Shown: one piece after another, positions 1-64,000 of the stretch | Position numbering within the stretch: position 1 is the first letter of the stretch | How the letters are laid out: each line of letters begins with the position of its first letter | NCBI RefSeq assembly: GCF_001194135.2 | Contig: NC_068994.1 | Span: forward strand, 3,720,332-3,784,331 | DNA: 64,000 nucleotides | Source of the DNA: Octopus bimaculoides | Taxonomy: Eukaryota | Direction of reading: 5' to 3' | Notes under the pieces: generated by a model | What the model was told of the DNA's origin: nothing | Database searches by the model: none | Seen by the model: only the letters and a program-made list of their open reading frames with translations | Made by a program: the position numbers and the translations under genes

Positions 1-655
1 TGCACCTCTTATGTGTTCATAGCTTACACCAGACACATCTTATGGAGTTTCTACCTACACCTTTTCTACAGATCAAGCAGGGCCATCCTACTTACTAGGA
101 CTTTGGTTTTTGATAGGTTAACTCTAAAGTCCTTTAAGTCTAGACCTTGCTTCCATACTTGAAACTTTATCTCTAGTTCTGGTAATGATTCAGCTATAAG
201 AACAAGGTCATCGGCATAGAGGAGCTCTCAGGGACAGCCTGTCTTGAATTCCTGTTATTGCCTGGAGGACTATAATGAACAAGAGGGGTCTGAGGACTGA
301 TCCCTGGTGAACCTCTACTTGTACCCTGAATTCTTCACTCTGCTCATTGCCAACCCTCACCTTACTGATAGTATCCCTGTACATCGCTTGTACAGCTCTC
401 ACTAACCACTCATCTATCCCTAGTTTCTGCATTGTCCACCAGATAAGGGATCAGGGGACCCCGTCAAAGGCTTTCTTCAAGTCAACAAAAACAAGTACAG
501 AGGTTTATCTTTGGTTATGTATTTCTCCTGCAGAAATATAGCATCAGTGGTGCTTGTTCCAGGCACAAAACCAAACTGCATCTCATTTAGACTAACTCTC
601 TCCCTAATTAGTTGGGCTATGACCCTCTCTGTAACTTGCATCACCTGATGATAAT
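1..655 (-). mobile_element. Degraded RTE-type non-LTR retrotransposon, reverse transcriptase fragment
   Basis: Minus-strand translation across frameshifts and stops gives NEMQFGFVPGTSTTDAIF, FVDLKKAFD, LGIDEWLVRAVQAMY, VHQGSVLRPLLFIIV, ELLYADDLVLIAES and VNLSKTKV, which are canonical LINE RT motifs, followed by a Cys-rich segment. Confidence 0.9.
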
Positions 656-779
656 ATATATCTATTATTGAACATACATATGCAATGTATGTGCTTTGCT
701 TGTCTGCCAGTCAGCTGTAATTTCACATGGTGGAGATGACTTGCTTAAAGCACTGGATGTCATCGTCATAGTAGTGTCA

Positions 780-1138
780 ACCAAAGCCTTGTGAATAGAT
801 TTGGCAGATGGAAACTGAAAGCAGCTCATCATGTGTGTGGTGTGTGCACGTGTGTGTGTGCACGTGTGTGTGTGCACATGTGCATGGGCACGTGTGTGTG
901 TGCACGTGTATATGTCTTTGTGTCTGTATTTGTTTCCCACACCACTTTTGACAACAGGTGTTGGTGTGTTTGTGTCCCCATAGCTTAGCAGTTCAGCAAA
1001 AAGAACCAATAAAATAAGTACCAGGTTTAAGAAAAATATATACTGGAGTCAATTCATTTAACTAAAAATTATTCAGAGGCATTACTCCAGTATGGCCACA
1101 GTCTAATGACCGAAACAAGTGAACGATAAAAGATAAAA
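780..1138 (+). mobile_element. SINE family A, 3' part with internal (GT)n
   Basis: Matches copies at 3448, 21860, 24655 and 38830 (shared blocks ggaaactgaaag, ccagtatggccacagtc, gaaacaag..aaagataaa). Confidence 0.8.
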
Positions 1139-1151
1139 CACACACACATTA

Positions 1152-1278
1152 GGTCCAGGCATGGGTATGTAGTTTGCCTCCCAGCCATGTGGTTTGGGGT
1201 TCAGTCGCACTGCATGGCACCTTGGCCAAGGGTTCTTTATGATAAGCTAAGGTTAACCAAGGCTTTATGAATAGATTT
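1152..1278 (+). mobile_element. SINE family A, 5' part, truncated by an N gap
   Basis: cccagccatgtggtttggggttcagtcgcactgcatggcaccttggccaag resembles the family head seen at 23857 and, reversed, at 24880-24960. Confidence 0.7.
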
Positions 1279-1537
1279 NNNNNNNNNNNNNNNNNNNNNN
1301 NNNNNNNNNNNNNNNNNNNNNNNNNNNNNNNNNNNNNNNNNNNNNNNNNNNNNNNNNNNNNNNNNNNNNNNNNNNNNNNNNNNNNNNNNNNNNNNNNNNN
1401 NNNNNNNNNNNNNNNNNNNNNNNNNNNNNNNNNNNNNNNNNNNNNNNNNNNNNNNNNNNNNNNNNNNNNNNNNNNNNNNNNNNNNNNNNNNNNNNNNNNN
1501 NNNNNNNNNNNNNNNNNNNNNNNNNNNNNNNNNNNNN

Positions 1538-1640
1538 NGCAACAGGAAAGGTGTCTGTCCGTAGAAAATCCACCTGGAAGAAACTCTGCCTGCTCCATGC
1601 AAACATGGAAAAGTGGACATTAAAATGATGATGATTATGA
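1538..1640 (+). mobile_element. Repeat family C 3' end (probable 5'-truncated LINE tail) with (GAT)n tail
   Basis: gtagaaa...catgcaaacatggaaaagtggacattaaaatgatgatg matches the 3' end of copies at 4515, 20255, 20515 and 39581. Confidence 0.7.
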
Positions 1641-1920
1641 TGTCAGAGGTGGTGGTGGTATGATGGTAGTGTGACAGTAGTAGTAGTAGTTCATTTTAGT
1701 GGTGGCGGTGGTGGTTGTGGTGGCAGTGTTGGTTGTGGTGGCAGTGGTGATTGGTCTCGATGAAGGTAGTGGTGATGGTGGTGTAATGTGGGTGGTGTTT
1801 TGTAGCTGGTAGAGATGGTAGTGAACCTGATGGTAATGATGATGATGATGATGATGATGGTAGGAGTTTTATTACTGATGTCGGTGATGATGCTGATGTA
1901 GTGGCTGTGATGCTGGCAAT
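1641..1920. repeat. Trinucleotide-rich low-complexity tract ((GGT)n, (GAT)n, (GTA)n)
   Basis: Directly visible. Confidence 0.75.
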
Positions 1921-2973
1921 CACACATTTATAGAGAGAGATCAACAAATACACAAAAGGAAGAACTCACCGTCATATCCTTGACCAGTGGCCACTGTATG
2001 AACAAAGAGTGAAAGCCATGTAAAGAAGGTAACCACTGGTCTGTAGGGTCTCCTCCCTGCAGCTGTTTCCGGTGTGGATAACCAGCGCTGATCAATAACC
2101 ATCTTCCTTCAACAAACTCCGGTGAACAAATAGAAAGTCTGTTTGCAATGTTTAAGCTCTCAGGTTTCACACGCACACACACACAAACACAGATGCATGC
2201 ATAAAGAAAGAGAAGATAGGAGAAGGGAGAGGAGTGTGAGCGGTATACGCATGTACAAATATTTTGACACATAGACATCTACACACATTATACACACATA
2301 CATACATACATACATACATATATACACACACACACACATATATATACATACACACATATATATATATATACATACATATATACATACACACACAAATATA
2401 TATATATATATANNNNNNNNNNNNNNNNNNNNNNNNNNNNNNNNNNNNNNNNNNNNNNNNNNNNNNNNNNNNNNNNNNNNNNNNNNNNNNNNNNNNNNNN
2501 NNNNNNNNNNNNNNNNNNNNNNNNNNNNNNNNNNNNNNNNNNNNNNNNNNNNNNNNNNNNNNNNNNNNNNNNNNNNNNNNNNNNNNNNNNNNNNNNNNNN
2601 NNNNNNNNNNNNNNNNNNNNNNNNNNNNNNNNNNNNNNNNNNNNNNNNNNNNNNNNNNNNNNNNNNNNNNNNNNNNNNNNNNNNNNNNNNNNNNNNNNNN
2701 NNNNNNNNNNNNNNNNNNNNNNNNNNNNNNNNNNNNNNNNNNNNNNNNNNNNNNNNNNNNNNNNNNNNNNNNNNNNNNNNNNNNNNNNNNNNNNNNNNNN
2801 NNNNNNNNNNNNNNNNNNNNNNNNNNNNNNNNNNNNNNNNNNNNNNNNNNNNNNNNNNNNNNNNNNNNNNNNNNNNNNNNNNNNNNNNNNNNNNNNNNNN
2901 NNNNNNNNNNNNNNNNNNNNNNNNNNNNNNNNNNNNNNNNNNNNNNNNNNNNNNNNNNNNNNNNNNNNATATA

Positions 2974-3005
<32 letters not shown>

Positions 3006-3447
3006 CATATATATATATACATAGTGAGGAGGAGAGAGAGAGCAGGGGTCACATACACAGATACAGGCATTTGTAAATAGAATTACTGTTAATTACTTAA
3101 TAAACATTGTAGACACCTGTTACGTGGATTACATTACATCATTGTTTAGGTGACAAGCAATCCTCTGTGTGTGCGTGTGTGTGTGTGAGAGAGTTTAAGT
3201 CTCCACCCACAAACATCACTTACTTAAGCACAGTCATCATAAAAGTGTTGGGTATATGTGTGTGTGTATCTGAATGTGCATGCATGCGTGTGTGTGTTTG
3301 TGTACATATGTGTATGTGTATCAGTAAATCTCTATGAATCTAGATGTGTGTATATTTTGCATATGTGTATATCTCTCTCTCTCCACTCCTTCTCTCTCTA
3401 AATATATATGTGTGTGTATGTATGTATGTATATATATATATATATAT

Positions 3448-3660
3448 ATTCTTTTATTCTTTTACTTGTTTCAGTCATTTGACTCTGGCCATGCTGGAGC
3501 ACCGCCTTTAGTTGAGCGAATCGACCCCAGGACTTATTCTTTGTAAGCCTAATACTTATTCTATCGGTCTCTTTTGCAGAACTGCTAAGTTACACGGACA
3601 TAAACACACCAACATCAGTTGTCAAGCAATGGCGGGAGGGGGGCAAATACAGACACACAA
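3448..3660 (-). mobile_element. SINE family A, 3' part
   Basis: cttgtttcagtcatttgac..gccatgctggagcaccgcc..ccccaggacttattctttgtaagcct is nearly identical to 21860-22035 and 38830-39030. Confidence 0.85.
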
Positions 3661-3690
3661 ACATACAAACACACTCACATACATATACAG

Positions 3691-3738
<48 letters not shown>

Positions 3739-4514
3739 GATGAAATGGGTAAATTGTTGTCATTTAAAATGTTTAATGACGAAAAAAAGATGGCTGGGTA
3801 GACAGGTTTGTGAGAGTGTGAAGTGGGGAGTGACAGATGGATAGAGATAGGAATGTAGGGAACAGTGGGTAAGGGTGGAGATGTGGGCGATGGGTGGGGT
3901 GTAAAGTACAATAGGTGTTGGTCGGGGGGGGGGGAGGAGGTGATGGATGGTAATACATAAAAAGAGAAGAGGTGGAGAACAACAGTATAATAGAATTGTT
4001 GAGAGAGATGAGAAAGAGGGAGACGATGTGAAGTACAGAGCAGAGAGAAGATGAACAGTAACAGAGATGGAGGATGGTGGTGGTCGTGACAACCATCAGT
4101 TATTATACAGGGTGACACCACCACCACCAGCACCATTGCCGCTGCCACCAACTCCACTTCTACCCCTAGCATCAGTTATTGACAACTGTTACCAAGTCAC
4201 TCGTCAATGCCAATCTATAAAGCTGTATAAGACAGCTGCCATCATTCAATGTCTGCTTTTTGCTGTGACTGGTGTTGTGTCAATGACCATTTGGAAATAG
4301 AAAAAGAAATATGCAGAAACAAAGACAAAAAAACTGGGAGCTGACACAAATATGTCTGATTTAATATGTCTTATGAAAGAGTGGGACAATAATCATTAAG
4401 TAATTAGACAATTAGTAAATGAAGAGTAGTTTTATGATAAACTTTGTCAATCATTTTTTGCTTTTGAAAATAAAATATACTCTGTAACATCATAGTCATG
4501 GCTGATACTGGTGT

Positions 4515-4715
4515 CACAGAACTGGCACCTGTGCCAGTGGCATGTAAAAAGCACCCATTACACTCTTGGAGTGGTTGGCATTAGGAAAGGCATCCAACTG
4601 TAGAAACCAAGCCAAATCAGACTGGAACTTGCTGCAGCTCTCCGACTTACCGGTTCCAGTCAAACCGTGTCACCCATGCCAGCATGGAAGGCAGAGGCTA
4701 AAGGATGGTAATGAT
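4515..4715 (+). mobile_element. Repeat family C (probable LINE 3' UTR)
   Basis: gtggcatgtaaaaagcaccc..gagtggttggcattaggaaaggcatccaactgtagaaa..cccatgccagcatggaa. Confidence 0.8.
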
Positions 4716-5246
4716 TTCAGATCTCTTATACCATTGTTAGTCAGAAACATGTGAACCCATGGCAGCTTTGTTGAAAATCTGCCACCAACAACACCATTGT
4801 TCTCTTAACTTCAATCTAAAAATATAAAGTCTTTAAAATCACACTTGACAAATAAACGTCCTTTGTGAATATTTACAAAGTAATGTCACACAGTTTTATA
4901 AATATTTCTCCATAGTATCTTCCTTTGTCATCAAAGTTATAGGCAAAAATTCTTCTCACAAAACAAATATTTACACAGGAGCTGTTAGAAGGGTGGTCAA
5001 TGCCTACAGAAATTATTTTTCAAGGAGGAATCACGTATTTACAGCCAAAATATTAATTACAAGCATAGACGCATAGCACAAATTTGATATTACGTGTGTG
5101 TGTGTGTGTGTGTGTGTGTATAGGCACAGGTGTGACTGTGGTAAGAAGCTTGCTTCCCAACCACAGAGTTCTGTATAACACATCTTTAAACCCACAAATA
5201 TATACACATCCCCATCTGGGGCAGAGCTGTAGCTATTATGTATACA

Positions 5247-5690
5247 TACAAGGTGTTCGGGTTAAATTTAACGATCTTTTTGTATGTCCTTTTTTCAAGA
5301 ACAGCTTGATGTATTGACGAACAAACTGTCAATGGCGTTGAAGAGCATAAAGATTAAAGTTGCAGCTGAGAAAAAGTTGGCTGACATGGAAGGTTGGAAG
5401 CCGTCTGAATATTGGGGAAGAGTTACTGGTCTCATGATGATTGGCACCAGGTATCGAAATGCTGACATCATGACTGCTGCCCAATACTCTGTGGAGGCTG
5501 TAAGACATGACATGGACATTATGGAAACTAGACGGTGAGGGTCTTTAGGTGTATGTCCAGTGAGAGTGCTGTCGTGCAACCCCATATCTTGGAACTGGGC
5601 TTTAGGCTCACTTCAAATGAAACTGCTGGAGATTGTGGTGAAACCCTGGCTGGAGAGGGAGGGCTGCTGCTGCTGTGTGGCAGCAAGATT
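5247..5690 (+). mobile_element. Internally deleted, degraded mariner-like (probably maT/DD37D-type) DNA transposon
   Basis: TA followed by a CAAGGTGTTCGGG TIR-like start; N-terminal peptide MEGWKPSEY..NADIMTAAQ joined directly to catalytic-domain peptides VFRCMSSESAVVQPHILELG, LLEIVVKPWLER and VWQQD (frameshifted). Confidence 0.75.
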
Positions 5691-5867
5691 TGTTTAGTTA
5701 CACTGTTTGGAATTAATCATGGATTATCTTGTGGCTTCAAGATTCCAATGGTTTCCATATTTTTAGAATGACAGTGTAGTGGGAGTGTGAAAGGTTCAAC
5801 TTGGTCAGTTTTACCATAAAACGGAGAATATTCAGGTCAGGTGTGGCCCAAATGCTAAAGGGTTAAA
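5691..5867 (-). mobile_element. TTAA-ended MITE family F, partial
   Basis: Ends aatgctaaagggttaa; reverse complement matches 27339-27558 and 10338-10540. Confidence 0.65.
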
Positions 5868-6124
5868 CCATGCAAAGAGTGGAATTACAAAAATAAATAA
5901 AATATAAAGGAACGAAAAAAAAAAGCAAGAAATTATTTTTTTTATTTATTTATTTTCTTGTTATTTTTTTTTAATTTTTGACAAGGCAATTGGTTTGGGT
6001 GGGTGTTTTGAGTCTGTTGCCCAGAAATATTGCCGGCACAACAATGATAATAATAATAATGAGAATAATAATAATAATAATAAGTATATATATGGGATGG
6101 AAAGAAAATATTTAATATACTTCA

Positions 6125-6160
<36 letters not shown>

Positions 6161-7332
6161 TAAAAAAGAGAAATAAAAGAAAGTAAAAAAAAGCTGTCCA
6201 TTGTGAAAGAAATAAAGCGTTAGGAAGTGAAATAAGATTTATACAAACGATTATTATATTCTGATGAGAAGATTAAAAGTTGATCAAAATATATGTACAA
6301 TATTTCATTTATATATATATTAATTAATTGGCCATCATGTTGTTTAGTATGTCAAATAATGATTCACTCTAAACTGAATTTCATACTCCGTGTTTTTTTA
6401 TTTTTTATTCCCCTATCCCCAACTTTTACCATCAAAACTATCAGACTTCCTCGCACAGCTCTTCTCCACCCCCCCACCCCCACTTGACCTGACCTGTCTT
6501 TCATTCGTTTTGTCTCCCTCCAAGCCTCCGCCCTTGCTCGCTGTCCCACGCAACCTCCATGTCGTCTCACATCTCTCAGACATTGTTATCAAGTTGCAAG
6601 AGCCTGAAGAAAAAGGAGTGAGGGGGGGGGGCAGAGAGCGCCATGGAAAGTTATAAAAAAATTAAATTAAAAAAAACAGATAAGCAAACAGAATTTCTCT
6701 CCCTTGATTTCCACTTAATCCTTGATATTCTTGGAAGAAATATAGTTTGTTTTACATATACACACTCACACACACACAGAATACCTGCATATGTTTTATA
6801 CATATAGATTTGGTAAAATAATCCTGATTGAAGTGAGTTTCTATCAGAAGCCTGTAAAACTTTAAGTCACTTGGAACTGAATCAAGCTGTTTTAAATAAT
6901 GATGCATGTGTATGTATATATATATATGCTGAAATATTAATTCATTTCACCATTTATCAAGCTGGTAAAAACAAGATGGTTTGGTAAGTGTGTTCGATGC
7001 AACTGACATTTGAATAAGCAAGAACATTTAAAAAAAGACAAGAAAAACAGGGGAGATAATTAACTTCACAGTAAATATAACCAGTGTCTTATGAATATCA
7101 AAATTACATAAACCAATACTGGAACGGCCTATGATGTGTCTGGTGGTTTATCTTTAGTTTCTACCAAGATGTATCTTTTAAACAGCATACTATAAAGAAA
7201 AAGATCTCGCTCTGGGTATTTACACAGTCACTGGAGCTTAGGTTTCTGGTAAATGGCAAAATTAATATTTCAGTCAGGAAACCCCAGGTAGTTGTATTTC
7301 ACAAGGCTTGTGATTTTTATAATAATAATAAT

Positions 7333-7523
7333 CCTTTCTACTAAAGGTACAAGGCCTGAAATTTTGGGGGAGGGGTCTAGTTGATTACATTGACTCCAGT
7401 ACGCAACTGGTACTTAAGCCTGAAAGGATGAAAGGCAAAGTTGACCATGGTGAAATTTGAACTCGGAACGAGATGGATGAAATACTGACAAGCATGCTAA
7501 TGATTCTGCCAGCTCGTTGCCTT

Positions 7524-7568
<45 letters not shown>

Positions 7569-7778
7569 TTTTGTTTTCCTACTCTAGGCACAAGGCCTGA
7601 GATTTTTGGGGAGGGGTCCAGTTGATTAGATTAACCCCAGTACGCAACTGGTACTTAATTTATCAACCCTGAAAGGATGAAAGGCAAAGTCGACCTTGGC
7701 GCAATTTGAACTCAGGATGTGAAGAAAATGAAATACCACAAAGCATCTCACCACCCGGCATGCTGACAATTCTGCCTT
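7333..7778 (-). mobile_element. Two tandem copies of tRNA-derived SINE family B separated by (TAA)n
   Basis: Both carry the reverse complements of gagttcaaat (B-box-like) and of the gtcgactttgcctttcatcctttc core; A-box-like ctggcagaatc at the head. Confidence 0.85.
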
Positions 7779-8811
7779 AATAATAATAATAACAACATAT
7801 ATTTATATTCCATTAGAGGCTGTTGGAAACGGTAAGCTGTTATTTGTAAGCATTTCCAGCTGCTGTTGAAGGGGGCCAGTAAATCCATTGGTCCATCAGT
7901 GGGCCTGGCCAGTAAGGAAGACGTGTGTGCGGCCAGAAGGATTAGAATAAGAAAACCCATTAAAGGTAGAGGAACTGTATGAAAGCCACAACTTCCATAT
8001 TTTGGGAGGAGCTGGATGCCACTAGGATGAATAAGAATTACTGAATCCAATCAGAGGAAGTTATATCAATATGGAATTCTATAGGTCAGGGCTCAGGGAA
8101 TCCAACACTGAGTGTTGGAGGATGGAGATTGGTTAAAAAAAAATCTTCAGGTATCCTAGCAACGGAAACAGCTTGGGAATGATAATGTGTGTATATTAAT
8201 TCAGGTGTTTTTTAACACTCAGTGCTGTGTAGGGAGCTTTTCCAGATGCTATCTTGCAGTAAATTCAGCAAATACAAACACTGTATGTGTGATCGATAAT
8301 ATTTATATATATACACACACACACATACTATATATATATAGACATACATGCATATACACACACATATATAAACATTGAGATGGCATGTATGTATATATGA
8401 ATTCTATAGAAAATCTAGAGATAAACTTAAAGGACATGCGAGAGTCAAGGTGCATGACATGCAGCCAGTGTTTACAACTCCATCACAGAAGAAGAGAAAA
8501 ACAAAATAAAACTGAAGGACTCTGAAATTATTTGCTCACTTTTATGACATTTGGTAAATCATTTCAGAACCAATTCTCTGGTCTTGCCTCTCTCTTTCTC
8601 CACACACACACACATATATAAGACTTAAAACTCTGATTCTGCCTGGTTGGTCACGTTCTCTCTCTCTAGCCGGGAATGGCACTGAAAAAACAGCCACAAC
8701 TTGGGGGTTCCACCAGATGGCAAGTAGAAAAGATTAACTTATTAGCTGACCTGAAGACAGTCGACATTACATGAAATGGGCAAGAATAGCAACCGATTGA
8801 ACCCAGGGGAG

Positions 8812-9065
8812 CAGGGGTTCTCAACCATTTTTTTTTTATCTATGGACCCCTTTGATTCCTGTTCTATTCTGATGGATCCCTATAGCCATTCGATGTTTAA
8901 AAACTCATTTTATAGATACTTCTTTCAAAATTCACATATTCGCTTTGCACAGGTCGAACTATATAAAATGTTTGAGAAAGAAACCCGTTTCTTGCAATAA
9001 ATACATCTAAAGCAAAATTTTCTCATTGACCCTTAATATAATTCTGTGGGACCCCAATTTAGTAT
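8812..9065. mobile_element. Probable hAT-type non-autonomous element
   Basis: Starts CAGGGGTTCTCAACC, typical of hAT/Charlie TIRs; the right end (gtgggaccccaatttag) is only a degenerate match. Confidence 0.45.
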
Positions 9066-10337
9066 TTCACTTGCACCCCACCCACAAGGGAGGTTTGCTG
9101 TCCAATGCATTGAACAGCAGAGGAGGACCTAAGGCTAAAGCTAAGCTTGTTGTTTTGGGAACATCAATCCAATTTCTAATTTCGGTGTGTGTCACTTTCC
9201 ACTTTAATCAAATGACTATTTGACATGTCTAAAAGCAAAATCTCTGATCAATCTGGTCACTCAAAATCCCTCAGTCAAACCAACGGAAGAATGGTTGCTT
9301 TATAAATGTTGACGTTGTGGTAGGTGCTGATTCCTCCATTATTTTATTCCGTTCATACAAATATCCCAAAGCGTACAGTGTATCTGCATCATTGAAGGAT
9401 CAAAGAGAATAGATGCAATACAAGCTAGCAGCAGAAAGCATCTTTCAATTCAAACCACATCTATTTTAGTCTACTGGTCTCTTTTTGGCAACTCACCCAT
9501 CGAAGCTGTTCTTCCTAAAAGTTCTTCTAAACACATTACACACTGCTATGTAAAGAAATACATCAACGGGGAACCACATTATTTCATGTTGGGACTGTGG
9601 GGGAAAAGAGACTTTTGCTTTTGATATAAAGCTTCAAATGTGACTGCCATGAGATGCCATTAGCTGCAGCCTACACCTGTATAGGAGTATGCATACAGCT
9701 ACCACTCACTATACACACTTCCAAAAACTAAAATAAATCACTGCCCTGTCTACAACATATAAGCTTTATGCTTATGTCATTTGAAAACTGAGTTGCAGGT
9801 ATATGGCCATGCAGTTAAGATGTTCATAAATCGTCCCATGGTGAAATCCATTTCACTAAACTAACAAAATGATTTCCTGCTAACCTCTGACATTCTCTAT
9901 GAACAAAGTCCAAGCTAGATTAGACCACTGGCCCTCTATTCCATAGCAATAAAATTCAAGCATTGCTGACCCCTAAGAAAACAAACCCCTATATAGTACA
10001 ACAGATCGGCTTGGTATGCCCTTCCTGCCCCACAATCAATCTGTGTCCTCTCCCTGTAACTTCTACATGTATTAGTAAAATCTCTGATTTTCTCCACATG
10101 TTGACCCTACATGACCTTGTGGCTAAAGACCAGCTGACCATCAGATAAGGACCAAAGTGGTCAGTAATGCTACAACCCGCACTGCTGCTACCTTTCTGCT
10201 CGTATATCATCTGTGGACGCTGGACATTGGCCTCTTGCATCAAAACATGTCAGGAGAGGGGGACACCCTCAATGGGACTGACCCCAGTATTTCATTGGTA
10301 TCTATTCTACCAAACCACAAGGTCAACCTGGTGAGAT

Positions 10338-10540
10338 TTGACCCTTTAGCATTCAAATTATCCTGCTGAATGTAATGTTTGTTTATTCGTTATTTTGAAT
10401 TAATTATGCATTATCTTGTAGCTTTGAGATTTTGGTCATGTGATTAGAATTGGTGTGAGGGGCCAAATTTGGCAAATTTGAACATAATACAAGTAGAATA
10501 ATTGGGCTGGATATGGTCAGTTTGAAAGCTATAAGGTTAA
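10338..10540. mobile_element. TTAA-ended MITE family F
   Basis: ttgaccctttagcatt...aaagctataaggttaa; internal sequence is the reverse complement of 27339-27558. Confidence 0.7.
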
Positions 10541-11532
10541 ACTCAGAATGTAGAGGGAGCTAGGACAGGCATATTCTCCTCACCATACCACTTCTAAACT
10601 TCACATTCCACCCATTATATACACCACCACTGAGTTGATTCTACACTTTTGACCAATTATACACCCTACCACTGGTTCTACACCCCACAACCCCTCTCCC
10701 CACCACTCCGCTGTCTTCTAATAAAAGCAAAGAAGATAAAAAATAAATTATGTGTAAAAAAATTTGGAGAATTGGTACGAATATATCAAAAAAATTGCCA
10801 TGATAGGTGTCTGATGCACTCAGAGATGATGATGTTCATGTTGTTGATGTTGTTTTGGCCAGTCAAATTAAGTTGTTGCATAGTTTCCTTAAAAGAAATG
10901 GGTTTTTTTTTTGCTTTGTTTTGTTGGGTTATTTTTATATAAGCCAAGAAAAGAAGAAATTTTGCAGTTTCCAGTGTTTCATTGATAGATGATGTAAGAG
11001 GGATCAGGGAATCCAGGGTATACACAGCTGTTCTGAGATTTCCATGTAAACAGTGAGAATTTCTAGACCCATCCAACCCATGCTGTAAAGTGTTTGGTAA
11101 GGAATATATAAAAAAAAAAAAGCTTACAGCTGTGTTTTTTTTGTTGTTTGTTTTAGTGTTAAAAGTTGCAGTGGGAAGATTTCAAAAACCACATGGATAC
11201 ATGTGAACAGGTGGCTTTGTATGTGGCAGTGTACATGTGGATATACATGTGTATATAGGGTTGGCACATACACAGATATTTGTATATATATATATCTGTA
11301 CATATATATTCATATATGTGTGTGATGTATATACAAAATATCTGAGATGTTTATGCAAAAGCTCATGGGTGTATATAAATATGTGTGTGTATATGTGAAT
11401 GTCTACATATAGACAGACTCTCATACTACTACACAACCACAAAGGCCACATACATTGTTTTCCCAGGTGGAATATCCAAGGCCAGAGCTATGGTCCCACT
11501 CTCTCTCTTTCTCTCTTGTCTGCCACTTCAGT

Positions 11533-13899
11533 TTACAGCTGCCATAAATAGTTGTTCATAGGTGACAGTTCCTCCATGTTGTTCTTGGACGGATTCATGG
11601 AATTCTTCAGATGGATGCGCTTGTGGCGCTGCAGTGTGTCGCGCCGGGCAAAGTGTTTGGCACAGATGTCACACTGGTAGGCTTTCTCGCCGGTGTGTGT
11701 GCGCTTGTGCAGCTGAAGGTACTGGCGCTGGGCAAACTGTTTGAAGCAGATGTCACAGTGGAATGGTTTCTCGCCAGTGTGCGACCGAGTGTGCATCTGC
11801 AGAGAATTCTTACGAGAGAACTGCTTGAAGCAGATGTCACACTGGAATGGTTTCTCTCCAGTGTGGGATCGCTGGTGCAACTGTAAGTAATGGCGTTGTG
11901 CAAACTGCTTGAAGCAGATGTCACACTGGTACCGGCGCTTTGGGTTGTGTGTGCGTCGGTGAACTGTCAGCTTATCACGTTGTGCAAACTGTTTGAGACA
12001 CACGTCACATTGGTAGGGCCGTTCTCCTGTGTGGGTTCTGCGATGTATTTGAAGAGTGGTTTTACGGGCAAATTTCTGAATGCAAAAGTCACACTGGAAA
12101 GGCTTCTCTCCAGTGTGGGTCCTCTTGTGGATCTGGAGATAATGTTTCTGGGTGAACTTCTTGTAGCAGACATCGCAGTGCAACAACTTTTCGCCAGTGT
12201 GAATCCGTCGATGGATTTGCAGGTAATAGCGTTGAGCGAACTGCTTGAAACAGTAGTCGCACTGGTAACGTTTTTTGTACACAAACATCCCTGTGTTTTC
12301 ATTGCTTAGGTTCATATTGTTGTGATCTTTATTCATGTTATACTGAGCCATGTTGTTGTTGTTGCTGTTGTTGTTGTTGTGGGTGCTGGTGTTGCTGGTG
12401 TTGCTGCTGTTGTTGCTGCTGTTGCTGTTGCTGGCCTTGAGGACATGCTTTGCTCTGCGATGCATCTTCAGCTGTGAACGGTGATAAAATGCTTCCCCGC
12501 ACAGCTCGCAGTGGTGCGGTCGTTCCCCTGTGTGTTGGGTGCGACGGTGGATCAAGAGGGTGTCGCGTCGGGCAAACTTCTGAATGCAGAAGTCACACTG
12601 GTAAGGCTTCTCTCCAGTGTGGGACCTCTTGTGGATGCGTAAGTAGTGGCGTTGAGCAAACGGCTTGAAACAGATGTCACATTGATACATCTTTGAGGAT
12701 CTGTCGCCATGGGGGTTAGGCATCTGTGGCACCAGGCCAGAATGTGCCGGCATTGCCTCGCCTTTGATTCGGGACCTCATTTTATCTTCAGCACTGCCGC
12801 TGTTTTCATGTGAAAACGGCATGATAACAACCGTGCCTGGCTCTGACATTTGTTGGTTGTTGTAAGTCTGGACATTACTCATGCTATTGTTTCTCCTGGC
12901 AACGTTTGTCACCATTGGGGTGGGCTGAGTCTGTTTCGGGTGGTATTGTTCCCTCATGCATCCGTCCATGTTGCCTCTACTGTCGTTTATGTCAGGGGAG
13001 GTCACAACATTATTCTGCTGGGGTCGCTCGTGATTACGCTTGTGCCTCTGAAGTGTATCCCTACGTCCGAACTGTTTGCCGCAGATGTCACAACCAAACG
13101 GACGTTCCCCCGTGTGGGTGCGTCGGTGGTTGTGCATCAAATATTCCTGCGTGAAATGTTTCCCACAAAAATCACAGAACAACTGCTTCTCCCTTGCTCG
13201 CTCTTGTCGTTGAAACGACTGGTTCGATGCAGCATAGGAAGGCTGTACAGTTGCGGGAGACTTTGATGCCTGGATGAATTTTTTCTGGCCAGAATCTCCG
13301 CAGCTGTTGGAAGTAGAAGTGGACGACACAGTGGCTTGAGAGTAGGAGCTTTTCACATTATCTCCGCCACTGCTATCATTGGCCATACTGCTGTTGTTGT
13401 TGGTGTTGCTGTTCACAACATTGTCGCTACTACAACAACTACAGTTACTGCAACTGCAGTCGTTTCCCGATGTCATCGAGGACACCATCGTGTTCTTTTG
13501 TAATGGTGCAACTGCTATGGACACCGGTGCAGTATCCTTCTGGTGGTAACCACTATCGGCGCTGAGGTTGCTGCCCTGGTTGCAGTTACCCGAGCCCTCA
13601 CTGCCGCTGGTCCCACCGAAACAACTTCCAGGAGCCGTCATAAGCTGCATTCTTTCGGGCGTTAAAGGAAAGTAGCAGTTTTGTGTGAATGGGTTTCCAT
13701 AAACGTCGGTAGGGAAGACATTCTGGCTGATGTGTTGTATTCTCTGGGCATCCAAAGTGTGGTGGCCCATCGAAATCTGCTTGCCCCCTGGGAGGCTGCT
13801 ACTGTGGCTGATCCTTTGTGTCTGTGAACTGCCGCTTCTCTGAGCAAACTGCTTGCTATACATGTCCCCGTATATCGACATTCCACTGCCCCTTTCCAT
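11533..13899 (-). CDS. C2H2 zinc-finger protein ZF-A, 788 aa, 13 fingers in clusters of 2+3+8, poly-Asn/Ser linkers
   Basis: Uninterrupted ORF; 13 C-x2-C-x12-H-x3/4-H motifs mostly joined by TGEKP/TGERP; strong start context GCCAACATGG; acceptor-like site 14 nt upstream of the ATG. Confidence 0.97.
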   Translation of the reverse strand: MERGSGMSIYGDMYSKQFAQRSGSSQTQRISHSSSLPGGKQISMGHHTLDAQRIQHISQNVFPTDVYGNPFTQNCYFPLTPERMQLMTAPGSCFGGTSGSEGSGNCNQGSNLSADSGYHQKDTAPVSIAVAPLQKNTMVSSMTSGNDCSCSNCSCCSSDNVVNSNTNNNSSMANDSSGGDNVKSSYSQATVSSTSTSNSCGDSGQKKFIQASKSPATVQPSYAASNQSFQRQERAREKQLFCDFCGKHFTQEYLMHNHRRTHTGERPFGCDICGKQFGRRDTLQRHKRNHERPQQNNVVTSPDINDSRGNMDGCMREQYHPKQTQPTPMVTNVARRNNSMSNVQTYNNQQMSEPGTVVIMPFSHENSGSAEDKMRSRIKGEAMPAHSGLVPQMPNPHGDRSSKMYQCDICFKPFAQRHYLRIHKRSHTGEKPYQCDFCIQKFARRDTLLIHRRTQHTGERPHHCELCGEAFYHRSQLKMHRRAKHVLKASNSNSSNNSSNTSNTSTHNNNNSNNNNMAQYNMNKDHNNMNLSNENTGMFVYKKRYQCDYCFKQFAQRYYLQIHRRIHTGEKLLHCDVCYKKFTQKHYLQIHKRTHTGEKPFQCDFCIQKFARKTTLQIHRRTHTGERPYQCDVCLKQFAQRDKLTVHRRTHNPKRRYQCDICFKQFAQRHYLQLHQRSHTGEKPFQCDICFKQFSRKNSLQMHTRSHTGEKPFHCDICFKQFAQRQYLQLHKRTHTGEKAYQCDICAKHFARRDTLQRHKRIHLKNSMNPSKNNMEELSPMNNYLWQL

Positions 13900-13913
13900 G
13901 TTGGCGTTGTTGT

Positions 13914-13927
13914 CTAGCAGAGAATAA
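13914..13927 (-). promoter_or_regulatory. Predicted splice acceptor of the ZF-A coding exon
   Basis: Minus strand TTATTCTCTGCTAG|ACAACAACGCCAACATGG; exon would start at 13913. Confidence 0.65.
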
Positions 13928-14384
13928 TGGTGGGGTTACAGAGGGCTATTATTGGTGGCTGGTAGTAGTAACAAGTCTTCTCTGTGTCTGTGTGTTTGCT
14001 TCGTCCCCACAAGGGTAGAGGAGTGGGTTGGTTCACTTGGTTCGGTTATAGGCAACCTGGAAGAGAAGAAGACATTGTCATTGGTCAATTGCGATGGTGG
14101 TGGGGAGGGGAAACACTTAGGGACAAAATATAGGGAGACATCTATAGGCAAACTATATTGGGGATTCAGAAACAATGCTACTGATAAAATTGCTGTATAA
14201 ACAAGGATCTGATTACTGTGTCTGTACAATGAAATGAATGGTTTCTATACATATAACGATGATTAGCATGCATCTATCCACCTACTGTGTAATTGTTTAC
14301 CTTCAGCAATTTTATGCGTTCCCTATCATCCGATGTGGTTAGTCAGAACCTCGATTACATTAGTGTACTAGTTTTTAGATTATA

Positions 14385-14630
14385 CATCATCATTGTCGTC
14401 GTTTAACGTCCGCTTTCCATGCTAGCATGGGTTGGACGGTTTGAATGAGGACTGGCAAACCAGAAAGCTGCACCAGGCTCCAATCTGATCTGGCAGAGTT
14501 TCTACAGCTGGATGCCCTTCCTAACGCCAACCACTCAGAGAGTGTAGTGGGTGCTTCTATGTGCCACCGGCATGAGGGCCAGTCAGGCAGTACTGACAAC
14601 GGCCACGCTCAAAAAGGTGTTTTTCTTGTC
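14385..14630 (-). mobile_element. Repeat family C, well-preserved copy
   Basis: tttaacgtccgctttccatgctagcatgggttggacgg...gatgcccttcctaacgccaaccactc...gtgccaccggca. Confidence 0.85.
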
Positions 14631-15289
14631 ATCCTCTTTGTGAGACGATCCAGTATCCTGAAGCTAGTTCCCACTATTTCTGCCTATGTCATCCTTGGTC
14701 TTCCTCTTCTGATACTTCTGTTATGATTCCTATGCAATACATGTCTGTAACAACACAGTCTCAGCTCATCTGGATCACACTACTCACACATATTAACATT
14801 ACACATCCAACAGAACATGCTTGCTTCATTTCTCTCCAGCTTCTGCACATCCTCTGCATGCATTGCCCATGTCTCTCTACCAAGGGCAGACTGAGCCATT
14901 GGTCAGTTGGGTAGTGCCCAAGGGCATGAAGCTGCACTCTACTAAAACACACATTCAAAGGGGCCTGGTAAACAGTTATGCCCGAGGGCCCTTAATACTC
15001 TCAGTCCACCCCTGCTCACTACCACACATCATCCACCACACCTTGTATATGAACAACATATTTTCTACCCTTTGCCTTAAGAAACAAACCCTTTGTTGTC
15101 CATAGACGTAATAGCTCCCTAGAATTTTTCCTACCCTAGAGTTGTTCTGGCCATCATGCTTTCACAACACCCTCCTCAAAGCACCATGAGCCCAACACCA
15201 TATAGTTGGGAAGCAACCTTTTGAACTACACACCTCTGAAATCACTAATCAATACTATACACACACACACATATATATATATAGTTGAA

Positions 15290-15410
15290 ATTTACAGAGA
15301 AACAAAAGACGAAGACAGGTGTATAAACAACAGGTGTATTAGTTTAACACTTGGGAAGGTGAGAAAATCTTTTACATTTCGAGCCTAAGCTCTTCAGCAG
15401 AAAGGAACAC
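15290..15410 (-). mobile_element. Repeat family E (Penelope-like terminal fragment with hammerhead-like fold), next to (TA)n
   Basis: aaaagacgaagacaggtg...gtattagt...tttcgagcctaagctcttc is shared with 24570, 34768, 42831 and 52525. Confidence 0.6.
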
Positions 15411-15424
15411 AAGGAAATAAACTG

Positions 15425-15455
<31 letters not shown>

Positions 15456-15716
15456 CAGATACACACACAGGGAAGTGACCAGTAGGTGCACATAGTAATA
15501 TGATTAAAATATATATACAAAAGGATTGTGTGTGTATATGAGAGAGATGAACAGTGTATACATCATCATTTCATTTTGTTTTCCTATGTTGGTATAGTTT
15601 TTATTTACTTTCCCACCAACAACTCCAGTTAAAAAGGTTAATTAGATAGTAATGAACACACACTAACAGCCACAACCAGACCACAAACTAATCAAAGATT
15701 GTTCTTCGTCTTTAAC

Positions 15717-15735
15717 CTGAGAGAGAGAGAGTAAC
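15717..15735 (-). promoter_or_regulatory. Predicted splice acceptor (putative 5' UTR exon of ZF-A)
   Basis: Minus strand GGTTAC-(TC)n-AG|GTTAAAG: branch-like TTAC, pyrimidine tract and CAG|G. Confidence 0.45.
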
Positions 15736-15736
15736 C

Positions 15737-16239
15737 TCTTTTGGGGCTTTTGTTTGCGAGATGTGACCATCTGGAAACATGATCACACTTGCTTAGCCCT
15801 ACGTCCAACTCCGATCCACCAAACCTATGACCAAAATCGCTCCCCGCCTTGACCGTCCCGTTTAATCTCCCAGAGATTGTGTATTATCCATATGGTCCCT
15901 CTTTTCTGTTTTTTTTTTAAAGGTTTGTCTTTAATCAATCACTCAAAGAAAATGACTTTGTTCCGCAGAAGCGTCACCAACAACACGGCATCGACATTGT
16001 TGCGAGATATACTAGAAAAATAAAAACTAAATCTCCCGAAAATAAGATCCAACGACCTTTAAAAAATGAGAAATGAGGGACCATTTGGATAATGCACAAT
16101 TTCTGGGAGATAAAACGAGACGGTCAAGGCGGGAGCGCTTTTGGTCGTAGGTTTGGTGGATCGGAGTTGGCGTAGGGCAAAACAAGTGTGATCATGTTGT
16201 TTCCAGGTGGTAACATCTTGCAAACAAAGCCCCAAAAGA
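15737..16239. repeat. Long imperfect inverted repeat (arms ~15737-15924 and ~16055-16239, ~130-nt spacer)
   Basis: Manual alignment of the left arm with the reverse complement of the right arm: about 12 substitutions and 4 small indels over the ~165-nt core. Confidence 0.95.
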
Positions 16240-16550
16240 CAGAGGAGAAAAAAACATTGGGACGACGAAAGGACTGGGGAAACGATGACATCCAGTTTGA
16301 GACAAAAGTATTTCTAACGGAAATAAATATATATCTAACGGTCAAAAGTAGGCGGAGGAGAAAAAAGTGAGAGGATGGGAAAACTTTTAGAATATTTACA
16401 AGATCAGACAAAGCAATATAATAGGAGACATTGTAGGATTTTTAAAAATAAATTTAGATAAAAGTAAAATTTAAAAAAAATATAGTTTGTTTTAAGCGAT
16501 TTTTACGAAACTACGACCGAGGAAGATATGACAACAATAGTGTGTGTGCG

Positions 16551-16591
<41 letters not shown>

Positions 16592-18850
16592 NNNNNNNNN
16601 NTATATATTACACACACACACATATAAATACAAATTATACCATACATATATATACACAATGGTGTGTGTGTGTGTATATATATATATAATATATATATAT
16701 GTGTATGTGTGTGTGTGTATAGACGTACATCTGGCTAACACTAGCTAAATAAATTATACGGTTAATTATATATAAATATTTATAAACCTTAACTAAATAT
16801 ATATTTTTAAAACCTTAATCACTAACATTGTAAAAATATTTAGACTGAATATCATAAATAAAATATGTCTCGTTTATGAAGGAACCTGCGGAAAACTTCT
16901 CATCACGACACAAATACATTATATATATGTATGTATATGTATATACACGCATACACAAGTATATTTAGTGAGTCTTGTCTGCCGCCCAAACCCCAACTTT
17001 GTCTTTCGTCTACAACAATCGTGATTTTATAAACCGTTAATGTCAGGCAGACATTGAAAAAAATCAACACCGCTGGATTCATTCACGATGAACAACTGAA
17101 CGAGTATTCCTTCTTCTTTGCTTTTATTTGAAGACTAAAAAAAGTTTCTTTTGGGGGGAGATAGAGACATTTGTGTCCTAGATTTTTTTTCTTCTTTTAG
17201 TCCTAGGCTAGCCCTGATCGTGTAGACAGCCCTTATGCTCAAAGACATTCCAGACGTGACTATCTCATCTTTTTTAAGCACTGTGTACCTCGAAGAAAAT
17301 TATCCAAGGTGTCATTAAAAAAATGTTTGTTAAGTCGGTAGGGGTGGTTTGGAGGGAGATTTGACCGCTATTTCTCGCAGGTCGATCGACAATATAGAGG
17401 CTCCTGTTCCTTACATGAAAATAGGTAAGGAAGAGTCGGTGACATTCATTCCAAACTATAATGTTGGCTGTAGAGATGATGGAAGCAACGGTAGAGAAGG
17501 TATCTTTTATGTATTGTAGAAGCCCGTATGAATAGGAAGCAGTGGTCTTCATGCATCTACCAGGTATAACCTATTCCAATTGGATCGCGGACTGGACTCA
17601 GCGAGATGTTGGGACTTTCATGCATTTATCCAAATACAATGCAATATTAATGTTCGGCACGACACAGGACGCGTCGATGCTTTTAATCCAGGTACGCTAG
17701 CAATTGCCATAGGAAGTGTAATAGCTTGAACTTAGTAATCAAAGAATTAACAAGGGAACCTGCTAGAAACAACAGCCAAATTTCCTCAATGCACACTCTA
17801 CGGTCGTGGGTAAATGCAGCAAACGATATACAAAAAGACGAGATGTTCATTGGTGGAGCGCCTTTGATAATAGATTTGCCCGACCAGGGATGATCTGAGG
17901 ATTGCAGACATGATTCAGAGAGGAGAAATTACTTGCTTTACCACTCACTGTACGCCGAAGCAAAAGTAATTCACATATTTCTAGAGAAAGATGATGGTTA
18001 AATGAGGTTTTGTGGCCTTCAAGCCTTTCTCCAGGCATTTTAGCAGAAAGGGTGAAGTGAAACAGCATGAATCGAAACCGGATCACAACGAACATGGCCA
18101 AGAAGGAACTTCCAGCCTCGACAATAACACCATCAACACCACCGCCGCCATCTTCAACAATGACACAACCACGACGTGGTCGCTCGAATTGTTAGAAATA
18201 GCAGCCAAACAAGCTTAAATAAAAAAAAAAAGAAAACCCTACCGTCATAAACAAAAGATATATTAGACAGTGTAATTCTTGACATAAAAAGATGGGATGG
18301 TCACAGCTGGAAAGGCTTTGATCATAGGTCTGCTCGATCAGAGTTGATTAAGGTAGGAACTAGACACCACCACCATAATCATCACACACACCACCACCTT
18401 CCATTATCCAGAACTCTTCTGTGATGGAGGGAAATCAATAGAAAGAAACAGTTACACGTACATATATACACACACACACACATATATATACACACACACA
18501 CACATATATATACACACATACATATATATACACACACACACATATATATACACACACACATATATATACATATCCACATATGTATATGAGTATATGTGTG
18601 TGTGTATATATATATATATTTATATATGTATGTATATATGAAGACCTTACGTATACATAGAAACAGAGACATATACATTAATATAAGAAAGAATCTTTTC
18701 AACGAAACGAGACATAATTGTTTTTTGTATGTTTTTTAAGAAGGGAGAAACAATTAAGCCTGGCTAAAAAGGGGCAATAAATTACACAACATTTATAGGT
18801 GAACCCTAAACTTTAGTGATTCTTCTATATTTATTAATTATCAATAAAAA

Positions 18851-19450
18851 CCTTACCTTTATTTCTGACGGCCCTTTTTTTTTCTCTCCGGCAAAGCTGA
18901 ACAGAGAAGACAGACATATACAGCAGTAGAAGAAGACACAGACACACACACACCGGCGCTCACTCTCATATTTCCTTCCACAAATAATACCGTTTACTCC
19001 CTGGCCGGACCTTTTCGATTTCGCATCGAAAGTGCATCGATGATGTTCTCTTGCCGATTCTTCGGACCCAGATTGGCTTTGATTGAACAGATTTAAGATC
19101 TTTCTTTTGACCGCTCTTGTAAAAAAAAATTTTTTTACGTAACTTTAAATGCTTGCAACTTCTTTATTGCGAATTTCTATAAGGAAAAATATGAATGCGA
19201 TTTTCATCAAAATTACATAAAAAAAAAAAGGATTCCAAATGGTTGGAAAAAATTTAACAGGATCTAAGATTTATGATTCCGACCCTTTCCAACCACGAGA
19301 CGCTCCGTTTATTTGTCTGAAATATTAGACAATATCTAAGCGACGACAATATCTAACATGTCACTCCTTTTTCTTGTTGAAGCTGTTTACTTCCAGGTTA
19401 ACTTCAGTCGAATAGGCATTACGACCAAAAACGTTCCGCCCTCGACCAAC
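18851..19450 (-). promoter_or_regulatory. CpG-retaining unique region with a strong donor site; putative promoter/first non-coding exon of ZF-A
   Basis: Minus-strand AAG|GTAAGG at 18857/18856; CpG-rich, repeat-free sequence upstream of the donor; GC-box-like CCGCCC at ~19436. Confidence 0.5.
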
Positions 19451-19584
19451 CCCTGTCATTTTTTTAAAGACATCGTGTATCTGAAGCTAAATAATCCAAT
19501 GTATTTTTGAAGGTGTGATTTAAAGGAAATTTCGTAGTTATTTGTAGCATGTCAAGAGAACACGTAGCCGTTCTTTTCGAGCCA

Positions 19585-20250
19585 GAAGAGTTTAACTGGA
19601 AAATATTCCATCAACTTGGCTCAAATGATGTTGGCATCAACTTGAACATTCACTCAAGACTTGGTCCCCGTGTCATCCATCCTGTACAAAAATCAAGCTT
19701 GCATCACATCACAACACTAAGACAGAACTATTTCACTTCATTTGGCCCTGCTCTCTTTAACATCATTCTTTCTAAGATACATATGAGAAGAAAAAGATCT
19801 CAAGCCATTCAAATGCTTCTTGGATGAATTCCTCCAACAAAATCCAAATAAACTACTAAAATATATAATAGAGAAACAATTCTTAACCCTTTTGATACCA
19901 ACCTGGCTGAAACCAGTTCTGTCTCTGTAGTACAAATGTCTTGTTTTCATAAGTTTTGAATTAAAACCTTCCACCAAACCTTAGTCACAATTTATGTTCC
20001 TAACATTAGCTGAATGATTACTAAGTTATTTTACTAAATTCTTTGTTGTTTTTAAAGTAATTGGAAGAAACACTGAGCATCTCAAAATAAATACAGTAAC
20101 GAATGGGTTATAGCTAGATATATTTCTGTCAAAAATAACTATTTATTTGAAAAGGCTATGGTGCCCAAACTATGACTAATATGAAACATCATTAAATGGC
20201 TTTCCAGGTGGTGCTGTTAAGTTAGTCATGGTCTGGGCCAATTCTGAGTG
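19585..20250 (+). mobile_element. CR1/L2-group LINE 3' remnant interrupted by a MITE
   Basis: Translation WKIF..NDVGIN..HSRLGPR..ITTLRQNYFTSFGPALFNII..FLDEFLQ resembles LINE ORF2 C-termini; sequence appears to resume after 20110. Confidence 0.6.
19883..20110. mobile_element. TTAA-CCC...GGG-TTA(A) piggyBac-like MITE (family F2)
   Basis: ttaacccttttgatacc...gtaacgaatgggtta; the 3' half matches fragments at 27560-27700 and 28000-28150. Confidence 0.65.
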
Positions 20251-20254
20251 AAAC

Positions 20255-20722
20255 CTGTACTGGTTCCACGTAGAAAGCACCCAGTACACAATATAAAGTG
20301 GGTAGCATTAGGGAGGGCATCAAGCCATAGAAACTATGCCAAAGCAGACAGTAGAGCTTGGTGCAATCCTCTGCTTAGCCAGTTCCTGTCGAATCATCCA
20401 ACCCATGCCAGCATGGAAAACAGATGTTAACTCCCTCTCCTCCTTTTAGTCAAGGAGATTTTTCTCTTTCCTTTTCTTTTTCTTTTTGTCTTGTTCCACA
20501 AGACAACTGGCAACGCCACTAATGCCGATGCCATGTAAAAAAAGCACTTGGTACACACTGTGAAGTGGCTGGTGTTAGGAAGGGTGTGTGGCCATAGAAA
20601 CCATGCAAGAACGGACATGGGAGTTCAATGCAGATCTGTGGCTGGCTGGATCCTGTCAAACCATCCAATCCATGCCAGCATGCAAAATGGACCTTAGATG
20701 ATGATGATGATGATGATGATGA
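20255..20722 (+). mobile_element. Two consecutive family C copies, the second ending in (GAT)n
   Basis: Both contain aaaagcac..ggt..ttagg(a/g)agggc..tagaaa..atccaacccatgccagcatg. Confidence 0.8.
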
Positions 20723-20823
20723 TATGCTCTCGTTCTTTTGCTAACACTCTTTCAATGCCACCTTGCTCTGAATCATCAAAATCCAATACAATACAAAAAA
20801 ACTGCTGTTGATATATTAATCAA

Positions 20824-21050
20824 AATGGTGAGCCGGGCAGAATTATCAGCAAACCAGACAAATTGCTTGGAAGCATTCTGTCCATCTTTATGTTCTGAGT
20901 TCAAATTCCACTGAGATTGATTTTTGCCTTTCATCTTTTTGGGGTTCCTAAATCCTAAAACAAGCACCAGTTGAAGACCGGGGAGTAATGTAATTGAGTT
21001 AACCTCTGTCCTGAAATTGTTGGCCTTGGACCAAAACTTTGAAATCAATT
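20824..21050 (+). mobile_element. SINE family B
   Basis: gggcagaattatcagc..ttctgagttcaaattcc..ttttgcctttcatc..gttggccttggaccaaaa. Confidence 0.75.
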
Positions 21051-21629
21051 TTATTGATTCCCATCATATTATATCAACCAATATTGTACTGTATTGATCA
21101 TCATCAATATCATATGGAATCTCAAAACAAGGATTTGACAACGAATATCACCAGATCAATTGGTTGCACAATAAAAATTGAAAATTAGAGCAATTAAAAG
21201 CTGCACCTATCACCCCACCACTTCCACCTCTGTCCCTAATACCCACATAAAATTCTCCCTCACCCCTGGGGGCAGTACCACCCACTACATTAGTGACGTT
21301 CAATTCTATTTTCCCTCTTCTTTATGAATTAAATGCATAAAGAGAAGACAACTGTGTTTTGCAGCAATTTTTGTTTCTCTGCAGAAATTTATATTCTTTT
21401 ACTGGTTTTGGTTATTGGACAGTGGTCATGCTGGAGCACAACCTTCAAGGGTTTTAATCAGTCATGTCGCACTTCATACTCTCTTCCCCATCCCATCCCA
21501 CTACATGTCTAAGTCTGGTACTTATCGTCTTACAATTTACTGAATGCCTTGGCTTTTGTGATAAAGGGATGCAACCCAATCTAATGACACGTGCATACAA
21601 GCACACATACACAAAAAAAAAACCCACCC

Positions 21630-21795
21630 AGTATACTCTATAGACTGGTTGGTGTTAGGAAGGGCATCTAGCTGTAGAAACCAACTCAAAACGCACTAAG
21701 GGACCTGGTATGGTCCCTGACCTTTCCAGTTCCTATCAAGCCATCCAACCCATACCAGCATGGAAAACCAATGTTAAATGTTCATCATCATGATG
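21630..21795 (+). mobile_element. Repeat family C
   Basis: ggttggtgttaggaagggcatctagctgtagaaa..ccatccaacccataccagcatggaaa. Confidence 0.75.
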
Positions 21796-21859
21796 ACGAA
21801 TGTCATTCAATCTATATTCAATCTATATGTATGTATGTATAAGTATATATTTATATATA

Positions 21860-22035
21860 TTCTTTTATTCTTTTACTTGTTTCAGTCATTTGGCTGCGAC
21901 CATGCTGGAGCACCACCTTTAGTCCAGCAAATCAACCCCAGGACTTATTCTTTGTAAGCCTGGTACTTATTCTACCGGCCTCTTTTCCTGAACTGCTAAG
22001 TTACGGGGATGTAAATACACCAATATCCAATGGGC
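21860..22035 (-). mobile_element. SINE family A, 3' part
   Basis: Near-identical to 3448-3620. Confidence 0.85.
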
Positions 22036-22041
22036 TTCTTT

Positions 22042-22072
<31 letters not shown>

Positions 22073-22802
22073 ACATACACACACATATATATACATACAT
22101 ACATATATAGGAGTGGCTACATATATATATATATATACATACACACACACACACACAACACATTTCCTTCCCGTTCACAGTAAGACTTCTATTCAAAAAA
22201 GTCCGACCCATTTCCCCCCATAGCAGTTATGTGAAGATTAAAAGACCTACAGTCTGTCCTGATTTACCTCCCTTGCAAAATTCTCTCTCACCCTGAGAAA
22301 TAGAAGCCAGGCAGCTGCTGCGGCTGCTACTGTCGCTATTTAACTCCAGGTCAGCTCTGAACGAGTACACTTCCGAGCAGAAGACAAGCCATGGTTGGCA
22401 CGCCTTTGACTATTGGTCTACTTGATCAAAGTCGACCTGGGGCCAAGCGGCAACAACAATTATATGAGTCAACGTTTTCATATTGGTCAACCTGTTATTA
22501 ATAGCTGCCAAATCTCTCTGTCAAACCACGACTCAACTTCCTTGCAAAAAGGTGAAGGTCAAATTGGATATTGTAGTTGTAGATATGCTTAGAAAGATGG
22601 GATGGTCACGGATAGTCTACCTTTGATCGTATGCCAGCTCAAAGACTGGCCCTTCTCTTAAGAGCTACAAAATATTTCGGACCCCACAGCTGGAATCCAG
22701 CTGTCACATTTGGGATATTGTTCTAATTATGCACTCAGAAATTTTGGACTACATCCATAGAAGGGTCACTCAGCTATCGGGTATTGAATCAATAAGTGAC
22801 AC

Positions 22803-23070
22803 TTGTCAGCTGTCCCACAGACATGCCACCTCCTTTCTCTTCTTTATAGCCACTATAATAGTCTTCTCTTGAACCCTTACCACACTGGTAGCCCCACCTG
22901 TCCTTCAGTGGCTTATCACTCTCGGCATGTCAAACTCCTTTGGTCTCGCACTAACCACTACACCCGGTCTTTCCTCTTCTGGTTCTTTGGAATCTTCTCT
23001 TTTGGGCAGTTGATGTCCAATTGCTCAATCAAAACATTAACAACATCAATATCTCACCAGAACCAACAAT
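22803..23070 (+). mobile_element. CR1/L2-group LINE ORF2 C-terminal remnant
   Basis: Peptide LSLLYSHYN...SRTNHYTRSF resembles the post-RT C-terminal motif of these LINEs. Confidence 0.55.
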
Positions 23071-23119
23071 CCTTCTTCCAGACTCCAGACTCAGCAAGTA
23101 AAAAACAGCCTCACTTACT

Positions 23120-23393
23120 CTGTGATTTGTTACAGTTGTGCATTGTGTCCTTGAGCAAGACACTTCATCTCATGCTGCTCCATTCCACTCAGCAGGCAAA
23201 AGTGCATTGTACTTGTAATTCAAAGGGTCAGTCATGTCACATCCTGTGTTATGCTGGATCTCCCCAAGAACTACGTTAAGGGTACACGTGTCTGTGGAGT
23301 GCTCAGCCACTTGCTCATTAATTTCACAAGCAGGCTGTTCTGTTGATCGGATCAACTGGAACATTTGTCGTTGTAATCGACAGAGAGCCAGTT
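23120..23393 (+). mobile_element. tRNA-derived SINE family D (head truncated)
   Basis: gtgtccttgagcaagacactt...agaactacgttaagggtacacgtgtctgtgga matches 49245-49560. Confidence 0.8.
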
Positions 23394-23856
23394 TAAATAA
23401 TTCAAAATAGTTAAGCAACACATGTTATGGACAGAAACAGCCTTTTCTTCCCTGACCTACTGGGGTAGCCAGTAGGAATTTGAACTCAGAACGTAGCGAC
23501 AGACATTTCATCGGGTGTGCTAACGATTCTGCCAAGTCGTTACCCCTACAGAATATATTGAAGAATGTGTTGCACATTCATGTGTGAATAAGCATTTGTT
23601 AACACAAACTACAAGAGTGTAGAACATATTGGTGCCATGGGATGTCGCAACAACCCTCAGTCTGGAACTTGGTCAGAATGCTTGCATCCGGGCAAACTTC
23701 CCTGCAGGTTCCCCCATCCCAGGAGATGATATTAAACTGTGTGGTGTGCTGTGTCTACACCCTCACCCCAATAAATATGAGTATAGTTGACAAAGCAATA
23801 AATTACAAACAGCAGGATAAGTGTAGCTGTGAGTGTATGAGTGAGAAGTCCACTTT

Positions 23857-23975
23857 GCAACCATGTGGTTTCTGGTTCAGTCCCACGGTGAGGTACCTTC
23901 AGCAAGTGTCTTCTACTATAACCCTAGGCTGACCAAAGACTTGTAAGTGGTGGATGGAAACTGAAAGAAGCCCAC
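23857..23975 (+). mobile_element. SINE family A, 5' part
   Basis: caaccatgtggtttctggttcagtcccac..caagtgtcttctactata..ggaaactgaaagaagccc. Confidence 0.75.
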
Positions 23976-24459
23976 TGTATATATATATATATACACACGT
24001 GTGTGTGTGTAAATTTCAATGAAACTCATTACCTTCACTCAACCAGAAGAAGTCCATTGTGCATGTGTGTGGGGGGGTGCACACGTGTGTGTGTGTGTGC
24101 ACACATGTATATGAATGTGTGTGTGTGTGTGTGTGTTTTCCTTGCATTTGCTGGTCTGTAAACAATAGCTTCTGGCCAGTTGGCTTATAGTCCAGCACAA
24201 AAGGATATCTTGTCTTTCTGATATGTCTTGACATGTTGTTTCATCTTTGTAAAACAAAAGGGGAAATTGTGCAGTAGAAGATGGTGGTGGCGACAGTGAT
24301 GGTGGTGGAGGAGAGTAACAGTTTGTACCACCCAGGCCAAATGGTATGCTTAGCCATGCCTTGCAGACATGATTGCAAAGACATTACCATGGAGAAAGGC
24401 CAACAACACTAGCTGCAACAGCCACCCCACCTTAGCGGCCTCGTTTCTCAGACAAGCTG

Positions 24460-24640
24460 TAATTACAGTTCTATATTTAAGAGATGAGGAATTATTTACG
24501 TTATTTACATTTGATGGATATTTGTCCTCATCTTGTTTCTTGTTAACACAACATTTCAGCTGATTTTCGAGAATTTACAAAAAAATAAAAGACGAAGACG
24601 GGTGTGTAAACAACAAACAGATGTATTAGTTTAATGCTCG
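24460..24640. mobile_element. Fused Penelope-like terminal fragments (a family also seen at 55459, plus family E)
   Basis: cagttctatatttaagagatgaggaatt..tttgtcctcatcttgt is shared with 55459-55530; followed by the family E block aaaagacgaagacgggtg. Confidence 0.5.
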
Positions 24641-24654
24641 CCTTTAGTTGAACA

Positions 24655-24962
24655 AATTGACCCTGGGGCTTATTCTTTGTAAGTCTAGTACTTATTCTAT
24701 CGATCCTTTTGCCGAACCACTAAGTTACAGGGACGTAAACACACCAACATTGGTTGTTAAGCGATGGTGGGTGGGGGGGACAAACACAGACACACAAACA
24801 CATGTTGGGCTTCTTTCAGTTTCCGTTTACCAAATCTACTCACAAGGCTTTGGTCGGCCCGAGGCTATAGTGGAAGACACTTGCCCAAGGTGCCATGCAG
24901 CGGGACTGAACCCCAAAACCATGTGGTTGGCAAGCAAGCTTCTTACCACACAACCATGCCTG
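24655..24962 (-). mobile_element. SINE family A, nearly full length
   Basis: Both the head (aagcaagcttcttaccacacaaccatgcc) and the 3' body are present. Confidence 0.85.
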
Positions 24963-24994
24963 CACCTATATATATAAGTGTGTGTGTGTGTGTG

Positions 24995-25140
24995 TGTGTG
25001 TGTTTGTCCCCCCCACCATCAGTTTGGCAAAGGAGACTGACAGACTTTAAGAGCAAGTCCTGGGGTCCATTCATTGACTCAAAATTCCTCAAGCAGTGCC
25101 CCAGCATGGCCACAGTCTAATAACTGAGACAAGTTAAAGG
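24995..25140 (+). mobile_element. SINE family A, 3' fragment in opposite orientation to the adjacent copy
   Basis: gtttgtcccccccaccatc..cctggggtcc..ccagcatggccacagtc. Confidence 0.7.
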
Positions 25141-26210
25141 TATAATAAATAACATGTGGTGGTGTGCCACACTCCCCATGCAGTGGTGTCCCGCACTCCT
25201 ACAACAACAACAACAACAACACATACAATGTTTTATGTTTTTATTCTTTTATATATTTTACACAAAGGCTCATTATATTTTTTCCCCTTTTTTTTAGTTA
25301 TTAATTAATTAATTAATTAATTGTTTTCCTTCTGTTTGTTAAATGATTAAAAAAAGTCAAAATACTTGAAATTACAATNNNNNNNNNNTTTTTTTAGTTA
25401 TTAATTAATTAATTAATTAATTGTTTTCCTTCTGTTTGTTAAATGATTAAAAAAAGTCAAAATACTTGAAATTACAATTCACAGTTTCAGAGAGGAGGAA
25501 GAGGCAGGGTGGGAAAGAGCGAGGGGGGAGGAAAAAAAAAACAAAACAAAATAAAACAAAAAAAATAACATTAAAAAAAGCTAAAAAATTAAAAATATGA
25601 GAGTTTGTTAAAGGTGGGATGTGGTGGCGTTCATCTGTTTTACAATGGGTGGAAAGAAGAGAGAATTAACAATGGATGTAAAACTAAAAAAAAAAACTGA
25701 AAAAAAGTAACAAAAAACATACAGAATAAACAAAAGAAGCTGTCTCCCCACCCCAGCCCCTTGCCACCAACAAGTTGATCAAAACTCCTGAAAGATTTGT
25801 AGGGATATCATGAACCTACACCTTAACCCAGTGCACCATGGGGTAAGGAGCCGGAAGAGGAGGGGAAAGGGGGGACCAGCATGAATTATAATTAATGGTA
25901 TTAAAAAAAAAATTAAAATAGCAATAACAATAATAATAATAATAATAATAATGTTTGTTTTGTTGTTGTTTTATAGGTAGGTTATGAGGGGTGGGGTGGG
26001 GAGAATGTGTGGTAGTGGTGGTGGCTTGTAACAAGAGAACCATGGTAAGGAAGATATTTTTTAAAAAAACAGATAAAAAGAAATGACAGTACAGAAATGA
26101 CACGATTATTATTATTATTATTGTTATTCTTCTTTTTATTATTATTATTATTATTATAGTGAGGAGAGTCTGAACAAAGATATGTGAATTATGATGAAAC
26201 AGACAGTGTG

Positions 26211-26425
26211 TGATGGGAGGAGGAGCATTTGTAATGGAGGAGGAGCATTTGTAAATGGGAGGAGGGGCATGTATGATGGGAGGAGGAGCATGTATGATGG
26301 GAGGAAGGCCATGTATGGGAGGAGGGGCATGTGATGAGAGGAGGGGAATGTGATGGTAGGAGGGACGTGAGATAGAAGGAGGAAGATGTGTAATGGAAGG
26401 GGCGCGTGATGGGAGGGGCATATGT
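26211..26425. repeat. Degenerate purine-rich minisatellite (~20-22-bp unit, (t)gatgggaggagg(a/g)gcat)
   Basis: About 10 diverged units directly visible. Confidence 0.75.
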
Positions 26426-27338
26426 GACCTTCAGCACCACCACCACCAGCTGCCATCTCCATAACAACTGCTAAAAACCACTGCCCTTTCTCCCACCTAG
26501 TTTTCCTTCATCTAAACCAACTTTTATAGATGGACAGGAGCAGGGATGGAGATGAGGGCAGGACATTTAAAGAGATTAGGGGCACAGAGCCATCGATTGA
26601 ACTAAACAAAAGAATACAATGTACCGTTTTTAGAGTTGAGAGTCAGGAGTGATGCACCATGCACATGTATAAGCCCCAAAGCCACATGGTCAGAGATGTG
26701 AAGAATGAATTAAAAAATAAAGTGACTTTTTGTTTAATAGAATATTTGTTGAGCCCCTAAAGTCGACCCTAATTCAGCAGGAACCTATGACCAAATGTGA
26801 TCCAGTTGTGAATATATTTTAGGCATTGTATACCCTGGACTACATTATCCAATGCGACTGCTGTATCTAGCATGTCAAGTGACCACATAGAGGCACCCTT
26901 GCTGGCTTGTATATTTTATATTGATGTTGATAATGATGTTGCTACACTTTGGGTTATTTGGCACAAATGACATCCTAGCTTTGGACTAAATATTGTTCTG
27001 TCAGCCTAACTTTAGTGCCTCACATTCTGTGATCAAATGCAGCTAATACAGACTCAATTTTGTGTCCCATCCAGATCAATAAACAATCACCAGAAGAACT
27101 ATACTGGTTCTTGACTCAACTAATTTTCACACCTCCTCCTCTTCCTTCTCTGCCCCTTAATTTCTCCCTTGCTGTTACAAAAAAAAAAAAAACCTTCTAG
27201 ACTAAGATCTCAGATGAAAAAAAAAAAGCAAAAGACACTTAGAGTTGTTCTAAAGTAATGGTGGGTGAACCTTATGAACCTTTCTGATACCAAACAGCCT
27301 GGGACCAACCCCTAATTCTAAGATAAAAATTTCCTAAT

Positions 27339-27558
27339 TTAACCTTTTAGCATTCAGACTGGCTGTACCTGGCCAAAATATTCCCTCTGCTTTATGTTCA
27401 AACTGGCGAGATCCAGCCCCTCACACCTTATAATGTCATCCTAAAAATAAACAATCATATCTTTGAAATCTTGAAGCTACAAGACATGATTAATTCAAAA
27501 CAATGTGAATAAATAAGCCATCATATTTGACAGAGAAATCAGGAAACAAAAGGGTTAA
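27339..27558. mobile_element. TTAA-flanked MITE family F, complete
   Basis: TTAAccttttagc...caaaagggTTAA. Confidence 0.75.
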
Positions 27559-27710
27559 AATGAAGTTAAAACCATCCGTCAAAATCTCATGTTAATTTCT
27601 GTTCCAAACACCAGCTTAATAACTGACCGAGTTATTTCACTAAATTCTTCGTTATTTGCAAAATCAATTGAAACAAACACTACAAACTTCAAAAGAAACA
27701 ACAAAACAGT

Positions 27711-27996
27711 TTAACCCATTACCTACCAGTGATCTCATATGAGATCACTTAAAAATTACAAATTTCGTAATTATCTGTCAATATTTACACATATCTAACC
27801 TTTTTGCTATACCTACTAGGTATATTTCTCTGATATTCAAATGAGGTTTGCTAATTTTTCACCCAATATCTCGCTTATTTCTATTTAAAATGTTATTTTG
27901 ATCATTCCAGCGTGTTTCTAAGGCTATTTTATGCTAGAAATCAAAATTTAAAAAAAAAAATTCCAGTTAATAGAATTATGGGAGGTAATGGGTTAA
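27711..27996. mobile_element. piggyBac-like MITE with TTAA target site and ~19-bp TIRs
   Basis: Left TTAACCCATTTACCTACCA versus reverse-complemented right TTAACCCATTACCTCCCA. Confidence 0.8.
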
Positions 27997-29117
27997 GTGA
28001 TCTAAATTAAAACCTTCCTTCCAAATTTTGTGTTAATCAATGTTCTAATTGCTAGTTTAATAATGACAAAATTATTTTACTAAATCCGTCATCATTTTCA
28101 AATTCAATTGAGAGAAAGGTGGAGGCAGTGTGTTTTCAACAGAGCAAGGTAAACAAAACATTTAGGAAGAACAATCCACATGACTCCCACTCCTGATGTT
28201 TCCTGTCTGTATGAACATCTATTGTAGAGATACTTCAGTCAGATGTGTTTGTAGTTAGGGAGTTGCCATGTCCTAATTGTCAGGCATGTTAATTCAAATT
28301 TTAGAATTTAGATCATGAAGTCGTAGAAGAGGGTGGTAGGGGATTTGTTGAGGTAAAGTATTTGGCTGTTGTATTTAGCAAATCAAATATCTACTTAGAA
28401 GCTTCTTCAATGATTGATTAAAATAACGAGATGGGGTAGGGGAGACGGATGATTAGGGTGGCAAGATGATGATGACTGAGCTAAGGATAACGATAGGATG
28501 CTGATGGTGGGGGTGGGGATGATAACGATGATGGCAATAACCACAACAACAACAATGGCAAAGATATTGTGATGGTGGTGGCGGTGGGGGTGGGGATGAC
28601 TTGGCCATTAAAGGAGGTAGTGGCAGTGATGATATGTGGATGATGATGATGATGATGACAATAAAGAGAACTGACTGACCTCACCGAGTGCAGCTGGGTC
28701 AGCCTAGCAACTGCTCCCCCACCCTACATCGAACCCTTAGATCCTTCCTCCTTACAACCTACAACTAACTGGTTGTTACCATGTAGTGACCACCACATAA
28801 GACACATAACAGGGAGGTCACACTGGACTTCAGTGAAGAGGGTGAGGTGGGATAAGAGTGGAAAAAGGAAAGAGGGACACCTGCAGCAACCCCAGGTGTT
28901 AGTAATGAGCAGGATGAAGGGGTCCATGAATAATGATGACGATGATGATGATAGCGATGATGATAGTAGTGGTGGTGGTGGTGATGGGTATAACAATGGT
29001 GACAAACATGACAACAACAACAACAACAACAAAGGCTATACAAAGATGAAGAGAGGGAGAGAGAAAGAGTAACAAGGGATTAATAAAGTGACCGAGGGGA
29101 CAACGGCCCTTATCCTG

Positions 29118-31389
29118 CTATTTCGTGGAGTTTGGGTCAATGGCGTGGCTCTTTGATGACGTGCTCATGTCTTGAATGCTGGGCCAAGAGTTCTGTTTGT
29201 GCTTCATGCTGCCTGGGAACGTGTTGGGCATGTTGGGCCATCCGCTGCCGGACATATGGGTGACGGGGAATCCTCTGGCCCACAGGTAGTTGTTCTCCCA
29301 GCTCTGTGGCATCTCGTGCAGGTATGCAGATGTCATCCAGGAAGTGGTCACTGCCGGCGTCTGCAACCTGACGGCGCTCGGGTGGNNNNNNNNNNNNNNN
29401 NNNNNNNNNNNNNNNNNNNNNNNNNNNNNNNNNNNNNNNNNNNNNNNNNNNNNNNNNNNNNNNNNNNNNNNNNNNNNNNNNNNNNNNNNNNNNNNNNNNN
29501 NNNNNNNNNNNNNNNNNNNNGGTGCCGTTCATTGCAACACCGTCCGGACTGAGCAGGTTCGGGTCCATCCCATTGTTCTTTAGGCCGGGGGGCGTCTTTT
29601 GGGAATCCGATGTAGACAGATGCAGCGGGTCCTGTTTACTGTTGCCATGGCAACTGCTCCTGTTGTTGTTGTTGTTGTTGTTCGTAGCAGCACCACTGTC
29701 CGAGGGGGTACCAGCAGTGGAGCCGTCGTTACCATTGAACGACGACGGCGTAGAAGACGGTGGCGTTTTGATGTGGCCGGAATCCTTGATCCTTGCAGCT
29801 GCGGCCGCTGCTGCCGCCGCCGCCGCTGCTGCTGCCGAGGCCTGGGCAGACATGCCGGGAACTAAGGTCAACGGGGTCACTGAATTCGAAGAGGATGTCT
29901 GTGAGGACAGAGACATAGAAGTTGGTGGGTTTTTCGTGAAGAGTTCACATCCAGTGCGAGTGCGTTTATGGTTATTCAGGTTGGCCCTTTGTGAGAAGCT
30001 TTTCCCACACACGTCACACTGGTACGGTTTCTCGCCAGTGTGGACCCTAAGATGAGTTTTCAGGTTGCCACGTTGTGCAAACGTCTTGTTGCACACGGTG
30101 CAATAGTAAGGTTTCTCGCCCGTGTGCACTCGTTCGTGGTTGCGGAGACCGATTTCCAAGCTGAACGCTTTCGAACACATCGAACACTTGAAGAGGTCGC
30201 CAGTGTGTGTCCGCCTGTGGTTGTTTAAATTGGTTCTTTGAGAGAAACACTTGCCACAGAGGTCGCAAGAATATGGTTTGACACCTGTGTGTGTTCGCAT
30301 GTGGATGTTAAGGTTGCCCAGCTGACTGAACGCCTTCACGCACACGGAACAACTGTACGGTTTGTCACCCGTGTGAATCCGTTCATGGTTTTTGAGAGCA
30401 GTCTGCTGTGAAAAGTCCCGTCCACAAAACGAACACTTGTAAGGTTTCTCTCCAGTATGAATGCGTTCGTGACTCCTCAGGTTAATCTGCAGGCTAAACG
30501 CTTTCCCACAAAACGCGCACTTGAACATGTCCCCAGTGTGTATACGCCTATGGTTATCCAAGTTCGTCCTCTGGGAGAACCGTTTCCCACAAGTTTCGCA
30601 CTCGTAAGGTTTTTCCCCGGTGTGTGTTCTGAGATGAATGTTGAGGTTTGCATGCTGGGTAAAAGCTTTCTCACATATCGTGCATTTAAATGGCCTTTCC
30701 CCCGAGTGAGTCCTTAAGTGTGTGCTCAAATTACCAAGTTGAGTGAAGCTTTTTTTACAAATAGTACAACTGAAAGGCTTTTCGCCTGAGTGAGTTCTTT
30801 CATGGTTCCGCAGGGCTGCTTTCTGAGCGAAAGCTCTGCCACATGTTGCACAGCAGAACGGTTTTTCAGCCGTGTGCGTCAGTTCGTGTGTTTTCAAATT
30901 GATCTGCTGTGTGAAGCCCTTCTTGCAGAACGTACAATAGTACTGTTTGTTGTTGTTGTTGTTGTTGTTGTTGCTACTGTTGTTGCTGTTGTTGTTGTTG
31001 TTGCCAGTGCCGCCACCACAAGTTCCTCCTCCACCTCCGCCACCAGCACCACCACCACCGCCAGCACCACCGTCATTGTTGCCGTTGCCGCTACCCATGT
31101 TTCCAGTATTGCCTCCAGGTGGGGCCACCAGTGGCCTCATTGACTGTGTCATGTGACTACTACTGTCGTGCATGTGGTCTGGGCTGCTCAGGCCAGGGGA
31201 GAAATCCTTACGGTACGAGTCTGGCATCTGGGAGTGTTGCTTGCCAACGGAACCGAAAGACTTCTCAGACAGAAGAAGGCCCTTCTCGTGGCATTTTGAG
31301 AAATGTTCATTAGGGTAGAAGCTCGTGGGCTGGCTGTAAATGTTGGGCTGATGGTTGCCCATGGCGTACATAAACTGTGCGGGATACAT
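29118..31389 (-). CDS. C2H2 zinc-finger protein ZF-B, 11 intact fingers plus 1 degenerate, poly-Gly/Asn/Ala tracts; C-terminus crosses an N gap (29386-29520)
   Basis: The first in-frame ATG is at 31389 (CACCATG); the track start at 31431 is a TTG just downstream of an in-frame TGA. Tandem fingers with TGEKP-type linkers. After the gap, the frame ending in TAG at 29118 is preferred over the track's frame ending at 29137 (see findings). Confidence 0.93.
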
Positions 31390-31446
31390 GGTGAATGGCG
31401 AATGTGCTGAGACACTAAATTCAACACCCAAATCTTTTGGATTTCA

Positions 31447-31462
31447 CTTGGAGAAGAAAGAC
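31447..31462 (-). promoter_or_regulatory. Possible proximal splice acceptor for the ZF-B coding exon
   Basis: Minus strand CTTTCTTCTCCAAG|TGAAATCC, 57 nt before the ATG. Confidence 0.4.
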
Positions 31463-31831
31463 GACACAGATAAACTTCCGACTTAGGGAAGAGGGCTAAA
31501 TTTTTTTAGGGGTTTTAAAAAGATTTTTTGGTTATTTCTTTCTTGTTTTGTTTTTTCAGTTAAAAAAAAAAGTGTTTTCCTTGTTGTCAATGTCAGACCA
31601 GGGAGCAAAACTTAATGTTTTTGTCACTTGCCAGGGCTGTCATATAGCTGTAGATAGCTTCCTCCAAATGTGTACATCTTGTCTGATGATGATGATGATG
31701 TTGGTGATGGCAGCAATAGCAACAACAACTTTCACCATTCTTTGTTCAAAATGTCTGGAAGAGCTTTCCAGAAACTCTGTTGTAATGATTTTTTCGACAT
31801 TCAGACCTCAGGATCACAGCTGGAGTCATCC

Positions 31832-31852
31832 CTAAAATAGAAAAAAGAAATT
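31832..31852 (-). promoter_or_regulatory. Strong predicted splice acceptor (ZF-B 5' UTR)
   Basis: Minus strand TTTCTTTTTTCTATTTTAG|GGATG. Confidence 0.55.
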
Positions 31853-31967
31853 TTAATTTATAAATAAACAATTATATCACAAATAACAACACTTTATTCA
31901 ATTAATTTTCTTAATTTCTCTTTATTATTATTTATTACGGAAGGCAGACGTTAAATGATGACAATAG

Positions 31968-32640
31968 AAGAGGCAAGCTGGCAGAACCGTTAGCACGCTG
32001 GACGAGATGCGAAGGGGTATTTTGTCCGGTGCTACATTCTGAGTTCAAATTCCGCCGAGGTCGACTTTGCCTTTATTCTTTCAGGGTCAATAAATTAAGT
32101 ACCCGGGAAACACTGAGGTCAGTGTAATCAACTAGTCCCCTTCCAACAAATTTCAAGCCTTGTGCCTTTAATAGAAATTATTATTATTATTATTATTATT
32201 AAGGTGGCAATAGCTCGAAGATGCGGTCGAGCCCTGCATGAAATAACATGCAAAATTTAGTTATGTCCCTTTACATTCTGAGTTCAAATCCTGCTGATGC
32301 CAAGTTGGCTTTCATCTTACTGACATCAATAGAATACATAATACAGTCAAATCTCGCAACCGATGTAAACCCCTACTTGATAATCCCACCCTTAAAACAT
32401 ATCCCCTTGAGCCTTTCAAACAAACGATTATCGGTGGGAGCCAGAACAAACAGTCGTGACAGACTGGCAAGTTCAGTTATCTCCCCTTACGTTCTTGGTT
32501 CAAATCTCACAAAGGTTAATACTCGCCCCTCGATGCAGAAATACGAATTAAGTAGTTGATTTGATTTAATTACTATAAACTCCCACAACTTGGTCGAGCG
32601 TGTTGTGTTGCTTAATACCGTACTAAATTCTGGTGCCTCA
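31968..32640 (+). mobile_element. Head-to-tail array of three SINE family B copies (second and third more degraded)
   Basis: gagttcaaattccgccgaggtcgactttgcc at ~32040, gagttcaaatcctgctgatgcc at ~32280, ggttcaaatctcacaaaggtt at ~32500; (TTA)n between the first and second. Confidence 0.75.
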
Positions 32641-32695
32641 ACTTAAGTACCATATTCACTTGAATCTAAATTTTTGCTGAACTCATCTACCATAC

Positions 32696-32754
<59 letters not shown>

Positions 32755-34090
32755 TACATAGATACACATGCATATGTGTATACATACAAATATTTACAAC
32801 ACAGACATGTGTGTATACATCTATCTATCTATTTATTTATATGGATAGATACGCTCACAAGCATGTATATGTATACACCCCGATACAAGTTGCTTATTCC
32901 TTCACCACCCCACATCCATTCTCTCCACCTCCAACCCACTCATAACCTCTCACTATCTACCATACGCCCCCCCCCATACACACAGACCCATTTATACGAT
33001 ATAGACAGGCGGTCACCCCGTCCAGTCTCTTCCCCGTCACTGTTTTCCCTCCATTACCTTAACTGTTTAGTCTCGGCTGTCTAACAGAAACGTTTCATGT
33101 GGTTGGACATTAAATAAAAGTAGTCTCTAGGAAAAACGGCCGAGTAAACTTGTTGCCTTTATTCGATACGTTCAAGTTCTCTCTCTCTCTCTCTCTCTCT
33201 CTTCATCACACACACACACACACATACATACACGCACAGAGAAGTAGAGAGTGAGACGTACATAGATAACACACATACATACTTCAAATGACACATAAAC
33301 AGCCAGATCGTCAGATAGATGGACAGATAGAGCACGAAAAGGAGAGAGAAAGAGATAGACAGGGAAAGATACTCAAATAAAGACATTGTCTATATACGAT
33401 AACATATGTGTGTTTGTGTGTGTGTGTATACACACAGATGAAAGGTGTTCTGAAGTAGCCAAGGTTGGAACACACATTGCTCAGTGAATCCCTTAATGTG
33501 AAAGGAATTAAGGTGGTACAAGGGAGCTTTATACTTTTCTGGAGGATACTAGGAGCAGCAAGTAGGGAGGGTGAATTGAAATGGGTTTCAAGTAGCAACT
33601 GAAAAAATGTTACAGCTTCGGTTAGCAAAAGAGGAGGGTAATCCCTCACCACCACCACAACCACCACCGGGTATTTGTCACTGAACAAGAGTTAAATGTT
33701 TTGAGGCTGAGAGATAAAACACTTCCCTTGTAGAGAGAGAAGTTGCAGAGAATGGTCTCATGTGTCTGTCCTGACACAGCAGACCTATGGTGAATGACAT
33801 TACGGCCTTGACCATCTGTCTTTTATTCTGCTACAGTGTATCTAGGACTACACCAACCGATGTGTACTTAAAAAGAAAAAAACATTGTAGAATGTGAGTC
33901 GTAGCTTAGAGGGATCCAGTTGTTCTAGCAGCTAGAGCGACCGTGTCAAGGTCTGGGCTCAACAGATACTATCTATTGAAAATGTATTACAATCCTTGAT
34001 ACATCACAGTCTTCGGGTGCATACGTCCACCTCATCAGAGGTACATCCACGCAACTTTAACGAGGAGATGAGTCATATATATATATATAC

Positions 34091-34299
34091 AAAATTGTCT
34101 TCAGGTCGAATAGCCCATCCCACTCAAAGAGGACCTGAATAAGGGTTGTTTAAGGATGTTGAACGAAACACCTATATTTCTAGAGGTGAATTATCCAAAC
34201 CCCAAAGAATTCCTATCAACACCTGGCTATGATGCTCCCCCACTACTTCTGCTCGTGATCAGAGAGGCACATATCATCAGCCACCAAGGGACATGCTCA
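34091..34299 (-). mobile_element. Probable SINE-like interspersed repeat
   Basis: Bounded by (TA)n; composition and block structure are repeat-like; no second copy in this window to confirm. Confidence 0.35.
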
Positions 34300-34404
34300 G
34301 GTTTGACTATTTCTTATTGAAAAACCACACAGACGATTTGTTTATAGTGATCAAATGTTTGTGTACACATAAGCTCGCTCCCTCCATCAAATCAACATTA
34401 CTTG

Positions 34405-34562
34405 TTCAGGTGCAATGGGGTGCCACATGCCAGATGCCAAAGTGATAGCAAAGCAACGTGAAATGAAGCGTTTTGCTCAAGAACACAACGCAACGTCCGA
34501 TCAGGGAATCGAACTCACAATCTCGCAATTGTGAGTACAACAACTTAACCACTGAGCCATGT
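34405..34562 (-). mobile_element. tRNA-derived SINE family D, head region
   Basis: Minus strand TGGCTCAGTGG (A box) and GAGTTCGATTCC (B box), followed by gtgttcttgagcaaaacgctt. Confidence 0.8.
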
Positions 34563-34587
34563 GTGTGTGTGTGTGTGTATGTATGTG

Positions 34588-34635
<48 letters not shown>

Positions 34636-34767
34636 CACACACACACACCGGAGTAAGCACATAAACTGTGCAACAAGGTGGGAAAAAGAGTACTCAAATA
34701 CCAGAGGTAGCAGCAGAAATATAATATAAATATATTTCTGCTGCTTTTAAATAAAGTATATATATAT

Positions 34768-34930
34768 AGGGAGAATTCACAGAAAAACAAAAGACGAAGA
34801 CAGGTGATGTAGAAAACAAACAGATGTATTAGTATAACAAATGGGAATTGAAAAAGTCTTTAACGTTTCGAGCCTACACTCTTCCACAGAAAAGAAAACA
34901 GAAAGAAACAAGGAAACAAAAAACAGAGAA
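34768..34930 (-). mobile_element. Repeat family E (hammerhead-like fold), flanked by (TA)n
   Basis: Minus strand CTTTT CTGTGGA A GAGT GTAG GCTC GAAAC GTT AAAG. Confidence 0.65.
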
Positions 34931-34988
34931 ACAAAAAAGCAACACATACATATATATAAATGTATGTATATGTATATANNNNNNNNNN

Positions 34989-35024
<36 letters not shown>

Positions 35025-35050
35025 TACATATATATAAATGTATGTATATG

Positions 35051-35094
<44 letters not shown>

Positions 35095-35150
35095 TATACA
35101 TATATCTTGGTATTGTCTAGGGTCATTATGCCAATGATGATAAACGCACA

Positions 35151-35439
35151 CACTGGTTCAATATCACTTCTTTATCGTCAGTCAGTTGGTTAAATATCTC
35201 ACAAACTAAGTCATCAATCGTCTGTTTAACGTACTGGTTAAACAATTAATCGGCTGTTTGTTAGTCAAAGTTCTTTCGTTGCTCCTCATCACCATCTCAG
35301 TGACCCACCCCTCTCTTTCTAAGGTCTGTGCTGAGTCGGTCCAATTGAGTGCTTAAACAGTACATTAAACAATTGATTGGTTAGTTGGTTAGATATTTAA
35401 CTAATTGACTAACAATAGAGAAGTGATATTGAACCAGTA
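35151..35439. mobile_element. Foldback MITE with ~100-bp diverged TIRs
   Basis: actggttcaatatcacttct at the left end equals the reverse complement of agaagtgatattgaaccagt at the right end; similarity continues ~100 bp inward. Confidence 0.75.
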
Positions 35440-35795
35440 CGTGTGTTATTATTGACAATGACCGTCCCAAGACAAGATTTGTTTCAACATACGAATTCAC
35501 ATCAAGGAAGTTGCAAACCAAATACGAAAACGAAGTGTGTGTGTATGTGTGTGTGCATATATATATATACACACTAATAANNNNNNNNNNNNNNNNNNNN
35601 NNNNNNNNNNNNNNNNNNNNNNNNNNNNNNNNNNNNNNNNNNNNNNNNNNNNNNNNNNNNNNNNNNNNNNNNNNNNNNNNNNNNNNNNNNNNNNNNNNNN
35701 NNNNNNNNNNNNNNNNNNNNNNNNNNNNNNNNNNNNNNNNNNNNNNNNNNNNNNNNNNNNNNNNNNNNNTATATATATATGTATGTATGTATGTA

Positions 35796-35831
<36 letters not shown>

Positions 35832-35939
35832 TACACACACACACTCACTCAAACACATTAATTTATAAGATAGGCTGCAAATGAGAGGTGTAAACAATGT
35901 CAAGAAGCCAGTTTGAAATACCGATCGCTGATGGTGATG

Positions 35940-35971
<32 letters not shown>

Positions 35972-36563
35972 GATGATGATCGTTGTGGTGGCGGTGATAT
36001 AACCCTGAAGCCACTATCATTGATTTCCTCTCATATATACACATCAATTATTGTAGTCAAGGCATTGATTTTTCTGCCGTGATTCAAACACCTGCACACA
36101 CACACACACGTGTACAGAAACAAGATGCAACGGTGCACACATACATACACACTTATACACGCAGTAATATATATATTTATATATATATATTATGACGTAC
36201 GGAGGCACACACACCTATACTTATACACAGAGACAGACATGTATACATAGAACCAGGCACACAGACACATAAATATAAATAAGCATACACGTACACACGT
36301 AATAACAGACACATTCTGACACAGAGAGGCATACGTCTATTTATACAGCCATACACATATACACATGCGTAAAGATACATAGACACACACATATTCTATA
36401 CTGATCTATATGTACTTGTAGATAAGAATGTCTGTTTGTGTTTGCCACGACAGATTATGGTTACATACAAATTTATTAATGAACGATACATATCGTGTAC
36501 ACAAACCACATATACACACATATATATGTTCATACATACATACACACATATATATGTTCATAC

Positions 36564-36623
<60 letters not shown>

Positions 36624-37313
36624 CTATGTATGTATGAACATATATATATGTGTGTATATGTGGTTTGTGTATATACACACATCTCTCTCTCTCTCTCTTA
36701 TATATATATATAGATAGATAGATGTGTATGTATGTAAGTTTATCATATAAATATATATTTATATGATAAACTTTTAATATCTCCATCTCTCGTTTTGTAT
36801 GTATTGATAATAGATAGATAGATAGATAGATAGATAGATTGATTGATAGATAGATAGACAGACAGACAGAGCTAGACAGTGTTTCGTAATTTGGCAGTGA
36901 AGCAATAATCTTGCTCTCTCTCTCCATGCAGCTGGTAATGGACGACGCCCTGTCTATCTGTGAGAGGAATTTCATGAGGTGATGGACTGTTGGACACACA
37001 GCAGCTATGCCATGGAGGCGGTTTGTAGACTTGGATCGTGTGTCTGGATCCACTGATTAAGTGGGGTGGACTTAGGGGGATAGTCGATGGGAGTGGTGGA
37101 GTGTGTGGGTCTGAGATAGGCAACTGGAATAGGACCAGGACGTAATACTCTATACACACGCATACACAGACACACAAGCAAGCACACATGCATACATATA
37201 TATATATATATATATGCACAGTCACACACAATAACATGTATGCACACTCACACAGATAATTGTATGTATGTATGTATATGTACATGCACATACATACCGC
37301 ATTATACATCGCT

Positions 37314-37322
37314 TCTTACCTA
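37314..37322 (-). promoter_or_regulatory. Predicted splice donor (possible upstream non-coding exon of ZF-B)
   Basis: Minus strand TAG|GTAAGA at 37320/37319. Confidence 0.35.
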
Positions 37323-37986
37323 ATATTTAATAAACAAAACATGCAAGAAAACTTTATATATAGGCGTGCACATACACACACATTGTGTGTGTATGTGCAC
37401 GCACACACACACACACATTACACACCGCTCGGATGGTTCCCTCAAATTCACATAAAATACATATTCGGTTCAAGATTTCCAATTATTTCGTTTCACATTG
37501 TATATATGTATAATTAGACCATGGCTCACCAAATGTGTTTGCCTATACACACGCGCGCGCATATTTCAATATGCATGCTATATACCATACACAATTTGTA
37601 TACATTTTTTTTAACGAATATCTAGTTATGCAATTCTTTATTAGACAAGCATTGAGTATATATACATATACATACATATACATACATATATATATATATG
37701 TATGTCTGCTAATAACACATGCATAATTGTATGTGTGTGTGTGCATACATACACACGCATATATATATATATATATATACACACGATTGATCTTTTCTTT
37801 GACGTGCATAGGCATACAAAAACACGCACATGCGCGTAATATATACGCATATCTTTGCATGCTGTGAATGACTGCGTATATAACACACACACACACACAT
37901 ATTGTCCCCGCTCACATGGCCATGAATGTGTCGGTTTCAATGAGTTCCAAGTGAACCACTGACCAAAAGTATGTCATGTGGCCACA

Positions 37987-38014
37987 ATGACGTCATATGT
38001 GTCCGTGACGTCAC
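37987..38014. promoter_or_regulatory. Tandem pair of perfect CRE (CREB/ATF) palindromes
   Basis: ATGACGTCAT (37987-37996) and GTGACGTCAC (38005-38014) in a CpG-retaining unique region. Confidence 0.6.
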
Positions 38015-38328
38015 ACCGATGAAACGAACTGACCGATGTGGTCACTCCGGTCAAAACAAAACTTTGAGCGACATTTCTCACACCGCCTCACTCCCTTTAC
38101 TTACTATCATTCCCGCTCTCACACGTTCTCTCTAACACACATACTCTGTCTGACTGCCCCTCTCTCTCTCTCTTTCTCCACACACACTACCATATACATA
38201 TAGACAAACGATGTCTCCAGGTCTGGCCTTCTTTCTCTACGTCTCACATCTTCCTGCCTATGGCTCTCAAACGCTCTACATTCCACTGTCCCGCAGACGA
38301 ATTCCCACTACACAACAATTTCGACAAA

Positions 38329-38365
<37 letters not shown>

Positions 38366-38756
38366 GGGCAGGGCTTTTAGATTCATCTGACCAAGAAGGA
38401 AAAGGGAAAGGCAAAGTTATAGATTCGAATGAATAAAATCTCTTGAAATTTTATCCTTTTTGCCTATTATTCTGTATAAATACAATCATCGACAACGCAA
38501 ATGTACGTATATAGTGATCTATAGACATATACAAACACCTTTCATTATACAAGTGCACATATATGTCAACATGTATGTACATACATTACACATACATATA
38601 TAGGTAAATTTTCAGATTTACCCACATATCTATATCTCTCTATATTCCATCCACCCATCTATCTATCTATCTATCTATCTACTCACACACACGTATAAAA
38701 ATATGTGTCTATATATCATCATTTAACATTCATTTTCCATGCTGGCATGGGTTGGA

Positions 38757-38794
<38 letters not shown>

Positions 38795-38829
38795 TACACA
38801 CACACACATATACATATATAATATATACA

Positions 38830-39150
38830 TAGTCTTTTACTTGTTTCAGTCGTTTGACTGTGGCCATGCTGGAGCACTGCCCTTAGTCGAAGAAAGCAAC
38901 CCCAAGATTTCTTCCTTGTAAGCCTAGTACTTATTCTATCGGTTTCTTTTACTGAAATGCTAAGTTTCAGGGACGTAAACACACCAACATCGGTTGTCAA
39001 GCGATGGCGGGAGAGGGGAACAAACACACACACATAAATCAACTCATAAGGCTATAGTAGAAGACACTTGCCCAAGGTGTCATGCAGGAGGACTGAACCC
39101 GGAACCATGTGGTTGGGAAGCAAGCTTCTTACCACACACCCACACCTGTG
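38830..39150 (-). mobile_element. SINE family A with an internal deletion
   Basis: The 3' body and the head (gaagcaagcttcttaccacac) are both present. Confidence 0.85.
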
Positions 39151-39224
39151 CCTATATGTAATATATAATATACACACACACGTATATATACATGTGTGTA
39201 TAGATATACATATCGTGGTATCAC

Positions 39225-39492
39225 ATTATCAATCCACATAGTTGGATGTTGTTATACATCACTGTTCACAATGCACTTCACATCGTTTTCGTAGCTTTCA
39301 AGTGATGCCACCCCACCCCCCACTGGCCAGGCAAAGCAGGCCAACATTCCCATCTTGATCAGAAAGCTATTGCATCATGAGGTGCAATGACGTGTTTTGC
39401 TCAAGAACACAATGTGCAACCCAGCCTGCAAAGCAAACCTACGATCTGGTGCAACACCCTAACCCTAACCCTAACCCTAACCACTCAGCCAC
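39225..39492 (-). mobile_element. SINE family D-like copy whose head contains (TTAGGG)4
   Basis: gtgttttgctcaagaacac block; head reads ggctgagtgg-ttagggttagggttagggttaggg on the minus strand. Confidence 0.6.
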
Positions 39493-39580
39493 ACACCTTC
39501 ACAAATATACATTTTTATGTAAACATCAATATATTGTGTGTACATGTACATATTTTATGGATATCTACCCACATACACGT

Positions 39581-40005
39581 ATATCCGAATGTGATTGATG
39601 CCAGGACCGCCTGACTGGCTCCCGTAAAAAGCAGCATCTAAACGTGGCCGATGCCAGTACCCCCAGACTGGCTCCGGTGCTGGCGGCACGTGAAAAGCAC
39701 TATCCAAACGTGATCGATGCCAGAGCCACCTGACTGACTGCCACGCCGGTGGCACATAAAAAAGCATTATCCGAATGTGACTGATGCCAGGCCTACATAA
39801 CTGGCTTCTGTGCAGGTGGCACGTAAAAAGCACCCTCTACACTCTCGGAGTGGTTGGCGTTAGGACGGGTGTCCAGCTGTAGAAATCTTGCCAGGTCAGA
39901 TTGGAGCCTGGTGCAACAGCTGGCTCTCAGGACCTCAGTCAAACCATCCAACCCATGCCAGCATGGAAAACAGATGTTAAATGATAATGATAATGATGAT
40001 GATGT
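39581..40005 (+). mobile_element. Longest family C copy, with four ~53-67-bp tandem hairpin units at its 5' end and a (GAT)n tail
   Basis: Units begin atccgaatgtg/atctaaacgtg and end aaaaagca; followed by the standard family C 3' end. Confidence 0.85.
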
Positions 40006-40134
40006 GACAGTGTGGGATGCTTCAGCACCACCTGTTTTCTGTTTTGATATCAGTGTGTCTGACTTGGAGAATCGTCTCCTACATCAACCCTCATTCATCA
40101 AAGCATAGTGAGTACATCTGCCAGAAGGAAGTCC

Positions 40135-40191
40135 ATATTACTCTGTAAGGAGTATATTACTCTGTAAGGAGTATATTACTCTGTAAGGAGT
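40135..40191. repeat. Three perfect copies of a 19-bp unit (ATATTACTCTGTAAGGAGT)
   Basis: Directly visible. Confidence 0.95.
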
Positions 40192-40199
40192 ATAGTGCC

Positions 40200-40385
40200 A
40201 ATCTCCTGGATTTCTCTGGCTGATATATTCCTCCCAGGACAGGACGCTGGTCTGTTGCAGGATGACTCATTTTTGCCAGCTGAATGGACTGGAGTATTGT
40301 AACATGAAGTGTCTTGCTCAAGGACACGATGCAGCAACTGGTCTAGGGATTGAAACCACAATCTTACCATCATGAGTCCAACACC
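40200..40385 (-). mobile_element. SINE family D-like fragment
   Basis: aagtgtcttgctcaaggacac..gggattgaacc. Confidence 0.65.
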
Positions 40386-40554
40386 ACACACACATTTTTT
40401 TCTCTCCTTTTTCTTCCCTCATTCCTTACTTTTGAAGAGCAAAGGCTCAAAACGTCAAAGACATTTTTCCTGAGCATCACACTAGTACACCTCATTTCTT
40501 GTTTCCAAACCTGCCTCTGTCTTTTGGTTTTTTTTTACAAATTTGAAGCATTTA

Positions 40555-40591
<37 letters not shown>

Positions 40592-41399
40592 NNNNNNNNN
40601 NNNNNNNNNNNNNNNNNNNNNNNNNNNNNNNNNNNNNNNNNNNNNNNNNNNNNNNNNNNNNNNNNNNNNNNNNNNNNNNNNNNNNNNNNNNNNNNNNNNN
40701 NNNNNNNNNNNNNNNNNNNNNNNNNNNNNNNNNNNNNNNNNNNNNNNNNNNNNNNNNNNNNNNNNNNNNNNNNNNNNNNNNNNNNNNNNNNNNNNNNNNN
40801 NNNNNNNNNNNNNNNNNNNNNNNNNNNNNNNNNNNNNNNNNNNNNNNNNNNNNNNNNNNNNNNNNNNNNNNNNNNNNNNNNNNNNNNNNNNNNNNNNNNN
40901 NNNNNNNNNNNNNNNNNNNNNNNNNNNNNNNNNNNNNNNNNNNNNNNNNNNNNNNNNNNNNNNNNNNNNNNNNNNNNNNNNNNNNNNNNNNNNNNNNNNN
41001 NNNNNNNNNNNNNNNNNNNNNNNNNNNNNNNNNNNNNNNNNNNNNNNNNNNNNNNNNNNNNNNNNNNNNNNNNTATATATATATATATATATATGTATGT
41101 ATGAGTTTGTGTGATATTCCATGCTTGTGTTTCAGTATAACATGGTGATGTTTATATTAGTTCTTCCTGTTAATGTGACCAGTCGCACTTCTCTTTCAAA
41201 GAGCTCAACAGCAAATACAAACAATGAACTTTACTTGAAGAGCAGACAAGGAAGGACACGCTCCTCAACCTAATATCCTGCCTTCATTATCTCTGCCTCA
41301 TCACCCTCGCAGTACGCATCCTGCTAAGGGTAGCAACTCTTAACGACTGCCTTGAAATGTGGCAATCCAGCCGACCAATGCCAGCATCGGTAGTTTTCA

Positions 41400-41560
41400 C
41401 AAAATGGTTTCAAATTTCGACACAAGGCCAGCAATGTTAGGGAAGCGGGGTGGGAGTCAACCCTAGTGCTCCACTGGTGCTATAGTTTATTAATCCTGAA
41501 AGGACCAAAGGTGAAGTTGACTTCAACAGGATTTGAACTCAGATTGGAATGAGTTGGAAA
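41400..41560 (-). mobile_element. SINE family B
   Basis: cacaaggccagc..cctgaaaggaccaaaggtgaagttgac..atttgaactcag. Confidence 0.7.
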
Positions 41561-41604
41561 AAAAAGCTGCTGAATTTATTCCTAAGACGCTAAGAAATAA
41601 TTTA

Positions 41605-41775
41605 AATATCTGCTTTCCATGCTGGTATGCGACGGACAGTTTGACATGGAGCTGACTAGCAGAAAGCTGTCCAGACTCCAATTGTTTGTTGTGGCATGGA
41701 TTCAATGGCTAGATGCCCTTCCTGATGTCAACCACTTAGCTGAGTGTGTTGGGTGCATTTAACATGCCACCGATA
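41605..41775 (-). mobile_element. Repeat family C
   Basis: ctttccatgctggtatgcg..gctagatgcccttcctgatgtcaaccac. Confidence 0.7.
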
Positions 41776-42494
41776 CACACACACATATATACGTATGTAT
41801 ATGTATATACATACATATACATGTGTGTGTATATGTATATATATATATGTGAAAGGGCATCTTCCTATAGAAACCATGCCAAAAGGGGATGTTATAGCAA
41901 GATCAGGTCCTCTGACACATTAGTTCTTGTTGAATTGCCCAACCCATGGCAACTTACAGAAAACACACATGAAATGAAGATGATGATGGATACACACATA
42001 CGCAGAGGTGTAATCCTTGACTACAGCATTCTAGTGCTGGATGTCACCTACTTCCTACCTCAGTCTGTTTGATCTCTTCATATGGTCCCAGTACCTTTGA
42101 TAGCGACCAAGCCCTCTCTGGCTCGTTGATACTCACTTTAGCCAGCGGAGCAGACTGAAGCAAAGACATTTGGTCATAGCATTGGGAGCAAGTGTTGTGT
42201 TATCCCACAACCCTACGAATGGCCAATGCATTGTCAGTGAAATTAGTAGAGAGAAACTGTTGGGAAGTTCGCTATATGTATCACCATCATCATCATCATT
42301 TGATGTCTTGCAAGTTGAAGCAGATTTTCTATGGCCGGATACCCTTCCTGTCACCAACCTGCACCTGATCGAAGCAATGTTTCACCATGGAAAACAGAAA
42401 ATAAACAGCACTGCTTATATGACAGAGAGGCTCATTTACAATAATTTCAAGATATGAAGACAAGGAAGGGGACACACACACACTCATGCATATG

Positions 42495-42640
42495 ACAGGC
42501 TTTTGTCAGTTTCAGTCCACCAAATCCACATGTAAGACTTTCGTCAGCCCAGGGCTATAGTGGAAGACATTTTGCTCAAGATGCCAAGTAGCAGGATTGA
42601 TCCTGAAACCATGTGGTTGGAAAGTAAGTTTCTTAATTAA
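42495..42640 (-). mobile_element. SINE family A, 5' half
   Basis: tcagtttcagtccaccaaatccac..gctatagtggaagac..aaccatgtggttggaaag. Confidence 0.75.
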
Positions 42641-42712
42641 CAACAAAGCTATGGCTGCACACACACACACACAGTTAAATAAGATTCGGATAAGAACCAG
42701 GGCTATATAAAT

Positions 42713-42946
<234 letters not shown>

Positions 42947-43687
42947 TATATATATATACACACATATCAGTGTGTGAGTGTATATACACACATACATAGA
43001 TCTGATCTATGTATATGTGTTACTGTTGATATCAAATGTTTCCATTGACTCTTTGCTGAGAAATACGGTGATGTTGTTTATATTCAACAGTACAACAGCT
43101 TCATACATTCTGACATGCAAGGATCAGGGGTTCGAAAATAATGGAGTTGGCATAACAGGTAAAGGAAAGGCAAAAGGAGGAGCTTCTGACAGGAGGAGAA
43201 ATTGGTCTCTCGAAGATGTTCAAAGCATGTCAACGTGGGTTACATGGAAAAAGCATGATGATAGCATGAATATGCACACACACACACACATACACATATG
43301 AACATTTATGTCTGTGTCTGTGTATATATATGTGTGTGTGTGCGTGTGTGGCTGGTGGGTGGGAAGGTATGTATACAGAAGTATATATTTGAACAATCTA
43401 ACCAAGGGCAAAACTTTAAGTAGCCGTCAGCCTTTCGATATAAAGATATATATGTGTATATACACATGTACACACATTCATGTACATATATTTATGTGTA
43501 TATGTATACATGTATGTGTATATAAATATATATATGTATATACATATGAATATGTATAAATATATATATATATATATAGTTATATATATCAATATGTATA
43601 CATATATATTATACATGCATACACAGACACACACATATACACGTGAATATATACATATATGTACTTCTACAAAAGCAATATGCATGT

Positions 43688-43745
<58 letters not shown>

Positions 43746-43992
43746 ACACATATATATATATATATATATATACACATGCAAATATACACATGTAGATACA
43801 CAAATACACATACATATGAACGTTATATACACACACACACACATATATATGTAGACACGATTTTCATATACACAAACACGCACAAATATATATAACTAGA
43901 TTACATGAATACATATATATATATCTATATAATTACATAAATATATATACACTTAAATATTTATATATATATATATATATATATTTATATAC

Positions 43993-44030
<38 letters not shown>

Positions 44031-44631
44031 NNNNNNNNNNNNNNNNNNNNNNNNNNNNNNNNNNNNNNNNNNNNNNNNNNNNNNNNNNNNNNNNNNNNNN
44101 NNNNNNNNNNNNNNNNNNNNNNNNNNNNNNNNNNNNNNNNNNNNNNNNNNNNNNNNNNNNNNNNNNNNNNNNNNNNNNNNNNNNNNNNNNNNNNNNNNNN
44201 NNNNNNNNNNNNNNNNNNNNNNNNNNNNNNNNNNNNNNNNNNNNNNNNNNNNNNNNNNNNNNNNNNNNNNNNNNNNNNNNNNNNNNNNNNNNNNNNNNNN
44301 NNNNNNNNNNNNNNNNNNNNNNNNNNNNNNNNNNNNNNNNNNNNNNNNNNNNNNNNNNNNNNNNNNNNNNNNNNNNNNNNNNNNNNNNNNNNNNNNNNNN
44401 NNNNNNNNNNNNNNNNNNNNNNNNNNNNNNNNNNNNNNNNNNNNNNNNNNNNNNNNNNNNNNNNNNNNNNNNNNNNNNNNNNNNNNNNNNNNNNNNNNNN
44501 NNNNNNNNNNNNNNNNNNNNNNNNNNNNNNNNNNNNNNNNNNNNNNNNNNNNNNNNNNNNNNNNNNNNNNNNNNNNNNNNNNNNNNNNNNNNNNNNNNNN
44601 NNNNNNNNNNNNNNNNNNNNNNNNNNNNNNN

Positions 44632-44687
<56 letters not shown>

Positions 44688-44816
44688 TATATATATATAA
44701 TTTCATGGGAGTGTCCAGTAGTGTGATTATAAATGAAAACGTGAGGAGGGGGGGAAACAGTATAATTTTATATATACAAAAATATGTATTATATATATAT
44801 ATAAATATATATATAC

Positions 44817-44851
<35 letters not shown>

Positions 44852-46401
44852 ATTCCTTCTATGTGTAGAGTTTAAATTAGAGGGGTCTGAGTACAATTTT
44901 TCAAGTTTAAAAAAAACAATATATGTATGCATATAGATATAGATATATCTATATATGAAAAAAAATCCCCCCTCCGAGTAGGGTGGGTGGATACTGAGTA
45001 TCAAGTCACACTTACATGCTAATATAAGTATACTTAGAGGAAAAGTCCGCAGTCTTTGTCACCGGCATTTTTTAAGATAACAGGGAGCTATCTGCTTGGT
45101 GGTAAGTCTAAAAATCAGCAGACACTGAGCAAGGGAGATAATGTGACGCACAGACAGACAGACTAGTGTTTTCTTTATTGCAAAAAAAATTTTTTTCCAC
45201 CAAACATAAAGTGTTTGAAAACATAAGTGGAGGATAATGGAGGAAGGGCAAGGGAGATAATTCGTCTCCACTTCAACAGCCCGGACTAAATGTTTCGCTA
45301 AGATTTTCTCCCACAATACATCGCTAATTTGAGATTTTCGACAATGTATATATTTGCTTTGTATCTATAAACTTGAAAAATAAAAATATTTTGGTCTTAT
45401 TCGTTTTGTATTGCTCCAGTTACGTCTCTATCTATTATGTCCGTGCTAGTGGTATCTTTCACGAGGAGATAATTATGCATGCACCGTATCTGTTCCGTCT
45501 TAAAAAACATATCAAGTTTTTTGCGATGATTAACATATTTTTTTAAAAAATTGCTTTATTATTGAGTTTAAAAGCAAGAACTAGCTATATTTTTCGAATA
45601 AAAAACGTTCTAAATCATTCAATCAATTTTTCCTTGCAGAAAAGTTTTTTAGAATGGCGCCCGCAGGAATGTATCTTCCCTTCGCCATCCACGCATTATC
45701 CAAATACAGGATAGCTTCTCTTGAACAGATCCAATTTATTACATTAAATTTAATTACTATAGGGCGGAAAAATAACAAATAAACCAAATTTGAAATAAAA
45801 ATGTAAAAAATTAGCAGATTTTTATAATTTTTACGACATTTACTTTTTTCTATTTTCTTAATTTGAGGTTGGGTTCTTAGTAATTTTCCCCAACGTATAA
45901 ATTTCGTTTTTTACCTTCTGCATCCAACATTTGATAAATGTATGAGACATCACGATAACATATAAGGCATCCCTAAATTTTGTATTCAATTTTATTTTCC
46001 GAAAAAGCATTATTTTAAAATATAAAAATATAAGGTGAAATGGAAAATGTAAGAATTATATACATACGTGTGTGTGTGTGTGTGTGTATGTATGTGTGTG
46101 TGTGTCTGTCTGTGTATGTGTGTGTGTGTTAATTGATTGCATATAAATATATATATTTATAAAATTAATTAGTCATAATTTATATTGATGTTTCTAAAAT
46201 TAATTTATAAATAATCTCTGTCTATTTCTTTGTCTTTCTGTCTATCTCTATAGCCATCTATATACACACACACACACAAACACATACTAATATGTGTGTG
46301 TGTGTGTATATCTTATATATGTATGTAATTGTGTGTGTATATATATATGTATGTGTGTGTCAATATATATGTATGTATATATATATATATGTATGTGTGT
46401 A

Positions 46402-46450
<49 letters not shown>

Positions 46451-46919
46451 NNNNNNNNNNNNNNNNNNNNNNNNNNNNNNNNNNNNNNNNNNNNNNNNNN
46501 NNNNNNNNNNNNNNNNNNNNNNNNNNNNNNNNNNNNNNNNNNNNNNNNNNNNNNNNNNNNNNNNNNNNNNNNNNNNNNNNNNNNNNNNNNNNNNNNNNNN
46601 NNNNNNNNNNNNNNNNNNNNNNNNNNNNNNNNNNNNNNNNNNNNNNNNNNNNNNNNNNNNNNNNNNNNNNNNNNNNNNNNNNNNNNNNNNNNNNNNNNNN
46701 NNNNNNNNNNNNNNNNNNNNNNNNNNNNNNNNNNNNNNNNNNNNNNNNNNNNNNNNNNNNNNNNNNNNNNNNNNNNNNNNNNNNNNNNNNNNNNNNNNNN
46801 NNNNNNNNNNNNNNNNNNNNNNNNNNNNNNNNNNNNNNNNNNNNNNNNNNNNNNNNNNNNNNNNNNNNNNNNNNNNNNNNNNNNNNNNATATATATATAT
46901 ATATTATATGTATGTATTT

Positions 46920-46958
<39 letters not shown>

Positions 46959-47026
46959 AGTACAAATATATATGTATATATACATACATATACACAAATA
47001 TACATATAGCGTGCACACACACACGT

Positions 47027-47059
<33 letters not shown>

Positions 47060-59524: not shown

Positions 59525-60074
59525 TAGCTGGCAGGATCATTAGCTGGCAGGATCATTAGCTGGCAGGATCATTAGCTGGCAGGATCATTAGCTGGCAGGA
59601 TCATTAGCTGGCAGGATCATTAGCTGGCAGGATCATTAGCTGGCAGGATCATTAGNNNNNNNNNNNNNNNNNNNNNNNNNNNNNNNNNNNNNNNNNNNNN
59701 NNNNNNNNNNNNNNNNNNNNNNNNNNNNNNNNNNNNNNNNNNNNNNNNNNNNNNNNNNNNNNNNNNNNNNNNNNNNNNNNNNNNNNNNNNNNNNNNNNNN
59801 NNNNNNNNNNNNNNNNNNNNNNNNNNNNNNNNNNNNNNNNNNNNNNNNNNNNNNNNNNNNNNNNNNNNNNNNNNNNNNNNNNNNNNNNNNNNNNNNNNNN
59901 NNNNNNNNNNNNNNNNNNNNNNNNNNNNNNNNNNNNNNNNNNNNNNNNNNATTAGCTGGCAGGATCATTAGCTGGCAGGATCATTAGCTGGCAGGATCAT
60001 TAGCTGGCAGGATCATTAGCTGGCAGGATCATTAGCTGGCAGGATCATTAGCTGGCAGGATCATTAGCTGGCAA
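59525..60074. repeat. Perfect 16-bp minisatellite (TAGCTGGCAGGATCAT)n, at least 15 units, spanning an N gap
   Basis: 8 complete units before and 7 after the gap (59656-59950). Confidence 0.97.
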
Positions 60075-60180
60075 GATGAAATACTCAGAGTATTTTATCT
60101 GTCTTTACATTCTGAGTTCAAATGCTGCAGAGGTTGACTTTGCCTTTCATCCTTTCAGGGTCAATGGAATTAAATGACTC
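60065..60180 (+). mobile_element. SINE family B body continuing from the minisatellite
   Basis: ttacattctgagttcaaatgc..gaggttgactttgcctttcatcctttcagggtcaat. Confidence 0.8.
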
Positions 60181-61914
60181 AGTTTTGCTAGTATTGCTAG
60201 CCAAAAAGATGTTTTGGACATGGATCAAAATTTTTTTAAATGTGGGAAAAGTATTCCATGAAAATTAAGAGTATTTCTTTTGTCTAAGGAAGATCAAAGG
60301 GAAGTTCGTTCTTTTTACTATAAAACAGAACATGAAGAGAAATTCTTTTATACCCTTGAAAGAGAAGTTGAAGAAAGCCCCATCTCAACATGAGGTAGGA
60401 CGTGATCACCACTGACTGACAGGTGTAGAACATTTAGAAGTATGTGATTGGTTTTAATGAATGAGAACTAGGTAAAGAGATGAGCAGAACTGGTGCATGA
60501 CACACCTCGCCATTGACGAGCAGTTTGTGGGAGAAAGGAATAAAAGGGTCACAGGTAGAGAAATTGCTATTGACACTGACCCCTGATTTGTTGTCAACTT
60601 TTGTGGAAAGGATGAGCAGGTGTAGAGAGGGGGGTGCAGAGGCTAAATACCTCCTTTTACATTATTATTGTTATTTATTTCATTAAAGTGCTAACAACTG
60701 TTTCCTGTGGTGTAAAGTATCAGTTGTGCTGTGGAAGGGGGTTGGTAAATGTGTGTGTGTGCAATAGACAAAGCCACACAAAAGCTACTAGCACACACAC
60801 ACACACACAATAATAGGCCGTGTGAGAGAGTGGGGGGGGGGATGTGTAGATGTGCAGCTGCCATTAGTATTCAAACGTGTGTGAGTATGTGTATGTGTGT
60901 GCACATAGATATGGAGTTTTTCCAACTATGTTCTAAACTTTCTTCGTAAAAGATATGTAACCTTATCTACTGGATATGGGTGTTACTGACTTTGTAATAT
61001 CATGTGCTTGTCAAGCAAATTTATTACTGAAATGGTGTTTGGTGTGTTATGGTGGACAATGGATCAGAGAGCACAACAGTAAGAACTGAATCGAGAGAAG
61101 CAGAGAAGATAGAGGAAAAGATAGGGGTAGAGGCAAAGGAAAAGAGACAGGAATTAGGAACGAAAAGAGAAGAGAAAGGAGGAAGAAAAAATGAGATTAA
61201 TGCAAGAAATAAAGTTAGAAGATGTCGTATGATGAACGATGAAGATGAAGCTAAACGGGGAAAGAATGAGAATTAGTAATGAAGAAAGGAGGCGAAATAT
61301 TAATGATGATGATAGGTAAGAGGTAAGGATATCTTGCACAAGCCAGAATGAGGAAACGGGTTAGAATGGGAAAATATGACCAAAGAGAATAAGAGAAGAT
61401 TTTCCAAGAAATTAATCTAAGAATCATAAAGGAAAGGACAGGATGTTATTGTCAAGTAGGGGAAATGTTTATGGAAGACATAAAATTGGTCATGGAATCT
61501 CCATGGGTACTGTTAATGATTATCATTATCTATATTATACTAAATTGTTATCTGTATTATACTAAAACTCAAAGTTTGTCTGTTTTCCTGCCATTTGATT
61601 AAGATGATAAAGATTACAAATAAAATAGTCATTTCCCCCTTTAAGAAAAAAAAAAAAAAATCAAGTTGCAAAATGTCGACACTTCAAGGAGTTGTCTCAG
61701 CTCCCGCCGTCCATCCTTTTTACTTTGCAAGTGCAGTAAATTTGAAAGATAGAAATTCTCCCTATATTTCTTATGAGATATTTTTGTATCACAGGTACTT
61801 GATATTTTTTTTTTTCTTAAAGGGGAACATTTCTAATTTTATTTAAAATAAAATATTAATCTTTATCATTTTAATCAAAAAGCAGAAAAAAATAACCCCC
61901 CCCCCAGATTATCT

Positions 61915-62540
61915 CTTTATAGACGAAGATCTGTTGCAATGGGAGAAGATGAATCGAGAATGGAAAAACTAACGACAAATGGGAAGTACGTTATAGTGCT
62001 ACTTCAATGTTGAAAGTGTTGCTTCAGTGAGGTCAATTAAGTACGTCATCAAGTACACTCGGAAGGGAAATGACCAAGCTGCTGTTGAAATAAACAATGA
62101 CAATGAAATTAGTCAATAACTAATGGCTTAGTTACATTGGACCATCTGAAGCAGTTGCATCCATTTTAGGATTTTCAATTCACGAAAGAGCACCTGTAAT
62201 AGTGAGACTGCAAATTCATTTACCAGGATGAACAAAGAATATTGCTCAGAAACTATGAGGATATATATATATATATATGGCTGTCAATGAGTGACATATG
62301 AGAACAACATTGACAGAATTCTTTTCATTGTTCATCCATGATGACTTTGCAAAAACATTACTTTCTGCTGAAGTCCCCATGTAATTTCACTTGGAACAAA
62401 GAAGAAAGCAAGGAATAAAAAATTGACGGTCATTCATTTGAACATTTTCAAAGGAGAAACACTCGGTTGTGCTTTTTGTTGTCAGACCAAAGCCAAGAGA
62501 ACTGTATTATTTAAGAATTTTGTTGAATGAGGTTCAAAAC
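61915..62540 (+). mobile_element. Degraded Helitron Rep/helicase remnant
   Basis: Peptides CYFNVESVASVRSIKYVIKYTRKGNDQA, YIGPSEAVASILGFSIHERAPVIVRLQIHLPG, RTTLTEFFSL..DDFAKTLLSAEVP and ELYYLRILL match the Helitron region between Rep and helicase; broken by stops, frameshifts and (TA)n. Confidence 0.85.
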
Positions 62541-62624
62541 AGTACTTTTTTCCTTTCCCGCTGCGCATCAACATTTTCAACTTGGAATGGTTGTAACCCA
62601 ACAGGTCATGGCAGGTACATCTAG

Positions 62625-62900
62625 TTACTATTATTCCTGCAAAATGCTTAGGGCATTTCGTCTGTCACCATATTCTAAGTTCAAAATTCCGCCAAGGTCA
62701 ACTTTGTTTTCAAAGTGACAACTATTCACTGATCTATAAATTAAAAAATTTCTTTTGACTTAACATTCCGAGTTCAACTTTACGTTTCATCATTTCAGGG
62801 TCCATAAATTATGTAACAGTCAAGCCCTGGGGTCTATCTACTTGATTAGTCTCCTCCCACAAAATTTCAGGCCTTGTGCCTATAATAGAAAGTGTCATTA
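62625..62900 (+). mobile_element. SINE family B-derived fragments
   Basis: aaatgcttagggcatttcgtc..ttcaaaattccgccaaggtcaactttg and aaaatttcaggccttgtgcctataatagaaa. Confidence 0.7.
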
Positions 62901-63349
62901 TTATTCAGTAGTCTTATTTTTATCACGTGCTTTCACTTCACTACCGAGCGCAGCTCTGTGTGCCTTGGATATGTGCTGTGGTGCTCTTATGGTTACTGTA
63001 TTGAAAGTGTTTAATGTAAAATGTGTGCAATGTCTAGTAGTGTTATTTTCTGTATGTTATATATATTTGTTAGTCCTGGTGTTTTTGTTATGTATTTGTC
63101 TGAATATTTTTTTATTATACCTAAGGCCCCTACTATGATAGGAATTGTTTCTGTTTTTAGATTCCACATTCGAATTACCTCTATTTCCAGGTCTTTGTAA
63201 TTTCAAAGTTTCTCCATTTCTTTTAGGGAAACGTTGTCATCAGTTGGTATTGGTACATCAATGAGAAAGCATTGTTTTTCTTCATGATCTCTGACAACTA
63301 TATCTGGCCTATTGGCCTTAATTTCTCTATCTGTGTGTATTGGCATATC

Positions 63350-63590
63350 CCAGAGTATGGTTGCTTATCATTATTATTAAGGGTAGTGAACTAGTAGAAT
63401 TGTTAGTATCTTCAACAAGAGGCTTAACAGCATTACATCTGTCTTCACGCTCTGAGTTCAAATGCAGCCAAGGTTGACTTTGCCGTTCATCTTTCCAGAG
63501 CCAATGAAATAAGTACCAGTTGAACACTAGGGATGGGTTAACTGACCCCTCAAAACTGCTGGCCTTGTGCCAAAATTTAGAAATAATTAT
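63350..63590 (+). mobile_element. SINE family B-related sequence
   Basis: tctgagttcaaatgcagccaaggttgactttgccgttcatc..aagtaccagttgaacactaggg..gctggccttgtgccaaaatttagaaa. Confidence 0.7.
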
Positions 63591-63941
63591 TATTATTATT
63601 ACAAATAAAAAGAAAAAATATATAAAGAAAAAATACAATAAATGAAATAAAGAAATCAACAACATCATCAATATTGTTATTGTTATTATTATCATTATTA
63701 TTATTATTATAAGAATCAGTGTTGCATCAGCTAATACAGGGTCCTAGATATCCCAGGTGCCACATTGTAGGCAATAATATTTATTTCATTTCAGACAGGG
63801 CTTCAATTAAAATATACAAATATATATAGATATATATATATACATACATACATACATATATATATTCATTTCACATATACAAATATACAGTAATACAATT
63901 GCAGCATATATATGTGTGTATATACATGCATACAAACATAT

Positions 63942-64000
<59 letters not shown>

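Follow-up and report, generated by a model that had tools for sequence, protein, structure and literature searches.

The zinc finger gene ZF-B of Octopus bimaculoides is probably a single-exon C2H2 gene of a small coleoid ZFP2-like subfamily. Only an assembly gap of mis-estimated length interrupts its exon, the genuine 3' end of the gene (29118-29384) lies beyond that gap, the neighbouring gene ZF-A carries a separate element, and a cofactor-docking role is what we infer for the tails. The window, that is, the whole stretch of DNA analysed here, comprises 64,000 nucleotides of chromosome CM046614.1 (~3.72-3.78 Mb). ZF-A and ZF-B are its only two zinc finger genes, both lie on the minus strand approximately 15 kb apart (Table 1), and none of the other window ORFs of 155 aa or more had a Pfam match.

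Two minus-strand frames are open past the N run in ZF-B, one ending at a TGA (29137-29139, here the 29137 frame) and the other, which contains the peptide NNYLW, ending at the TAG at 29118. The initial annotation had described both frames, the copies of NNYLW in ZF-B and ZF-A and the synonymous codons that encode them (AAC AAC TAC CTG TGG and AAC AAC TAT TTA TGG, respectively) correctly in every detail, and its proposal that the TAG frame is the real end of ZF-B is borne out. A profile built from five homologue tails, excluding ZF-B and drawing on other cephalopod proteins only, gave the ZF-B tail 108 bits (E=2e-32) and matched nothing else in the window. In BLOSUM local comparisons with the homologues the NNYLW frame scored 86-249, while the 29137 frame, for which no homologue was found, scored 24-46. 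The homologues sharing the tail at their ends are P0024, P0018, P0078, P0066, P0223 and P0043. Identity of the ZF-B tail at the three codon positions is 0.66/0.85/0.40 against P0024 and 0.62/0.82/0.39 against P0018, and these two paralogue comparisons contain 27 and 26 codons, respectively, with synonymous differences. The GC3 of the NNYLW frame is 0.78. ZF-B ends in TK, and a terminal K precedes the stop in most family members, including the closest ones. Because of the homology, the codon-position pattern, the GC3 and the position of the stop, the frame ending at the TAG is, as judged from sequence, the real C-terminus of ZF-B. Base 29385 is the final base of a codon started within the gap. 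An overlapping gene in the 29137 frame was also considered and was rejected because the paralogues carry one to seven stops in this frame; it is open in ZF-B alone, which we explain by the high GC3.

Table 1. Position of the zinc finger genes, their C-terminal elements and the assembly gap within the window
Feature	Position	Strand	Description
ZF-A CDS	11533..13899	-	788 aa, single exon, 13 regex-matched C2H2 fingers, TAA 11533-11535
ZF-A extreme C-terminal motif EELSPMNNYLWQL	11536..11574	-	NNYLW at 11542-11556; the motif also ends the orthologues and paralogues P0122, P0123, P0124, P0132, P0133, P0136 and P0185
3' end of ZF-B CDS	29118..29384	-	88 codons and TAG (29118-29120); encodes the conserved Trp-rich C-terminal region
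Best-conserved block of ZF-B tail	29265..29324	-	Contains NNYLW at 29280-29294
Assembly gap, 135 N	29386..29520	n/a	About 3,749,717-3,749,851 on CM046614.1; interrupts the ZF-B exon in the variable linker between fingers and conserved tail
ZF-B CDS upstream of gap	29521..31389	-	ATG 31387-31389, N-terminus MYPAQFMY..., low-complexity Gly/Asn runs, 11 C2H2 fingers, Ser/Ala/Asn-rich linker

The tail of ZF-B is a conserved C-terminal region of ~85 aa (RLQ ... WPN.P...KQ.KQ) and is Trp-rich, as first noted in the initial annotation (5 of 88 residues, 5.7%). In alignment A1 and in a 13-sequence alignment W29, W35 and R37 are invariant and Y21, L22, Y33, F39 and P40 near-invariant. Over the whole region RLQ, YL, F-P, P and WxN are near-invariant, and all of the invariant columns are present in ZF-B. 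The core block follows the pattern W-x-x-x-[YF]-x-W-x-R-x-[FY]-[PA]. In ZF-B, NNYLW is not an isolated short motif, as had been thought, but the core of this longer region. Within the family the NN may be NN, SN, NS, SH, NH or SP and the L may be L, V, N, G or S. The tail had no match in Pfam and none in a PDB sequence search. A search of 1.84e9 representative proteins with the tail returned 14 matches at E<=1e-3, of which ~10 are genuine, and the subfamily comprises ~10 clusters at 50% identity. All named members belong to coleoid cephalopods of the genera Octopus, Argonauta and Acanthosepion, and the full-length members have 5 to 14 regex-matched C2H2 fingers. Their NCBI labels include ZFP2, 'zinc finger protein 2 homolog', ZNF665-like and ZNF79. 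The ZFP2, ZNF665 and ZNF79 names were assigned automatically from best hits and imply no orthology to the vertebrate genes. The Acanthosepion proteins are labelled 'KRAB'; P0123, which has the ZF-A-type motif and is the one scanned, has no KRAB match. In Pfam searches of ZF-A, ZF-B, P0024, P0078, P0123 and P0136 only C2H2-type models were matched, and KRAB, SCAN, BTB and ZAD were absent.

The relatives of ZF-B include P0024 and P0255 from O. bimaculoides, P0078, P0240 and P0231 from O. vulgaris/sinensis, P0241 and P0230 from Argonauta hians, and P0253, P0226 and P0227 from Acanthosepion pharaonis. They share with ZF-B the MYP... block at the N-terminus, the array of C2H2 fingers and the ~85-aa tail, which is 33-59% identical to that of ZF-B; unlike ZF-B they have a protein model in the collection, and their finger number and linkers are different. 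In ZF-B the N-terminal family block (MYPxQPMY..GNQ) is likewise followed by the C2H2 array, and the junction after its fingers recurs in P0078 and, nearly unchanged, in P0223, which supports the placement of the pre-gap part in this subfamily. The genomic loci of P0024 and P0078 are single exons, in which fingers and tail form one uninterrupted ORF of 2424 nt and 2064 nt, respectively; in ZF-B the corresponding junction is hidden by the gap. Family members are found on a common chromosome in three species. The suggestion of a zinc finger cluster did not hold, as the window contains just two such genes and the relatives are spread across megabases of the same chromosome rather than being tightly clustered. 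A second family member was absent within ±10 kb of P0078, P0136, P0122 and P0123 and within ±3 kb of P0024. The locus of P0078 has only dispersed repeats in common with the window, so synteny gives no support for orthology.

Protein P0121 on CM046614.1 matches ZF-A at 100% identity, and ZF-A ends in EELSPMNNYLWQL followed directly by its stop; the annotated protein and its orthologues stop at the same place. Neither regex nor profile searches, run over the whole window in six frames, revealed a further ZF-A exon (RGFP...WPN) past NNYLWQL*. The motif is conserved at the very C-terminus in three subfamilies, from octopus to cuttlefish, and has the pattern [DE]-Φ-x-x-Φ-x-x-Y-Φ-W, in which Y and W alone are invariant; in ZF-A the acidic residue precedes Φ-x-x-Φ-x-x-Y-Φ-W-x-Φ. 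In the ZF-A orthologues NN is replaced by SP, TP or DP and L by M or T. A motif profile built from seven other proteins, with ZF-A left out, gave ZF-A 21.1 bits (iE 3e-6). A stricter form of the pattern, [DE]-Φ-[PQS]-[PQS]-Φ-x-x-Y-Φ-W-x(1-3)-end, is matched by ZF-A with ELSPMNNYLW+QL* and had no match in 221,077 residues of non-cephalopod zinc finger proteins. The C-terminus of ZF-A had no match at E<10 with the ZF-B tail profile, and ZF-A falls outside the ZF-B subfamily.

The possibility of a single motif common to both genes had been raised on the basis of the shared pentapeptide, of which the six frames of the window contain no copies beyond the two in ZF-A and ZF-B. The peptide had also been taken to be possibly undescribed and conserved at the protein level. 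The segment around it is conserved in both families and is absent from Pfam, the PDB and the searched literature, but the pentapeptide itself is not the conserved unit, and between the families the conserved residues in common shrink to Y-x-W. It is quite possible, though we would stop short of calling it probable, that two independent C-terminal elements overlap by coincidence or convergence in this aromatic core, in which case there would be no cluster-wide 'NNYLW motif'. The variation of NN and L within each family points this way, as do the contexts, since the ZF-A copy is at the extreme C-terminus and that of ZF-B is internal, with 53 more residues after it that include the conserved R-G-F-P...WPN...KQ block. 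The strict ZF-A-type pattern fails on ZF-B, which has two extra residues. HMMs of the ZF-A-type motif gave the ZF-B-type tails only 0.5-4.4 bits (iE 0.85-15), and ZF-B itself 3.7-4.4 bits. By their finger arrays the two groups are not close matches of each other, and a common N-terminal motif was rejected, as hhalign of the N-terminal regions gave P=0.21.

Against coincidence, in 200,000 shuffles of both post-gap frames a 5-mer was held in common with the 25-aa ZF-A tail in only 0.33% (8.6% for the whole ZF-A protein). In addition, hhalign pairs the ZF-B core with MEELSP--MNNYLWQ at P=0.004, so that the upstream acidic-Φ-P segment is paired too, although at a probability of just 8%. For the ZF-A-type profiles the ZF-B-type tails are the next-best matches after the ZF-A-type proteins and a repeat artefact, and they outrank nearly all of ~200 non-cephalopod zinc finger proteins. 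ZF-A and ZF-B are also adjacent on one strand, with family members on the same chromosome in the three species. We lean slightly towards the two elements being one motif by descent or function, a link that these comparisons make suggestive and leave unproven. We regard as unlikely the stronger proposal of one ancient docking peptide (acidic-Φ-P...Y-Φ-W), specific to coleoids and represented by both the ZF-A-type end-motif and the ZF-B core, with which the cephalopod C2H2 factors of an entire clade would recruit a single dedicated cofactor.

In AlphaFold2 models the ZF-B tail has a pLDDT of 54.5, a pTM of 0.11 and no secondary structure, and in ZF-A tail residues 66-79 are below a pLDDT of 50, with a short helix over NYLWQ only. 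With these low-confidence values, no secondary structure and no PDB or Pfam match, a folded domain in the ZF-B tail was rejected. The tail, Trp- and Pro-rich, is predicted to be disordered; the alignments underlying the models were shallow (seven and five sequences), so that this is weak evidence of disorder. We propose that both elements lie in disordered tails and serve for peptide docking, so that the DNA-bound fingers could recruit a nuclear partner, for example a co-activator or a co-repressor. The contact residues would then be the invariant aromatics Y and W, plus the second W of the ZF-B type. It seems distinctly improbable that the same motifs have another role, be it nuclear export through CRM1, action as a degron or folding of the segment back onto the fingers. 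In the alignments Φ-x-x-Φ-x-x-Y-x-W (ZF-A) and M-x-x-x-W-x-x-x-Y-x-W (ZF-B) resemble CRM1 export signals of class 1b/1c, but two of the four hydrophobic positions would be occupied by Y and W, residues uncommon in export signals. The short helix predicted over NYLWQ could also suit a role other than docking, while in the low-confidence AlphaFold2 model the tail does not pack against the fingers.

The gap itself bears on how the ZF-B tail is joined to its fingers. Before the gap the coding sequence reads ...DGVAMNGT, and after it HPSAVRLQ... An N run of exactly 135 nt (0 mod 3) would make the 29137 frame the continuation of the frame before the gap, and the NNYLW frame is in phase only if the true gap length is 2 mod 3. 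The N runs in the window range from 10 to 601 in length and are taken to reflect estimated rather than measured gap sizes. The protein collection yielded no protein model, no exact ORF and no transcript-derived ORF for ZF-B, an absence that we attribute to the position of the gap inside the exon. A query with the non-finger C-terminus and tail of ZF-B returned P0223 alone and overlooked known relatives, so that its silence says nothing on the absence of a ZF-B orthologue. The join between fingers and tail across the gap therefore rests on homology and parsimony. That the ZF-B protein lacks this tail, through use of the 29137 frame, a recent frameshifted pseudogene or a scaffold joining two paralogues over the gap, would accord with the phase of the 135-nt run, with the missing gene model and with a tail that is somewhat nearer to P0024 and P0018 while the post-finger junction is the same in P0078 and almost the same in P0223, but it is highly improbable given a rival frame that is homologue-less and closed by stops in paralogues, N runs that are estimates, two halves that are both intact ORFs of one subfamily, and a tail that keeps all invariant residues and the family stop position. 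The initial segment of the tail is identical to that of P0078, which indicates that the tail is intermediate rather than chimeric.

The reading frame and stop of ZF-B can now be annotated as part of a genuine tail, and both C-terminal elements provide handles for a search for partners of cephalopod C2H2 factors. Neither the ~85-aa Trp-rich tail nor the 10-residue end-motif appears to occur outside cephalopods, and both date back at least to the divergence of octopus and cuttlefish. The expansion of C2H2 zinc finger genes in cephalopods is well known and has been linked to the nervous system (PMC12513265). Our literature searches on the peptide strings and on accessory motifs of cephalopod C2H2 proteins returned nothing relevant, no accessory domain or motif being described, and nothing on what these proteins do after binding DNA.

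Several known systems resemble the elements described here. An acidic/aromatic activation motif likewise has acidic residues before a cluster of M, L, Y and W in a disordered tail, and this likeness is strongest in the ZNF45-like members (EEDAEEGDKAEKPIHEFPSVTNYLWHTI). The p53 TAD1-type motif is F-x-x-Φ-W-x-Φ-Φ; the spacing here is different and the ZF-A tail is close to neutral in net charge. WRPW/WRPY peptides in Hairy/Hes and Runx proteins bind Groucho/TLE. These systems too have a short Trp/Tyr peptide at or near the C-terminal end of a DNA-binding factor whose tail is otherwise variable. The consensus W-R-P-[WY] is, however, replaced here by Y-[LMT]-W-x-Φ, with no R-P between the aromatics, and the ZF-B-type copy is internal. 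A parallel in organization exists with the KRAB and SCAN families of vertebrates, ZAD of insects and FiNZ of cyprinid fish, in which a lineage-restricted conserved non-finger region is likewise attached to a C2H2 array and recruits effectors. Those modules are N-terminal; the ZF-B tail has no sequence similarity to them, is C-terminal and is predicted to be disordered rather than folded, and its family is small (~10 clusters) and distinct from the large octopus expansion. If both elements were nevertheless a single docking peptide, cephalopods would have in it an equivalent of KRAB-TRIM28 or WRPW-Groucho that is older than the split between octopus and cuttlefish.

The frame that ends at TAG 29118 is the coding frame of ZF-B, as securely assigned as the unclosed gap allows. 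All features described by the initial annotation were recovered in place, including two post-gap open frames, one stopping at TGA 29137 and the other at TAG 29118, and its proposal that the latter is the real C-terminus of ZF-B is borne out by the homologue profile, codon-position identity, GC3 and stop position. Searching proteins with ZF-B brought up cephalopod homologues, each with this tail at its C-terminus: P0024 (named 'ZFP2' in O. bimaculoides and lying on the ZF-B chromosome at a distance of 340 kb), P0018, P0078 (from O. vulgaris/sinensis), P0066 and, more distantly, P0043; a further homologue with this tail, P0223, was found later. When a profile of five homologue tails, built without ZF-B, was run against the six-frame fragments of the window, the NNYLW frame matched at 108 bits (E=2e-32) and nothing else did. 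Local BLOSUM scores against the homologues are 86-249 for the NNYLW frame and 24-46 for its rival. Nucleotide identity per codon position is 0.66/0.85/0.40 with P0024 (27 synonymous-difference codons) and 0.62/0.82/0.39 with P0018 (26 such codons). GC3 of the tail frame reaches 0.78, the window as a whole having 38% GC, and ZF-B stops after ...TK, most family members likewise stopping after a terminal K. The genomic ORFs of P0024 and P0078 are single and uninterrupted, and the gap therefore sits inside one ZF-B exon, in a variable linker. In O. sinensis, the surroundings of P0078 (locus L004) contain dispersed repeats that are matched by several parts of the window.

If the gap is taken as exactly 135 N the rival frame is the one in phase, the NNYLW frame requiring a gap of 2 mod 3. 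We take the lengths of the window's thirteen N runs (10 to 601) to be estimates. In three paralogues the corresponding stretch of the rival frame is closed by 1-7 stops, and we put its openness in ZF-B down to the high GC3 of the true frame.

The window belongs to chromosome CM046614.1 of the Octopus bimaculoides assembly GCA_001194135.2, where record coordinates are window coordinates plus 3,720,331, an offset given by the locus of the ZF-A protein P0121 (788 aa, 100% identical), 3,730,864-3,735,230, which aligns 100% to window 10533-14899. The window contains just two C2H2 genes, both on the minus strand; Pfam gave no match for any of its nine other ORFs (>=155 aa). The protein collection yielded neither a model nor an exact ORF for ZF-B and, for ZF-A, nothing above 67% from Octopus vulgaris or sinensis; the orthologues may be unannotated or absent.

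Features of the window discussed in the text
Feature	Position	Strand	Remarks
ZF-A	11533-13899	minus	13 regex-matched fingers
NNYLW of ZF-A	11542-11556		codons AAC AAC TAT TTA TGG
ZF-B	ATG at 31389	minus	11 fingers; interrupted by 135 N at 29386-29520
ZF-B N-terminal family block	31290-31389	minus	alignment A3
NNYLW of ZF-B, TAG 29118 frame	29280-29294		codons AAC AAC TAC CTG TGG
Rival open frame	29137-29385	minus	82 codons, TGA at 29137; no homologue
GAT, GGT and AAC triplet runs (low complexity)	28920-29035		just downstream of ZF-B stop; produce a spurious zinc-finger regex match at 29031
Other ORFs >=155 aa, listed positions	3675-4172, 22803-23279, 25816-26421, 36406-37053, 43416-43883, 53384-53899, 56825-57322, 57531-58180		

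The initial annotation had proposed NNYLW as a short motif of this gene cluster. What stands is that there are two conserved, apparently undescribed C-terminal elements, but the conserved unit in ZF-B is a region of about 85 aa and not an isolated pentapeptide. Its consensus begins RLQ..(S/T)..YL(H/Q)., continues for 18 residues (letters omitted) and ends ...S.WPN.P...C..KQ.KQ..W...Q.MHT...K; the ZF-B tail is Trp-rich, as had been noted, 5 of its 88 residues being Trp. Across 13 aligned sequences the W of SWE, the W of YLW and an R are invariant, and R.Q, L, M, E, Y, F, P, P, W, N and K nearly so. When 1.84 billion representative proteins were scanned in full with HMMER, the tail profile had 14 matches at E<=1e-3, about 10 of them genuine and 4 repeat artefacts, and the named carriers are all coleoid (O. 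bimaculoides, O. vulgaris, O. sinensis, Argonauta hians and Acanthosepion pharaonis). The tail is covered by no Pfam model and has no related sequence in the PDB, and AlphaFold2 predicted no structure from a shallow alignment (pLDDT 54.5, pTM 0.11). At the other end the family has a common block, MYPxQPMYxxGNQxNF...K(C)xEK, and conserved non-finger segments therefore mark the ZF-B subfamily at both ends; no KRAB, SCAN, BTB or ZAD domain was found with Pfam. P0228, a 581-aa protein from outside the window matched by the tail profile through the core only, is a tandem repeat whose units, about 53 aa long, all contain W[VM]N[NH][YC]MWA[RK], and is probably translated repetitive DNA.

ZF-A ends in EELSPMNNYLWQL, and a related peptide ends all its orthologues and nearest cephalopod paralogues: EEDMQPMSPYMWQL in P0122, EEDIPPMTPYMWSL in P0123 (cuttlefish), EEQLPSVDPYTWQL in P0124, HEFPSVTSYLWQL in P0132, HEFPSVTNYLWHTI in P0133 (Argonauta) and P0136 (O. 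vulgaris), and IELQPLNKYMWLQ in P0185. The sole invariant residues are Y and W. Against a profile of seven such peptides built without it, ZF-A scores 21.1 bits (iE 3e-6). With a profile restricted to the ZF-A orthologue group, the remaining two subfamilies score 8-10.5 bits (iE 0.01-0.06), in every case at the extreme C-terminus and ranking above each of some 200 non-cephalopod zinc-finger proteins, and the strict pattern had no match in 221,077 non-cephalopod residues. The end-motif [DE]-Φ-[PQS]-[PQS]-Φ-x-x-Y-Φ-W-x(1-3)-COOH is genuine and was present by the time the octopus and cuttlefish lineages split. AlphaFold2 gave a low-confidence helical turn over NYLWQ, the rest of the tail being unconfident. 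The cuttlefish orthologue P0123 carries the name 'KRAB', and its N-terminus is spliced and unrelated; a Pfam search found no KRAB domain in it, and at locus L008 (Acanthosepion pharaonis CAHIKZ030005241.1) an unspliced ORF from 18270 begins MERLTGMPVYGDMYGKQF, like ZF-A. Both gene model and name look wrong. Outside the window, mammalian ZFP28 homologues (P0095, P0100-P0103, P0195) end ...DLFP[KR][FY][LVIF]WNPSSL[PS][SP][SP], the end peptide of another, P0057, differing more from that pattern. Like the cephalopod end-motif this tail has an acidic residue, then Φ-F-P, then aromatic-Φ-W, a likeness that may be chance.

That the two elements share an origin or function has roughly even chances, perhaps slightly better. 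The NNYLW match reported between the genes is real, and 0.33% of shuffles gave a 5-mer common to the 25-aa ZF-A tail and one or other of the post-gap frames. The program hhalign pairs the ZF-B segment with MEELSP--MNNYLWQ (P=0.004), the upstream acidic-Φ-P segment included, and ZF-B-type tails are the next best matches of ZF-A-type profiles after ZF-A-type proteins and a repeat artefact. The two genes neighbour each other on one strand, and family members lie on a common chromosome in three species. Against this, motif-profile scores are insignificant (0.5-4.4 bits) and the hhalign probability is only 8%. The context is terminal in the ZF-A type but internal, followed by a conserved block, in the ZF-B type; the N-termini of the two groups are unrelated (P=0.21), and the finger arrays of each are absent from the other's close matches. 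The identities, moreover, include N, N and L, which are conserved in neither family: within the ZF-B family L is replaced by V, N, G or S, and NN by SN, NS, SH, NH or SP.

The aromatic-centred peptides are conserved at the protein level across the coleoid radiation, in tails of low predicted structure joined to DNA-binding finger arrays. Both elements are putative docking sites for a nuclear partner, perhaps a co-activator, co-repressor, export receptor or degradation factor, which would be contacted through Y and W and, in the ZF-B type, also through the second W and R-G-F-P. The acidic residues ahead of the hydrophobic cluster, most marked among the ZNF45-like proteins, make us lean towards a cofactor-binding or activation-type peptide; the Φ spacing is also compatible with loose export-signal patterns.

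The papers PMC12513265 and PMC10547256, on C2H2 expansions in cephalopods and metazoans, mention no C- or N-terminal motif for these genes, and literature searches by peptide strings returned nothing relevant. The two conserved elements are apparently undescribed. The nearest known relatives are annotated cephalopod 'ZFP2 / ZNF2 homolog / ZNF665-like / ZNF79' proteins, whose names are automatic. Although members of none of these classes, both elements are like KRAB, SCAN, ZAD and FiNZ in kind, as lineage-restricted zinc-finger accessory modules, and like WRPW, a C-terminal aromatic co-repressor peptide.
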